From positions 1 to 51,040 of the IMG/VR virus record IMGVR_UViG_3300020410_000017: a stretch of DNA of 51,040 nucleotides; one strand, written 5' to 3'. Made by a program: the position numbers and the translations under genes. The DNA is from a virus. Taxonomy: Duplodnaviria; Caudoviricetes. Each line of letters opens with the position of its first letter. The first letter of the stretch is position 1. The notes under the pieces were generated by a model. The model was not told the origin of the DNA and made no database searches. It saw only the letters and a list, made by a program, of their open reading frames with translations. Below, piece after piece: positions 1 through 51,040 of this stretch.

Positions 1-142
1 CAAAAAAGAGCATAAAGGCAAAAATAACTAATAGGCACATGCTTCCCCTTTTGGTCGGGTGATAATGGTTTGGGCTTCCCCATCGCGTTGGCCGTGGTCT
101 TTAACCGTGGCCTTTAAAACGCCGTTAAAATCCTTAGTGAAC
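1..142. repeat. Terminal direct repeat, left copy (circular or terminally redundant contig)
   Basis: 1-142 matches 50899-51040 with two substitutions (49 T vs 50947 C; 88 T vs 50986 C). Confidence 0.95.
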
Positions 143-876
143 CACTTGGGGCTGGATCCCGTAAACCAAACCAGCAAATTCCCGTCAGTATCTTCAAATT
201 TTCGGACCCATGAAGTCCCCCATTGGGTCTCGTAAGAAAATGATCCAATGTGGCGGGCCTGTACTTCGATTTTTGCGCCCACGGTGCCCACATGGCTTTT
301 ATGGCGTTTTTTAGCGGATTCGAGTTCGGCGTTGGCCAAATCTTGCACATGCTTTTTTGCCAAATCAATAATCTCGCTTTTAATGCGCCATGCTTGATTT
401 TGAATTTCTAAGGAAACTCGACGGCCATGAAGATACTCCTCCATGCACACCACCGCGAATGAGCGAAGCGCATCGAAATTGGTGATGAAAGATCCATCCC
501 GTTCAATACGCCCAAAAAACTCCCCTGCTCGATTTTGAGCGTATTTTTCAAGTTCCGCTGTCATGGCTGCGAATTTCTCTTGTTTGGCCTTATATGCAGC
601 CGTGCGCTTTTCTCGCTGGATTGCCAGGCGCATTTCCTTCATTTCGCTGGCCAATGCCGAATCCACTTTTGCCACACATGAAGATCCCACTTTAAACTTT
701 TCACCGCATGATCCCTGAATCCAATACGCATGACGAATCGAAGTCCCACAATAATCGCATTGCCCCCCAGCCCTAAAAATAACCCCCTGGGGCGTTTTAA
801 GTTCGTGTACCAATTCTTGGTATTGCGTTGCAGTGAAAGGCGCGATTCCGAGTTGGGCTTTTTCAAAGGCGTGCAT
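28..876 (-). CDS. Hypothetical protein with N-terminal Zn-finger and probable C-terminal OB-fold-like domain
   Basis: 282 aa ORF; CDYC..H..C..C motif; C-terminal HVGTVGAKI...WFT...LKATVKDH...QTIITRPK beta-rich pattern; RBS CGGAG upstream. Confidence 0.75.
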   Translation of the reverse strand: MHAFEKAQLGIAPFTATQYQELVHELKTPQGVIFRAGGQCDYCGTSIRHAYWIQGSCGEKFKVGSSCVAKVDSALASEMKEMRLAIQREKRTAAYKAKQEKFAAMTAELEKYAQNRAGEFFGRIERDGSFITNFDALRSFAVVCMEEYLHGRRVSLEIQNQAWRIKSEIIDLAKKHVQDLANAELESAKKRHKSHVGTVGAKIEVQARHIGSFSYETQWGTSWVRKFEDTDGNLLVWFTGSSPKWFTKDFNGVLKATVKDHGQRDGEAQTIITRPKGEACAY

Positions 877-877
877 G

Positions 878-965
878 ATGATCTCCGTTTTTTTTGGTGT
901 TAAGTGTTATTTAGCGAGCCACGCCCATGGCTGCAACAAAAAAGAACATAAAAACAAAAAAGAAT
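878..965 (-). promoter_or_regulatory. Promoter-like block: T-rich UP-like tract, TTGCAG-N17-TAAATA, RBS; near-duplicate at 50841-50925
   Basis: Shares TTTTTGnnTTTATGnTCTTTTTTGTTGCA and ACACC..AAAAAAACGGAGATCA with the region upstream of 50575-50838. Confidence 0.55.
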
Positions 966-978
966 ACACACAAGAATG

Positions 979-991
979 TAAGTTATTGATT
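979..991 (-). promoter_or_regulatory. IHF-binding consensus site
   Basis: AATCAATAACTTA is an exact match to WATCAANNNNTTR. Confidence 0.55.
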
Positions 992-1011
992 TTAAACGCA
1001 AGTACCACGCA

Positions 1012-1324
1012 AGATCCACGCAAGATCCACTTTGTGAGGGGTGAGATCCACTTTTAAGGGGGTGAGTACCGGTGAACACCACTTAGGTGGATCGCAGAAA
1101 GCTTTTTGTTTCCATGCGGTTAGGCCGTAAATGGGGGGTGAGATCCACTTTTTTCCAAACATATATATCTTTTATCTATAGGGGGCAATTAAGGCCATGG
1201 AAGGGGGTGTTGTCAGAAGTGATATATATAATTCTTAAAAGTGGATCTATAGTATAATTATATAAGTAAGTGTTAATAAATAAAGGCTTTTCTGCGATCC
1301 ACTTAGGTGGATCTTAGGTGGATC
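1012..1324. repeat. Iteron cluster (9 x GATCCAC/GTGGATC) around an AT-rich core; putative replication origin
   Basis: AGATCCAC at 1012, 1023, 1044, 1141; GATCCAC at 1296; GTGGATC at 1087, 1241, 1307, 1318; TATATA-rich centre; inverted repeat 1087-1102 vs 1286-1302. Confidence 0.65.
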
Positions 1325-1614
1325 TTAGTGTTACTCGGCTGATTTTAAACGGTTTTTTATTTTGCGACCAACTGGTCATGGTTTGATGGGAGAGCCGTCT
1401 TTCTATGTACCTAATATATAAAGACTTTTTATAAGCAAAAAAAACAACTTTGGCACGCTTCTTGCGTACTGAACAGATGTTTAGCCATAAAAGTGTAAGT
1501 CTATATGCTACTTTTGCCATTTTGGCACAACTTTATGCAGTGTATGGTATTTTTACCGCATAAGGACTCGGCACCACTACCATGGCCGAAACCATGACCG
1601 AGTAGTCACGTTTT

Positions 1615-1667
1615 GAAAAAACTTTTAAAAGGGGGGACTGAAAAAAACTTTTAAAAGGGGGGGTCTG
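1615..1667. repeat. Two tandem copies of the polarised motif GAAAAAACTTTTAAAAGGGGGG
   Basis: Copies at 1615-1640 and 1640-1667; same motif at 45108, 45657, 47829, 48965, 50540. Confidence 0.85.
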
Positions 1668-1721
1668 AATTATTGATAGATCCCCATCGCCCCCAGCCTC
1701 CCGCAGCCGCCGAAATTGGCC

Positions 1722-1795
1722 GGCACGGATCGTGCTATTGCAAGCGCTATGCCAAACGCCTTGGCACGGATCGTGCTATTGCAAGCGCTATGCCA
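1722..1795. repeat. Perfect 33-bp direct repeat x2 with 8-bp spacer
   Basis: GGCACGGATCGTGCTATTGCAAGCGCTATGCCA at 1722-1754 and 1763-1795. Confidence 0.95.
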
Positions 1796-2150
1796 GCCCG
1801 TTTGGATCGAATTCTGCAAATGCAATTGGCATGCCAAAATCCCAGCCCCACCGCCGGCCAGCATGCCCGATGGGCTGCCGGTGCCCGATGTAGGCAATCG
1901 CCCACACCCGCCCACACTTGCCGCCCCTTTTCTATATATAGGGCCACGGCTGGCGCTCTTGCTTTGCTTTTTGTCGACGTGTGACGACGTCATTTGTTAC
2001 CCTTTTGCGCTTGGCCCTGGTTCGGGCCTGGTTTGGCTGGGATCGTGATCCCTGGCTTGGGATCAAATTTATCAGCTTTCGGCCCGATCTCCTACCGTTG
2101 GCCCAGATCTGACCCCCTCAAATTCGAGGTGCTAAGGGTGCTTAAACTGC

Positions 2151-2205
2151 TTTTTTTGTTTATTTGTGTTTTTATACTGACAAACGCTTTTCTGGTCCTT
2201 ATTGT
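2151..2205 (+). promoter_or_regulatory. Sigma70-type early promoter with T-rich UP-like element
   Basis: CTGACA(2177)-N17-TATTGT(2200), preceded by T-tracts; just upstream of the 2240 gene. Confidence 0.5.
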
Positions 2206-2239
2206 GTAAACACAAACCAAGCACGAAAAGGATCACATT

Positions 2240-2668
2240 ATGAACACCGAAAAAACCATCACCCTTCACGATATCACTAACGCAACCGATGCTGAAATTG
2301 ATCAGCTCCTCGGCACCTCCGAGCCCGAGCCCGAGCCCCCCAAGGGCTCGGCAAATCCCTTTTGGGCTGGCGTTGAGGAAATGGCCGTGGCCGCCATGAC
2401 CAAAGCCCTTGTTGACGCTGGCAAGGGTTATGCAGCCCCCAGGGCTCTTGAGGCCTGGACCGGTCCCAAGAGCTGGAGCGGTCGCCAGGTGGTCAAGGCC
2501 TTTCACGGCATCGACTCGACCGGCGGGCACAACGGCTGCTTTGTTGTTGTCGTCGACCTCGAACACCCACGGGACGCGATTGACGAAACTTCCAGGGACT
2601 TCACCGGCTTCACCGTCACTGTCCTCAAAACTCGCGATCTTAAAATTCTCATTTACACCGCCGAATAA
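2240..2668 (+). CDS. Hypothetical protein (GC-rich island gene 1)
   Basis: 142 aa ORF; RBS AAGGA upstream. Confidence 0.75.
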   Translation: MNTEKTITLHDITNATDAEIDQLLGTSEPEPEPPKGSANPFWAGVEEMAVAAMTKALVDAGKGYAAPRALEAWTGPKSWSGRQVVKAFHGIDSTGGHNGCFVVVVDLEHPRDAIDETSRDFTGFTVTVLKTRDLKILIYTAE

Positions 2669-2669
2669 G

Positions 2670-2710
2670 CCCCAACCAAACACCAAACACAGCCCGCCGT
2701 CACGGCGGGC
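2670..2710 (+). repeat. Intergenic repeat unit with GC hairpin, copy 1
   Basis: CCCCAACCAAACACCAAACACAGCCCGCCGT identical to 3077-3107; GCCCGCC..GGCGGGC stem. Confidence 0.9.
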
Positions 2711-2725
2711 AAAGGAGCCCGAACC

Positions 2726-3076
2726 ATGACCACAGCCACCACACCCGCCGCCGCCACGATCCCCATTTACGCCACCGGTTACATTGAGATCGCCCGTCAC
2801 GGGCGGATCGTTTTAACCGTCCGCCCTGGCATGATCCACGGTCCCGAATTCGCCACCTTTACCATGGCGAATTCTTATGACCCCAGCGCTGGGGTTTACT
2901 GGGGACGATACACCCGAGGCGCTGCAACCGCTCTCTTGGCCTTTGCCGAGCGTGCTTACCTCCCGCATCACGAGGCGCTTGAACTCGCCGCAGCGGGCAT
3001 CCTGCGCCTTGCCAGGGTCAACGCCGTGGCTGCCGATACCCTTGAGGCGCTTTCCATCGATCTTTTGAGTTCCTAA
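2726..3076 (+). CDS. Hypothetical protein (island gene 2)
   Basis: 116 aa ORF; RBS AAGGAG. Confidence 0.75.
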   Translation: MTTATTPAAATIPIYATGYIEIARHGRIVLTVRPGMIHGPEFATFTMANSYDPSAGVYWGRYTRGAATALLAFAERAYLPHHEALELAAAGILRLARVNAVAADTLEALSIDLLSS

Positions 3077-3114
3077 CCCCAACCAAACACCAAACACAGC
3101 CCGCCGTGGCGGGC
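3077..3114 (+). repeat. Intergenic repeat unit with GC hairpin, copy 2
   Basis: 31 bp identical to 2670-2700, followed by GGCGGGC. Confidence 0.9.
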
Positions 3115-3133
3115 ATTTTGAAAGGCCAACACC

Positions 3134-3679
3134 ATGCAAACGAAGACAACACATCGCCCCCAATACACCACACGCGAGCGCCTCACGGTGACCCGCTTAT
3201 ATGCCCGCAATTACGGCGGGACGGCCACACCCGAAAGCCTTGAAGGCTGGGAGGCCTTGAGCGCCATGGTTCACCGCGCCGCCGTGGCTGTGTCTCAGTT
3301 GATGCGGATCGAGCGCAAGCTTCGCCGCCATTATGAGGACGCCGCCAACGGTTGGCCCACACCGATCCGCGAAACCCGTTTTGATGCCCAGGGCCGCCCA
3401 CGGGTCTTTACATACAGCATTGAAGACACAGATCGCCGCGCACGCTCCGAGGTTGCCACGGCCAAGCTTGAAGCCAAAGCCACCGCCCTTGCTGCTGAGT
3501 ACGGATTTGAGATTCGGATCAATTCCGACCCTCGAGGGGCCGCCATCAAGCTGAATGTGATTCCACAGCCCAACCCTAGCGCGGCTGATTCGATTGAATA
3601 TGCCGGCATGGACACCGATCTTCTTTGTGACGACGTGGGCCGCATCGAAGATCGCAATTCACGCCTTGTCAGCCAGTAA
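3134..3679 (+). CDS. Hypothetical phage protein (island gene 3)
   Basis: 181 aa; NSDPRGAAIKL resembles an N-x-D-P-R-G motif I recall from uncharacterised phage proteins. Confidence 0.75.
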   Translation: MQTKTTHRPQYTTRERLTVTRLYARNYGGTATPESLEGWEALSAMVHRAAVAVSQLMRIERKLRRHYEDAANGWPTPIRETRFDAQGRPRVFTYSIEDTDRRARSEVATAKLEAKATALAAEYGFEIRINSDPRGAAIKLNVIPQPNPSAADSIEYAGMDTDLLCDDVGRIEDRNSRLVSQ

Positions 3680-3707
3680 CCCCAACCCCCAGCAAAAGGA
3701 TCCAACC

Positions 3708-4157
3708 ATGACGAACCGAACCGAAATCGCCGCCTTGATCACTAACCTCCATGCCGCCCAAGCCCAGGCCATGGCCGCCGCCGTTGCCGTTGATGCTGCG
3801 CACGCTCGGCTTAAATCGCTGCAAGCCCCAAGCCCAGCCGAACGGGCTACGCTCCAAGCGCTTGACGCTCTCAAGGCCGCACACGAAGCCGTTGCCGATC
3901 TTGAGGGTGTTAAAAAGGACGTTTGCCCACGGTGGGCCCGCGCCCTTGGCCCTGGCCATAGCGTGTGCACGACTGCGGGAACCTTCTCAACGACCGAGCG
4001 CACCGCATGGAAAGGCGTTGCCCAAGAACTCTTGAACCAATGGGATCCCGTTGCGGCCCACAAGCTTGTTCAACGCCACACAAAGCCCAGCCACCGCCTA
4101 ACGATGGCCAAGCAACGCACCGCCCAAATCGCACACCTGGCACGCTTGGGGGCGTAG
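3708..4157 (+). CDS. Hypothetical Ala-rich coiled-coil protein (island gene 4)
   Basis: ATG 3708 after AAGGA RBS, inside listed ORF 3594-4157. Confidence 0.7.
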   Translation: MTNRTEIAALITNLHAAQAQAMAAAVAVDAAHARLKSLQAPSPAERATLQALDALKAAHEAVADLEGVKKDVCPRWARALGPGHSVCTTAGTFSTTERTAWKGVAQELLNQWDPVAAHKLVQRHTKPSHRLTMAKQRTAQIAHLARLGA

Positions 4158-4184
4158 CCACCGGCCACCGCTGCCAACGCCCCA

Positions 4185-4210
4185 GGGGCCCCAAATGGGG
4201 CCCTTTTTTT
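4185..4210 (+). terminator. Rho-independent terminator of the island operon
   Basis: GGGCCCCA-AA-TGGGGCCC stem followed by T-run. Confidence 0.8.
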
Positions 4211-4414
4211 GTGCCCTAGGCCACCGGCCACCCACCCACACCACGGCCACCACGGAGCTGCCCACAGCCCCACAGCCCACGGCAACCCCACACACAAGGC
4301 ACGCACGGCCCCCACAGAGGCCAAATTTGAATTTTGTTAGGATAGAGGGGCCCCCAGGGGGTGCCCTAGCCCCACCGAACGCCAAAATAACCCCTCATCA
4401 TATCCCACCTTTGA

Positions 4415-4660
4415 CTACACGGAGGAGTCGTCGATGATGACCTTGTTTTGAGTTTCAATCCACACCCGAGCGCCACACCCCAGCGGCTTGTGCGGACTAT
4501 AGATAACTCGCGCCGCCACGTCGCCACCGGAGTCAAGTATGATGGCCTGATACCCGTAGTCGTTGCTTTTGTATGTCTTAACCGTGAGCACGGGTTCGGG
4601 ATCTTTTTTGTTGATATTGCATCTTATTTTGTTTTGGTTGACGTGTATTATTGTTTTCAT
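4415..4660 (-). CDS. Conserved hypothetical phage protein
   Basis: HVNQNKIR...PVLTVKT...KPLGCGARVWIET motif of a widespread uncharacterised phage family; start at ATG 4660 after AGGGA. Confidence 0.8.
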   Translation of the reverse strand: MKTIIHVNQNKIRCNINKKDPEPVLTVKTYKSNDYGYQAIILDSGGDVAARVIYSPHKPLGCGARVWIETQNKVIIDDSSV

Positions 4661-4962
4661 GTTATCCCTTAAAAAAAGGCCGCCCTCCCGAGCGACCCGC
4701 AAGCCCGATGCTATGTGGTTTAATACAGGCTTAAAGCATTAAGAGCATGAAAAACCATGCAGGCCAAGTTTTATTTTCTAAAAATTACCAAGGCCCAAAA
4801 GTCAAAACGTCAATTTTATAAAAAAAAGATAACGCATTGCGTCAAAAACAGCCTTGCCTTTCGCCATTTTCACCACTACAATTCTCGTATGCATAAAAAA
4901 ATGCAGGGCGGTTTTTAATATCCCTTTTGCGCCGCTTTGCACTTCTTTTTTTGTTTGGTGTT

Positions 4963-5002
4963 CCGCCCTTCATGGATCCTTACCCGTGGAGGGCGGTTTT
5001 TT
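4963..5002 (+). terminator. Terminator/attenuator-like hairpin directly upstream of gene 5018
   Basis: CCGCCCTTCATGG-ATCCTTAC-CCGTGGAGGGCGG-TTTTTT. Confidence 0.6.
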
Positions 5003-5017
5003 ATTGGACGGGTGTTT

Positions 5018-5449
5018 ATGCTTAGATTTATCGTTCCGGCACTAGGCTGGTTTTGCGCATGGGTAATCATAGGGCTTCAAATCACGCCCTTCATGGACGG
5101 CTCCAAGCTTGTTGATTCGGATCGCGCCGCAACCTATTTATCGCTCACGCCCTACGGGCCTTCGGAGGAAGATGTTGACTACTATGTCTACACAACTCTT
5201 TATTCGGTATATAATCCCGAAACGGGCATGCACACTGGCGGCGAGGCCATTGTTGGTCAAAATATTGCGATGGTCATCATATCGGCTTGCAGCGAGCGGC
5301 GTCGGCTCACCATTCGCCGTGCTGACATTTCTCCTGACGGCGGTGCTCGGGTTTTGATGAGCGATTTTTCGTCTTGCGTTGTCGATATATCGGGCCGTGA
5401 CTTCCAGATTTTTTTGGAGGAAATACTTGCGCTGCCGGAACGACTGTGA
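5018..5449 (+). CDS. Hypothetical membrane-anchored or exported protein
   Basis: ATG 5018 (MLRFIVPALGWFCAWVIIGL hydrophobic N-terminus) within ORF 4937-5449. Confidence 0.65.
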   Translation: MLRFIVPALGWFCAWVIIGLQITPFMDGSKLVDSDRAATYLSLTPYGPSEEDVDYYVYTTLYSVYNPETGMHTGGEAIVGQNIAMVIISACSERRRLTIRRADISPDGGARVLMSDFSSCVVDISGRDFQIFLEEILALPERL

Positions 5450-5550
5450 TCTCATGCACTTAGCGACCCTTAGTGTGCGTGGCGGTCCTAGACACTGCTC
5501 CCCCTAACCAACATCATCCGTGTCTAGGGCTGCCTTTTTTCGGAGTTTGA

Positions 5551-5745
5551 ATGATTATCGGCTGCATTTTGTTTTTGTTGTTTTTCGGCGGCCTTCCGTG
5601 GGTATTGTTTTCGTATCTACCAATATGGGGCGCGATTCCGGTGAACTTGCTGGTGTCGGCATTTTTACTGTCTGCCGTCGCCAACAGCCGCAAGAAGTCC
5701 CAGCCGATGACCACCGAAGAAATCATCGCGCTGATGAAAAAGTAG
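5551..5745 (+). CDS. Small two-TM membrane protein
   Basis: 64 aa; two hydrophobic stretches; GGAG RBS. Confidence 0.6.
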   Translation: MIIGCILFLLFFGGLPWVLFSYLPIWGAIPVNLLVSAFLLSAVANSRKKSQPMTTEEIIALMKK

Positions 5746-5844
5746 CCTGCTCCCATCACAGACCTGTTGCTCACCATCGAGCAACCCACCCTCCATTGGC
5801 GGCTCGTCAGCCAGCCGGATTCCAACCAGGGACTTCATTTGGTA

Positions 5845-7008
5845 TTAGTTACAGTCAACCGCCAGCAGCGCTAAGATATCCTCAACCATCCACACCGATG
5901 GCCCCAGCAGTATTATTTCTCCGCCTGTGGGGTGAACTAGATCTTGGTAGTCACCAACAACGCCAACAATAGTAGCTGCATAAACAATAATACCAGCATC
6001 GATACACGCCGTAATAGCGTCTTGAACCGTGTTGCCTTCAATGCTCTGCGGTGCTTCATCCGAAAATACAATAATTGCTTTTGTCGAGTCTGTTCGCCAC
6101 GAGACTTCCGCACCGATACAGGTATTGTAAACGGCATCAATAGTCGGCTCAGAGCCTCCTCCAACACTTGAAACATTTGTAATAACCCCCTGAAAAGTTG
6201 CTGCATCCACAAGGTCGCTTATGAGCAACATGTTGCTGTATGTATAGGTTTCCGGCACCACGCCCCCAGGAACCCGAGCCGCACCAAAAAGACTGTCGGT
6301 GTCTTCCAGTGATCCGGCTATTCGATACGCAGTGGTTACGGACTCGCCGGTAAGGACTCCCATGGAGCCGCTCGCGTCAATGATAAAGAAAACATCGAAT
6401 TCTGACGACAAGTCTTCGTCAACAAACCCATCGCAATCATTATCTAGGCCATCGCAAATTTCTGTGGTTGGCACGCGCTCATACATGCACACAAGTTCGC
6501 CGCTCACGCACTCCATCATCCCTGCGCGGCATTCGCCATGGGCTAAAGTCTCAGGATCCGCAGTATAACAAAGCTCCATGCCATCAAGGTTATCAACCAG
6601 GCCGTCGCAATCATCATCGATGCCGTTACACTGCTCTGGTGATCCGTCTTCTCTTCCGTTACAGATTTTTTGTCCTTCATAACAAATCTCCCGTCCCGCT
6701 TGGCATGCTCCAACATCAATACCGCAAGCTTGACCCACCCACTCTTCGGCAATGTTGTTGTCCGTTGTGCCATCGCAATCATTATCGATCATGTCGCACA
6801 ATTCATCCTCGGGCGTTACCTGGCCCTCGCAATCAACCACAACGTCATTCTCGTCGCACAATGTCACCCCAGCCTCACAGATACCCTGTCCAGCCGTACC
6901 TGTGGGGCCAGTGTAACATGGCAAATTGCAGACACGGGAGACCATTACAATGTCATCATCGCATGCCTGCAAAAACATAAAAAACAATAAAAACAACACA
7001 GCTTTCAT
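5845..7008 (-). CDS. Lipoprotein with MopE-like Cys/Asp-rich repeats and C-terminal vWA domain
   Basis: Lipobox LQAC (Cys16); three E-x-C-[DN]-x-x-D-[ND]-D-C-D-G repeats; vWA MIDAS DASGS...T...SDE. Confidence 0.8.
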   Translation of the reverse strand: MKAVLFLLFFMFLQACDDDIVMVSRVCNLPCYTGPTGTAGQGICEAGVTLCDENDVVVDCEGQVTPEDELCDMIDNDCDGTTDNNIAEEWVGQACGIDVGACQAGREICYEGQKICNGREDGSPEQCNGIDDDCDGLVDNLDGMELCYTADPETLAHGECRAGMMECVSGELVCMYERVPTTEICDGLDNDCDGFVDEDLSSEFDVFFIIDASGSMGVLTGESVTTAYRIAGSLEDTDSLFGAARVPGGVVPETYTYSNMLLISDLVDAATFQGVITNVSSVGGGSEPTIDAVYNTCIGAEVSWRTDSTKAIIVFSDEAPQSIEGNTVQDAITACIDAGIIVYAATIVGVVGDYQDLVHPTGGEIILLGPSVWMVEDILALLAVDCN

Positions 7009-7274
7009 GCGAGCACACCCATATTTTCAAGCAATCGATCTACAAGTCCTCGCGTGGCGTTTGCCATAAGGGCGATGTCGTACAGCTCGTCCCTAGAGAT
7101 GAAGCCGCGCTGAAAAACGCCGATGCCATAAAAGAACAGCCTTGCACGGCGCTTGTCGCCATTGAAATACATGTCCACTACTTCTTGCATGGGCGTATAC
7201 TGAGCCCGCTCAATCCCTAAGATCTGCTCAAGCTCGTGTATTTTTTCCTCTATAAGTTCTTCCACGTCCTGCAT
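7005..7274 (-). CDS. Hypothetical protein
   Basis: 89 aa; stop overlaps the lipoprotein start (ATGA). Confidence 0.65.
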   Translation of the reverse strand: MQDVEELIEEKIHELEQILGIERAQYTPMQEVVDMYFNGDKRRARLFFYGIGVFQRGFISRDELYDIALMANATRGLVDRLLENMGVLA

Positions 7275-7291
7275 GCTGCTGCCTTCGCCAC

Positions 7292-7331
7292 AAAAAAACC
7301 GCCCCTACGGATAAAGATTCCGCAGGACCGG
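7292..7331 (-). terminator. Terminator/attenuator-like hairpin
   Basis: Minus strand CCGGTCCTGCGGA-ATCTTTA-TCCGTAGGGGCGG-TTTTTTT. Confidence 0.6.
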
Positions 7332-7355
7332 CAATGTGTTAAGCTTCAATTTATC

Positions 7356-7661
7356 TTAGATCATATAATCGGGCAAGCCACCAGTGCCTTTCTCTATATA
7401 ATAATTAACTCGTATCGGCACTCGGGCTAAGGCAGCAGCGGCTTTTTGAGATATGTTAAGAGCTTTTGCAATCTGCTCAACGCTGCGGCCTGCTTTTACC
7501 ATTGCCGTTACGCGCTCGCCTTCACACAAGTATCGCCGCACGTTTCGCGCAGGTATTTTTAGCCTAACGGCTATTGACAGAATGCCGATGCCGTTTAAAT
7601 GCATCCTTGTTACTTCTTCGTGCGGAAAATCTTGATCGTAATGTCGAACGCCCCTGCCCAT
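7356..7661 (-). CDS. Double HTH DNA-binding protein, divergent from the terminase genes
   Basis: GILSIAVRLKIPARNVRRYL and GRSVEQIAKALNISQKAA HTH-like segments. Confidence 0.6.
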   Translation of the reverse strand: MGRGVRHYDQDFPHEEVTRMHLNGIGILSIAVRLKIPARNVRRYLCEGERVTAMVKAGRSVEQIAKALNISQKAAAALARVPIRVNYYIEKGTGGLPDYMI

Positions 7662-7700
7662 TTAGTCCCCTTTCTGCGAAATGTGTGATATTGTTGATTT

Positions 7701-8192
7701 ATGACTGATATTATTGCCATTCGCAATGGTTTAGCGCAGAGGACCGTTGCAAGCAACATTCTACGTCTGCGAAAAATGGGTTACGATGCTCAGCGCATTT
7801 CCGATGAGCTTGATATACCTTTGGACCGTGTTAGTAATATCATAAAAAGTGCGCTCAAGAAACTAACAAAAGAAATGAAGGGTGCCGCCGAGGAAATTCG
7901 ATGCTTGGAATTGTCACGGCTTGATGAAATGCAGACCGCGATCTGGCAAGACTGCATGGACGGCAAACTTACGGCCATTGATCGAGTGTTGAAGATAATG
8001 GAGCGCAGATCCAGGCTTGTTGGGTTGGACGCGCCCGAGCGACTAAATATTAAAACTGATATTAAAATCGAACAAATGAACGAGGCAAAAGATCGATTAA
8101 TGTCAAAAATACTAGACATGGTACCAGAAGATGAGGCAGAAGAACCTGAGCCTGTTATGGTTTTGCCTGCACCAGAGGTAGATGAGGACTGA
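7701..8192 (+). CDS. terS: Terminase small subunit (N-terminal HTH)
   Basis: LRKMGYDAQRISDELDI HTH; AIDRVLKIMERRSRLVGLD motif; directly upstream of terL with TGATG overlap. Confidence 0.8.
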   Translation: MTDIIAIRNGLAQRTVASNILRLRKMGYDAQRISDELDIPLDRVSNIIKSALKKLTKEMKGAAEEIRCLELSRLDEMQTAIWQDCMDGKLTAIDRVLKIMERRSRLVGLDAPERLNIKTDIKIEQMNEAKDRLMSKILDMVPEDEAEEPEPVMVLPAPEVDED

Positions 8193-9544
8193 TGGCAACC
8201 CGTATAAAAAAACCAAAACAAGAAAAGCCGTCCACTATGGAAAAAATCCAGGCGCTTCCCGACCAAACCAAGCGTGAAATCCTTGGAACCCTGACAACCG
8301 AGCAACTCGCAGAGATGGACTACATGTGGGAAATGTGGGCTCGGCCAAAACAAATCATGCCCAAGGGTGATTGGTTTGTATGGCTGATATGTGCAGGCCG
8401 TGGCTTCGGCAAGACCCGCAGCGGCGCTGAGTTTGTTCGCATGATGGTTGAAAAGGGCCGCGCCAAGCGAGTTGCGCTCGTAGGTCGTACCGCTGCGGAC
8501 GTGCGCGATGTTATGATTGAAGGCGAGTCGGGCATCTTGGCGTGCTGCCCGCCCTGGAACCGGCCTGAGTACATTATCACTAAGCGCAGGCTCGTGTGGC
8601 CCAACGGCGCAATGGCGACCACTTACTCGTCCCAGGAGCCCGATATGCTTCGTGGCCCGCAGCATGACTTGGCTTGGTGTGATGAACTCGCAGCGTGGCA
8701 ATATGACGAGACTTTTGATCACTTGAAGCTAGGTTTGCGCTTAGGGCGCAAGCCGCGCATGTGTATAACCACCACACCAAAACCGAGCATGATGATGCGC
8801 CAGCTGTTAAAATCACAAGGCGTGCATGTCACCACCGGCTCGACCTACGAAAACAAAAGCAACTTATCGAATAATTTCTTTCAGGAAGTTGTTGGCAGAT
8901 ACGAGGGCACGTCTTTAGGGCGGCAGGAAATTTACGGTGAGCTTTTAGAAGACCTTCCAGGCTCGCTGTGGCGTTTTTCAACCATTGAACGCGCACGAGT
9001 TTCGAGGCTGCCCGAAATGCGCCGCATCGTAGTTGGCGTTGATCCGGCGATCAAATCAGACAAGGATGAGACCGGCATTGTTGTCTGCGGACTTGGCGAA
9101 GATGGGCATGGCTACATCATCGCTGATCTATCTTGCAAAGAAAGCCCGCAGAACTGGGCTCGAATTGCAATTAACGCTTTTTTTGAGTATGGTGCTGATC
9201 GTATAGTAGCTGAATCAAACCAAGGTGGTATGATGGTCGAAGAGGTAATAAAAACCGCGAACGCCAATGTGCCAGTAAAGTCTGTATGGGCCACTAAATC
9301 AAAAGCATCGCGGGCTGAACCTATTTCTGCTCTTTATGAGCAGCAAAGAGTTTTTCATGTTGGAATCTTCGAGGAGCTTGAAGACCAAATGGTGACCTAT
9401 CAGCCTGGGCAACGGAAATCTCCAGATCGACTGGACGCTATGGTTCACGCAATGACTGAGTTAATGCTGAAGCGAAAAGCACCCCTTGATCTGGCGCAAT
9501 TTAATTGGGGTTTTGGAAAACGCGACAACCCCTGGAGACTTTAA
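8192..9544 (+). CDS. terL: Terminase large subunit
   Basis: Walker A GRGFGKT; LRGPQH..WCDE Walker B; TTTPK; nuclease VGVDPA, ESNQGG, SPDRLDA. Confidence 0.95.
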   Translation: MATRIKKPKQEKPSTMEKIQALPDQTKREILGTLTTEQLAEMDYMWEMWARPKQIMPKGDWFVWLICAGRGFGKTRSGAEFVRMMVEKGRAKRVALVGRTAADVRDVMIEGESGILACCPPWNRPEYIITKRRLVWPNGAMATTYSSQEPDMLRGPQHDLAWCDELAAWQYDETFDHLKLGLRLGRKPRMCITTTPKPSMMMRQLLKSQGVHVTTGSTYENKSNLSNNFFQEVVGRYEGTSLGRQEIYGELLEDLPGSLWRFSTIERARVSRLPEMRRIVVGVDPAIKSDKDETGIVVCGLGEDGHGYIIADLSCKESPQNWARIAINAFFEYGADRIVAESNQGGMMVEEVIKTANANVPVKSVWATKSKASRAEPISALYEQQRVFHVGIFEELEDQMVTYQPGQRKSPDRLDAMVHAMTELMLKRKAPLDLAQFNWGFGKRDNPWRL

Positions 9545-10896
9545 TGCCACGTTCCCCTAATTTGGATGTTTTAGGATATTCCGGCCTCAATCAAACCGGT
9601 GGAAATATTTATGAAGAATGGCTGAATAAGCTATCTGGCGACCGCGCAACCCGAGTATATCAGGAAATGCGCGACAACGACGCAATTATCGGAGCGATTC
9701 TATACGCCATCAAAGCGCTGGTTCGACAAGTCCCGTGGGCGGTTGCGGAAAATCATTCCGGCCACCCGCAGGCCGAACGCGCAGCAGAGTTTTTGCGTGA
9801 GTGCGCGTTTGATGACATGTCGCTGACTTGGGAAGACTTGATATCGGAAATCTTGAGCATGTTGGTTTTTGGGTACTCGGCTTTTGAGATTGTATATAAA
9901 ATCCGGCGCGGCCCCAGCTCTAGGAGTTCTAAGTATAAGTCTAAGTATACAGACGGGCTCATTGGATGGCGAAAGATCGCTATGCGCGGCCAGGATTCAA
10001 TTTCCCGCTGGGAGATTGATGAGGATGGCGGCATCAGGGGTTTTTATCAAAACGGTGGCCCTGATTTTCAGACCGTGTTTATTCCCATGCAAAAAGCACT
10101 GCTGTTTCGGACAGAGGTCAACAAAAACAATCCCGAAGGACGGTCGCTGCTGCGGAACGCCTATCGGTCCTATTTTTTCTTAAAGCGCATCCAGGAACTC
10201 GAAGCCATCGGAATTGAGCGTGAGCTTGCAGGCCTGCCTGTGTTGCAGGTTCCGCCAGAAATCATGATGCCCAATGCAAAGGCGGAGCAAAAAACTCTTC
10301 GCAACAACCTTGAAACTCTAATCCAGCAAATCCGGCGCGACGAACGAGAAGGCGTTTTAATGCCTTCCGAAGTGGACTCTGACAACCGGCCCACAGGGTT
10401 TAAGTTGTCGCTTTTGTCCACCGGTGGCCGCCGTCAAATTGACACCAACGAGACCATTAAGCGGTACGAGTCCCGTATTGCCATGTCTGTACTGGCCGAG
10501 TTTATTTTGCTTGGTACCGACTCCCACGGCTCCTTCGCCCTGGCGTCATCTAAAACTGAGCTTTTTGCTGCGGCACTGGGCGGGATATTGGACTCTATTG
10601 AGGCGGTCATGAATCGGTTTGCCGTTACACGGCTCATGCAGCTTAATCCGGTTTTTCCTCCCGAGGCATGGCCTCGATTTAAGCACGGCGACATTGAAAA
10701 GGCCCCATTGGATGAGATTGGCACTTTTATTCAGCGTGTTGCTGGCGCAAACCTAATCACGCCTGATGCGGCCATTGAGGCAAAAATAAGAGAAATTGCC
10801 GGACTGCCCGAGGCTGGACCCGAAACCGCATTGATTGAAGAAGATGCAGAGGAAGACATGTTGCAGGAGGAAGAAGATGCCCTACAAGACGCCTGA
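9544..10896 (+). CDS. Portal protein (DUF935-like)
   Basis: Follows terL; LVFGYSAFEIVYK, NPEGRSLLRNAYRSY, GIERELAGLP, GSFALA motifs; ATG 9544 overlaps terL stop. Confidence 0.88.
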   Translation: MPRSPNLDVLGYSGLNQTGGNIYEEWLNKLSGDRATRVYQEMRDNDAIIGAILYAIKALVRQVPWAVAENHSGHPQAERAAEFLRECAFDDMSLTWEDLISEILSMLVFGYSAFEIVYKIRRGPSSRSSKYKSKYTDGLIGWRKIAMRGQDSISRWEIDEDGGIRGFYQNGGPDFQTVFIPMQKALLFRTEVNKNNPEGRSLLRNAYRSYFFLKRIQELEAIGIERELAGLPVLQVPPEIMMPNAKAEQKTLRNNLETLIQQIRRDEREGVLMPSEVDSDNRPTGFKLSLLSTGGRRQIDTNETIKRYESRIAMSVLAEFILLGTDSHGSFALASSKTELFAAALGGILDSIEAVMNRFAVTRLMQLNPVFPPEAWPRFKHGDIEKAPLDEIGTFIQRVAGANLITPDAAIEAKIREIAGLPEAGPETALIEEDAEEDMLQEEEDALQDA

Positions 10897-12517
10897 GCAG
10901 GCCTACGCCGTAGCGCGGTCAATGGGATGTGATTCAGTACATAAAATGCCGAACGGGTCATATATGCCCTGTGGCTCGAACGAGGAATATCAGAGGATGA
11001 AAAAAGATGGAATCGATAAGGCGAATAATTCAATACCGCTGCCTGTTGAGAATGCTTTGCGTAGAAAAATGCGATCCCACAACAAAAGGTTCGGAGAGAA
11101 TAAAGAAACTCGTACAACTCTTGGAGCTTTAAAGTCTGTGTACAAGCGCGGGCTCGACACCTATAAGCCTAATCGCGCTCAAACGCCCGAGAAGTGGGCC
11201 ATGGGATATGTCAACTCATACCTGAACCGGCTCGGCCCAAAAAAAATGGAAAAAACCAGCGATATTTTTAAGGCCCGTGAGGCATTCAATGGACTCTACC
11301 CGCTCATGGTTTCCGCAGACGGCCAGCACCCGTCCGAGGCTCGCTCATGGCAAGACTTTGTGATGCTTGCGAAGTCCTGCACAAAAGCCTTCGCGAGCAT
11401 TGATGATAGGCCATTTTTTATTTTCAATCGAGCCCCTCAAATTGTGCTGAAGGTAGACGAGAAGAAAAATCATTCTTTATTTCCTGGGAAGCACCGATAC
11501 CGTCTTGTGGACAACGAGGGCAACACCATTGAAACGGGCTGGGTTGATGAAGACTTTAGTATAGCGGATCATGTTAGGGTTGATGGGGTTGATGAGGAAA
11601 TTACATCGGTAACAAGCACCACACTAACCGACGAAGACAGCATTATCGAAGATATTGCAACCGTTATCTCAGAGGCAACGACGACAGAAGAATATTTGGG
11701 CGGAATTATTCCCAACAAGGTTGAAAAAAACGCCACCATTGTCTTTTTGTCTTTGATGCCGACTCTTGACGAGAAAAACGCAGGCCGTGCTCTTGCTGGC
11801 AGTATTGAGAAGAATTTGACGGAACAAATTATTGACCCCATTGAGGCTGACTTGTCCCAGGTAAGCTTTGTCAACATTGTCCCTTTTGAGACCCTTGATG
11901 CAGGCGGAAAGAGATCTACCCCCTCTCGGGAACTTGTCGAGCAATGGTCACCGGTGGTGCTTGACGCCATTGGCAAAGCCGACCACCGCGCCGTTGTTGT
12001 GGCGCTGGGCAAGGACACCGCAGAGCATTACGCCGATGTGGTTGATTTTGTTATGCCGCACCCATTTTCAAAGTCCAAATACAGCCTTCCTCGAAAAGTC
12101 GAAGAGCTTAAAAAAACATATTCCAGCAAGTTTGATCGACAGGTTAAAATTGCCAAAAGCGACATTGACAGACGTTTAGTTTACGGTGTTGTTTTGGAGC
12201 CAGAAGTAATTGATGCACATAATGACATTGTTTCGATTGACGAAATCGAAAACGCAGCGCATAATTACCTCATAAAGTCTCGAATGATTGGCGATCAGCA
12301 CAGCAAGCCAGCCAAAGCAGACATAGTAGAAAGTTACATTGCACCCGCCGATCTGGATATAGGTGGTCAGCAAATCAAAAAAGGCTCTTGGGTCATGGTT
12401 ACGAAAGTACACGATGACAACATGTGGAGCGGGATCAAGAAGGGTGCCTATACAGGTTACTCTATTGGTGGCTACGCAGTAAAAGAGCCGATTGAAGACG
12501 GGCGTTTAGCACAGTAA
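10877..12517 (+). CDS. Multidomain prohead protease: DUF3721-like + DUF5824-like + degenerate UDG-like + XkdF-like serine protease
   Basis: C-terminal RLVYGVVLEP...DQH...VESYIAP...GSWV...GYSIGG (XkdF-like); AGGAGG RBS before ATG 10877. Confidence 0.8.
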   Translation: MPYKTPEQAYAVARSMGCDSVHKMPNGSYMPCGSNEEYQRMKKDGIDKANNSIPLPVENALRRKMRSHNKRFGENKETRTTLGALKSVYKRGLDTYKPNRAQTPEKWAMGYVNSYLNRLGPKKMEKTSDIFKAREAFNGLYPLMVSADGQHPSEARSWQDFVMLAKSCTKAFASIDDRPFFIFNRAPQIVLKVDEKKNHSLFPGKHRYRLVDNEGNTIETGWVDEDFSIADHVRVDGVDEEITSVTSTTLTDEDSIIEDIATVISEATTTEEYLGGIIPNKVEKNATIVFLSLMPTLDEKNAGRALAGSIEKNLTEQIIDPIEADLSQVSFVNIVPFETLDAGGKRSTPSRELVEQWSPVVLDAIGKADHRAVVVALGKDTAEHYADVVDFVMPHPFSKSKYSLPRKVEELKKTYSSKFDRQVKIAKSDIDRRLVYGVVLEPEVIDAHNDIVSIDEIENAAHNYLIKSRMIGDQHSKPAKADIVESYIAPADLDIGGQQIKKGSWVMVTKVHDDNMWSGIKKGAYTGYSIGGYAVKEPIEDGRLAQ

Positions 12518-12536
12518 GCCTGCGGTAATCATAAAA

Positions 12537-12561
12537 TTACTAATTGCGAGCGTGTCTATTT
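12537..12561 (+). promoter_or_regulatory. Candidate late promoter TTAC-N12-TGTCTATTT
   Basis: Same spaced motif at 20389-20413; both lie in intergenic gaps upstream of abundant structural genes. Confidence 0.4.
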
Positions 12562-12582
12562 TAGACAGTGCTAGGAGTTCTT

Positions 12583-13437
12583 ATGACAATTAAACGATTA
12601 AAAGAACTGGAAACCCACGAGGTTAGCTTGGTCGATAGGCCTGCAAACCGTCGTACGTTTTTAGTTCTGAAAAACGAAACCTCTCTTGAAGGAGAAAAAG
12701 ACATGGAAGATAAAATTCTTAGTCTTCTGGATACGCCCTTTGAAAACGAAGAGCAGTATTTAGAGACACTGAAGAAGAATGAAATGTCTGATGACGCCGT
12801 CCAGGCCATCGCGGCTGCAATGCGACTTTTGAAGCCTCACCAGGAAACACTTACCGGTGAGAATATCAATGTCGTAAAGGAGTTATTGGGCATTGAAGAA
12901 GAAGCGCCAGTTGTCGAGAGCAACGAAACAGATAATGATACCGAACTCAATATTGAGAAAGTACCAGAAGATGTTCGTGCTCAGGTGGAGGGCCTTTTTA
13001 AAAGTCAATCTGAGGCCATTCAAAAGGCTGAGGAACTGGAAAAGGAAATCAATGTGATGAAGGCCGAAAAAAATCGGGCTGAGTTCATTGAAAAGGCTGA
13101 GAGCAATTTCGGCAGCGTTCCTGGAACCACTGCTGTTGACCTTGGGGTTTTGCTCCAAGAGCTGACGGTTGCGGCACCGGAAGCGGCTGGAAAAATTGAA
13201 GCCATCCTGGAATCCGTAAACAAAGCAATGGAAACCTCTGAAGTGCTGGAAGAAGCCGGTCAAGCGACCGTCGAAGAAACCGGCTCTGCATGGGACAAAG
13301 TTGAGGCGCGTGCTGCCGAATTGCGAAAGGCCAATCCTGATCTTTCTGTATATCAAGCTCGGGCAAAGGTGCTGGAAGGCAACTCTGAACTTTTTCAAGC
13401 TTATAACAATGAATTTGAGTCCAACAAAAGGAGCTAA
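12583..13437 (+). CDS. Capsid scaffolding protein with N-terminal protease segment (EVSLVDRPAN); probable nested start at 12703
   Basis: Acidic coiled coil upstream of capsid genes; AGGAG RBS before both ATG 12583 and ATG 12703. Confidence 0.78.
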   Translation: MTIKRLKELETHEVSLVDRPANRRTFLVLKNETSLEGEKDMEDKILSLLDTPFENEEQYLETLKKNEMSDDAVQAIAAAMRLLKPHQETLTGENINVVKELLGIEEEAPVVESNETDNDTELNIEKVPEDVRAQVEGLFKSQSEAIQKAEELEKEINVMKAEKNRAEFIEKAESNFGSVPGTTAVDLGVLLQELTVAAPEAAGKIEAILESVNKAMETSEVLEEAGQATVEETGSAWDKVEARAAELRKANPDLSVYQARAKVLEGNSELFQAYNNEFESNKRS

Positions 13438-13439
13438 TT

Positions 13440-13823
13440 ATGGCAACTCAAGAAAGTTTAACGTGTATTACGCTTGAAGCAGGCGCAGACCTCTCCGGCG
13501 ATCAATACAAATTGGTAACCCTTAGTGCTGGCAAGGCTGTTCTTTGCTCAGCGGCAACTGATGCCCCAGTCGGCGTGCTGCAAAACAAGCCTGCCTCTGG
13601 GCAAGCTGCAACCGTGTGCATTAGCGGAGCGTCAAAGCTTCTCGCTGGCGGAACCATCGCTTCTGGCGACCTGGTGGGCACTGATGCGTCTGGAACGGCA
13701 GACAAGAAAATTGCTGGCACTGACACCACGGAATATGTCGTAGGCCGAGCCCTTACAGGCGGAGCGTCTGGTGAAGTTCTCACCGCTTTGATCAACACTG
13801 AAGCACCTCACCGTGCCTCATAG
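13440..13823 (+). CDS. Capsid decoration/cement protein (DUF2190-like)
   Basis: Gly/Ala-rich 127 aa; GVLQNKP...GGTIASGDLV...GRAL; directly before the MCP. Confidence 0.75.
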   Translation: MATQESLTCITLEAGADLSGDQYKLVTLSAGKAVLCSAATDAPVGVLQNKPASGQAATVCISGASKLLAGGTIASGDLVGTDASGTADKKIAGTDTTEYVVGRALTGGASGEVLTALINTEAPHRAS

Positions 13824-13838
13824 AAAGGAGTACATAAC

Positions 13839-14816
13839 ATGCCTTTACCTACTGCAAGTGATGTACATGTAAATGCGGCGCTGTCGAATATCAGCATCGC
13901 GTATATGCAAGAGGCTGCTGGTTTTGTGGCCGATAAAGTGTTTCCAGTCGTTCCTGTTCAAAGACAGGGTGATCGGTATTTTGTTTATAACCGTGGTGAC
14001 TTGCTGCGCTCTGAAGCTCAGTTGCGTGCTCCTGGCACCGAGTCTGCTGGTGGTGGTTTCCGTTTGGACAACACTTCTTCGTATTTCTGCGAAGTATACG
14101 CCATCCACAAAAACATTGATGACCAAGTTCGCGCTAACGCTGATGCAGCCGTTAATGTTGAGGCTGACTCAGCACGTTACGTAACTCAACAATTGATGAT
14201 GAAGCGTGACCGTGTGTGGGCTGATGGCTTCTTCAAGACTGGTATCTGGGATATCGATCTTGACGGCGTTACTGGTGTTCCTGGCGCTGGCGAATTCAAG
14301 CGTTGGGACGAATCTGGCGCTACGCCAATCGACAACATCATGCAACAATCAGAAGCAATCATGGAAAAAACTGGTAAGCGACCCAACACCTTGGTGCTGT
14401 CCGCTCCCGTTTACCGTGGTCTTCGTAACAACGATCAAGTTCTTGAGCGCATCAAGTATACTCAGCGTGGCATTGTCACCACTGATATCCTGGCTGCATT
14501 GTTGGACTTGGACAAAGTTATCGTTGCCTCTGCTACGAATAACACCGCCGCTGAAGGCGCTGCGACTGCAACGAGTTTTATTCTCGGAAACAGCGCGTTG
14601 TTGACCTACTCAGCTCCAAACCCAAGCCTGTTGACGCCTTCTGGCGGGTACATGTTCTCCTGGAACGGCTTGACTGGCGCTGGCCCTGAAGGCAACCGCA
14701 TCAAGCGTTATCGCATGGAGCACCTCGCTGCCGACCGCATCGAAGGCGAAATGGCTTTTGACGCAAAATTGGTTGCGACCGAATGTGGCGCTTTCTTTGA
14801 AGACGCTGTAAGCTAA
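13839..14816 (+). CDS. Major capsid protein
   Basis: 325 aa; DVHVNAALSNISIAY, FVADKVFPVVPV, TGKRPNTLVL; synteny; AGGAG RBS. Confidence 0.88.
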   Translation: MPLPTASDVHVNAALSNISIAYMQEAAGFVADKVFPVVPVQRQGDRYFVYNRGDLLRSEAQLRAPGTESAGGGFRLDNTSSYFCEVYAIHKNIDDQVRANADAAVNVEADSARYVTQQLMMKRDRVWADGFFKTGIWDIDLDGVTGVPGAGEFKRWDESGATPIDNIMQQSEAIMEKTGKRPNTLVLSAPVYRGLRNNDQVLERIKYTQRGIVTTDILAALLDLDKVIVASATNNTAAEGAATATSFILGNSALLTYSAPNPSLLTPSGGYMFSWNGLTGAGPEGNRIKRYRMEHLAADRIEGEMAFDAKLVATECGAFFEDAVS

Positions 14817-14823
14817 TCAAAAC

Positions 14824-14858
14824 ACGGTCCTCCTTTTTCATGAGGGGGGCCGTCCTTT
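14824..14858 (+). terminator. Hairpin after the MCP (terminator or stabiliser)
   Basis: ACGGTCCTCCT-loop-AGGGGGGCCGT with a weak T tail. Confidence 0.55.
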
Positions 14859-14870
14859 AAGGAGCCGAAC

Positions 14871-15203
14871 ATGTACAAAGCTTTAAGAACTTTGAAAATT
14901 AACGGTCAGATGGTTTACCTTGGCGATAACTTGCCAGAAAATGCATCCGATTTTATTGATGTTGACGTATTCGTCACCAAGGGCTGGATTGAAGTCGCAG
15001 GCGAAGTTAAGACTAAGCCCGCTGTAAACAAGACCACCACGGGAAAAGTAGACATTGTTGACGCAATGCCCCCCACCAACCACTCCAAGAAAAAGAAAAA
15101 GACAAAGAAAAAAATCAGCTCTATTCTTTCTTCTAAAACCAAAGAGCCTGTTGTTGAGAGCACGCTTGAGGCTGCTGTTTTACCAAAGCCTGATATGGAT
15201 TAA
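14871..15203 (+). CDS. Hypothetical head-associated protein, Lys-rich C-terminus
   Basis: 110 aa; AAGGAG RBS; position after MCP. Confidence 0.7.
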   Translation: MYKALRTLKINGQMVYLGDNLPENASDFIDVDVFVTKGWIEVAGEVKTKPAVNKTTTGKVDIVDAMPPTNHSKKKKKTKKKISSILSSKTKEPVVESTLEAAVLPKPDMD

Positions 15204-15205
15204 AA

Positions 15206-15634
15206 ATGGCCTTCACATACACGTCTGATCCTGAAAACTCTAAACGCGATGCTGTTAGACTTCTTACGGGCGACACGGACAGTGCGGACGCTCTTTTGCA
15301 GGATAGCGAAGTGGATTATTTCCTTTCGCTATACTCCGATACGGTTTATCCGGCAGCGGCGGCAGCGTGTGACGCGATCTCGTCGAAGTATGCGCGTCAA
15401 GCGGACACGACTAATGGTCGCCTTTCAGTCAGGGCCTCGCAAAGATCGTATGCTTACGCGCAAAAAGCCAAAGAGCTAAGACGCGACACCCTACTGGGCG
15501 CAGAAGTATTTGCTGGCGGCCTGACGATTTCAGGCAAGAACACGCTTGACGACGACACTGATGCCGTACAGCCTGCCTTTAGCGTGGGCATGGACGATTA
15601 TGACTCCGCCGACAACACCGACGAGGATTGCTAA
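15206..15634 (+). CDS. Head-tail adaptor
   Basis: RDAVRLLTGDTD..LLQDSEVDYFL motif; synteny. Confidence 0.75.
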   Translation: MAFTYTSDPENSKRDAVRLLTGDTDSADALLQDSEVDYFLSLYSDTVYPAAAAACDAISSKYARQADTTNGRLSVRASQRSYAYAQKAKELRRDTLLGAEVFAGGLTISGKNTLDDDTDAVQPAFSVGMDDYDSADNTDEDC

Positions 15635-15963
15635 TGGCCGATCCGCAACTCGCAGGGCAATTCAAGCAAACTATGTACTATGCGGCCCCTACAGGGGTTG
15701 GCGCTGATGGGGAGCTGACCTATGGCCGATCTTTTCCTATGCCAGCTCGCGTAGAGCCTGTCGAGCGAACCCGCGAGCTTGGGCGAGGTACGCGACTTGA
15801 TACAACTTACAGGGTTTACACTGAGACCGAAATAAAAATGGATTATCGAGTATGGCTCCCTGGCACGTTGCCACTGAATGCCACCTTGGCCCGCCGCCCA
15901 AAATTCATACTAGAGCTGGTTGATGAAAACGGTGATTTGGACCATTACGAAATAGAGGTCTAA
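15634..15963 (+). CDS. Head closure/stopper protein
   Basis: Beta-rich ~109 aa protein after the adaptor; synteny. Confidence 0.6.
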   Translation: MADPQLAGQFKQTMYYAAPTGVGADGELTYGRSFPMPARVEPVERTRELGRGTRLDTTYRVYTETEIKMDYRVWLPGTLPLNATLARRPKFILELVDENGDLDHYEIEV

Positions 15964-16434
15964 ATGCTTAAATTTGACGCCAGTGATTTCCTGTCTAAGA
16001 CCAACAAGATCGCAGAAAATCTTGAGAAATCATCCGAGGAGATAACGCATTTTGGCGCACTAGAGGTTTGGCGTAAATCCCAGCAAATAGTTCCCGTTGA
16101 TACGAGGCTGTTAAAGTCAACTGGGTATTTGGCGACCAGGGCCACCGGCACTCGCGCTACGGTCGAGATTGGATATGGCGGCCCTGTTGCTGGCTTTGAG
16201 GACGACTATGTTTTTTATGCGGCCACACAGGAGAGAAACCGTAAGTATCTGGCGAATTCTGTGAGCAACGAAATATTTAAGCGCGGCCTTGTCAGCGCAA
16301 TAAAAACTTTTCTTCGCAAGCCATCGCAAGTGTTTTTTCACCGTCAAGAGAATCCTCCGTATGACTCCCAGAGCAATAACCGATCACAGGCCCTGGTTGT
16401 CAAAAAGGCGCAGCAAGACGGTAGAGAGGTCTAA
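15964..16434 (+). CDS. Neck/tail completion protein (HK97 gp10-like)
   Basis: SQQIVPVDTRLLKST...YAATQE..RKYL motif. Confidence 0.7.
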   Translation: MLKFDASDFLSKTNKIAENLEKSSEEITHFGALEVWRKSQQIVPVDTRLLKSTGYLATRATGTRATVEIGYGGPVAGFEDDYVFYAATQERNRKYLANSVSNEIFKRGLVSAIKTFLRKPSQVFFHRQENPPYDSQSNNRSQALVVKKAQQDGREV

Positions 16435-16436
16435 AA

Positions 16437-17165
16437 ATGCCAACACCTGATTTAGATTTAGCAACGCACCTCGACACCCAGTCGGTGGGCACCCTGGGCA
16501 CGGACATTTTTCGTGGGCCTGTTAGGGCACCGTCAGAATACATACCGGACAGAGGGATCTTTTGCTTCACCCAGAGCGGTCCACCGCCGATTCCGCTTTT
16601 TGGCGCGGCAAAAACAGATGTTCGCGAGGCTCGGGTCAGCATTTACATACGTGGAAACATTGGTACTTATTCGGCCACTGCTTCGCTTGCTCGAATCGTT
16701 TATGACGCCGTGGAGCGAGCATCTATTGCTGGTTATGTTTCTGTTTTGTCTGGCGCTTCAGAGCCGCTGTACATTGGGCTTGATCCCACCGAGCATCCCG
16801 TATTCAATCTCGACGTTATGATGATCTATTCAAGCGATGGAACGTCCAACCCGATCCCGTCTTACGCGCTGGAAACAATAGATGTTACCAATGCAATGTC
16901 GCCATACGCCGTTAAGGTTTCCGATAGGATACTTAGCTGTCAGACCTCAACTGGCGCGATCACTCTGCAATTACCTGCCGCAAATTTTGCTGGCGACGGA
17001 AAGCTGTATATAATGAAGGACGAAGATGGGAGCGCAGCGACGAACAACATCACTATTTTGCCTGCTGCGGGCGAAACGATAGATGGCGAGGCATCTCTTG
17101 TCGTAAGCAACGACGATGGATCTGTTTCTATCTATTCTAATGGTGAGAACTTCTTTATTTTCTAG
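16437..17165 (+). CDS. Tail terminator with C-terminal fibre-like beta domain
   Basis: N-terminal LGTDIF.G terminator-like region; C-terminal ITLQLPAA...IMKDEDG.A..NNITI...ETIDG module as in phage fibre proteins. Confidence 0.6.
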   Translation: MPTPDLDLATHLDTQSVGTLGTDIFRGPVRAPSEYIPDRGIFCFTQSGPPPIPLFGAAKTDVREARVSIYIRGNIGTYSATASLARIVYDAVERASIAGYVSVLSGASEPLYIGLDPTEHPVFNLDVMMIYSSDGTSNPIPSYALETIDVTNAMSPYAVKVSDRILSCQTSTGAITLQLPAANFAGDGKLYIMKDEDGSAATNNITILPAAGETIDGEASLVVSNDDGSVSIYSNGENFFIF

Positions 17166-17172
17166 GTGAAAA

Positions 17173-17418
17173 ATGTCTTACTTAATTGGAAAATCTATGG
17201 CGAAGCCTGATAATGTACAAACCGGTGACATTCCGGTTTTTGATGACTCGGGCAACGTGCAAAGCCTCTCCCCAACCGAAACCTACATTGAAACAAAGCC
17301 AACCCCCACGTCCCCTGGCGTCAGGGGGCAGCAATATTTTGACGGAGTTCATATTTATGTCTGTGTGGCTGAAAACATGTGGCGACGGTATCACGTGGAG
17401 GCAGAGTGGGATAGCTGA
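17173..17418 (+). CDS. Small virion-associated protein
   Basis: PTSPGVRGQQYFDGVHIYVCVAENMWRR motif common in phage tail-associated proteins. Confidence 0.6.
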   Translation: MSYLIGKSMAKPDNVQTGDIPVFDDSGNVQSLSPTETYIETKPTPTSPGVRGQQYFDGVHIYVCVAENMWRRYHVEAEWDS

Positions 17419-20201
17419 TGACTCACATATCGAATAGCACCATCCTCGTCGTCGGCGGTCAAATATTGACTACCGGCGATTTTGTTTTTAAGGCGCGTCA
17501 AGAGTCAGTTGATGATGTTATTGACGACTTTGGCCCGCCAATCATTAATTTTATTGCCCCTGTATATATTATGGAGGGCGAAGAAAGAGAAATAATTATG
17601 TCTGGAAACAGAACTTATAACCCGCTTGCGCTCGCTATTAGTGGTGCTGGCGTTACCGTCGAAGACGTTTATGTCGATAACGATGGTCAAATTACCGCTC
17701 GTGTAGAGGTTGCCCCTGGTGCCTCCGGTGGCGCTGGCGACATGCGTGATATTGTTATCACGACACTCCCTGGTCAAGCCGATTCTGACGGCAACTCCGT
17801 TGAGCAGACTGCGACCTTTAACAGTCAATTGCGAGTTTACTTTGGTGCCCCTGCCTTGGCTGGTATTACCTATGCCGATGCTGGAAGCAGCAACATCGTA
17901 AACCAAGGCGATACGGTAACTGCAACCCTTAATGGTGCAAAATTTTACGATCAGGACTGGGACGAGAACGAAGCAATGACTTCAACGCTTGGCACCCTCG
18001 CGGGCCAAGGCCTTACCCTTACCGGAATGACTGTTGATAGCCCCACTCAGGCCACTGCTACTTTTACTGTTGCGGCTGACGCTCAGCGATTGTCTCACTC
18101 AATCAAGGCAACGACTCACTCCGGTGACTCCAACGAGCTTGCCTCCAACTTGACCGTTTATTACAGCGCACCAACCATTGCTACTTTAACGCAGCAAAGC
18201 GGTGCAGATATGGCATCAATTGCTGCTGGCGAAACCAAAAGTTTGCGATTGTCCGGCAGCCGTCTTGAAGGCGTTGACGCCGCTAATCGCATTGAAGTCG
18301 GACAGGTTGACGCTGGCGGAAACTTTAACCCTAGCCCAACACAAGAAGATGGCAGTGGAAATGTTGTTCTCAGCAGCTTCGCGACCATTAGCAATGTTTC
18401 AGCAACCACTCCGGCTGGCACTGGCGCAAATCACACTGTTGATTTTGACTTGGCTATTGCCCAGGGCATCCCGAGCGATTTAGCGAACATTGGTTTTCGC
18501 ATTACTGCTCTTGATGCTGGCGGATCTCTTAGCACGGTCCTGTCTTTGGCAGAAGCTTTTAGTATTGATGCTGCCGAGCCTACCATCACCTCCATTTCTG
18601 TTGCGAATCGTCCTGCTGGCGATGACAGATCTATGTTTGAATTCATGCAGGAAGTGGTTACGATCACCGGTGCAAATTTTTATGGCAACCTGACCTCAAT
18701 CGAGCTGGCTGGCAACCCCACGGGAATCTCCCTTGGAAGCGCACAGAAAAACAGCGACACTGAAGTGCAAGTGCATGTGTCGATTGCCGACACTGCAAGC
18801 CTTGGCGTGCATAACTTTGTTGTGACCACCGAAGGCGGCACTGCAACAAGCGCAAATGCTGACGAGAAGCTTGAGATCATTTTACCTGCTCCTACGTTGT
18901 CCACAGACCCAGCCCAGAACAACTTGTTCTTGGATCGTCCTGCCTCGGGCACGCAACAGCATACGTTCACCATTGACGGCACGAACCTGATGAATATTTG
19001 GGACGCTGGAAACACTTCCGACGGCCTTCGCGCTACTGATGGCGACTTTGTGAACTATTATCAGACAGCGGATACCATGTCTGCGGCTTTGACCTCGGGC
19101 GGGAATCCTGCTTCTGGCCTTACCGGCTTTAGCCTGACCGCTACGAGCGCCACAAAGGCAACCGGTACTGTTACTGTTGCCCACAATGCTCCTCTGGGGT
19201 TGGTTGACCTGCAAGTAACGACTCGTTCTGGTGCTACTGCTGTTTTGGGCGGCGTGTTGGATATTATTCCTGCCGATCCTACTCTCGCAACTGTTGCTCC
19301 TGATCATGTTATGGAGGGCTCCGGCGACGTTGTTCTTACCCTTTCAGGTGCGAACTATCACCCTGCTGGCGATGGCGCAATTGCAGGCTCGACCCTGTTG
19401 GCCCCATGGGACCTCGGTTTTAACCAAGCAATGGACCCTCTGACGTTTACTGCGTTGCCGGTCGGAAACGACCCTGTGGTTGGTGATGCTCGCGGAATCC
19501 ATGTGAATAGATTTGCCAACGCAGTCGGTGGTGAGCTTGTTGATGCAAGCGTTGATGCTTCCGGCAGCTTTGAGATCGCGCTCATGCAAGCAGATCCAAA
19601 TGACATACCAGCCTATAATGCCAGAATGATTTCCTATCAGGCTAATGAAACTCCCGATAGCGCGTGGGGATCTTCCCTGACCGGCATCAAGGCCGATGAG
19701 TTTATTCTTGTTCGACCAAAAGACGGACTGGCCGCTGCCACGCACACTGACGACTTGACGGTTTCGGCGCTGGGCACTCCTAGCCCGACCACCGGCGGTT
19801 TGTCATTCTGGGTTATGACGGCCAATGAGGCTTATGTCGCCCAGCAAGAGACCGATGCTTACATGGGCAGCCTTTTTGCTCAGGGCCTCGGCGAGTATGT
19901 TGCTAACGGCGTTGCCAACGGAACGGGCATTTCTGGGCTCTCCCATGCATACATTTCTACGTATGTAAATTTTGTGCACGGATACACTCCAAACTATGGC
20001 GCTATTGTAAATGCAGATGTTCAGTCAACATCGGCTGCCATCTCTGCCATGGCTGCTAATGCAATCATCAGCATTCAAGCGCAGATCGATACTGGAAACT
20101 ACTCTGCGGGACAGGCAACTGCCCTTCAAGCAGTTCAGACATCCTTGCAGTCATCCATTGACGCTGCCGCAGCGTTAGATCTTGACTCTAATAACTGGTA
20201 A
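17418..20201 (+). CDS. Large virion protein with tandem IPT/TIG (Ig-like) repeats
   Basis: 927 aa; repeated P-T-I/L...L-x-G-x-N/K-F/L/Y modules (PTIAT, PTITSIS, PTLATVAP). Confidence 0.7.
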   Translation: MTHISNSTILVVGGQILTTGDFVFKARQESVDDVIDDFGPPIINFIAPVYIMEGEEREIIMSGNRTYNPLALAISGAGVTVEDVYVDNDGQITARVEVAPGASGGAGDMRDIVITTLPGQADSDGNSVEQTATFNSQLRVYFGAPALAGITYADAGSSNIVNQGDTVTATLNGAKFYDQDWDENEAMTSTLGTLAGQGLTLTGMTVDSPTQATATFTVAADAQRLSHSIKATTHSGDSNELASNLTVYYSAPTIATLTQQSGADMASIAAGETKSLRLSGSRLEGVDAANRIEVGQVDAGGNFNPSPTQEDGSGNVVLSSFATISNVSATTPAGTGANHTVDFDLAIAQGIPSDLANIGFRITALDAGGSLSTVLSLAEAFSIDAAEPTITSISVANRPAGDDRSMFEFMQEVVTITGANFYGNLTSIELAGNPTGISLGSAQKNSDTEVQVHVSIADTASLGVHNFVVTTEGGTATSANADEKLEIILPAPTLSTDPAQNNLFLDRPASGTQQHTFTIDGTNLMNIWDAGNTSDGLRATDGDFVNYYQTADTMSAALTSGGNPASGLTGFSLTATSATKATGTVTVAHNAPLGLVDLQVTTRSGATAVLGGVLDIIPADPTLATVAPDHVMEGSGDVVLTLSGANYHPAGDGAIAGSTLLAPWDLGFNQAMDPLTFTALPVGNDPVVGDARGIHVNRFANAVGGELVDASVDASGSFEIALMQADPNDIPAYNARMISYQANETPDSAWGSSLTGIKADEFILVRPKDGLAAATHTDDLTVSALGTPSPTTGGLSFWVMTANEAYVAQQETDAYMGSLFAQGLGEYVANGVANGTGISGLSHAYISTYVNFVHGYTPNYGAIVNADVQSTSAAISAMAANAIISIQAQIDTGNYSAGQATALQAVQTSLQSSIDAAAALDLDSNNW

Positions 20202-20208
20202 TATTTTA

Positions 20209-20325
20209 CCTCTCGCAAGTGCTCCTTCTTCGGAAGGGGCCTTGCCCTTATGAGGAGGTTGGGATATGCCGGTTTTCTCCCCTTTCCGGCAGTGGGGTTC
20301 GACTCCCTGCCCTTCTCTTTTTTTT
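20209..20325 (+). ncRNA. Structured RNA element: UUCG hairpin plus tRNA-like fold ending in a T-run
   Basis: GCTCCTTC-TTCG-GAAGGGGC (20221-20240); 7-bp GAGGAGG/CCTTCTC stem enclosing a GCCGG/CCGGC stem and a GGTTCGACTCC T-loop; T8 tail. Confidence 0.45.
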
Positions 20326-20388
20326 AGATCTATAAAAATGGCTCGCGATAACAGATCTATTTGTTTTTTAGGTGTTTGATCTGTTAAT

Positions 20389-20413
20389 TTACACCCTGAA
20401 ACAATGTCTATTT
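20389..20413 (+). promoter_or_regulatory. Candidate late promoter TTAC-N12-TGTCTATTT
   Basis: Matches 12537-12561 in both boxes and spacing. Confidence 0.4.
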
Positions 20414-20426
20414 GGAGGACACTAAT

Positions 20427-20885
20427 ATGGCTTTAGCAGCACATGAGATTATCTTGCGCACTTCTAGCGCAGGTTCTACCCCATTCGTCACCAATTACTC
20501 AACCGCCGAGGCGGCTGGCACTGATATGGCCGGAGCAAAAGATGTCACGCTGAGCAACAGCGCAGACATTCTTGACACAACCGCTTTTGATGACAGCACC
20601 TCTTTCCGAACCAAGCTTTCGGGCCTTAAAGACGCATCCATGTCTTTTAGTGCTAACTTTGAAGCAGGCACAGGCGACGGCTCTGTAAAGGATATTTTTG
20701 ACGCTCTTTCGGCAGGCGGAACTCGTCATTACTTTATCGGCCTCACTGGCGCGGGCGCTGCTACCGAGGCAGGCTTTGCAGCATCCGGCGTTATCGAGTC
20801 TGTAGAGATCACTGGCGCAGTGGACGGTCTAGTGGAGGCATCTATCTCGGTCCAGCTCTCCGGCGCACCTGAATTTTTAAGCTAA
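20427..20885 (+). CDS. Tail tube (major tail) protein, paralogue 1
   Basis: DILDTTAFDD..FRTKLSGLKDASMSF...VDGLVEASISVQLSG tail-tube pattern; GGAGG RBS. Confidence 0.78.
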   Translation: MALAAHEIILRTSSAGSTPFVTNYSTAEAAGTDMAGAKDVTLSNSADILDTTAFDDSTSFRTKLSGLKDASMSFSANFEAGTGDGSVKDIFDALSAGGTRHYFIGLTGAGAATEAGFAASGVIESVEITGAVDGLVEASISVQLSGAPEFLS

Positions 20886-20897
20886 TAGGAGGTCAGC

Positions 20898-21596
20898 ATG
20901 GCCGCTATTGCTGCACATTTATGCCGTCTTTATATGACGGGCACGTCTTCTCCTGCTACGTCTGGAGCTTTAAACGACCTGGGCGGTGGAACCTCTTGGC
21001 AAATTCCAAAATCGGGAAACCAGCAAATTCTAGATCCGTCACAGGCGCAATTGTTTGACGATGGGGCAACTACTGTTCCCCATACGACTATCGACCACCT
21101 TTTCGGGATTGTTAATTTCGATCCTGCTGAGGCGACCGTAGAGATTCAGAGCATTAAATACCTTCCAAAATACGAAGTGGGAACGGTTACGGATTTTTCC
21201 ATTAGCGTGTCCTCCGACATCCTTGACCGATCTACCATGGACGGCGGTGCTTTCAGAGATAAGATGAATGGACTGGTTGACCTGAGCGGCTCGCTGACAT
21301 TGCTTGAAACCCCTAATCAGGACTACAACACAACAGTGACTCCTCCTCCCGAACTGGGCGAAATCAAGCTTTTTGATTTGCTGTCAGACGGTACGCCGAA
21401 GGTGCTTGAGATTAAGTTTGATCCCGACTCCGACCAGGTCTTCAGGGCTTTTATCGTTATTGAAAGCTATGAAAATACGGGCTCTGTTGACGGACTTGTT
21501 GAAACCAGTATATCATTCCAGGGCGCTCCACAGAGCACAACCGAAACTGGAACAACTACTGGCTCCGCATACTCATTTGGAGATATCGGAAGCTGA
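20898..21596 (+). CDS. Tail tube-like protein, paralogue 2 with N-terminal insertion
   Basis: DILDRSTMD..FRDKMNGLVDLSGS...VDGLVETSISFQG aligns with paralogue 1. Confidence 0.72.
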   Translation: MAAIAAHLCRLYMTGTSSPATSGALNDLGGGTSWQIPKSGNQQILDPSQAQLFDDGATTVPHTTIDHLFGIVNFDPAEATVEIQSIKYLPKYEVGTVTDFSISVSSDILDRSTMDGGAFRDKMNGLVDLSGSLTLLETPNQDYNTTVTPPPELGEIKLFDLLSDGTPKVLEIKFDPDSDQVFRAFIVIESYENTGSVDGLVETSISFQGAPQSTTETGTTTGSAYSFGDIGS

Positions 21597-21608
21597 TAAG
21601 GGGACAAC

Positions 21609-21974
21609 ATGTCAGAAAACAACATCCGTAATTTAATCCGTACAGCAACTTTGGGAACTGGGGCCGAGCGAGCCTCAACTTTATTGCCAGTCAATGGCCA
21701 AGACGTTGAAATCCGTCAGCCCACCGTAGGGCAGCGCAGCAAGATTTTGACTGCCGCAGGCGGTGGCACCACCGGCGAAATCAAAGACTTCTCTAAGCTT
21801 CAAATCGCTGCCATTATGCACTGCTGCTACGTTCCAAATACGGAAGAACATATTTTCGAGAAGGCTGATGAGGCCACGCTTATGAACATGCCGTCCGGTG
21901 GATGGGTTGATGAGCTTGCGGCAGAAGCCGTTCGGTTGATGAATACCGAAGCGGAGCAAGACGCAAAAAACTAA
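21609..21974 (+). CDS. Tail assembly chaperone (gpG-like)
   Basis: Lies between tail tube and tape measure; ends at slippery A AAA AAC TAA. Confidence 0.8.
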   Translation: MSENNIRNLIRTATLGTGAERASTLLPVNGQDVEIRQPTVGQRSKILTAAGGGTTGEIKDFSKLQIAAIMHCCYVPNTEEHIFEKADEATLMNMPSGGWVDELAAEAVRLMNTEAEQDAKN

Positions 21975-22180
21975 AGCAAGACGGCGAGCGCCAATTTCTG
22001 TTTTTCTTAGCAGAAACACTGGGCACCACCGTCAATGACTTGGCCGAGCGTCTATCCGTTTCAGAATTTTTGGAGTGGCACGAATACTTCAAAATAAAGA
22101 ATGAGGCGGAAAAGAAGGCCATGGATAAAGCAAAAGCCAAAAACAATACGCGCTCTCCTCGTTCATTTAGGAGGCGCTAA
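21965..22180 (+). CDS. -1 frameshift extension of the tail chaperone (gpGT-like)
   Basis: -1 frame reads LKQDGERQFLFFLAETLGTTVNDLAERLSVSEFLEWHEYF...RRR*, stop overlapping the TMP ATG. Confidence 0.8.
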   Translation, partial: KKLKQDGERQFLFFLAETLGTTVNDLAERLSVSEFLEWHEYFKIKNEAEKKAMDKAKAKNNTRSPRSFRRR

Positions 22181-25100
22181 TGGCTGGTGACGCAGCAGGT
22201 CAAATCACAGCGTCGTTGACGCTTGATATTAAGGGTTTTACTGACGCCATAAAAAAGGCGCAAGATGCGCTGGATAAGCTTAATGGTCGCACTGGTGGCG
22301 GCGGTGGCGGCGGTGGCGGTGCATCAAAACCCAAGATACCTGGCACGGAAAAGAAAACCCTTAAAGCAATTAGGGAGACCATCAAAAACGTCAAAAGCCT
22401 GTCGGACCAAATTAAGGGCAACAAGGCTACGACTGAACAAGCTAAGCAGGCACTTGCTGGGTACGAAAAGTCTCTTGAACGCCTAGGCGCTACAGTAAAG
22501 AGAGACACCGAGGAATTCAGACAATTCAACAAGGGCATAGCCGCCGTCGGCGGCATGAAGTCGTTTATCAACGTATCAGATACCGCTTCGTCAAAAATGA
22601 GTAAGCTCACCAGTCAGGTTGAAAATGGCGGCAGTAAAATGTCCAATGTTTTTGCCGCAATGTCCACGGGCGGCTCGGGCGCAATGCGGGCCACTGTGAT
22701 GAGTTTTACGAACATCACCGAGGCCTTTCAGAAGGGCCTTATGGGCGGGCGGCAGTTCGCTATGTTCTTCATGGGCGACCTTAGTGATGCTATGATGATT
22801 GGTTCTTTCCACGCATCCGGCTTTGCCAAGGCCGCTGCGGTGGCGACAGGATCCACCAAGGCGCTTCTTATGGGCATGGCCAGGTGGGTAATTCCGGCCC
22901 AGGTAGCCATCACTGCGCTGATGGGCGTTCTTGGTTTGCTCGCCGCGAAGATGGGTTGGTTTGGCGCAAAAACCAAGGGTGCCAAGGAGGAGGTCGCCAA
23001 AGCGACTGCGGTATTTAAGCGTAGCGCAGATCAATTAACGGTCTTAGAGGCCGAGGTTTCAATGGTCGGCGTTGCTTTTTCAGGCTTCATAAAAAGAGCC
23101 AATGAGCTGGAAAAGATTGACATAAACAAAGCGCTAGACCCTATGCAGGCTCTCGCGAGCGCAGCGAATGAGCTAAGCCGAATAAAGCTTGGCAAGTTTG
23201 GTGTTCAAATTCTTCAGATTGCAAATTTTATCACCGAAGCCACGACTGAGGTGGAAAAACTTCGCCAGCGTGTCCTCGACCTTCAGGATGCTTTTGCGAT
23301 GGCCAGGGGCAGTGGTGAACTGCTGCAAGCACAAAAAGAGCTTTCAGGCTTACTCCAAGAGCGCTTGCAGCTTACCAATATGCTTGCGCTCACTGAGGCC
23401 CAGCAAATAGCGAAAAAAGCACTGTCCGAAGATTTGGATAAAAAAATAAACGCCGCAAGAGCGAGAAGAAATTCGCTTGCGAATCACGAGCTTGAACTTA
23501 TTGAAAAGATTAAGGACACCGGCGACAGGGTGGTGGCCCAGGAAAAGATACTTTTAAAAGGCCAGGAAGACAAGCTCAAGTTCGAGAAGGAAATCGCCAA
23601 AATTAAGGCGGAGAACGCAAAAAAAGACACCGCCAAAGACACCGAGAAAAAAGTTGACGAGGCAGCGCAGCAGATGGCAAAAGATTTCGTTGCTGCGACT
23701 CGCGAGTCCATTGCTACGGTCAAGGTTCTTGAAAAACGTATTGAAGAGCTTTACGCCCGCATCAAGGCTGCGCCAACCGCCCAGCAAGAGGGGCTCCTTG
23801 GCGCGCTAGGGGTGAAAAAAACAGAAAAGCAACTCGATGACTTAAACAAGAGCATCGAAAAACGCATAAGCAAAGCGGTCTTTATAGATCCAAAGCTGGC
23901 CCTTGAGCTTGAAGGCATGAAAAATGCCGCAGAACTTCAAAAACAAATGGCGCAAAACGCCGCACTCCAGGCTCGTGAGGCCGAGCGCGTGAAGGACGCC
24001 ATGCTGGTCGCTGCCGCTGCAACAAGAGTAGGTATAAGATTCGGCACCAGTAAAAAATCCCACAGTCAGGCCGCCGTCGCCATGACTCCCTCTCAGATTG
24101 CCGGAGCGAAAAAAGACATCGCTGGGCGCGAAAACATCGCCAGCTTTATGGCCCCCTTGGTCGGTGGCGCAGAAAATGTTTCGCGGATGTTTAAAAAAAT
24201 AGGCCGTGGATCCAGGGACATTGTCAAGTCCATGGGTGACTGGGGGGCCCAGGTTGACGGAACCGCAGAGTCACTCACGCGACTTGGGATGGCCGCAGTG
24301 ACGGCAGCCTCGGTGATGACGGCAACATTTGGACAGGCGGCCATGGGAGATTTTGGGAATTTCATGGCTGGCGCAGGCGGTGCCGCTGGCGCTGGGGTCG
24401 GCGTTGCTATGGGAGTAGATCCCGCAACCGGTCAGGCTGTCGGCGGCGCAATTGGCGGGTTTGCTGACATGCTATTAGGCAAAATGCAGATATCTACTGG
24501 CGGGATGAATGATGACGGCACGGCAGAGACCGTCGGTTTGATGCAAATAATTTCAGACACTTTTGAGCAAAATTTGCTTCCCGCAATAGAGGCCATGAAG
24601 CCATTCGCGTCGGTTTTGTTTTTTGTTGCATCAAGGATGTCCTCTCTTTTTGGAATGATGTTTGACGCTCTTGGTCCACTGATAGACGTATTGGCATCGC
24701 TATTTTTAGACCAACTAAGGCTGGCCATGGCATTCGTTGTTGCCTGGATACCCTTGTTTCAGATGGTTGGGGCCGTGTTTGAGGGATTAGGCCCAGTCAT
24801 AAAAGGATTGTCTCGCGCCCTGATTAATGTGGTGATGATCGTCGCCTTTATTCAGTTAATTATCTCCCAGTTTGTCAGCGCAGTCGTTGGCGGCATTGGC
24901 ACCCTTCTTACCTTCTTGGGGGCGCTTACAGGGGAGCAGGCCTGGGCGACAAAGGTCATGGAAGGCTTCAGCACTGTGGTAATTGACGTTGTTGATGGCC
25001 TGCACGCTTTTCTGTCAGGCATTGGCAACTTTCTGGTTTTTCTTGCCGGTGACAATCCGTTGCTGTCGGCGATGAAAGATCTGGGGAACGATCTCGTAAG

Positions 25101-25446
25101 CACCGCAGATGCATTCAGGGATGCTTTCACTGCCGACCTCGGAGAACTGGGCAAGGAAATTGAGAACGCCGCAGGAAATTATAGAACGCAAAACGATCAA
25201 ATGAAGGAAACAAACAAAGAAGCCTCAAAAGTCCTCAACGCGCCTAAAGGCTTCAAGGTCGAGAAGTATCGTTACGAGGCTATGAATCCCAATCAAACAA
25301 ACCCCTTCACTGGTGCTAGTCTCGACGGCCAGTCCGGCACCGTTATAAACATCGAGAATCTTTTTGTTGATAATTTTACCGATCTTGAACAAGAAATCAG
25401 CAAGCAAAACCAGACAGGCGGAGTCGGGCCGCTTGGGGGATTTTAA
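22180..25446 (+). CDS. Tape measure protein
   Basis: 1088 aa, helical, Ala/Lys-rich, with hydrophobic segments; follows the chaperone frameshift. Confidence 0.88.
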   Translation: MAGDAAGQITASLTLDIKGFTDAIKKAQDALDKLNGRTGGGGGGGGGASKPKIPGTEKKTLKAIRETIKNVKSLSDQIKGNKATTEQAKQALAGYEKSLERLGATVKRDTEEFRQFNKGIAAVGGMKSFINVSDTASSKMSKLTSQVENGGSKMSNVFAAMSTGGSGAMRATVMSFTNITEAFQKGLMGGRQFAMFFMGDLSDAMMIGSFHASGFAKAAAVATGSTKALLMGMARWVIPAQVAITALMGVLGLLAAKMGWFGAKTKGAKEEVAKATAVFKRSADQLTVLEAEVSMVGVAFSGFIKRANELEKIDINKALDPMQALASAANELSRIKLGKFGVQILQIANFITEATTEVEKLRQRVLDLQDAFAMARGSGELLQAQKELSGLLQERLQLTNMLALTEAQQIAKKALSEDLDKKINAARARRNSLANHELELIEKIKDTGDRVVAQEKILLKGQEDKLKFEKEIAKIKAENAKKDTAKDTEKKVDEAAQQMAKDFVAATRESIATVKVLEKRIEELYARIKAAPTAQQEGLLGALGVKKTEKQLDDLNKSIEKRISKAVFIDPKLALELEGMKNAAELQKQMAQNAALQAREAERVKDAMLVAAAATRVGIRFGTSKKSHSQAAVAMTPSQIAGAKKDIAGRENIASFMAPLVGGAENVSRMFKKIGRGSRDIVKSMGDWGAQVDGTAESLTRLGMAAVTAASVMTATFGQAAMGDFGNFMAGAGGAAGAGVGVAMGVDPATGQAVGGAIGGFADMLLGKMQISTGGMNDDGTAETVGLMQIISDTFEQNLLPAIEAMKPFASVLFFVASRMSSLFGMMFDALGPLIDVLASLFLDQLRLAMAFVVAWIPLFQMVGAVFEGLGPVIKGLSRALINVVMIVAFIQLIISQFVSAVVGGIGTLLTFLGALTGEQAWATKVMEGFSTVVIDVVDGLHAFLSGIGNFLVFLAGDNPLLSAMKDLGNDLVSTADAFRDAFTADLGELGKEIENAAGNYRTQNDQMKETNKEASKVLNAPKGFKVEKYRYEAMNPNQTNPFTGASLDGQSGTVINIENLFVDNFTDLEQEISKQNQTGGVGPLGGF

Positions 25447-26273
25447 TGGCTTTTTGCACCATCAACGGATTCAACATCCCCATCGAGGACCGTGCAGCGG
25501 GTTCGGATATCGACCTCATAGGCCGTCCTCAGCGCGGAATAACGGGCACCGGCGACGGGTCTTTTTTTACCAGCAAGCGCACGTTCAACCTCAAGACTCC
25601 GGTGGTGGAAAACGCTGACTTTTTAGCGTATCAAGGCTTGATCAACGGCGAAGGTCACGTCATACCGCTTCAGGAAAATCTTTACACTGCCGACGGGATC
25701 GGGCCCACAAGGGGCGGCGCTCTAGTCCCTACGTTTGTGGCCACCGCTAACAAATTTGATGGCGGCGATTATTATGTTGAGTATGGTGGCTTTTCTGTGT
25801 GGAGCGCGGAGCAGATAAACCATACTGCCGCAAGCGATTTTACGGTTTGCTGGGTAACTGAAAAATCTCCTTCTGGCCATCATATTCTTGCGATAACCGG
25901 CACCGGCGCAACGTCTGACCCTTCCGTGTCAAAGTATAAGGATGGCACCACGTCCACTGGCTCCGAGTTTAACAACGTCCAGCTTTCCGCTGACGGGCTC
26001 CTTATTTTTGCTGTAAGCGGCGCTGCTGAGTATAAAAAAATTCACGAAATTGTTTATCTGCCCTTTAAGCTCACCGCATCGCAAATGGAAACCATCACAA
26101 CCCGCACTAAACGCTTCAGTGCGTTGCCGTACATTGCGGTGTCAGGAGATATGGTTGGCGATGAAACAGTGACTTGCGCGGGCACGTCTGGTACATCGGA
26201 TTTTGTACCTTCAAGCTTTTCAGGCACATTCGGTGCCAACAACAGCCTTTCGTTTACCTTGCGGGAAAAATAG
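25446..26273 (+). CDS. Distal tail (Dit-like) protein, paralogue 1
   Basis: Directly after TMP; N-terminus similar to the next gene. Confidence 0.6.
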   Translation: MAFCTINGFNIPIEDRAAGSDIDLIGRPQRGITGTGDGSFFTSKRTFNLKTPVVENADFLAYQGLINGEGHVIPLQENLYTADGIGPTRGGALVPTFVATANKFDGGDYYVEYGGFSVWSAEQINHTAASDFTVCWVTEKSPSGHHILAITGTGATSDPSVSKYKDGTTSTGSEFNNVQLSADGLLIFAVSGAAEYKKIHEIVYLPFKLTASQMETITTRTKRFSALPYIAVSGDMVGDETVTCAGTSGTSDFVPSSFSGTFGANNSLSFTLREK

Positions 26274-27106
26274 TGGCGTTTTTAAAGTTGAATAATTACC
26301 TGGTGCCGGTGGCTGCCGAGTCGGTTAGTATCCAGCGCTCCAGCATTGGCCGCACAGGCCGCTCTTACGGCGGAACTTATACGTCGGCTGAAAAATATAG
26401 CAAACGCACCATTTCTGGGTCCACAACGCCCATGAGTTATGCCGACGCGATGGCGACCGAAGGCCTTATTCTTGGTCGCGGGCATTCTTTTAGTTTTAAC
26501 GAAGGAATGTATTCGTCGCGTGGCCTTGGGCCGAATCGCTCCTACGCATCCATTTGGCATCCGACTGGCGGTGAGGACAACGGTCCATATCTGGAAACAA
26601 AAGGCACGACACTGGAGCTGGAATGGAGAATCCCATCTATGTTTTCCGGTGACTGGTGCGTTTCTTTTTTCTATTATGACGCCGCAATTCCAGAGTGGCA
26701 GGGCTGGGCGGCCCTGGGCAATGGGGCAGCAACACAAAAATTTTACAGATGGGGAACCGGATACAGCGGACTCCAGGGCTCGACTGCCGCCTTTGATTCA
26801 GAGTTTGCCGTAGACAGTGCGGGCTATTTTACATGCGCCACGGACAGCAAAATAGATGACATGCAATTTTTTCCATACCACCCCACTGTAAACATGCTGG
26901 AGTCATGGAAGGACGTGCGCACGGCAGGAACCCATACAAACCCCTTCAGCCCATTGCCAAACCTTTATCTTTCGGGTGACTGTGTTCCCGAAGATCAGAT
27001 CGAAGTTTTCGGCACGGTCACAGCGATTGATTACGTGCAGGGCGCGATCGACGGCTCGTTTCAAAGCAATCTCATCACGCTTGAGTTTACATTGGAGGAG
27101 GTATGA
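26273..27106 (+). CDS. Distal tail (Dit-like) protein, paralogue 2
   Basis: GTG 26273 overlaps the previous stop; AFLKLN..IGR..R..G..KRT...TP...GLI.G.GH shared with paralogue 1. Confidence 0.6.
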   Translation: MAFLKLNNYLVPVAAESVSIQRSSIGRTGRSYGGTYTSAEKYSKRTISGSTTPMSYADAMATEGLILGRGHSFSFNEGMYSSRGLGPNRSYASIWHPTGGEDNGPYLETKGTTLELEWRIPSMFSGDWCVSFFYYDAAIPEWQGWAALGNGAATQKFYRWGTGYSGLQGSTAAFDSEFAVDSAGYFTCATDSKIDDMQFFPYHPTVNMLESWKDVRTAGTHTNPFSPLPNLYLSGDCVPEDQIEVFGTVTAIDYVQGAIDGSFQSNLITLEFTLEEV

Positions 27107-30100
27107 GAATATTCACCAACGCTCGCGGCGTTCCTCCGAAGCTTCGCGCTACCACTATTCGTGCGTTTGCGCCCGATAAGGATTACAGTTCCTTCGGCGG
27201 CATTAAAGATCTTTTAAGCACCAAGGAGCTTGGTTTTGCCTCGACACCAACTACGACCGCAGACTGCCCAGTTTCCGGTGCTCGCGTTTTCGATGGCACC
27301 AATTACGCTTACGACTCGGCAGCGTCAGGAGATCACGCATCCTTAACCGGTGAATGCACCTGGCAAGCTTGGGTTTATATCGACAGTGTTCAAGTAAAGA
27401 ATTCTGCTTATGCTTTTTCGTACTCTGCATCAAGCGAGACATCCGCCACCAACATTATGCTCTCCATTAAGGTGGCGTCATCAGGCGGAACACCTGCGAC
27501 ATTGCGTTCATTTTGGGAGTACGGCAGCGGATCGAACCAAGAAGCCCAGTCTGATCAAAAACCGCCCACAGACGAATGGTGCCACATCGCCATGGTGCGA
27601 GAAGACGATCCTGATAACGCTGGCAAGTGCCGTATGAAATTTTACATCAACGGCTGCCAGACTCGTGACTCGGACGGCGCTTTGGAGGTTTTTGATAACA
27701 GCGGCGCGGGCTACGAGTACCCCACGGGCGGATCCAGTGCTCGGTGGACCTATGGGAACGTACACGGCGCAACTGGCAATTATTTTACGGGCCGTGTTGG
27801 CCCTGCCACGGCGTGCTCTGAGGCCTTGACGGACGCCGACATACAGGAAGATTACCGGCGTGGCTTGGGGTGGGCGACTGGCAACAGGGCTCATGTGCGT
27901 GTTCTCGTCGAGGACAATTTTGGCAACATGCAAGATTTAAGCAAGGTGCCATCTCCTGACGGCGGCACGGTGGACATGCTTCAGGGCGTCCGCATTGACG
28001 ACAGCGTTGACAAGCGTGTAACCACCGGCACCGTTAGTATTTTTAGGGCCCACGGCAGAGTGAACCTGTCCCCTCTTATGTCTGAGAGTTATCTAAACCG
28101 AGCCACCGCCGCCAATACCCTGTCGAATAGAACATACCCAACCCAGACTGATACTTCATACACCGCCCCTACCGCAGCTGATCCAACAACCTTCTTGAAC
28201 ATCGGGCGATCAATAAAAATACAAATGTCAAGAATGCCCTACGGGCTATATCCCGACGAGGTAACAAGTTTTTCGGATACAGGATCGGATTGGTATAATT
28301 TGCTAGTTGGCTATGTTGACGTGGTTGATTTTGGTAAAGACGTTATCTCGATCAATATCAGAGACCAGGGCGCGTTACTGGCAGATGCTTTTATCGAAGC
28401 AGATGATGATGAGAGTGATGAACGGTTTGTTCCCGATAACACTTCCCTGTACGACGCAATAGATAATGTGGTTGACGAGAACTGGAAAAGCCCATTCGGA
28501 ATAACGAGCCACCCAGTTCTTTACGAGCCCGTTGGCGCGGATTGGCTGTTGTCGGAAGGCACCATCGCTCGTGACTTGGTTTTGTCGGCCATCAACAAAT
28601 TGGCATCTCAAATCGCGTGGATGGTTCGCTACAAATGGGATAAAGGTTTCGGCACAGACCGGCAAGATTTCAGGCTGACGCTACACGAGCCAGACCGCGA
28701 AAAAGTCTTAGCGGATAGTTTTATTTCAGCAGACGACTATGTAGATTTATCCAAACTAAGTCTCGATATTTCAGGCGTTAGAAATGCGGTAAAAATTGCC
28801 TATTATGCGCTGAAGTTTGACACCACATTGCCGCTTGGGCGGCGCGGGCCGAATGACTTTCCTGCAATAACCCACCCGTCCTCCCTCGCTCCCGTTCAGA
28901 ATACTCTTACATATGAAGACCCAGAATCTATAAGCAAGTATGGGCGCAGATACATGGAGCTGCAAGAGTCTGCGGAAGACCTTATTGATAGCAGCATCGA
29001 GGCCGCCCGAATGGGCAATGGTATTCTTAACGACCTAAAAGAGCCATTGGCCCACACCAGCCTTAATGCCAAGGATCTGGTCGAGGTTGAGCTTAATGAC
29101 ATGTTGTCCATCGAGGCCAACGATCAATCTTTTGACTCAGATCAAAATTACGCCGTGTCTACCATAAACATGGACATGAAGAATGGATTTGTAGATGTAT
29201 CCTTTGGCCTGCGCGGCACCCCCTCATCGGGTTCAAACCGCCACATAAGCATGCAGCGAACAAGCAACACCGGCCCGCAGGCTCCCTTTAGCGCTCGCGA
29301 CGGCACCCGCCCCACTCTGACTGCCCTCATGGAGCAAATGCGCCCCCTGGAGGCGCTGGGGGCTTTTGGCGGCCAAGACCCAGCCATCCCAAACCAAGGC
29401 TTTGAACAGTGGGGTGGTGGTCACGGCGGAAACCTTTCAGAGCCCATAGGGTGGACGACCACTGGCGGAACATGGGGGTCTGCGGATGATGTTTACGTTA
29501 AGGCCATTGGCGACGGTGCTGTGACTGGTCAAACGGGAAGTTTTTTGATTGATTTAACTGACGCTGCGGGCGCGATAACCTCTGAGTTTTTTGCGATAAG
29601 AGCGGGCGTCCCATATGTTATAAAGCTGCGGGCCGCCACAACAAACATCGCAAACACTGTCGGCGGAACGATTAGCTATTATCTCACCAGAAAAGACACA
29701 AGCGCTGTTTCCACTGCGTCGTTGTCTGCCACTGCCCTTAGCGCGATTGATCTTGTCGAAGAAAAACAATTTTATGTTACTGCGCCATCGTCGGGCGTTG
29801 CCTTTGCCCGTGTGGAAATCTCGCCAGGATCCGTTGCGGCATCTTCAAGCGTGTACTTAGACATGGTTCGCCTGACAGAGTGCGAGCCCTTTTTGCGGGC
29901 CACGACTGCCGGATACCAGCTTTTCACGACAGGAAAAACAGCCTTTGACGAGTTTACAAAGATAAACCTTGATAGTGTAACCCTAGACATTGGAGACAAC
30001 TTCACCGGCGGTCCCGCACATCAATACGTCGCGCCAGAAGACGGCCTGTATGAAGTATCGGCATGTGTTGACTTGACCCTGGTGGCCGACTCCGACCCAA

Positions 30101-30411
30101 GTTTTTCAATCACTGGAACAACTTATTCTTTCAGCAGAGGCGGCCACGGCATATCGTGCATTGTTAGGCATAACTCAGATCGCTATGCCGTTGGGCAAGT
30201 GGGAGCGCCTTTAAGGTACGATCTTGATGGAACGGACTACTCCTATTCGGCCACCAGCAGCGTCACCACAAAGCTGAAAATGAACAAAGGCGACACGATA
30301 GACATGGGCTACGCAGGGCTTATATATTTTAGCGAAACCGGTGCCGCATTTTCCGTAAACCCGAATTCGACATTTCTAACCGTAACCCTTTTAAACGGAG
30401 AGAAAAGATGA
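27103..30411 (+). CDS. Tail tip/hub protein with LamG/ConA-like, carbohydrate-binding-like and C1q-like domains
   Basis: TWQAWVY...WCHIAMV...FYING (LamG-like); ESISKYGRR hub motif; NQGFE..W (CBM-like); YVAPEDGLYEVSA...MNKGDTI (C1q-like). Confidence 0.72.
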   Translation: MRIFTNARGVPPKLRATTIRAFAPDKDYSSFGGIKDLLSTKELGFASTPTTTADCPVSGARVFDGTNYAYDSAASGDHASLTGECTWQAWVYIDSVQVKNSAYAFSYSASSETSATNIMLSIKVASSGGTPATLRSFWEYGSGSNQEAQSDQKPPTDEWCHIAMVREDDPDNAGKCRMKFYINGCQTRDSDGALEVFDNSGAGYEYPTGGSSARWTYGNVHGATGNYFTGRVGPATACSEALTDADIQEDYRRGLGWATGNRAHVRVLVEDNFGNMQDLSKVPSPDGGTVDMLQGVRIDDSVDKRVTTGTVSIFRAHGRVNLSPLMSESYLNRATAANTLSNRTYPTQTDTSYTAPTAADPTTFLNIGRSIKIQMSRMPYGLYPDEVTSFSDTGSDWYNLLVGYVDVVDFGKDVISINIRDQGALLADAFIEADDDESDERFVPDNTSLYDAIDNVVDENWKSPFGITSHPVLYEPVGADWLLSEGTIARDLVLSAINKLASQIAWMVRYKWDKGFGTDRQDFRLTLHEPDREKVLADSFISADDYVDLSKLSLDISGVRNAVKIAYYALKFDTTLPLGRRGPNDFPAITHPSSLAPVQNTLTYEDPESISKYGRRYMELQESAEDLIDSSIEAARMGNGILNDLKEPLAHTSLNAKDLVEVELNDMLSIEANDQSFDSDQNYAVSTINMDMKNGFVDVSFGLRGTPSSGSNRHISMQRTSNTGPQAPFSARDGTRPTLTALMEQMRPLEALGAFGGQDPAIPNQGFEQWGGGHGGNLSEPIGWTTTGGTWGSADDVYVKAIGDGAVTGQTGSFLIDLTDAAGAITSEFFAIRAGVPYVIKLRAATTNIANTVGGTISYYLTRKDTSAVSTASLSATALSAIDLVEEKQFYVTAPSSGVAFARVEISPGSVAASSSVYLDMVRLTECEPFLRATTAGYQLFTTGKTAFDEFTKINLDSVTLDIGDNFTGGPAHQYVAPEDGLYEVSACVDLTLVADSDPSFSITGTTYSFSRGGHGISCIVRHNSDRYAVGQVGAPLRYDLDGTDYSYSATSSVTTKLKMNKGDTIDMGYAGLIYFSETGAAFSVNPNSTFLTVTLLNGEKR

Positions 30412-30908
30412 TTAAAAGCATCGCGCTTTTCGTTTTAGGTGCGATGTTGTGTTGCGTATATGTAGCGATCTTTCGAGCACCCGTCAGGGCGGTCATGATT
30501 GAGGACATTTCCTACGCTGAGCTTTCTGGCTCAGAGATCAGATATGATATAGATCTCTACAACTCGGCAACGGGAATATGGGTTGGGGCCATCAGCGATG
30601 TTTTATTCTTTGATCCTCGTGTAAATTTTGAAATTTTTTATGTGCCATGCGAAAAAGAAATAGGCGACCTTTGCGAAGCTCCTCCGGCTGTTTTTTGGGC
30701 GAGATATATTCACAAAAAGCACCCAATGGAATTTAAGCTGACTCAGTATTTCCTGGAGGATGGTCCGCATAGCATGCCGCCCGACCACCCCTTTTTTTTA
30801 AAGCTAAAAAAGGAGGTTTTTAATCATTTTTGCCGAAAAACACAGCTTTGCGTAGGAAAAGAAAAATATGGATCTGGATATAAAATTTTTAATTTCGATT
30901 TTGACTAG
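30408..30908 (+). CDS. Hypothetical exported or membrane-anchored protein
   Basis: Hydrophobic N-terminus; GGAG RBS; ATGA overlap. Confidence 0.65.
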   Translation: MIKSIALFVLGAMLCCVYVAIFRAPVRAVMIEDISYAELSGSEIRYDIDLYNSATGIWVGAISDVLFFDPRVNFEIFYVPCEKEIGDLCEAPPAVFWARYIHKKHPMEFKLTQYFLEDGPHSMPPDHPFFLKLKKEVFNHFCRKTQLCVGKEKYGSGYKIFNFDFD

Positions 30909-31128
30909 CGGCGCTGGGATTGGGGCGGCATGGGGTCATTCTCAGTCAAAAATCCAGGCTCTTACTTCTCGCGTGGAAGAGATAAAAAAAGAAAAAGCTT
31001 CGCTCGAAAAAGTTGAAAATGTGTTAGAAAGATTAGTCGGAATTGAGGAACGGCTTGTGGATAGGATCACTGCCGTGGATGAAAACCTCAAGGAAGTAAA
31101 AGAAGACATAAAAGCATTAAGGGGATAG
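30868..31128 (+). CDS. TM + coiled-coil protein (holin/antiholin-like)
   Basis: One N-terminal TM helix then heptad repeats; in the lysis region. Confidence 0.55.
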   Translation: MDLDIKFLISILTSGAGIGAAWGHSQSKIQALTSRVEEIKKEKASLEKVENVLERLVGIEERLVDRITAVDENLKEVKEDIKALRG

Positions 31129-31136
31129 GAGTAGAG

Positions 31137-31421
31137 ATGGAACCAGCAACCCATTCACTTTTAGCCGCTGGTGCAATTGCGGCGTTTATCAGGGCTTTTG
31201 TGCCCGTTTTAAAGAGCAAGAGATTTGGCGAGGTCTGGCAAAGATCCCCCAAGTGGCTGCGGCCTGCTATTTTGATGGTGTTCGCAGCGGCCCTTGCGCT
31301 TTGTGACTCTTTTCTGTCCGGCATGCCTGTCTCTAGCGCACTGCTTGCTGCCCTGGCCGCGCTCGGCGGTGCCGTGGGCACATACGAGACCCAAAAGGGA
31401 GTCTCGAAAAGTGGGGGATAA
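31137..31421 (+). CDS. Putative holin
   Basis: 94 aa, three hydrophobic segments, directly upstream of the endolysin. Confidence 0.65.
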   Translation: MEPATHSLLAAGAIAAFIRAFVPVLKSKRFGEVWQRSPKWLRPAILMVFAAALALCDSFLSGMPVSSALLAALAALGGAVGTYETQKGVSKSGG

Positions 31422-32052
31422 TACTCCAATCGACGACGACATACAGCGCCGTGTGCTGGAATCTGATTATCGCGTAAACATAAACTCTCTTCGGCCTGTG
31501 CGGCAAAGCACCAAGTACGTTGTCTTGCACCGAATCGGCGTGGGTCGATGCGCTATTGATGTTGAGCGTTTTTTTACCGAAACACCGGAAGGCGTAGCCA
31601 CGGTTACGGTGCGCCCCCAGCGCATTGCTGAAACCATAAAAAAATGGAAGCTAAACGGCATACCGGAGCGCTACAAAGCACGGGCGTTTGTTCCTTATCA
31701 TTTTGTCATTGGGTTAAATGGCCAGATCACGCAGTTTCTTGATCATGACGCTCGCGGTGCTCACTGCTACGGGTTCAACAGTCACAGCGTTGGCGTTGCG
31801 TGCATTGGCGATTTTCGGATTGAAAAGGCCACCGACGCACAAATGTATGCCTCAATGGTTCTTTGCAGGGATCTTTTGTTTAAATATGGGGACACTGTTC
31901 GCATAAAAAGACATGACGACTTGCGCCGCGCCAACAACCAACGTATCAAGGGCTGCCCAGGGCGGAACTTCCCTTTTGAGCGGATCAAGAAATGGTCAGA
32001 AACAGCATTAAAAAACAAAATGCAGCTTGACGCAGAGATCGACAAAGAGTAA
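31411..32052 (+). CDS. Endolysin, N-acetylmuramoyl-L-alanine amidase (Amidase_2-like)
   Basis: VVLH, PYHFVIG..GQI, GAHC.GFN..SVGV..IGDF, H..., CPG Zn-amidase motifs; GTG start 31411 inferred from AGGGAG RBS. Confidence 0.85.
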   Translation: MGDNTPIDDDIQRRVLESDYRVNINSLRPVRQSTKYVVLHRIGVGRCAIDVERFFTETPEGVATVTVRPQRIAETIKKWKLNGIPERYKARAFVPYHFVIGLNGQITQFLDHDARGAHCYGFNSHSVGVACIGDFRIEKATDAQMYASMVLCRDLLFKYGDTVRIKRHDDLRRANNQRIKGCPGRNFPFERIKKWSETALKNKMQLDAEIDKE

Positions 32053-32055
32053 AAT
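32027..32055 (+). promoter_or_regulatory. Sigma70-type promoter of the replication/recombination operon
   Basis: TTGACG-N17-TAAAAT overlapping the endolysin end. Confidence 0.65.
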
Positions 32056-32084
32056 ATAAGCAACCAACAAAAAAGGAGAGCTAA

Positions 32085-33155
32085 ATGGTTGATTTACAAG
32101 GCCAATCCATAGGGGCGACAAGGATCACCGCTATCGCGGGAATTAATCCGTATGCAAAGCCAATAACAGTATGGTCTGAAATAATGGGCATCAGTGATGG
32201 CTTTTCAGGCAATGAGGCATCGAGGCTAGGGTTGCAATTAGAGCCCACTGTCGCAAAAGACTATGCCATGAAAAATGGCTATGCGTTCAACGTAGATGAT
32301 TATGTTTATGATGGCCTTGGGAACAATTCTTATGTTGGCCATAAAGAGCTATTTTCTCCAGATGGAAAAATTGCGCTTCAACCAGGGGACAAAATTTACC
32401 ATCCCGACGTAGCGTATTTTCACTGCACCCCTGATTTTCTGATCCCCAACGAAAAAGGCGATATAGTCAAGATCTTGGAAATTAAAACATTTGGACTTCT
32501 TAGCGGCGGTCGTGGCGCAGGCGAGGTTTGGGGGTCTGAGCACACCGATGAAGTGCCATCATGGTACTTTGCCCAGGTTCAGTGGCAGATGTATATCGTT
32601 GGCCCGCAAGTAAAAGAAGTTGATCTGCATGTGATGGTGCCAGGGTTTGGCGATAAGCTTTTTTATACATATACCATTAAGCGTGATGACGAACTTATAG
32701 AGATCCTTGCAACAAAGGCCCATGAGTTTTGGAACGAGTACGTGCTGAAAGAAGTTGCGCCGCCCGTAGATGGCAGCGATGGCTACAAAGACTATCTGGC
32801 CGAGCGCTTCCCTCAGAACAATAAAAAATTAAAATCCGATGATGGCTCTGCTTATGCGCTAGTCCAGGAGCGTGCTCGCGGAAAAGCCATGATGGACGAA
32901 GGCAAGGCCATTGCGCAGGAAGCAGAAAACAAATTAAAACAGATGATTGGTGGCGATAGCGGACTCAAGGGCGACTGGGGGTATGTTTCCTGGAAGGCCA
33001 TTAAAGATGGTCAAAAAACAGATTTTGAGGCGGCCTTTCACGCATTGTGTGAAAAGTTAAACGCGAAAGAAAACGAGGCAGAAAAAATTCTGTCTCAAAA
33101 CACGGTGGTGAAAAAAGGTTACCGCCGTTTTATGGTGAAAAATGACAGAAAATAA
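32085..33155 (+). CDS. YqaJ-like viral recombination exonuclease
   Basis: IGAT..AIAG.NPY, G..LEP, TPD, LEIKT, YFAQVQWQM. Confidence 0.9.
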   Translation: MVDLQGQSIGATRITAIAGINPYAKPITVWSEIMGISDGFSGNEASRLGLQLEPTVAKDYAMKNGYAFNVDDYVYDGLGNNSYVGHKELFSPDGKIALQPGDKIYHPDVAYFHCTPDFLIPNEKGDIVKILEIKTFGLLSGGRGAGEVWGSEHTDEVPSWYFAQVQWQMYIVGPQVKEVDLHVMVPGFGDKLFYTYTIKRDDELIEILATKAHEFWNEYVLKEVAPPVDGSDGYKDYLAERFPQNNKKLKSDDGSAYALVQERARGKAMMDEGKAIAQEAENKLKQMIGGDSGLKGDWGYVSWKAIKDGQKTDFEAAFHALCEKLNAKENEAEKILSQNTVVKKGYRRFMVKNDRK

Positions 33156-33867
33156 GAAAAAAGAACAGCAAAAGGGAGTAGCTATGGTTCTACATAAACA
33201 AGAAGAAGTTGGTGCGCGTGGCATTGTGTTGCATTCGTTTGAAGACTTAAAACGGTTTTGCAGTGCAACCACAGCATCGGGATATTTTAAGGACGCACAA
33301 GACGTGGCAAAGGCCATTGTAAAAGTGCAGGCAGGCATGGAGCTTGGCGTTCCGCCGATTGCGAGCATGGCAGGTATTCACATCGTGGAGGGAAAGCCCA
33401 CGTTGTCCTCAGGCCTTATTGCGTCGCGCATCAAGGCGAGTGGCAAGTATCGATTTGTCGTCAAAAAGCACACTGAAACCGAGTGCGAGCTTGAGTTTAA
33501 AGAAAAACTTGACGGCGCATGGGAAACCGTTGGCGTGTCTGCGTTTACGATGGCCGACGCATCAAAGGCTGGCATTGGTGGCCGACCAAACTGGAAGCGC
33601 TATCCTAAAAACATGCTTTTTGCGCGTGCGATTAGCAATGGCGCTAGATGGTACTGTGCTGATATTTTTACTGGGGCCATTTACACTACTGAGGAAATTC
33701 AGGATGATATTAGCATCGTCCAGACCGATCCCGCGCCCGTGCCCCAGGAGTCAGCCCATGAAGCGGCTGAGCCCGAAGTTGTTGAGGAAAAACAGCCTGT
33801 AAAAAAGGTAAACCCTAAAAAGTTAAAAGGTGCAAAGGCCATTAAGGACGCACTTAAAAATGCCTAG
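33142..33867 (+). CDS. RecT/Redbeta-like ssDNA annealing protein
   Basis: GMELGVPP..IHIVEGKP...WKRYPKNML.ARA...IYT.EE; paired with YqaJ. Confidence 0.8.
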   Translation: MTENKKKEQQKGVAMVLHKQEEVGARGIVLHSFEDLKRFCSATTASGYFKDAQDVAKAIVKVQAGMELGVPPIASMAGIHIVEGKPTLSSGLIASRIKASGKYRFVVKKHTETECELEFKEKLDGAWETVGVSAFTMADASKAGIGGRPNWKRYPKNMLFARAISNGARWYCADIFTGAIYTTEEIQDDISIVQTDPAPVPQESAHEAAEPEVVEEKQPVKKVNPKKLKGAKAIKDALKNA

Positions 33868-34123
33868 CCATGCAGGGCGTTGCTCTGCGTGCGGCATTGA
33901 GTGCTTTACGCAGGGCGGCGAGGATCCGATTTGTCCAGACTGCTACATTCCCGACAATCCCACTTTTGGGTGGAAGGTTAGGCGATGGCGCGAGACAAAA
34001 AACGGCAACCCCTCAGAGCTTAGACAGTTTGCGACGACGGCGCAAAAGGAAAAATTTCTAAATCGCGAACTGGGCCTTAAAATAAAAAAAACCAAACCAA
34101 AAGAAGAAAAAAATGACAGATGA
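33860..34123 (+). CDS. Small Zn-finger protein
   Basis: CSAC...CPDC; start 33860 overlaps the annealase end. Confidence 0.6.
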   Translation: MPSHAGRCSACGIECFTQGGEDPICPDCYIPDNPTFGWKVRRWRETKNGNPSELRQFATTAQKEKFLNRELGLKIKKTKPKEEKNDR

Positions 34124-35613
34124 AACAATCACTACGTCCCTACCAGCAGGAGGCAGTTGATAGGTGCAGAGAGGCCGCAGCAAAGCACAAAAGAGTGCTG
34201 TTGCAGCTTCCGACTGGCGGTGGCAAAACCACTATCGCTGCTGAAATTATATTCCTTGCCGTTTCAAAGGGAAAAACAGTGTTATTTCTGGCTCACCGGC
34301 GCGAGCTTATATTTCAGGCCTATGATCGCTTTAGCGGCTTCGGGCTTGATTGCTCTATCGTTTTAGCTGGCGACAAAAGATGCATATCCGAAAAGCCAGT
34401 CCAGGTAGGGTCTGTTCAGACTTGCGTGCGACGAAAAAAATACATGGCATCCCTGTCGCCCGATCTCATAATTGTTGATGAGGCCCACCACGCAGTGGCC
34501 AACAGCTATGTCATCATATTAAAAATGTACCCAGACGCCGTAGTAATGGGCTTGTCGGCCACGCCATATCGCGCAGACGGTAAAGGCCTGGGGTCGATTG
34601 ATGACTATACTCTCTTTAAGGGTCTCGTTGCGGTTGAGACCACGGGCTCGCTGGTCGAACAGGGGTACTTGTCGCCATGCGAGGTCTGGGTTCCTCAGAT
34701 GATAAACTTTTCCAAGATCAAGATCGAAAAAGGTGATTTTGCCAAAAAAGAACTTGAACAAATTTTTGTAGACCGCGATCTCATGGAGAACGTAGCCCGA
34801 GACTGGAAAAAATATTGTAATGGTATGCAGACTCTTGTTTTTGCGTCTTCGGTGCAGCACAGCATTTCTTTGTGTGCGGTTTTTAACGAAAAAGGCATTT
34901 CCGCCGCCCATATTGATGGCACCACGCCCAAGGCAGAAAGAGAAAAAATTCTTCAAAAACTAGGGAACGGGAGCGTGCGGGTGGTTTCGAACTTCGGCGT
35001 GCTAACGGAGGGCTTCGATTGCCCTGCTGTTTCTGCTCTCATTTTGGCGCGGCCCACGATGTCAATGGCGCTATACAAGCAAATGGTGGGGCGAGGACTA
35101 CGAATAAACGCCGGAAAAGAGCGTGCAGTGATGCTGGATTACGGTAAAAACGTAACCCGTCACACATGGCCCACAAACGATCCTGCTGCGGACTTGTCCG
35201 CTGGCCTCTCAAGCAAGCCTTTGATGAAGAACAGAAAAGATGGCGAAAACGGTGCGTGGGTTTGCCCAAGGTGTCTTGCGGCGGTGCCGATCGAGTCCGT
35301 GAAATGTAAATGTGGTTTTAAAAAAGAAGAAAAAGAAACCAAAGCGAGAAAAAAAGAATATAGTTTAAAAAGACTACGAGAAGACCAAGCAAGAATACCC
35401 TTGACACAAGGCGAGATAATTAAGAGAAGGATGAAGTTCTTTGAGCTTGAGGAGCGGGACAAAAAAACTGGCAGAAGCAAATGGGTTTCCTGCTACAAAT
35501 ATAAACATTTATATGGGAAATATCCACACGAAGATGGTATTCTCAGCGGTGGCGAAACCTTTGAGTATTGGCGTCTAAGAAAAAAAAGGAGTGGCAATGG
35601 GGCAAAATCTTGA
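34120..35613 (+). CDS. SF2 DEAH-box helicase (YejH/ResIII-like) with Zn ribbon
   Basis: LRPYQ, PTGGGKT, DEAHH, SAT, LTEGFD, QMVGRGLR; CPRC..C.CG. Confidence 0.92.
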   Translation: MKQSLRPYQQEAVDRCREAAAKHKRVLLQLPTGGGKTTIAAEIIFLAVSKGKTVLFLAHRRELIFQAYDRFSGFGLDCSIVLAGDKRCISEKPVQVGSVQTCVRRKKYMASLSPDLIIVDEAHHAVANSYVIILKMYPDAVVMGLSATPYRADGKGLGSIDDYTLFKGLVAVETTGSLVEQGYLSPCEVWVPQMINFSKIKIEKGDFAKKELEQIFVDRDLMENVARDWKKYCNGMQTLVFASSVQHSISLCAVFNEKGISAAHIDGTTPKAEREKILQKLGNGSVRVVSNFGVLTEGFDCPAVSALILARPTMSMALYKQMVGRGLRINAGKERAVMLDYGKNVTRHTWPTNDPAADLSAGLSSKPLMKNRKDGENGAWVCPRCLAAVPIESVKCKCGFKKEEKETKARKKEYSLKRLREDQARIPLTQGEIIKRRMKFFELEERDKKTGRSKWVSCYKYKHLYGKYPHEDGILSGGETFEYWRLRKKRSGNGAKS

Positions 35614-38599
35614 CCAAAAAGCCAAAAAAGAGATTGCAAAATTTTTAGGTTTTTTAAAGTCTTTGGATGGGGGGAATTATCATGAGGTCAGGTTTTTGGG
35701 GGCCAAAAAAGAGAGAAGGCCCAGTGGATATTACAATCATTCAAATCACGATTTGCTATTTCATGAAATAAATCGGCTGGATGCTGCTTCTGGATCTTAC
35801 ATAACAATTAATGCGGTAAAAAAGGGCATTGAAAAGCGGTCCCTTGGTCGTTCTGCCCGTGGCGTGAGCATTGAAGATGATGATATCGATCAAATAAGCT
35901 TTATTTTTATAGATATAGATCCAGAGCGGGCGGCAGGAAAAAAGAAACATTGCTCAACCGAGGAAGAGAAAAAATCAGCAAACAAAGTGGCCTATGCGGT
36001 GATCGAATATTTAGATCAACAGGGCTGGCCAGAGCCAGCATGCTTAAATGATTCTGGAAACGGCTATCATATTTTTTACGCTTGTAAATTTCCTATTGGC
36101 TTTTCCCATACCATTCAGGACTTGCTTACTGTTTTGTCCTACAAGCTTGAAACTGCTGACGCAAAAATAGACAAGTCCGTATTCAACCCTGGCCGGATCG
36201 TTAGGATTCCTGGCACCGTAAATGCCAAGGGCGACAACACCCCTGATAGGCCTCATCGGGTATGTAAAAATCTTGTTTACAATGAGTCCCCTCAGCGCGT
36301 TACAGCGCCGATGGTGGAAAAAATTGCGAACATGCTCCCACAAATAAAAGAATTTCATACGCCAAAAGTTATCAATAAAAGCTCTGCAACGATAGATGAG
36401 ATAGAAGAAAAATCCAACATCAGAATAACAAACAAGGCTCACCCAGCGGTTAGTGGCGGTGATTTGGTTTATAAGTTTGCATGCCCAGAGTGCGACAACA
36501 CGGATGTCTCTGGATACATAAGAATGACCGATGCGGGCTTTGCTTATAAGTGTTTTCATAATACTTGCAATGTCAGCACTTCTAAGTTTGCTAAAAAATA
36601 CGGCATTAAAATGAGCCATGAAAGCCCACCGAAGGGCGAGAGCGATGATATGTTGTCGCGAGTGTGGTCTGGCAGCAAATACAATGGCCAGTTCGGCCTG
36701 CGGCTCCCTGATGGCTATGTGTGGGAGGATGGCGGCCTGAAGGTTATGGATGGTCGCCAGGTTAAAGAAATCACACGCCAGCCCATGTACTTTGGTGCCA
36801 TACTGGAGGATATTGAGCTTGGCACCGAAAATGTGCAGCTTTGCTGGTATAAGCGTCGTCGCTGGAACATGCGCGTTGTCGCTCGCGAAGACCTTATGAA
36901 CAGGGCCAAGCTCGTCGGGCTTTCCTCTATGGGGCTCGGCGCGGGCTCCGACAATGCTACGATGCTAACGCACTATTTTAGAAGGTTTGAGGAGCAAAAC
37001 GAAGGAAATTTAAAGTTTGGCACCACAAGCCGAAAAATGGGGTGGAAAACCATTGACGAAAAAAAGGGCTTTTTGCTTGGTGGTCGATATATTTCCGAAG
37101 ACTCCGAGTCTCAAGCCGCCGACCTGTCAAGTGTTCCCGCAAAGGACTGGCCAAAGAACTGTGTGTCATACATGCCGAGTGATGCTGGCGACAAGCAGCA
37201 GGCCGAGTCGATAAGGTCTATGGGAAACAGCGCCGCTTGGGCCGATGCGATGAGCTGGGCAGTAAAGCACCCCAATCTTCTCATAATGATTCTTGCGTCT
37301 TTCTCCTCTCCCTTGTTGCGGGTTTTTAACCAAAGCGGTTTTACGTTGGATTTTTGCAATAAAACTTCAACTGGGAAAACCACTGGATTGAATTTTGCGG
37401 CATCGGTATGGGGGAACCCAGACACAAACGCGAGCGGGTCTTTAATAAAGGGATGGGACAGCACCACCAACAGTGTCGAGCGCGTTGCGGCATGCAGAAC
37501 CGATTTGCCAATGTTTATGGATGACACAAAAACGGCGCGAAGCCCTGAAGATGTCGCACGAACGGTGTTTAAGCTGGCCAATGGCCATGGCCGTGGCCGC
37601 GCCACCATAACCGGACTGGCGAGAGAAATAAGCTTTTTAAATATAACTATTTCCACTGGTGAAGATCCCATTTCAGAATCAGCCCCCTATGGCGGCCTGG
37701 ATGCGCGAAACCTTGAAATATCAGGGCCCATGTTTACCGAGGAATCAAATGCTTTTGCTCATGAGATCGAGGAAAACAAGCAGCAAATAATGGAAAATTA
37801 CGGCTGGGGCGGCCCTGCACTTTTGTCTTATCTTCTCTCGAACAAAGATAGGTGGTCTGAGTGGCGAGAGCTTAGAAAAAAAATCGCCACGAAACTAAAA
37901 ACCCGTCAGGACAACGTGCTGAACCGGCTTGCGAAAAACATGTCCGTTGTCTGGGCTGGTGGGGAAATCATCAGAGAGGCTGGCATTCTTGATGTCACAG
38001 AAAAACAAATTGAAGATGCCATCCTTGGCATTTGGAATGTCTGCATCGAAAACAAAGATCGCACCGAAATGGATATCTCTGCTTTGCGTTGTGCAACCCA
38101 ATTCCTTGCCGCATGGCCCGACCAGGTATTAATTAAGGATGTTGACAGGGAAGGAAAATGGGATGCCACCCTTGCCGACCCAGACGGGCAGGTTGGCATG
38201 TACACCCGCCCAGGCAAGAAGATCGCAAGAATTGATATCAAGAAAGGCGAAGTCATTAAAATATCCATCGAGGGCGGTGCTTTCGACAAGCACCTGGCAA
38301 GCCATAAGTATGTCTCCAGTCAAATAAAGAAGCAGTGGCGGGACCGTGGATGGATCGATGCCCCCAAGGGAAGACTTACGAAACCAACATTTTTAAGCAA
38401 GCATCACCGCCCGCATTGCGTGGTCATAAATAAAGAGGCATGCGAGCTTATTGATATTTATGGCGATGCAGACAAGCAAGAGCGCGAACGCCTATACTCT
38501 CAAAAATCACAGCAAGATCATTTTTCTGATGCCCGCAGGCGCTTAGACCTGGGCTCTGTGACCGAAGAAGAGAACGAAGAAACGCTCGGGTACTACTAA
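35597..38599 (+). CDS. Primase-helicase: AEP-type primase + Zn finger + DUF927 helicase
   Basis: FIDID, SGNGYH, RIVRIPGT (AEP-like); CPEC..CFHNTC; TSTGKTT Walker A; LANGHGRGR, ISTGE (DUF927). Confidence 0.85.
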   Translation: MGQNLDQKAKKEIAKFLGFLKSLDGGNYHEVRFLGAKKERRPSGYYNHSNHDLLFHEINRLDAASGSYITINAVKKGIEKRSLGRSARGVSIEDDDIDQISFIFIDIDPERAAGKKKHCSTEEEKKSANKVAYAVIEYLDQQGWPEPACLNDSGNGYHIFYACKFPIGFSHTIQDLLTVLSYKLETADAKIDKSVFNPGRIVRIPGTVNAKGDNTPDRPHRVCKNLVYNESPQRVTAPMVEKIANMLPQIKEFHTPKVINKSSATIDEIEEKSNIRITNKAHPAVSGGDLVYKFACPECDNTDVSGYIRMTDAGFAYKCFHNTCNVSTSKFAKKYGIKMSHESPPKGESDDMLSRVWSGSKYNGQFGLRLPDGYVWEDGGLKVMDGRQVKEITRQPMYFGAILEDIELGTENVQLCWYKRRRWNMRVVAREDLMNRAKLVGLSSMGLGAGSDNATMLTHYFRRFEEQNEGNLKFGTTSRKMGWKTIDEKKGFLLGGRYISEDSESQAADLSSVPAKDWPKNCVSYMPSDAGDKQQAESIRSMGNSAAWADAMSWAVKHPNLLIMILASFSSPLLRVFNQSGFTLDFCNKTSTGKTTGLNFAASVWGNPDTNASGSLIKGWDSTTNSVERVAACRTDLPMFMDDTKTARSPEDVARTVFKLANGHGRGRATITGLAREISFLNITISTGEDPISESAPYGGLDARNLEISGPMFTEESNAFAHEIEENKQQIMENYGWGGPALLSYLLSNKDRWSEWRELRKKIATKLKTRQDNVLNRLAKNMSVVWAGGEIIREAGILDVTEKQIEDAILGIWNVCIENKDRTEMDISALRCATQFLAAWPDQVLIKDVDREGKWDATLADPDGQVGMYTRPGKKIARIDIKKGEVIKISIEGGAFDKHLASHKYVSSQIKKQWRDRGWIDAPKGRLTKPTFLSKHHRPHCVVINKEACELIDIYGDADKQERERLYSQKSQQDHFSDARRRLDLGSVTEEENEETLGYY

Positions 38600-39018
38600 T
38601 GGTTAAGAGAATAAAGCATGGTGGGCGATACCACTTCATGGAGGACTTTGTTGGTGCATTTTTATCTTTTGGCTCAGCGGGATTGATTAAAAAAATAAAA
38701 GAGTGGCCCTGGCCAAAGCAGAAAAAAATTGTTGATGCTGTAATTACGGAAACAATGGATTTTGCGGCCAAGCGCGAGCTGCACAATTTAGATGTCTGGT
38801 ACGAGAAGAAACAAATATTGCATGATAGACCAAAAAGGCTTCCCAAGATCGGAGAAAACCGATACTACAAGTCCACAAGAAAAAAGGACTCGAAGTATGT
38901 ATACTTGAGAATTCCTGTAAATCTTTATTCAGATGAGGGAGGGGGATTTTTTAAGGTCTCCTATAAGGATGAAAAAATAACCATAACAAAGGTTGAGGGA
39001 GATATTTATGCCGAATGA
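38599..39018 (+). CDS. Hypothetical protein
   Basis: 139 aa; TAATG coupling. Confidence 0.65.
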   Translation: MVKRIKHGGRYHFMEDFVGAFLSFGSAGLIKKIKEWPWPKQKKIVDAVITETMDFAAKRELHNLDVWYEKKQILHDRPKRLPKIGENRYYKSTRKKDSKYVYLRIPVNLYSDEGGGFFKVSYKDEKITITKVEGDIYAE

Positions 39019-39319
39019 CAATGCAAAACACGAAGTTCTTACGTTTTTTCACTTGCTGCTGCACAATGGGCAGGCCCGATGCAGTGGGGATGGTGAATTG
39101 ATTCAATTTTTAAGCGATTTTACCGAGGCCGTGGGGTGTGGTTTTTCAAAGCACATTGAGATGATTAAAGATATATATGGCCGAGAAATGGCCGTCCATA
39201 TGCTTATGTCTTTTGTTAATGATGCATGCGCTTTGGATTCCGATTTTTGGGAAATGTTGTTTGATGCCCAGGAGCGAATTTCTGGCGCAAACAACGAAAA
39301 AGAAGAACATGTCAACTAA
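39008..39319 (+). CDS. Hypothetical protein
   Basis: GGGAG RBS before ATG 39008. Confidence 0.65.
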   Translation: MPNDNAKHEVLTFFHLLLHNGQARCSGDGELIQFLSDFTEAVGCGFSKHIEMIKDIYGREMAVHMLMSFVNDACALDSDFWEMLFDAQERISGANNEKEEHVN

Positions 39320-39331
39320 AGGAGAGAGAAT

Positions 39332-39685
39332 ATGTCTAGTGTTAATAATGTAGTGCTTGTTGGGAATCTAGGGCAAGACCCGAAGATCCATGATGGCGCG
39401 ATCAAGATTGCTAATTTTAGTATCGCCACCAATGAATTTGTAAAGAAAGAAAAGACCACCGAATGGCACAAGATCGTTGCCTTCGGGAAAACCGCTGAGA
39501 TTTTAGAGGCTTACGCAAAAAAAGGCACAAAGCTTGGAATTATTGGGCGGTTAAGCCAGCGTTCCTATGAAAAAGACGGCCAGACCATATACACTACTGA
39601 GGTATTGGCGAACAGCGTGCAGCTTTTATCCCCTAAAGGCCAGGACTCTGGCAGCTCAAGCAACAGTAATGATATCCCTTTTTAG
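39332..39685 (+). CDS. ssb: Single-stranded DNA-binding protein
   Basis: VNNVVLVGNLGQDP, TEWH, GRL, YTTEV; C-terminal DIPF. Confidence 0.95.
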   Translation: MSSVNNVVLVGNLGQDPKIHDGAIKIANFSIATNEFVKKEKTTEWHKIVAFGKTAEILEAYAKKGTKLGIIGRLSQRSYEKDGQTIYTTEVLANSVQLLSPKGQDSGSSSNSNDIPF

Positions 39686-39724
39686 GCGGCCCGTTGCATG
39701 TGCCACGGCCCGCAGGAGTAGGTC

Positions 39725-39973
39725 GTGGCGCAAACCCTAAAAGAACGAGTGGACGAATTAGAAGAAAAAAACGAGTCCATTGAAAGAGACCTAGAGCACC
39801 TAACGATACGGGCCGAGAGTCTCGAAGAACAACAGCAACCAATACTTGAAAAACTAGCAGCCTATAAGGAATTTGAAGGCCGGATCGATGGGGGTCTTAC
39901 GGCGTTAAAATGGCTTGCTGGAATTTTAACTTTCTTAGCCACACTGGGTCACTGCATTCCTATTGAATATTAA
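39725..39973 (+). CDS. Coiled-coil protein with C-terminal TM helix
   Basis: 82 aa; AGGAG RBS; GTG start. Confidence 0.6.
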   Translation: MAQTLKERVDELEEKNESIERDLEHLTIRAESLEEQQQPILEKLAAYKEFEGRIDGGLTALKWLAGILTFLATLGHCIPIEY

Positions 39974-39982
39974 GGAGAAAGC

Positions 39983-40684
39983 ATGACCTGGACACTGAAA
40001 CACGGAGACTGGCGCGACCAGCTCTCTGACGTTGAAGAAGTTGACGCAATTATCACAGATCCACCATTTGGAGCCCGCACCCACAAGGGCGATGTGGCTG
40101 CTGCGGTGCAGCAAAAATCGGCAACGGGCCAAGATATGCGCAGGCCTATATCGTATAAGCATTTTCACCCAGCAGATGTTTTTGAATTTGTTTACGCATG
40201 GCAAAATAGAAACAAGGGCTGGTGGATTTGCATCACTTCGCATGATTTAATTCCCGTTTGGGAGCAGGCCTTCAGAGAAATCGGACTGTACTCGTTCGCT
40301 CCGCTGCCGTTTATTCGCAAAGTGCCGAGGCTTTTGGGCGACGGCCCTGCGTCATGGGCTGATTACATTATGGCGGCGCGACCAAGAAACATTAACTACA
40401 GCAGATGGGGATGCAGGCCTGGTGCGTACGTGCTTGAGAAAGGCCACTACGAGCGTAAAAAGATCGCGGTAGGGGGCAAGCCCATCTGGTTGATGAAAAA
40501 GCTTGTAGAGGACTACACGAAGCCTGGCGACACCGTGTGCGATCCCTTTGCGGGCGGTGCCACAACGCTTGCCGCCGCAACCATGCTTGGACGAAAATCC
40601 ATAGGCTGTGAAATGAGGGAGGAAATTTATCAAAAAGCCCTGGAGCGACTTTCGGCTGTTACGGTTGAGCCCGAAGCCGCATGA
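39983..40684 (+). CDS. Orphan DNA methyltransferase (N6A/N4C, beta class)
   Basis: ITDPPF motif IV before DPFAGGAT motif I; KP..LM; no cognate restriction enzyme seen. Confidence 0.88.
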   Translation: MTWTLKHGDWRDQLSDVEEVDAIITDPPFGARTHKGDVAAAVQQKSATGQDMRRPISYKHFHPADVFEFVYAWQNRNKGWWICITSHDLIPVWEQAFREIGLYSFAPLPFIRKVPRLLGDGPASWADYIMAARPRNINYSRWGCRPGAYVLEKGHYERKKIAVGGKPIWLMKKLVEDYTKPGDTVCDPFAGGATTLAAATMLGRKSIGCEMREEIYQKALERLSAVTVEPEAA

Positions 40685-41148
40685 TTATTGCAAGCTTCGA
40701 TCCTGGCGCAAAAACAGGATTCTGCGTTCGCGAGGATAAAGATGTTTTAATTTCCGGCACCGAGGGCCGTGAAAAAGCAGTCCAAATCGTCAGAAATTAC
40801 ATCGAGCCTGCCGCTGTTGACATCGTAGTCATTGAGGGGGCCTATGTACCCATGCAGTCGGCGGGTTATATAAGCGGGATCCTAAAGCTTTGCAAAACAG
40901 CCGGATTTATTGAGGGGTATTGCTATTCTTACTGGCGTGACGCGCTCGTATGGCGGCCTCTGCCCACACAATGGCGTGCAGCATTAGGCCTACGCCCAAA
41001 GAACAGAGATGAGGCAAAAGAGGTCGTTCTGGCCTGGGCCGAAGAACACGTCGGGCGGAAGATTGAAGGCCCGAGAGGTGGCGCGGCTCATGATGAGGCC
41101 GAAGCGATTGCGATGGGCGCTGCCGCATTTATAAAGTTCCTAAATTAG
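40681..41148 (+). CDS. RuvC-like Holliday junction resolvase
   Basis: SFDPG..TG, VVIE, P.QWR, HDEAEAIAM. Confidence 0.75.
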   Translation: MIIASFDPGAKTGFCVREDKDVLISGTEGREKAVQIVRNYIEPAAVDIVVIEGAYVPMQSAGYISGILKLCKTAGFIEGYCYSYWRDALVWRPLPTQWRAALGLRPKNRDEAKEVVLAWAEEHVGRKIEGPRGGAAHDEAEAIAMGAAAFIKFLN

Positions 41149-41298
41149 ATAGCCGCATTCTATGAGCTTTTCTTTGTATTGTGCGTTTTGCTGCATAATG
41201 GTTCTCATTACTTCTTTGCATAAAATTGCTTCCGTATGGGCTTTTTCGGCTTTTTTTTCAACTTTTCTAAGCCTTGCCTCAATTTCCTGATGGGTCAT
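41140..41298 (-). CDS. Small coiled-coil protein (not in ORF track)
   Basis: MTHQEIEARLRKVEKKAEKAH...CGYLI*, 52 aa; GAGG upstream. Confidence 0.5.
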   Translation of the reverse strand: MTHQEIEARLRKVEKKAEKAHTEAILCKEVMRTIMQQNAQYKEKLIECGYLI

Positions 41299-41305
41299 GC
41301 GTGCC

Positions 41306-41821
41306 TCAATAATTTAAAGTTTTTGTTTCAAGATCTTTATGAAACCCACAGTATACGCAACTGTAGTATTTTTCTTTATACCCCACTGCCAAGTGCAAAC
41401 CCATTGAATTGCACTTGGGGCATATTTTCTTAGATCCAGATCTTGAAACCGGCCCGCCAGCGACGTGTCCATAGCTTATTGATTTTTCATCCTTATATGT
41501 TTTTATGCATACAATATTGCTTTTTTTTCGTGGTGTCTCCTCGGCTTTTCTTGGGTATTTTTTTTTAATTTCTTGAACCCTGAATGGGTGCAGCAAGGCC
41601 ATGACCCGATCTAGGGATAAGACCTCTTCGCCCGCCGCGATGCCGATGCGCTCCACCGCCTCTTCTCGGGCCGTTACGTCAGGATCTTTTTTGTATCCTC
41701 TCTTCATTTGAATATTGTAAGAGGCAAACTCCCTGGCAATTGCTGGAGTTTCTTTTTGGTTTTTTTCGGACAATAAAATTGCGTTTAAAATTTTCTTGGC
41801 CAAGGCCTGGCGTGCGGTCAT
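41306..41821 (-). CDS. Hypothetical protein with C-terminal Zn ribbon
   Basis: CPKC...CVYCG; start 41821 after GGAG. Confidence 0.65.
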   Translation of the reverse strand: MTARQALAKKILNAILLSEKNQKETPAIAREFASYNIQMKRGYKKDPDVTAREEAVERIGIAAGEEVLSLDRVMALLHPFRVQEIKKKYPRKAEETPRKKSNIVCIKTYKDEKSISYGHVAGGPVSRSGSKKICPKCNSMGLHLAVGYKEKYYSCVYCGFHKDLETKTLNY

Positions 41822-42036
41822 TGCTCCCCCTCCGGCCTTTCGGCGCAAGAATGTATTTTTACGTCTGCAAGCCCGCAGTGTTCACATTTTAGTTTTATGC
41901 CGCATCGTTGGCAATTTAGCTCTGGTGCGCCACCAAACAGGCTGCATGTAAAGCACCGGTCAACACCGTTGGACATTTTCTTAGGTTTCAAATCTGCCTC
42001 TGCTGGACTCCCCATTTCTTTTCTTATCATAGCCAT
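41818..42036 (-). CDS. Small multi-CxxC Zn-finger protein
   Basis: CFTC, CQRC, CEHC; start inferred within ORF 41818-42255. Confidence 0.55.
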   Translation of the reverse strand: MAMIRKEMGSPAEADLKPKKMSNGVDRCFTCSLFGGAPELNCQRCGIKLKCEHCGLADVKIHSCAERPEGEQ

Positions 42037-42040
42037 TGCC

Positions 42041-42319
42041 CTATGAGAATGTTTCGGAGGCCGGATCGTAAAACCCGATGATTTGATATCCGCCTTCTGA
42101 TACGTAAGAAAAACGAGCAATCGTAACAACACACCCCTTAAATGGCTCCAGGATGTGGCGCGAACAAGAGTCTTTAATCTTCTTAATAAGATCTGAAACA
42201 TTAATTTTGTACGCAGTCTCGCTTTTTCCACTAAACGGTATTCCAAGTTCTTCACAAGTATCTTTTGTGAAAAAAAACACCATGCTCAGATATTCATCTC
42301 GAAACTCTGGTCTATCCAT
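42041..42319 (-). CDS. Hypothetical protein
   Basis: 92 aa ORF in the operon. Confidence 0.55.
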   Translation of the reverse strand: MDRPEFRDEYLSMVFFFTKDTCEELGIPFSGKSETAYKINVSDLIKKIKDSCSRHILEPFKGCVVTIARFSYVSEGGYQIIGFYDPASETFS

Positions 42320-42519
42320 TTCTCAACCTCTTCTTTTGTTGTCATGTATGGTGCAGCGCCACGCCCGTGACCAAGCCGGATGGCCCTAAGCTTCCCTGCT
42401 TTTATGGCTGTTATTACCTGGCGCTTATTAAGAAAAGAATATTCTTTTTCAATATCCGATGTGGACAGGCCGTTCTCTTCAATTTCTCTTAAAAACTCAA
42501 TCTTTTCATTTTTTGACAT
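42286..42519 (-). CDS. Excisionase-like/HTH_17 DNA-binding protein
   Basis: LNKRQVITAIKAGKLRAIRLG...YMTTKEEVEKWI winged-HTH pattern; GAGGAG RBS. Confidence 0.65.
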   Translation of the reverse strand: MSKNEKIEFLREIEENGLSTSDIEKEYSFLNKRQVITAIKAGKLRAIRLGHGRGAAPYMTTKEEVEKWIDQSFEMNI

Positions 42520-42520
42520 A

Positions 42521-42823
42521 TTAACACTCCTCAAAATAAAGGGGATTTATCCACCACAGGGCCAGTTCGCCCTCATCGTTTATGCTTACGTTTATGAGCT
42601 TGTCCCCAGAGGACACATTTATGCGCCCGCCGTTTATGGTCGCGTCGAGACCGGTTTCCTCTATGAATTTTTTAGCAACAGACTCTTTCCTGAAGCAACA
42701 CATAAAGCCGTTGTGCCTGGAAATTATATCTCTTACATTTGAAGAATGAATTGGCATCGCCTGCACTTGAGTCTCTTGCCTTGGCAGCATATCCATCCGA
42801 AACGAATCAGTTAAAAATAACAT
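42521..42823 (-). CDS. DUF1874/STIV B116/AcrIII-1-like protein, catalytic motif degenerate
   Basis: LFLTDSFRMDML...ESVA...ETG....N...INVSSGDKL pattern matches DUF1874 by eye; GH motif replaced by RK. Confidence 0.55.
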   Translation of the reverse strand: MLFLTDSFRMDMLPRQETQVQAMPIHSSNVRDIISRHNGFMCCFRKESVAKKFIEETGLDATINGGRINVSSGDKLINVSINDEGELALWWINPLYFEEC

Positions 42824-43151
42824 CTATTCTCTCCCCTTGAAAAAGCCACTCGGCAACAACCCCAGAACCCTCCTGGGATATATCTACCGAGCGCCACTGG
42901 ACATTGAAAACACCCAGCTCGTTTGAATGTAGAACGAATTGGTTGCCTGGTATTTTTAGCAACACGCCACGGTCTACAAAACTCTCTTTGCACAAATCGG
43001 CAACCTCAAAAACAAAAGCATATCGACTGCTGTCATCAACAGAAAAAGAAACCAAGTCGCACCTATCAGCCGACTGAAAAAATGACACAGGATACCTGTC
43101 TTGAAGATTGGCGGCCTTGGGGTTCATGTAACAAAAAATCTCTGCGTCCAT
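42807..43151 (-). CDS. Hypothetical protein
   Basis: 114 aa ORF in the operon. Confidence 0.55.
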   Translation of the reverse strand: MDAEIFCYMNPKAANLQDRYPVSFFQSADRCDLVSFSVDDSSRYAFVFEVADLCKESFVDRGVLLKIPGNQFVLHSNELGVFNVQWRSVDISQEGSGVVAEWLFQGERIDVIFN

Positions 43152-43152
43152 A

Positions 43153-43605
43153 TTATTTCCCGTAAACCCACATCATCAACACATGCTGCTCTGGCGATAG
43201 CGCTACCTTCAAATTGACACCGAATGAGGTCTTCAGAATGGGGGGGTGCTGATATGCCGCGCAAAGCTCTCGATGGGTGACTAGCTTGTCATCTTGAACG
43301 TATTTCTTGGCAAATTTTTCTGTTTTCATTATGCGGTCTTTTTCGCGCCAGAAAAATATTGAAGCACCGTATGTTTTGCTTTCTTCGTCTTGAAAAATAT
43401 CTGGTGAATATGCGCTGCACCGCCACCACCACGATTCCTGTTTCAGCTTGGTGCCGGTTACCCGCTTGGGTATTTTAAAGGATTTAATGATAATGCTTCC
43501 TTCCTCGAAGTCCACATTGGTGCGCAGGGCCCTGCTTATGACCTCTTGAGGGAAGTCGCCGTAGCGCTCGGTAAACTCCATTACATTTTCAATCATGCTA
43601 CTCAT
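43153..43605 (-). CDS. Hypothetical protein
   Basis: Start inferred at MSSMIEN within ORF 43153-43662. Confidence 0.55.
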   Translation of the reverse strand: MSSMIENVMEFTERYGDFPQEVISRALRTNVDFEEGSIIIKSFKIPKRVTGTKLKQESWWWRCSAYSPDIFQDEESKTYGASIFFWREKDRIMKTEKFAKKYVQDDKLVTHRELCAAYQHPPILKTSFGVNLKVALSPEQHVLMMWVYGK

Positions 43606-43819
43606 TTGGAATCCACCCAGCCCAGTAGCCAACCTCACCCTGGGCAAAATTAAAAGTTTCATACAGCGTCATGAGTTTAAGCTCGCCCCTGCTCCAGCGA
43701 ATCTCTGAGCGAACAGGCCGCAACAGCATTGTTCTTTTTCCTTTTCTCATGCGTACTTCTTTTACTTCAAGACCGAACTGTGGAATGCGAAGCTCATAAG
43801 GGTCGGTCATATTAATCAT
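43598..43819 (-). CDS. Hypothetical protein
   Basis: 73 aa ORF coupled to neighbours. Confidence 0.5.
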   Translation of the reverse strand: MINMTDPYELRIPQFGLEVKEVRMRKGKRTMLLRPVRSEIRWSRGELKLMTLYETFNFAQGEVGYWAGWIPNE

Positions 43820-44036
43820 TAAAATCGCCCCTTCTCAAGAAAAGAGTATCATCAAAATGCGTCACCACCGCATCTTTAGCGCCAATAAAATAATCACAAC
43901 TGCCATCCCTTATGGGGCTAGGCGTCAAATATTCTTGCAGGTGCCTCGGCTCGGTCTTGTACCGGTAGCAGTCGTCGCGTAGGTTGCAATTTTCGCCACG
44001 GCACAGCGGCGTATTTTTATCTACCAAGATTGCCAT
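43812..44036 (-). CDS. Conserved small Cys-rich phage protein
   Basis: C.G..C..R..CYRY...P....C.YF motif; AGGAG RBS before ATG 44036. Confidence 0.65.
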   Translation of the reverse strand: MAILVDKNTPLCRGENCNLRDDCYRYKTEPRHLQEYLTPSPIRDGSCDYFIGAKDAVVTHFDDTLFLRRGDFND

Positions 44037-44292
44037 AGTTTCTCCTGAATGACTCCATGACTTCATCGTGAATGGCTTGACAGTGGGCGTCGTTGCGGCC
44101 ATTTACAATAAAATTTCCATCTGGATACACTTCAACAACGGCGTCCTTGTATGGAACGATTCGCCGCTCACCTATATCGCCTGCAAACTTTTTCTTTATT
44201 TTTTCAATGCGCTCAATTTCTTTAATGTGCATACTGTGAGCAATTAACGCTACGACAAACATGACCGCTGAAAAATAAAAATACCATTCCAT
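44017..44292 (-). CDS. Hypothetical membrane protein
   Basis: N-terminal TM helix. Confidence 0.6.
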   Translation of the reverse strand: MEWYFYFSAVMFVVALIAHSMHIKEIERIEKIKKKFAGDIGERRIVPYKDAVVEVYPDGNFIVNGRNDAHCQAIHDEVMESFRRNYGNLGR

Positions 44293-44304
44293 AAAAACCC
44301 CTTT

Positions 44305-44859
44305 TTAGACCTCATCATAGGTCATTGCTTGTTTCATTTTATCCAGTGCTTCTTTTCTTATCATTGAAACGCCTGACTCTGTAAGATTCATGCTTTCGCC
44401 AATCTTTTTAAGGGTGTCTCCCCTGTAAAAGCTCAGCCATATTATAGAGATTTCTCTGGCGCTTAACCTAGAAAAACCAAACGCCAGTAAAAGCCTTGTG
44501 TCCACGATATCAAAACCTCGTTCCCTGGTGGGGATTTCTGTGTTTTCAACGCAAAGGCTTTCGGTCATAGGGTCAAGATCCCTGATGACATCCCCAAGAT
44601 AAAGATCTTTGCGGTGGCCAATAATTTTCTTGGCCTTTCGCACTATACGATCTTTTTTTGGGTCTTCTCGACGGATACCATCTATAATGGCGTATTTAAT
44701 TTTCCACTGAGCGTAGCTCTCAAAGCTTATGTTGCTGTTTTCTGGAGAATAAGTTTCAACGGCTTTTTGATATCCGATCCACCCGTAGCCATACAGATCT
44801 CTTTTGTTGTGCGGCAATCTCATTCTCGCAACGGTTGCCCTTATAAGCCTCATCATCAT
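44305..44859 (-). CDS. Phage RNA polymerase sigma factor, FliA/WhiG (sigma28)-like
   Basis: Region 2 DL...G.IG...AV..Y......SF.SYA...I..AI.D..RR; region 4 LSARE..II.L.FY...TLKKIG..MNLTESGVS.I...AL.KMK. Confidence 0.85.
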   Translation of the reverse strand: MMMRLIRATVARMRLPHNKRDLYGYGWIGYQKAVETYSPENSNISFESYAQWKIKYAIIDGIRREDPKKDRIVRKAKKIIGHRKDLYLGDVIRDLDPMTESLCVENTEIPTRERGFDIVDTRLLLAFGFSRLSAREISIIWLSFYRGDTLKKIGESMNLTESGVSMIRKEALDKMKQAMTYDEV

Positions 44860-45059
44860 AACAGCGCATGCCTTTCCGCGAAACATTTCGCCAAGGCCAG
44901 CGAATGATGACAGCAAAGATAATCCCATCCGCGCCCGCTGTTGCGATAAACCCAGAAACTCTTGGCCGTCGCTTCATAAATTCTATACTGACAGCCCATG
45001 ATCGATGCCGCCGCACAGCCCTTATCTGTTTTTATGTTTTGCCACGCTGTTAAGGTCAT
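44856..45059 (-). CDS. Hypothetical protein
   Basis: 67 aa; ATGA-coupled to the sigma gene. Confidence 0.5.
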   Translation of the reverse strand: MTLTAWQNIKTDKGCAAASIMGCQYRIYEATAKSFWVYRNSGRGWDYLCCHHSLALAKCFAERHALL

Positions 45060-45107
45060 TTTGTACTCTTTGCATGTTTGATCAATAAAGACAATAAACT
45101 AAGTTTT

Positions 45108-45131
45108 AAAAAAACTTTTAAAAAGGGGGGT
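45108..45131. repeat. Polarised junction motif copy
   Basis: AAAAAAACTTTTAAAAAGGGGGGT. Confidence 0.8.
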
Positions 45132-45370
45132 CAGTCTATAAAATTTGCCCAGTGCTTAATGTTTTCAACCAGGTACCGGATTTCTTGTATGTATATGGAA
45201 CGCATCCGCTCATCTTGCTGGGACTCTGCTTTTGCGAGCAGCTTGCGAAGCGCACTGGCCATTATTTCCTGAAAGTTTACAAACGCCATTTGTACGTTTT
45301 TGTCTTCGCATGGGAACCCAGGATAGCGCTCGACTCGATCAATCAAATTCATTACGTCATTTTTTTTCAT
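45131..45370 (-). CDS. Hypothetical protein
   Basis: GGAG RBS; ATGA-coupled. Confidence 0.6.
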   Translation of the reverse strand: MKKNDVMNLIDRVERYPGFPCEDKNVQMAFVNFQEIMASALRKLLAKAESQQDERMRSIYIQEIRYLVENIKHWANFID

Positions 45371-45636
45371 TGTGTCTCCAGGATGCCGCCAGAAATTTTT
45401 ACTTTTTGAGTCGGTGGAAAATCTTGCGTAACATGCTCCTGCCATGTTTCAATCGTGCATTTCGCACATAAAAAATGAAGCATTAGATCGTCCATCGACA
45501 GGTCGGGTTTTTGGTTGTGGTGTTTTAAGAAAGCAATATAGGCTGAAACTTCTTCTTTTGCTCTGCCCCAGGCCTCGTCAATGGTTGCCCCAGCCCCCCA
45601 GACGTTCATATCTCTCGTGTCGTAAACTGCAAACAT
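45367..45636 (-). CDS. Hypothetical protein
   Basis: 89 aa; FAVYD....VWGAG.T..EAW motif. Confidence 0.65.
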   Translation of the reverse strand: MFAVYDTRDMNVWGAGATIDEAWGRAKEEVSAYIAFLKHHNQKPDLSMDDLMLHFLCAKCTIETWQEHVTQDFPPTQKVKISGGILETQ

Positions 45637-45652
45637 TTCCTGTCCCTTTTTT

Positions 45653-46081
45653 TTAGGAAACTTTTAAAAGAGGGGGCCTTATGCCGCGCTCAAGGCCCTC
45701 CAAGAAAAGCTCCATTTGTTCGGTGTTAAATTTAAACCAACCTTTTGATTCGGTTAGGTTCCAGACCCAAAATTTCTTGCAGCCCTGTGTGTAGCAAACG
45801 ATCCATGCTTTACACCCTAGGGCGTCGGCCACATGACGCGCTGTGCGGCCTTGTACGTCTTTTTTTTCGTATCGGTGGATGATGGCATCCAGATAGGGCT
45901 CTGTCGGCGGCCAGTCTGCCAGGGTGATTTCTAGCACCCCTACCGGAACCAGCTCTCCATCAATCAATCGCCATTCCACTAAATCAACGTCAGACGCCAG
46001 CAAGCGGCGACCGAGGGTGCGGTGCCACTGCTGGAATTCTTTTGCACGGTCCTGAGTTTCTGGGCGGTTAATTTTTTTCAT
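45653..46081 (-). CDS. Hypothetical protein, possible PD-(D/E)XK-like nuclease fold
   Basis: WHRTL....SDVDLVE...GVLEIT pattern; canonical Lys absent. Confidence 0.5.
   Translation of the reverse strand: MKKINRPETQDRAKEFQQWHRTLGRRLLASDVDLVEWRLIDGELVPVGVLEITLADWPPTEPYLDAIIHRYEKKDVQGRTARHVADALGCKAWIVCYTQGCKKFWVWNLTESKGWFKFNTEQMELFLEGLERGIRPPLLKVS
45657..45676. repeat. Polarised junction motif copy overlapping a gene end
   Basis: GAAACTTTTAAAAGAGGGGG encodes the PPLLKVS C-terminus. Confidence 0.8.
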
Positions 46082-46253
46082 TTTTACCCTTAGCTTTTTT
46101 AAAGATTTCAGCATCGGTTTTATATTTAAAATCGGCCACTGGTGCGTAGTATCTATCGCCTGCGGTATCGGTTAGAATCTTATAAACCGTATACCCACCA
46201 GGCCCAAAGCTTGTGTCGTGATCGTTTTTATGGCGGGTTTCGTATTTGATCAT
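46068..46253 (-). CDS. Hypothetical protein
   Basis: 61 aa; coupled ORF. Confidence 0.55.
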   Translation of the reverse strand: MIKYETRHKNDHDTSFGPGGYTVYKILTDTAGDRYYAPVADFKYKTDAEIFKKAKGKNEKN

Positions 46254-46624
46254 ATAATCGCCACCAGGCCCAATGCCTCAGCGGCCTCGGATGCGCATAT
46301 GGCATTAAAAAGATCTTCATCGGTCTTCACGTCATCGTATTTTTTAAGGTCTGCGATTGAAAATTTTTCATAAAGGGGGGTCATGCAGAACCCATCTTTA
46401 TGCTTGAAAAGGCCATAGGTGACGCTTCGCACGCCCAGACCGGAAGTGTCACGCCATGCCCGAAGATGGGCTACCAATTCTTCATCGTCGCAGGGCTCAA
46501 AGGCAAAGTCTGGTATGCCCACACAGCCGCGCACGATAACCCAGCCCAAGTCATCGACCTCAACCGAGTCCATGTTTGGCGTGCGCCACCGAAGGCCCGT
46601 CCATTCTGCAAACTCTAACCCCAT
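46250..46624 (-). CDS. Hypothetical protein
   Basis: Start uncertain within ORF 46250-46681. Confidence 0.55.
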   Translation of the reverse strand: MGLEFAEWTGLRWRTPNMDSVEVDDLGWVIVRGCVGIPDFAFEPCDDEELVAHLRAWRDTSGLGVRSVTYGLFKHKDGFCMTPLYEKFSIADLKKYDDVKTDEDLFNAICASEAAEALGLVAII

Positions 46625-47448
46625 CGGCTCTTGTCCATGCATTTTTTTATTTTTTGAATAACAGTGTCCGGCTTGGCGCAAACGTCAGGCTCGTGATCGA
46701 TGGCGCTCCAAACCTCATACTGTCGACCCCAATCGCCGTAAGGGAAAGTGCAATGGCCACGCGAGCCCCAATTGTACCCCCATGAATTTCGTATCTGAAA
46801 GCCGTGAAGATCCCAGCCAACAACGGCCATGGCATGGCCGCCCATCTTTTTGTAACCCTGCTCTTTGATCCACATGCGTGAAGGTATGATATATTTTTGG
46901 TGCTCTACGGTTGACGATCCGGTCCACGGTTTTGCATAAACCGGCACCACGATAACACATGGGCCATTAAGGTAAATTGCGCGTTTGGTATCCTGAACAG
47001 TCGTACACTTCGCGAAGCCTTGAATGCGATAAAACTCGGCTTCTTTTTTTAGCTCCGAAGCCATCTTTTTTAGCCCGATGGGCGGTGTGTCTTTCCCTTG
47101 ACGGTAAGGATACGACTTTTCCAGCGGTGCGCCATGTACACGCAAAAATTTCAGGGCATTGCGAACATTCATGCCACGCCCAGATCGGTTTTTTGGGCGG
47201 CAGTCGTAAATAAACTGTGGGCTCAGATAACCTTTATCCAGCAAATGTTTAAGGTTGTTTCGCTCTTGCATCGCCGCAAGGGACTGGGCCACGCATGACC
47301 CTTGTGGCCCCTGGTTGCGGATTCCAAACATATCCTCCCTTAAAGAAAAACTTTCAGGAAGGGGGGGCCTTGTTGCCACTGCTTGATCAAAAAGAAGATC
47401 GCGTTCATCGTAGGGCGATGCCGCGATCATAAAATCTGGATTTTTCAA
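46615..47448 (-). CDS. Papain-like (C1A) cysteine protease
   Basis: NQGPQGSC, LSPQFIY, GGHAM.VVGWD, IRNSWG..WG.RG; catalytic Q/C/H/N present. Confidence 0.9.
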   Translation of the reverse strand: MKNPDFMIAASPYDERDLLFDQAVATRPPLPESFSLREDMFGIRNQGPQGSCVAQSLAAMQERNNLKHLLDKGYLSPQFIYDCRPKNRSGRGMNVRNALKFLRVHGAPLEKSYPYRQGKDTPPIGLKKMASELKKEAEFYRIQGFAKCTTVQDTKRAIYLNGPCVIVVPVYAKPWTGSSTVEHQKYIIPSRMWIKEQGYKKMGGHAMAVVGWDLHGFQIRNSWGYNWGSRGHCTFPYGDWGRQYEVWSAIDHEPDVCAKPDTVIQKIKKCMDKSRWG

Positions 47449-47759
47449 CTTATCACCATATATTCTTCAAGGGCATCAACCGCAAAAACTTCGTCAATCC
47501 CAAGCTTCTTTGTGGCAAATCCCAGTCGTTTATCAAACTCTTTTTCGGCTCCCGAATCTTTGTCGTCATGGGAAAAGACAACAACTTCATTGAACAGCCC
47601 TTCATCGTTCATCTTGCAAAGATGAAAAAGTTCCACGGCTGAATCAAAACTTTCTTTAAGGTAGCCCTCTTTTTCTTCTTCGGGCAAACTTTCGTAAAGT
47701 TTGAAAAATGGGCCAAAAACTTCTTCTGCGTCAACTTTCTCTAAGATCTTTAAAATCAT
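47445..47759 (-). CDS. Hypothetical acidic protein
   Basis: AGGGAG RBS before ATG 47759. Confidence 0.6.
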   Translation of the reverse strand: MILKILEKVDAEEVFGPFFKLYESLPEEEKEGYLKESFDSAVELFHLCKMNDEGLFNEVVVFSHDDKDSGAEKEFDKRLGFATKKLGIDEVFAVDALEEYMVIS

Positions 47760-47828
47760 AACTAACTCCCTTTGCTTGTTAAGGATCACGCTTGCACGTT
47801 GCGCCATGCATGTAAAGGCAATATCAAC

Positions 47829-47854
47829 AAAAAAAACTTTTAAAAGAGGGGGTC
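47829..47854. repeat. Polarised junction motif copy
   Basis: AAAAAAAACTTTTAAAAGAGGGGGTC, directly after the stop of 47855-48124. Confidence 0.85.
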
Positions 47855-48124
47855 TTAAAGTTTTCTGCTTACGCCTAAAATTTTGTTAGCGGGCACAAAA
47901 ACAAATTCGCCAATTTCATCTTCGTGGGATCCATGTTCTTCGACAAAAATGCAATCCTCAGACTTAACAAGAATGACCGATCCTTGCTCCCCCCAATCCC
48001 AGCCGTTTGATTTGATTATGGTGATTAAAAACATTGTTTGAAGTTGTGAATTTGAATATCGCCCAGAAATTCGTCCTGCAATGGTTCCTGGAATCGGGTG
48101 AATACGTTCGATGAATTTGTTCAT
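47855..48124 (-). CDS. Hypothetical protein
   Basis: 89 aa; ATGA-coupled. Confidence 0.55.
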   Translation of the reverse strand: MNKFIERIHPIPGTIAGRISGRYSNSQLQTMFLITIIKSNGWDWGEQGSVILVKSEDCIFVEEHGSHEDEIGEFVFVPANKILGVSRKL

Positions 48125-48474
48125 GCCAGAACCTCTTTTTTTGATTCAATCAAGCTTTTTTTCAAAACTTTTTCTATGCCAGCGACAAGCAACCAAGCCT
48201 TGAAGTCGTCCACAAGGTGGCGAGCGTTTTGACGGCAAGATACGCGCATCTGGCCCCATCGACGATAGCAATTGAAGACCATGGATTCGTTATCCGCTAA
48301 AACGAACGTCCAACTTTCATTTTCGTATCCGCTATCGATTTCCATGGGGAACCCAGGGCCAGCATCAAATGTTTGAATCACAAGGTCCAGGTTCTCATCT
48401 AAGAGCCCTGCGAAACTGGTGTGATCAATATCGGCATCGTTATCAAGTTTGAATTGGAGGTTTTTGTAGGTCAT
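48121..48474 (-). CDS. Hypothetical protein
   Basis: 117 aa; GAGG RBS. Confidence 0.65.
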   Translation of the reverse strand: MTYKNLQFKLDNDADIDHTSFAGLLDENLDLVIQTFDAGPGFPMEIDSGYENESWTFVLADNESMVFNCYRRWGQMRVSCRQNARHLVDDFKAWLLVAGIEKVLKKSLIESKKEVLA

Positions 48475-48680
48475 GGCATCACCTCTCCGGTCTCACAGAT
48501 CACCCAGCCATTGGGCCCCCATGTTGATGGTGGTTGTTTGTCGCGCTCCCAGGTCCCAATAATTTTTGCGCCACGAGAGCATGATTTCAAATGGCGCTGG
48601 GCCTCTTTTTTGCTGGAGGCGGTCTTGACGTGCACATAGGTGATTCCGCTGATTTCATAAAAAGTATGGTATTGTTGCAT
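48471..48680 (-). CDS. Hypothetical protein
   Basis: 69 aa; GGAGAAAAACACCATG start context. Confidence 0.65.
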   Translation of the reverse strand: MQQYHTFYEISGITYVHVKTASSKKEAQRHLKSCSRGAKIIGTWERDKQPPSTWGPNGWVICETGEVMP

Positions 48681-48695
48681 GGTGTTTTTCTCCTT

Positions 48696-48947
48696 TTACT
48701 GGGTGACTTTATGGGTAACTCTGAGTATTTTTGAATCTGGATAAGCGTTGATGCATTGCTCTTTTGCGTGCTCTATATCTTCGGCTTGGCAATGAAAAAC
48801 ATGGTGTGGCAAGCCTGGCTCGCTATATTCAACAACATAGGGCAATAGCGCTTTTTTTGTGTTTCGGGATTCAATATCCTTCGAGGGGTCTTCTTCGTCG
48901 CCGCCATTAAGATAGTCATAGTTTTTGTTCCATCGATCTTTGTTCAT
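48696..48947 (-). CDS. Conserved hypothetical phage protein
   Basis: F.CQAED.EHA.EQC.NAYP motif; GGAGAAAAACACCATG start context. Confidence 0.7.
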   Translation of the reverse strand: MNKDRWNKNYDYLNGGDEEDPSKDIESRNTKKALLPYVVEYSEPGLPHHVFHCQAEDIEHAKEQCINAYPDSKILRVTHKVTQ

Positions 48948-48964
48948 GGTGTTTTTCTCCCTTT

Positions 48965-48988
48965 GAAAAAACTTTTAAAAGAGGGGGT
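48965..48988. repeat. Polarised junction motif copy overlapping a stop codon
   Basis: GAAAAAACTTTTAAAAGAGGGGGT supplies the stop of 48975-49337. Confidence 0.85.
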
Positions 48989-49337
48989 TGTGCAAAATAT
49001 CATTTTTGATGGCGGCAAGGGCGTCGGTTGCAACACCTTCCCAATACACCCCACTTTTAAACGGGCCTAGTAGGTCGGAGGGCTTTGCCGATTCGATAAC
49101 TGGGGCAAGATCGCCCACATAGGTGCGGGCTCCTCTTATCATTTCTTTATAGGCTGTTTTTTTGTGATCGTGGCCGAACGGTATTTTACCGCGCAGTGTT
49201 AGCTGTTCATCGCGGCTTTCGTTTTTAATAACTATCCGAATGCTAACGGCAGACCCCTCGACTTTGGTGCGCACATCAAATCCAGCCATTTTATAGATCC
49301 GTCCAAGAACTTCGTTTTTTGCTTTTAGTTTATTCAC
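48975..49337 (-). CDS. Hypothetical protein
   Basis: 120 aa; AGGAG RBS; GTG start. Confidence 0.6.
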   Translation of the reverse strand: MNKLKAKNEVLGRIYKMAGFDVRTKVEGSAVSIRIVIKNESRDEQLTLRGKIPFGHDHKKTAYKEMIRGARTYVGDLAPVIESAKPSDLLGPFKSGVYWEGVATDALAAIKNDILHNPLF

Positions 49338-49467
49338 ATTTGGCTCCTTTTTTCTTCGCGTTTTTTTCGCCGTTGATAACTCGCTCTAACAGTTCTTGGC
49401 CGCCCTGCTCCCATAGCATTAACGCAGTTCGGAGGGCTTCTCTCAGTTCTTTATTCTCTTTTTTCAT
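49330..49467 (-). CDS. Small hypothetical protein (not in ORF track)
   Basis: MKKENKELREALRTALMLWEQGG...CE*, 45 aa; ATGA-coupled; fills the gap. Confidence 0.5.
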   Translation of the reverse strand: MKKENKELREALRTALMLWEQGGQELLERVINGEKNAKKKGAKCE

Positions 49468-49760
49468 GATACTACCCCAATCGGCAATCCATTCCCCAGG
49501 TGTTTTTGCATTATGACGTTTGATGAAAATTCCGGCCCTTCGATTTTCTCAAAAGACCATTTGTCGGCGCTCAGACTAAAAAACAATTCAACAATTCCAT
49601 CGTGGCACCAAACTTGTGCAACACCCAAATTATCATCACGCAAATGAAATGCCTTCAAACCCCAAAAAAACGTCGGGTCATTAATCCACTTTTCGGCAAA
49701 CCTTTGAAGGCTTTCGATTTTTTTAGGGTCTTGAGTTACTAATTTCGAGAATGTTGGCAT
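49464..49760 (-). CDS. Hypothetical protein
   Basis: 98 aa ORF. Confidence 0.6.
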   Translation of the reverse strand: MPTFSKLVTQDPKKIESLQRFAEKWINDPTFFWGLKAFHLRDDNLGVAQVWCHDGIVELFFSLSADKWSFEKIEGPEFSSNVIMQKHLGNGLPIGVVS

Positions 49761-49764
49761 GACG

Positions 49765-49899
49765 CTACCCCTTTACCGCTAAATCGTGATCGCTCAACCA
49801 GGACTCCACATCGGCGCGAGTTTGCTGCACGGTCAAAACAGATTCATTCCACATAATAAAATAGGCTTGATTTACTTTTGAATATTTGATGCTGATCAT
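49765..49899 (-). CDS. Small hypothetical protein (not in ORF track)
   Basis: MISIKYSKVNQAYFIMWNESVL...*, 44 aa; AGGGG RBS. Confidence 0.55.
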   Translation of the reverse strand: MISIKYSKVNQAYFIMWNESVLTVQQTRADVESWLSDHDLAVKG

Positions 49900-49986
49900 A
49901 ACTAACCCCTTTGCACTAATGCTTGAATAGCGGTGCCGATATCGGCCACTAATGCGGCCAGTGTGTTTTTGATTTCGATGAAAAGT

Positions 49987-50205
49987 TTATGCATTTGATG
50001 GCCCAATTGCGCGAAAAGATTTGCCCGCTTTGGTCAATTCGAGCATTGCTCTGCTATTCCATCTTACAAGCCCCATTGCGCCAAGCACATTGGCGTCATC
50101 CCAACGCCTTGGGCCAAAAAGCCGACTTAGCTGTTTTAATGGCAGCGGAATTTCTGGGCTGGCTTGCATGCTTTCTAGTAGGTATTTTTGACGTTTATTT
50201 AGCAT
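49987..50205 (-). CDS. Hypothetical protein, possible winged-helix
   Basis: 72 aa; L..MGLV......ELTKAGK; GGAG RBS. Confidence 0.6.
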   Translation of the reverse strand: MLNKRQKYLLESMQASPEIPLPLKQLSRLFGPRRWDDANVLGAMGLVRWNSRAMLELTKAGKSFRAIGPSNA

Positions 50206-50232
50206 TGTATTTTTCTCCCTTTTGAAAAAATT

Positions 50233-50523
50233 TTACTCGCTCAAGGCTTCATATTTAGTGAGCCAAACATATTTGACTTTGATCCCGTTAAAATCCCTGT
50301 CTCCAATTTCTTGAAAAAATTCCACATGGTTTTCGCTGGCGTCGAAAATAGATCTCGCCAGCCATGAAGATTGCCTAGCTTTTTTTGCCGTTACCTCCGA
50401 AGACCTTGTTTGTTCATTGGTCTGGGCTTGTGCCACAATTTTTCCCTGGTCAAGATAGGCTTTGCGCCACGTTGTTTTGATTGATGTGTTTTTGCTTAAT
50501 ACGTTTTTCAATGCTTTGATCAT
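50233..50523 (-). CDS. Hypothetical protein
   Basis: 96 aa; GGAGAAAAACACCATG start context. Confidence 0.65.
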   Translation of the reverse strand: MIKALKNVLSKNTSIKTTWRKAYLDQGKIVAQAQTNEQTRSSEVTAKKARQSSWLARSIFDASENHVEFFQEIGDRDFNGIKVKYVWLTKYEALSE

Positions 50524-50539
50524 GGTGTTTTTCTCCGTT

Positions 50540-50564
50540 GAAAAAACTCTTAAAAGAGGGGGGT
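50540..50564. repeat. Polarised junction motif copy
   Basis: GAAAAAACTCTTAAAAGAGGGGGGT. Confidence 0.8.
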
Positions 50565-50574
50565 TGTCGGTCTG

Positions 50575-50838
50575 TTAATCAACTGGTTGCTCGTTTTTCC
50601 CCTCGGGCAGCCAACCGCTACTCATATCATGCCCCCACTTCTCCCCAAGGCTATTGTGGAGCTTGGCAAAGGCTTGATGAACAGCAATTCTAAAATGGGG
50701 CGGCGGTGTTTTTGATTTTTTCCGAGCGTTACTAGCGCCAAAAGCAAAGTCATTTTCAATTTCATGATATGCTCTCTCCAGGGCCCCAAGGGCTATTGCT
50801 CGGGCTAATTCTTTGGGTGTTTGGTCATCGTATTTCAT
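50575..50838 (-). CDS. Hypothetical protein
   Basis: ATG 50838 after CGGAG RBS. Confidence 0.65.
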   Translation of the reverse strand: MKYDDQTPKELARAIALGALERAYHEIENDFAFGASNARKKSKTPPPHFRIAVHQAFAKLHNSLGEKWGHDMSSGWLPEGKNEQPVD

Positions 50839-50840
50839 TT

Positions 50841-50925
50841 TGATCTCCGTTTTTTTAGGGTGTAAGGATCTTTTACTAAGCCTTTTGGGCAGGTGCAACA
50901 AAAAAGAGCATAAAGGCAAAAATAA
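50841..50925 (-). promoter_or_regulatory. Promoter-like block, duplicate of 878-965 (TTGCAC-N17-TAAAAG)
   Basis: Shared upstream T-tract, TTGCA box and RBS context. Confidence 0.55.
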
Positions 50926-51040
50926 CTAATAGGCACATGCTTCCCCCTTTGGTCGGGTGATAATGGTTTGGGCTTCCCCATCGCGCTGGCCGTGGTCTTT
51001 AACCGTGGCCTTTAAAACGCCGTTAAAATCCTTAGTGAAC
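50899..51040. repeat. Terminal direct repeat, right copy
   Basis: Matches 1-142 with two substitutions. Confidence 0.95.

Follow-up and report, generated by a model that had tools for sequence, protein, structure and literature searches.

Clustered, Mirror-Paired Sigma-54-Type Sites in the Control Region of a Phage Genome and Their Possible Role in Docking Host Polymerase

Sigma-54 promoters are textbook elements, and it is established biochemistry that the closed complex formed by sigma-54 polymerase cannot start transcription by itself. To our knowledge, phages are hardly known to use such promoters. In the marine phage record studied here (G000; the window is the whole stretch analyzed, 51,040 nt), the initial annotation noted six -24/-12 motifs in apparently non-coding DNA and proposed that they act as a decoy for the host RpoN holoenzyme. 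What are these sites, and is their point to be transcribed from or to be occupied?

Sigma-54-Type Sites in a Non-Coding Gap

All six motifs were recovered at the same positions, on the same strands and with the same exact GG-N10-GC spacing. Sites were scored with a position weight matrix derived from 27 intergenic Salmonella sites mapped by ChIP (Table 3, PMC3844500); sites sampled from this matrix have a median of 15.8 bits, which was used as the reference level. A single-copy sigma-54-type -24/-12 site, TGGCACGCTTCTTGCG, lies at 1451-1466 on the plus strand (16.8 bits). The remaining motifs are not independent sites, as they belong to a tandem array of three units with a 41-nt period at 1721-1843 (unit identity 100/88/63%), and four of the first-listed six sites come from one duplicated 33-nt unit. 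Each array unit consists of a facing pair of -24/-12 sites, with 2 nt between their -12 ends. The plus-strand halves of units 1 and 2 are CGGCACGGATCGTGCT (1721-1736) and TGGCACGGATCGTGCT (1762-1777), scoring 10.9 and 16.7 bits, respectively. The minus-strand halves are TGGCATAGCGCTTGCA in both unit 1 (1739-1754) and unit 2 (1780-1795), at 15.5 bits each, and TGGCATGCCAATTGCA in unit 3 (1821-1836), which at 19.3 bits is the top site in the genome. A seventh site was overlooked in the original count of six. This is the degenerate plus-strand half of unit 3, TGGATCGAATTCTGCA (1803-1818), which scores 9.4 bits and retains GG-N10-GC. The exact 10-nt separation of GG and GC was found in all seven sites of G000, in one site of the related phage G001 and in seven sites of the related phage G002. 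The extended consensus TGGCAY-N5-TTGCW was present at the strength of real sites in five of the seven G000 sites (15.5-19.3 bits vs the median of 15.8 bits). Two facing sites would be expected to overlap sterically, so that no more than about four holoenzymes, rather than six, should find a place on the array.

The initial annotation proposed a comparison with shuffled controls as a check for local enrichment, and scanning with the matrix showed enrichment over simulated sequences. Genome-wide, six sites of at least 15 bits were found vs 0.96 expected, and none of 200 first-order Markov simulations reached six. Five of these six fall in 1451-1836. Within the 1.36-kb non-coding gap (877-2239), five sites were observed vs 0.026 expected, with a maximum of two in 2000 simulations. 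The bare GG-N10-GC pattern occurred 10 times in the segment vs 3.6 at the genome rate, which is weak evidence alone. Matches to TGGCAYRNNNNTTGCW with at most one mismatch numbered five genome-wide, a count reached by 16 of 100 shuffles and not significant alone. The signal is the clustering and the quality of the sites. Eleven other phage loci, 108,795 nt in total, contained no site of at least 14.5 bits.

Chance resemblance, amplified through tandem duplication of one palindromic unit, could draw on the shuffle result and on the shared origin of four of the six sites. Against this, three independent sites of at least 15 bits survive in the gap after deletion of one repeat copy (0.026 expected), the sites are conserved in G001 and G002, and the same design recurs elsewhere in viral contigs. 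The chance reading is close to refuted, and we give it almost no weight. Taken with their fit to the consensus, the motifs are probably genuine sigma-54 docking sites.

Conservation in Related Phages and the Surrounding Control Region

The 1451 site was kept in the same orientation in all three phages, with flanks that are about 60% identical. Its homologue, TGGCACGATTCTTGCG, scored 17.6 bits both in G001 (84-99, minus strand) and in G002 (1888-1903, plus strand), and the form shared across the three phages is TTTGGCACG(A/C)TTCTTGCG. G002 also carries a homologous three-unit, 41-nt array at 4434-4556. Local alignment of the G000 and G002 arrays scored 19 in forward and 26 in reverse-complement orientation, against a mean of 9.7 and a maximum of 17 for shuffles. 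The G002 array retained GG-N10-GC while its spacers diverged. The gap between halves was not fixed, as a dimeric operator or an iteron would have it: gaps were 2, 2, and 2 nt in G000 and 3 and 4 nt in G002. Variation of this gap around a fixed GG-N10-GC argues against a single dimeric operator. G001, the closest relative, has the single site only and no array, which indicates that the array is dispensable; it is present in two of the three phages. Retention of the GG/GC spacing with diverging spacers, which the initial annotation had named as a check, is thus seen in G002; G001 has no array in which to see it. Overall, the relatives support the view that the sites have probably been under selection.

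Across the six array units of G000 and G002, each unit has at least one strong half, and the strand of the strong half differs. The minus half was strong in five of six units, and the plus half reached at least 10.9 bits in three of six. This better retention of minus halves fits three tandem leftward promoters.

A search for relatives found only G001 with the left-flank protein and none with the right-flank protein. A metagenome scan returned two loci (L008 and L009), of which L008 is 100% identical to G001, and two DNA-pattern scans found one known relative each, G001 and G002, respectively. Searching isolate phages with blastn gave no match. Contigs from four DNA runs were identical over 900-2300 except for an A>C change at 1477 in one run. 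The starts of all three related contigs are no more than 2 kb from this region.

Operons transcribed in opposite directions flank the sites, and genes co-oriented with the sites are found on both sides, the nearest at a distance of 400-860 nt from the array. A separate sigma-70-type promoter, CTGACA-17-TATTGT, precedes the right operon (ATG at 2240) at 2177-2205 on the plus strand and is conserved in the array-less G001. The non-coding status of the gap held up: no ORF within 877-2239 is conserved in relatives, and a coding explanation was rejected as the gap ORFs are not conserved in G001. To the left of the sites, an origin-like region at 1013-1324 carries inverted repeats and nine GATCCAC iterons, which flank an AT-rich core at about 1150-1290 and occur in both orientations. 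Genome-wide, GATCCAC occurs 15 times vs 4.76 expected, with nine of the 15 copies in this region. The iteron sequence differs by phage, being TGTGGCAA in G001 and GTTACAA in G002.

Further conserved boxes were found between the single site and the array. The palindromic box TTGCCA-N3-TGGCA at 1512-1534 holds the motif that had been noted at 1523 as an 11-nt-spaced near miss. The near miss is present, but it sits within this palindrome, and as G002 has lost the GG (TTGACA), conservation of the box is not that of a sigma-54 site. A second box, GGTATTTTTACC (1546-1557), shows no difference among the three phages. AAAAAACTTTTAAAAGGGGGG occurs twice (1616-1636 and 1642-1662), again conserved in all three, between the rightward 1451 site and the leftward array halves. 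The 20-nt core of AAAAAACTTTTAAAAGGGGGG was found in one other IMG/VR contig only, G002.

Several other explanations for the region were rejected. A site for the phage's own sigma factor was rejected on geometry, as factors of the sigma-70 family require their two elements to be separated by about 17 nt. For an RNA element, Rfam gave one sub-threshold match (RF01098, 21.4 bits vs a gathering score of 70), and predicted folds were unremarkable (z = -0.29 for 1700-1850 and z = -1.71 for 1477-1700). No tRNAs were found. An attP or recombinase site was discarded, tyrosine integrase being absent from all three phages. As genomic context, the phage sigma-70-family factor, with regions 2 and 4, was confirmed at 44305-44928 on the minus strand, and seven homologues were found. 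Its suggested link to the arrays is not general, since Sigma70_r4 matched five of 40 other array-bearing records, one of them above the cut-off. Elsewhere in the genome, a MopE/VWA lipoprotein has 19 relatives at 30-46% identity, mostly in Myxococcota MAGs, and is the only host hint.

Recurrence of Site Arrays in Viral Contigs and Bacteria

Scanning IMG/VR gave at least 119 stretches with tandem consensus sites vs one for a reversed control pattern; this class was retrieved by a consensus pattern, and the purity of its motif is partly circular. The stretches form 50 DNA-similarity groups with GC contents of 0.32-0.64, and 36 groups have arrays of at least three sites. The same mirror-pair unit, a facing pair 0-6 nt apart, was found in 21 of the 50 groups. 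Among facing neighbor pairs in other viral arrays, 91 of 112 have a gap of 1-5 nt. Adjacent same-strand sites have a spacing mode of 27-29 nt (56 pairs), a distance that two holoenzymes would not be expected to occupy together, given their footprint sizes. Of the 853 proteins encoded no more than 3 kb from those arrays, none is shared with G000 (E <= 1e-4). This suggests that what the array carriers have in common is a host factor.

Gene context was assigned from crude ORF calls. On these calls, the majority strand of the array agreed with the genes in 12 co-directional contexts, opposed them in 11 and tied in three; counted by site, 60 agreed and 56 opposed. Two of five opposed cases checked by hand were coding repeats, and 39 of 91 arrays lay within some ORF call of at least 60 aa. 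A divergent intergenic context was found in 13 of 33 groups. Divergent regions are thus favored at the group level, and as promoters sit there, this counts against a role in occupancy.

The largest group comprises 59 loci, with an AT-hook protein gene (about 130 aa) at a median distance of 265 nt (35 loci). In the gene maps inspected for this group, the arrays lie upstream of the AT-hook gene, which heads an endolysin-terminase-portal operon. Two arrays searched with blastn had no match among isolate phages, and the terminase of the main array family is at most 42% identical to that of any isolate. Three terminase relatives of G000, 136 kb in all, had one site at or above 13 bits and were free of arrays.

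In bacteria, two of 301 sampled genomes (one phylum) matched the tandem pattern, so enrichment in viruses over bacteria cannot be claimed. In both, three sites on one strand precede a gene by about 80 nt, and these triple sites look like ordinary tandem promoters. The initial argument that sites without an adjacent ORF are unlikely to be promoters proved too strong: divergent operons flank the phage sites, and the bacterial tandem motif lies about 80 nt upstream of a gene. As far as sequence can tell, the viral arrays look like a widespread, undescribed phage way of engaging sigma-54 polymerase.

Occupancy, Promoters, or Another Protein

The claim that the genome encodes no activator was upheld. 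The enhancer-binding ATPase domain PF00158 had no match over the cut-off in G000, G001, G002 or 40 other array-bearing records (43 in total). The best match in G000, 11.1 bits vs a cut-off of 20.2, lies in an SF2 helicase ORF. Sigma54_DBD was found in neither G000 nor G001 and in none of the 40 other array-bearing records (42 searched), and no enhancer was recognizable. As the phage has neither sigma-54 nor an AAA+ enhancer-binding protein, a docked host complex could not fire by itself. Action of a host-encoded activator on the array is possible.

Based on these results, we propose that 1451-1843 comprises seven sigma-54 (RpoN)-type elements maintained in the replication/early-control gap of this phage lineage, one as a single site conserved in all three phages and six as mirror pairs in an array of 41-bp period. 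Host sigma-54, alone or as holoenzyme, would dock there as a closed complex. The array would serve as an orientation-independent docking or parking platform holding sigma-54 or holoenzyme on phage DNA, and could thereby form a sink, block the control region as a barrier, or do both. A host activator may also fire the sites, which would be secondary. Signs of orientation independence are the near balance of agreeing and opposing arrays, the same-strand spacing probably too tight for two holoenzymes, the separate sigma-70-type promoter of the right operon and the distance of 400-860 nt to the nearest genes. The analysis shows the quality, enrichment, conservation and architecture of the motifs and the lack of a phage-encoded activator; that sigma-54 binds, that the halves of a unit exclude each other and that there is a physiological consequence are inferred. 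We tentatively favor occupancy over directional, activator-gated transcription as the point of the array, at somewhat less than even confidence.

The sites could instead be ordinary activator-gated sigma-54 promoters, with the mirror pair acting as a compact bidirectional promoter. Each start point would lie inside the partner site and the transcripts would diverge, feeding the divergent operons or running toward the iteron origin whenever the host has an active enhancer-binding protein, as it might under starvation. This reading gains from the consensus quality of the sites and their placement in the gap that separates divergent operons, from the conserved position and orientation of the 1451 site in three phages, the retention of minus halves, the divergent context of other groups and the bacterial tandem sites 80 nt upstream of a gene. 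A precedent is phage YuA, for which three active -24/-12 promoters are annotated (AM749441) and which a preprint describes as sigma-54-dependent (bioRxiv 10.1101/2023.10.13.562163). This precedent is weakened by the finding that none of its annotated promoters has a plus-strand site of at least 9 bits in the Salmonella matrix. The promoter reading must also accommodate the missing activator and enhancer, remote genes and a right operon already served by its own conserved promoter. On the crude ORF calls, no orientation bias is apparent in co-directional contexts, the tandem spacing of other arrays is very tight, and G001 manages without an array. We consider ordinary promoters somewhat less likely than occupancy.

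Sites of another DNA-binding protein that merely resemble sigma-54 sites are less likely still. Candidates would be a phage protein that acts in replication, packaging or partition, or a regulator of the host reading direct TGGCA/TTGCA half-sites one helical turn apart. The array adjoins the iteron origin and further conserved palindromes, the three related contigs all begin close by, and the arrays of the largest group, ahead of the endolysin-terminase-portal operon, have the typical position of a packaging site. Against such a protein, the motif fits sigma-54 at every conserved position and, within a matrix-selected set, also in the C/T and G/A ratios at positions 6 and 7 and in the T before TGG. 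It is common to 50 groups of widely differing GC content with no common neighboring protein, spacing varies between halves (2, 3, 4 nt) while staying fixed within sites, and a Sigma54_DBD-like protein is encoded in none of the 42 records searched.

Known systems share parts of the design with the occupancy platform favored here. Titrating decoys include the datA locus for DnaA, plasmid iteron handcuffing and titration, and 6S RNA for the sigma-70 holoenzyme. These resemble the array in that many high-affinity sites or mimics keep a factor from its normal targets, but titration, like parking or the shielding of a genome end, is only hypothetical for the phage array, and we are not aware of any DNA that acts as a decoy for a sigma factor or its holoenzyme. 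Phages P2 and 186 carry face-to-face promoter switches with mutual interference in their control regions. The promoters of these switches are of the sigma-70 type, lie tens of bp from each other and occur once, whereas the present array has 2-4 nt between facing -12 boxes and repeats its unit. Bacterial sigma-54 promoters, as far as described for Salmonella (PMC3844500), are alike in TGGCAY-N5-TTGCW and the fixed GG-N10-GC, and the phage sites score at or above the median of the ChIP-supported sites given there. They differ in that the present sites are phage-borne, with six as mirror pairs in a 41-nt array, genes 400-860 nt away and neither an enhancer-binding protein nor an enhancer identified. 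Intragenic, non-promoter sigma-54 binding without an obvious downstream transcription unit is described in the cited reports for Salmonella and E. coli, whose authors propose roles in repression, interference or sRNA production (PMC3844500; PMC4591121). As presented there, those sites are single, scattered, weaker and located in genes, whereas the phage sites are consensus-grade, clustered and intergenic. Pseudomonas phage YuA, according to its record and the preprint (AM749441; bioRxiv 10.1101/2023.10.13.562163), lacks its own RNA polymerase and uses host sigma-54-type promoters. It has three single sites ahead of structural genes, none reaching 9 bits on the coding strand, and carries neither arrays nor mirror pairs. 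In the titles and abstracts of the literature searched, no description of sigma-54 site arrays or mirror-paired sites in phage genomes was found.

A more speculative extension, which we regard as doubtful, is that the array soaks up the small host sigma-54 pool during replication as dead-end closed complexes and silences the RpoN regulon (stress, repair, motility, and development). It would then be a protein-free, DNA-based anti-sigma. In a sister version of this idea, no AAA+ activator would be needed, as a phage factor would unlock the docked polymerase.

If the sites bind sigma-54, this trio of phages and at least 21 other viral contig groups carry a compact 34-36-bp unit that engages a form of polymerase unable to fire alone and dependent on an activator that its carriers do not encode. 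Synthetic biology could then use the unit as a ready-made part, and its presence in a phage would predict rpoN in the host. Either outcome would be new phage biology, whether host-state-gated bidirectional promoters or a DNA sink or barrier for sigma-54.

The control gap and its probable sigma-54 sites

The window is one entire viral record of 51,040 bp. Its gene products include a large terminase, a major head protein, an amidase endolysin, a YqaJ/RecT recombination pair, an SF2 helicase, a DUF927 primase-helicase, a DNA methylase, a sigma-70-family factor (44305-44928, minus strand) and a phage-encoded papain-family (Peptidase_C1) cysteine protease (46615-47448, minus strand, E = 2e-19). No tRNA, tyrosine integrase or recognizable phage RNA polymerase was found in it. 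The DNA runs containing its sequence are marine metagenomes. A lipoprotein at 5845-7008 (minus strand) carries MopE-type Cys-rich repeats and a VWA domain. Almost all of its 19 relatives, at 30-46% identity, come from Myxococcota MAGs, which is the sole hint of a host.

The sites lie in a 1.36-kb non-coding gap (877-2239) between a leftward gene for a 282-aa zinc-ribbon-like protein (28-876) and a GC-rich rightward operon of four to five genes (2240-4157; 57-60% GC vs 49% for the genome). From left to right, the gap contains nine GATCCAC iterons around an AT-rich core (1013-1324), a single site at 1451, conserved boxes, the site array and a block at about 1930-2240. GATCCAC occurs 15 times genome-wide vs 4.76 expected, with nine of the 15 copies at 1013-1324. 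The boxes are TTGCCA-N3-TGGCA, GGTATTTTTACC and two copies of AAAAAACTTTTAAAAGGGGGG (1616-1662), the last present in the window and in two related phages, G001 and G002. In two marine DNA runs, AAAAAACTTTTAAAAGGGGGG also appears on contigs belonging to other organisms. The right-hand block, 81% identical to G001, ends in a sigma-70-type promoter (CTGACA-17-TATTGT) 35 nt upstream of the operon's ATG. At the 3' end of the operon's last gene, TGGCACGCTTGGGGGCG (4136-4152) begins with the same 10 nt as the 1451 site but has a spacing of 11 nt, a resemblance that may be due to chance.

All six motifs of the initial annotation were found where it had placed them. They were scored with a matrix of base counts taken by hand from Table 3 of PMC3844500, which prints 27 intergenic ChIP-chip sites from Salmonella; the median for sites drawn from this matrix is 15.8 bits. 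The 1451 (+) site, which stands alone, scored 16.8 bits, and those at 1721 (+), 1739 (-), 1762 (+), 1780 (-) and 1821 (-) scored 10.9, 15.5, 16.7, 15.5 and 19.3 bits, respectively. A seventh, previously overlooked site (1803-1818, +, 9.4 bits) keeps GG-N10-GC. The proposed check for local enrichment gave a positive result: the window holds six sites of at least 15 bits vs 0.96 expected, a count reached in 0 of 200 Markov simulations, and five of them fall within one 386-nt stretch (1451-1836). The sixth (22076) lacks the GC and falls in coding sequence that all three phages conserve. Within the gap, five were observed vs 0.026 expected, and removing one repeat copy still leaves three. No site of at least 14.5 bits turned up in the negative control, which comprised 108,795 nt from 11 loci of more distant phages. 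The bare GG-N10-GC pattern is enriched only about 3-fold (10 vs 3.6), and the count at up to one mismatch is not significant alone. We regard pure chance as close to excluded as the origin of the sites.

Six of the seven sites form a 41-nt tandem repeat of three units (1721, 1762 and 1803; identity 100, 88 and 63%). Each unit is an imperfect 34-bp palindrome made of a plus and a minus site in facing orientation, 2 nt apart. Predicted start points (11-12 nt beyond the -12 GC) land inside the partner site in each unit, so the two transcripts would diverge and two holoenzymes could not share one unit at once. Given the size of holoenzyme footprints, we infer that binding within a unit would be mutually exclusive.

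The control region in related phages

Related genomes numbered only two: G001 (51,039 bp, a contig from IMG/VR), whose left-flank protein is 80% identical to that of the window, and G002 (53,289 bp), with 90% identity in the terminase and about 62% in the gap DNA. Two metagenome loci were also found; L008 is identical to G001. The 1451 site is kept in both genomes as TGGCACGATTCTTGCG with poorly conserved flanks. G001 contains no other site at up to one mismatch. In G002 the corresponding gap also holds a leftward site of 16.7 bits (2269-2284), and a second cluster (4434-4551) lies in non-coding DNA downstream of that phage's non-homologous right operon. In a 41-nt register, unit 1 of this cluster reads TGGTCC..TTGCA / TGGCACCGATCTTGCA with a gap of 3, unit 2 TGGCATGAACCTTGCA / GGGTAT..TTGCA with a gap of 4, and unit 3 is a lone minus half, TGGCACGGAACTTGCA. 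Its alignments with the window's array scored 19 and 26 (shuffles: mean 9.7, maximum 17), so the array is older than the split between these two phages and was lost or replaced in G001. The suggestion that relatives would keep GG-N10-GC while spacers diverge was borne out in G002, where the half-to-half gap drifts as well, but not in G001, which is without the array. Across the units of the window and G002, at least one half is strong in each; the minus half is strong in 5/6, and 3/6 have a plus half of 10.9 bits or more.

The iterons beside the AT-rich core change from GATCCAC to TGTGGCAA in G001 (loci L002 and L003) and GTTACAA in G002 (1480-1790 of its locus L031). The architecture around them is preserved across the three phages despite the changed sequence, and the region looks like an origin with switched initiator specificity. 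The rightward operon differs from phage to phage, each carrying a non-homologous cassette there (L031 2600-4242 in G002). Relative to this operon, the array is on the left in the window and on the right in G002, as though cassettes had been exchanged on either side of the array. In G002, a CGTTCGT-type tandem repeat (L031 4300-4410) lies between the right-operon terminator and the array. All three contigs start within 2 kb of the control region, and the physical genome ends might lie near it; in G001, 84 nt separate the contig start from the conserved site, and the contig's terminal repeat of 77 nt may be no more than an assembly overlap.

Similar arrays in other viruses and in bacteria

A scan of IMG/VR for two perfect sites 20-30 nt apart found at least 119 stretches vs 1 for a backwards-read control pattern; since the set was retrieved by the consensus itself, its motif purity is partly circular. 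With arrays masked, the 119 loci fell into 50 DNA-similarity groups, one with 59 members. Arrays of at least three sites occur in 36 groups, of at least five in 23, and a facing pair 0-6 nt apart in 21. Where a plus site is followed directly by a minus site, the two are 1-5 nt apart in 91 of 112 cases. Spacings between neighbours on one strand show two peaks, one at 27-29 nt and another at 36-38 nt that partly reflects the query itself. ORF calls of 60 aa or more cover 39 of 91 arrays, though many such calls are probably spurious; two of five hand-checked cases were coding repeats. On the 147,530-bp IMG/VR contig L062, 6.5 kb carry 40 sites scoring at least 13 bits; its 5660-6445 stretch holds 25 sigma-54-like sites, 27-29 nt apart, in same-strand blocks of 5-10, with the strand switching from block to block. 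In the 59-locus group (L058, L090, L100, L102 and others), arrays lie between a leftward early module and an operon encoding an AT-hook protein of about 130 aa, an M15 endolysin, the large terminase and the portal.

The window shares no protein with the 853 proteins neighbouring those arrays. PF00158 and Sigma54_DBD are absent from 40 other array-bearing records (13 at least 90% complete), five of which match Sigma70_r4, one above cut-off. Among bacterial genomes of one phylum (that of G045), 2 of 301 sampled also match, so the arrays cannot be claimed as commoner in viruses than in bacteria. At the bacterial loci L173 (1501-1638) and L174, three consensus sites of 17-20 bits, all on one strand, lie in the intergenic DNA between divergent genes, roughly 80 nt upstream of a gene. 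Published work, mostly as titles and abstracts, yielded no sigma-54 site array in phages; the promoter sets of PMC12316311 might contain relevant sites.

Possible roles of the array

At the sequence level the sites qualify as sigma-54 sites, and sigma-54 recognition is likely under selection. As the initial annotation had noted, the phage has no recognizable activator of the kind that function would call for: PF00158 gave no match above cut-off in the window, G001 or G002, and Sigma54_DBD none in the window or G001. Recognition by some other DNA-binding protein, for instance one that acts in packaging or replication, appears unlikely; retention of GG-N10-GC with drifting gaps would be expected from two independent sigma-54-type sites rather than from one dimeric operator.

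Activator-gated bidirectional promoters would fit the placement of the sites between divergent operons, the fact that the 1451 site keeps its orientation in the relatives, the better-preserved minus halves, the divergent context in 13 of 33 groups and the bacterial tandem example about 80 nt ahead of its gene. Phage YuA has annotated -24/-12 promoters (AM749441; bioRxiv 10.1101/2023.10.13.562163), but these score no sites in our matrix. We consider such promoters somewhat unlikely here and lean slightly toward a role based on occupancy. In favour of occupancy, activators are absent from 43 records, the nearest genes lie 400-860 nt from the array, and the right operon has an independent sigma-70-type promoter. 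Each unit keeps a strong half on one strand or the other, one unit was recently duplicated exactly, and the array was lost in G001. Packing is very tight in other arrays, and co-directional contexts show no bias in orientation (12 arrays along the genes vs 11 against them, 60 vs 56 sites, by crude ORF calls). The decoy reading, in which the array titrates host sigma-54, seems doubtful. For these phages, the observations tentatively point to an occupancy-based role, in which the array may be a docking platform that would serve as a sink or barrier.

Follow-up and report, generated by a model that had tools for sequence, protein, structure and literature searches.

A probable remote relative of DUF1874 proteins that lacks the canonical ring nuclease site, encoded by a small lineage of marine tailed phages

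The available literature, as far as its titles and abstracts go, treats DUF1874 proteins as dedicated cA4 ring nucleases, and all 33 canonical sequences collected here keep the catalytic His as well as Arg66 and Arg85. The locus considered here raises the question of what a phage protein might do that resembles this family but has none of these residues in place. A first-pass annotation, made by eye, had described it as an AcrIII-1/DUF1874-like protein without the catalytic histidine and as a possible sponge for cyclic nucleotides. The window, i.e. the whole stretch of DNA that was analysed, comprises 51,040 bases and is 98% complete according to CheckV. Its plus strand encodes the terminase, a Mu-like portal, a capsid protease, tail genes, a YqaJ recombinase, a helicase, a DUF927 primase, an SSB and a DNA methylase, and its minus strand carries a long arm of small genes that are mostly without known function. 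The best identities of the large terminase (43-52%) are to phages of Microcystis, Brevundimonas, Desulfofustis, Roseobacter, Pseudanabaena and Dinoroseobacter and indicate no clear host.

On re-reading, the open reading frame and the residues quoted in the first-pass annotation matched the sequence exactly. It is a real gene with a strong ribosome-binding site, and it is under strong purifying selection (see Table 1 for all coordinates). Thirteen family sequences were collected and collapsed to nine distinct ones, which stem from marine viral and metagenomic contigs. Every member is 100 aa long and free of indels; identities to the target protein range from 52 to 99%, and 42 of the 100 columns are invariant. 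Selection was analysed for the seven members with DNA (21 pairs), leaving out the protein-only sequences P0001 and P0003. Across these pairs, pN is 0.07-0.30 and pS 0.64-0.92. The dN/dS ratio is 0.05-0.16 in the seven pairs with unsaturated dS, dS being saturated in the other 14.

Table 1 Features of the target gene and its operon
Feature	Position	Strand	Remarks
Target CDS, divergent protein of probable DUF1874 fold	42521..42823	-	ATG start, 100 aa and TAA stop
Shine-Dalgarno-like GGGGAGAG	42829..42836	-	6-7 nt 5' of the target ATG; read off the coding strand
Target codons 1-12 (MLFLTDSFRMDM)	42788..42823	-	10 of 12 residues invariant in the family; aligned with the canonical YLANAFSxNM pocket and dimer motif
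Target codons 43-46 (C-F-R-K)	42686..42697	-	Invariant; R45-K46 at the place of canonical G46-H47
Target codons 80-84	42572..42586	-	Short turn at the site of the canonical lid loop (QYxGPRLxEGA); 11-column query gap in hhalign
Leftward operon, unbroken	41306..44928	-	Sigma factor, five small genes, target, HTH-like gene, 92-aa gene, two Cys-rich/Zn-ribbon genes
Sigma-factor gene	44305-44928	-	Sigma70_r4 3.3e-10, r2 1.7e-6; operon head
Upstream 114-aa gene	42807..43151	-	3' end overlaps the target start by 17 nt; same position in L002-L004
Downstream gene, weak HTH_17-like winged-helix candidate	42286..42519	-	Likely ATG at 42519, 1 nt past the target stop

The family is carried by a small lineage of marine tailed phages. 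A word-indexed search of 5.8 billion clusters returned two candidates, both relatives of the target. An exhaustive phmmer search of 1.84 billion representatives gave five matches at E<=0.001, P0003 being the sole full-length one. Two of the others (P0006 and P0007) were rejected as relatives on inspection, being repeat proteins, and P0004 (4071 aa, matched in 17 short stretches) and P0005 (2238 aa, seven stretches) were judged spurious from the match pattern alone. Pattern scans led from 35 matching stretches to three related viral contigs and, in metagenomes, from 188 stretches to six contigs with a family member. The same kind of scan yielded no family copy in representative prokaryote genomes (74 matching stretches); these therefore hold no prophage copy and give no clue to the host. 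Chance-level rows only, in five records and all at E>=4, were obtained by tblastn of the target against 50,697 phage records. Longer or fused forms were found in none of 6804 candidates at E<=0.01, which is weak evidence. The ESM Atlas contains the target sequence, with no usable feature match and no structure model.

The relationship to DUF1874 is out of reach of the Pfam model. At E<=1, hmmscan gave no row for PF08960 against the target, which thus stays below the gathering cutoff of 26 bits, and a six-frame search of the whole record with the same HMM had no match at E<=10. The positive control, SIRV1 ORF114, scored 100.7 bits (E 5.5e-29). Rows from NCBIfam lay far under the cutoff for the family (e.g. 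HgcC, 0.015). The target has a single PHROG match, phrog_5063 (E 8.7e-4; residues 1-82 aligned to positions 2-82 of the 111 in the profile), which is also the top match among 38,880 profiles for each of the four family members scanned (E 6.3e-4 to 8.7e-4). This is the DUF1874 phrog: it is matched by 18 of 18 canonical members, with a best E of 7.6e-44. Among PDB sequences, the single target protein matched only AFV3-109 (2j6b; phmmer E 0.32, residues 1-79). With a profile of four family sequences (hmmsearch), AFV3-109 improved to E 0.036 at the third rank. The tail fibre of phage P68 in the PDB (0.017), which is unrelated, and Lyx_isomer in Pfam (0.0028) were treated as chance matches, since both are sub-cutoff, partial alignments without support from the fold searches.

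Profile-profile comparison was more sensitive. For the canonical side, a search with SIRV1 ORF114 provided 19 relatives, 18 of which were aligned (P0010 was left out). A genome scan with the DUF1874 alignment found 19 loci, 15 of which were used; three near-identical to SIRV1 ORF114 (L011-L013) and one truncated locus (L022) were dropped. Support in hhalign grows as sequences are added to either side: four family against 18 canonical sequences gave a probability of 42.8% (P 2.5e-4), nine against 18 gave 81% (P 1.2e-5, score 34.1), and nine against 33 gave 95.5% (P 1.5e-8, score 50.2). Against a bacterial subgroup of seven sequences, the nine family members reached 94.6% (P 6.7e-8), with query positions 2-96 aligned to template positions 3-105. 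Column-shuffled controls scored at most 21.3 in one set (150 + 150, against the real 34.1) and 21.5 in another (100 + 100, against the real 50.2 and 45.9). Their smallest P values, 0.0026-0.015, are about those expected of a calibrated null, and reversed controls scored 11.7 and 14.4. The comparison with a DUF1874 profile proposed in the first-pass annotation hence has two outcomes, the Pfam HMM being blind to the target and hhalign detecting the relationship.

Structure prediction points to the same family. An AF2 model built from the family's own nine sequences only has a pLDDT of 62.5; the single-sequence model of the target (pLDDT 50) was too poor for use. When the family model was searched with Foldseek, as the first-pass annotation had suggested, ranks 1-10 were all DUF1874 chains (2x4i, 2j6b, 6scf, 2j85), with a best E of 1.5e-3, none as low as 0.001, and a TM of about 0.5. 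In VIA-align, 2j6c, 2j85, 8y7f and 8y7g took ranks 1-4 of 48,161 chains, with structural Z below 5 throughout, a range that may mean a common arrangement only. A fold search of BFVD listed a family member ahead of a rudivirus protein, with STIV B116 following at rank 11. The predicted model thus appears to have the three-dimensional fold of DUF1874, its top structural matches being AFV3-109 (2J6B/2J6C) and STIV B116 (2J85). A two-copy complex prediction from the nine-row alignment had a median score of 0.34 (mark 0.42, controls 0.00), which counts neither way on dimerisation.

The absolute structural scores are modest. Since four methods (PHROG, hhalign, Foldseek and VIA-align) agree on one family in one register, the target nevertheless very likely shares distant ancestry with the DUF1874 (AcrIII-1/Crn2) fold family. 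The by-eye alignment holds as well, as phmmer to AFV3-109, hmmsearch and hhalign all reproduce its register. A convergent or spurious resemblance, in which a generic small alpha/beta fold of separate ancestry happens to look like DUF1874, would have to account for this agreement, for a profile-profile signal of the above strength with well-behaved shuffles, and for a near full-length alignment to the bacterial subgroup with a single clean gap at a loop; it is considered very improbable.

Several features are shared with AcrIII-1/Crn2 (PF08960; SIRV1 gp29 = ORF114, PDB 2X4I, 6SCF). Both are small alpha/beta proteins with their elements in the same order across residues 1-80, the conserved hydrophobic core positions L4, F8 and M12 of the target correspond to canonical L6, F10 and M14, and both are viral, stand-alone proteins of about 100 aa. 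The best full-length match (3-105 of 112) is a bacterial DUF1874 subgroup with a short C-terminus, found in Polyangiales, Saccharibacteria, Clostridia, Fraserbacteria and a proteobacterial MAG (L023-L029). It resembles the target in this short C-terminus, and the target's DEGxLxxWWI is aligned with the LPxGAxxxWxxV strand of the subgroup. Unlike the target, all seven subgroup sequences retain the GPRLxEG lid along with NAFS, GH and the R66 position, and some occur as parts of larger fusion proteins, in contrast to the stand-alone target family. AFV3-109 and STIV B116 are likewise canonical His-bearing proteins, with GH in AFV3-109 where the target has RK.

The canonical site is well described. 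In the available text of the AcrIII-1 study (10.1101/778746), His47 is an absolutely conserved general acid whose replacement by Ala cuts catalysis more than 2500-fold. The same source lists R66, N8, Q81, S11, T50, S49 and N13 as side-chain contacts to cA4, and describes a loop (82-94) that closes over the ligand and is locked by R85. In the canonical set (n=33), none of the sequences lacks H47, R66, R85 or G89 (33 of 33 for each); T50 occurs in 32 and E88 in 31. N8, A9, F10, S11 and M14 also reach 33 of 33 each, but for 15 of the sequences the scan pattern itself required them.

Nearly all of this is replaced in the target family. Relative to SIRV1 gp29, N8 corresponds to D6, A9 to S7, S11 to R9, N13 to D11 and T50 to V/I49. 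The pair G46-H47 is R45-K46, invariant in nine of nine members, and N65 is kept as N64. R66 falls on position 65, which is variable in the family (G, N, R, P, K, E). The changes of GH to RK and of NR to NG read by eye, the latter at N64-G65, are borne out by the program alignments. That His catalysis is lost follows independently of any alignment, because two of the nine members are entirely free of histidine; this agrees with the histidine loss already noted by eye. The shortened RLxEG loop was also correctly recognised: the lid loop QYxGPRLxEGA with R85, E88 and G89 corresponds to a single 11-column query gap against the bacterial subgroup. The AF2 model predicts a tight beta-hairpin (E76-81, E87-92) at the lid site and no C-terminal helix, an element that canonical AcrIII-1 has.

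With His47, Asn8, Ser11, Thr50 and Arg66 replaced and the Arg85 lid deleted, the target, as judged from its residues, cannot act as a canonical cA4 ring nuclease. It is placed outside AcrIII-1/Crn2, though built on the DUF1874 scaffold, because it fails the Pfam threshold and has neither the His nor the binding residues nor the lid. An AcrIII-1 that has lost catalysis but retains cA4 binding, one form of the dead cyclic-oligonucleotide binder proposed in the first-pass annotation, would explain a DUF1874 fold without the catalytic His. The loss of His alone is compatible with cA4 binding, because the H47A variant of SIRV1 gp29 was co-crystallised with bound cA4, according to the accessible part of that report (10.1101/778746). 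In the target, however, the binding residues and the lid are lost along with the His: the contacts N8, S11 and T50 are replaced (by D, R and V/I), no constraint is seen at the R66 position, and the R85 lid is gone. Sequestration of cA4 is therefore highly unlikely.

The fold is thus kept without the canonical machinery in a viral clade under purifying selection, which argues for a second use of the DUF1874 scaffold. No description of a His-less DUF1874 clade was found in the literature on DUF1874/AcrIII-1 ring nucleases at the level of titles and abstracts, which is not proof of its absence. As a short and stand-alone gene, the target can be assayed in vitro without knowing the uncultured host.

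What this use may be is suggested by the distribution of invariant residues. Invariance in the family is highest along the N-terminal motif (10 of 12 residues), which is aligned with the segment lining the canonical ligand pocket. The invariant charged residues are D6, R9, D11, E17, R45, K46, E56, D60, D74, K75, E84, E98 and E99. The N-terminal motif and CFRK are the most constrained parts, the lost R66 and R85 are matched by the new invariant cations R9, R45 and K46, and two Asn at contact positions are replaced by Asp (D6, D11). For these reasons, a rewired DUF1874-type pocket at the dimer axis, which would sequester or cleave a different anionic small ligand, is tentatively favoured as a plausible reading that falls somewhat short of probable. 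A claim of demonstrable constraint on the same surface as in canonical proteins was dropped, because family-invariant positions were not significantly enriched in canonical conserved columns (6/10 versus 27/69, P 0.18) or in canonical contact columns (4/9 versus 29/70, P 0.57).

If the pocket is rebuilt in this way, the most plausible class of ligand would be another nucleotide-derived immune signal, and the protein would help the phage in host takeover or anti-defence. Sponge and enzyme modes are rated about equal. An enzyme would have to use non-His chemistry, either Ser/Thr and Lys as in Crn1 or metal assistance via the Asp residues. Crn1 ring nucleases are metal-independent and use Ser/Thr and Lys instead of His, as stated in the part of the source that was available (PMC8284326).

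The same charged residues could be read differently. In a protein-binding inhibitor or adaptor, the DUF1874 scaffold would be reused as a small acidic dimer that acts on a host or phage protein and has no small-molecule ligand. The loss of all signature ligand-binding and catalytic residues together with the lid would fit such a role, as would the many invariant charged residues, the pI of 4.5-5.0 across the family and the presence of genes for a sigma factor and an HTH-like protein in the same operon. [quoted passage not shown] Unlike the target, SIRV2 gp37 keeps the full ring-nuclease site, and its partner is restricted to Crenarchaeota according to the authors, again as given in that portion (10.1101/2023.01.10.523387). 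Acidity cannot decide the function, because canonical AcrIII-1 proteins are just as acidic (pI 4.93 in SIRV1 gp29). Furthermore, the most invariant stretch of the target is the very segment that lines the canonical ligand pocket. Protein binding is accordingly regarded as possible but rather unlikely; it would support the recent argument for viral DUF1874 roles beyond type III CRISPR.

Returning to the rebuilt pocket, a more specific form of this reading is that the family is the first re-targeted AcrIII-1/DUF1874 clade, a lid-less and His-less one whose pocket of Asp6, Arg9, Asp11, Arg45 and Lys46 acts, by binding or cleavage, on a nucleotide immune signal different from cA4. Candidate signals may include cA3, cA6, a CBASS cyclic di- or trinucleotide and a Thoeris-type signal. 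This specific form is doubtful. Were it true, the ring-nuclease fold would be a general, evolvable anti-signalling scaffold of phages. Use against another immune signal would also widen the range of signals that phages neutralise and would provide a compact binder or enzyme of 100 aa.

For Csx16, a type III CRISPR ring nuclease that is partly DUF1874-like, the Pfam and NCBIfam libraries used presumably included models, and the family gave only chance-level rows at E<=1. Csx16 shows that the wider fold class recurs among ring nucleases, according to the accessible text of the source (PMC12409355). Tad1, Tad2, Acb2 and Acb4, small phage oligomers that sequester immune signals, offer only a possible functional analogy, to judge from the available part of the source (PMC11722364). 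Their folds are unrelated to that of the target, Acb4 belonging to PF13876 and being dsRBD-like, according to the same part (PMC11722364). None of the four was found for the target in Pfam at E<=1 or among the Foldseek and VIA-align matches listed. The eight genes around the target and 26 further genes scanned had no match to known anti-defence families.

The genomic context bears on two further readings. The target is about the seventh gene in an operon of about 11, and the gene order is identical in the three related contigs examined (L002, L003 and L004), which are syntenic relatives of one phage lineage. The upstream 114-aa gene has no Pfam or PHROG match at E<=1. The downstream gene matches HTH_17 in three of four members at E<=0.1 (best 0.0027), all under the Pfam cutoff of 27 bits. 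Another role of the fold, e.g. nucleic-acid binding or that of a regulatory subunit working with this HTH-like protein or with the phage sigma factor, unrelated to immune signalling, would account for the conserved gene order, for the sigma factor at the head of the operon and for the translational coupling to the HTH-like gene across the 1-nt gap, where a GAGGAG Shine-Dalgarno sequence for that gene lies inside the last codons of the target. The conserved adjacency is, however, not independent evidence, because it is seen only in one syntenic phage lineage. In addition, no nucleic-acid-binding family was found at E<=1 in Pfam or NCBIfam, and neither the searches nor the literature on the fold, as far as available, revealed a precedent for such a role of DUF1874. 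A role of this kind is therefore considered improbable.

The first-pass annotation had further likened the target and its neighbour to an acr-aca arrangement. An HTH-like candidate does adjoin the target, but its HTH_17 match is sub-threshold, and the target lies mid-operon, where neither a separate promoter nor an operator would fit in front of it, so this reading is weak. The target begins inside the upstream gene, and from 44928 to 41306 the coding sequence runs on without a break. Promoter-like sites in the operon were not above chance (13 found, 8.1 +/- 2.6 expected), and no inverted repeats were found in the single gap of appreciable size upstream of the sigma-factor gene. For the HTH-like gene, the listing of open reading frames had extended the start to a TTG at 42534, the ATG at 42519 being the likelier start. 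Its best PDB chain is 4j2n_A, Gp37, at E 0.25.

The Glu-Glu-Cys at the C-terminus of the 100-aa divergent DUF1874-fold protein is invariant among the nine distinct sequences of its family. It is encoded by GAGGAGTGT (window 42521-42532, minus strand), within which GAGGAG forms the Shine-Dalgarno sequence of the downstream HTH-like gene. Because this hexamer serves both genes, part of the apparent protein conservation at residues 98-99 may reflect a nucleotide-level constraint. The automatic ORF call places the start of the HTH-like gene upstream of this motif. In two of the syntenic related viral contigs (L003 and L004), the start of the homologous gene aligns instead with an internal ATG at 42519 that is directly served by GAGGAG, and the real product is probably the shorter form of 77 aa initiated there.

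The operon closes with two Cys-rich proteins, both of which are kept in all three syntenic contigs (L002-L004). The 180-aa protein carries a zinc ribbon at its C-terminus, for which weak matches to a Cas12f1-like TNB domain (E 0.011) and to phrog_12574 (E 5.1e-4) were obtained.

Features of the operon end and of other parts of the window
Feature	Position	Strand	Annotation
387-aa protein	5845-7008	-	MopE-type metal-binding motif (E 4.3e-12), von Willebrand A domain
560-aa ORF 3' of portal	10835-12517	+	DUF3721, uracil-DNA-glycosylase superfamily, XkdF-type protease
Cys-rich protein, operon end	41306-41848	-	ORF
Cys-rich protein, operon end	41818-42255	-	ORF
Downstream HTH-like gene	42286-42534	-	automatic ORF call: TTG start at 42534, 82 aa
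C1 cysteine peptidase	46615-47448	-	papain family (E 2e-19)

A Foldseek search of BFVD with the AF2 model built from the nine family sequences (mcececb07b7b6) returned, interspersed among DUF1874 matches, several uncharacterised proteins of 130-178 aa from the Erwinia jumbo phages vB_EamM_Kwan, Asesino and phiEaH2 (E 0.008-0.06). Judged from this predicted structure, they may constitute another divergent DUF1874-fold group; the query model is mediocre, and the matches may instead be noise.

Among the canonical DUF1874 loci of the genome scan, four proteins (L011, L012, L013 and L022) share 84-86% identity with ORF114 of the Sulfolobus rudivirus SIRV1. Their contigs come from assemblies that bear the names Aquimarina, Paenochrobactrum, Planomonospora and Streptomyces, and that of L013, with 31,951 bases, is about as large as a rudivirus genome. 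These loci look like assembly contamination rather than bacterial DUF1874 genes. P0010, from the relatives of SIRV1 ORF114, is cited alongside this reading. In four other loci, additional regions are joined to the canonical domain in predicted ORFs whose starts were chosen automatically. The DUF1874 domain is N-terminal in a predicted 573-aa ORF (L024), and follows a 70-aa extension in an Aquificota locus (L015, predicted start). The predicted ORFs of L023 (329 aa) and L028 (204 aa), from Polyangiales MAGs, have N-terminal extensions that are related to each other.

Elsewhere in the window, three elements meet in the 560-aa ORF, an unusual set for a head-maturation gene: a DUF3721 motif (E 3.9e-7), a region of the uracil-DNA-glycosylase superfamily whose match (E 4.5e-5) falls slightly short of the cutoff, and, at the C-terminus, a serine protease of the XkdF type (E 3e-34). 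The G+C content of positions 2001-4000 is 58.7%, compared with 44-53% elsewhere in the record, and the ORFs of this segment had no matches in Pfam or PHROG. The genes for the C1 peptidase and the MopE/von Willebrand A protein both lie within an arm of otherwise unknown genes.
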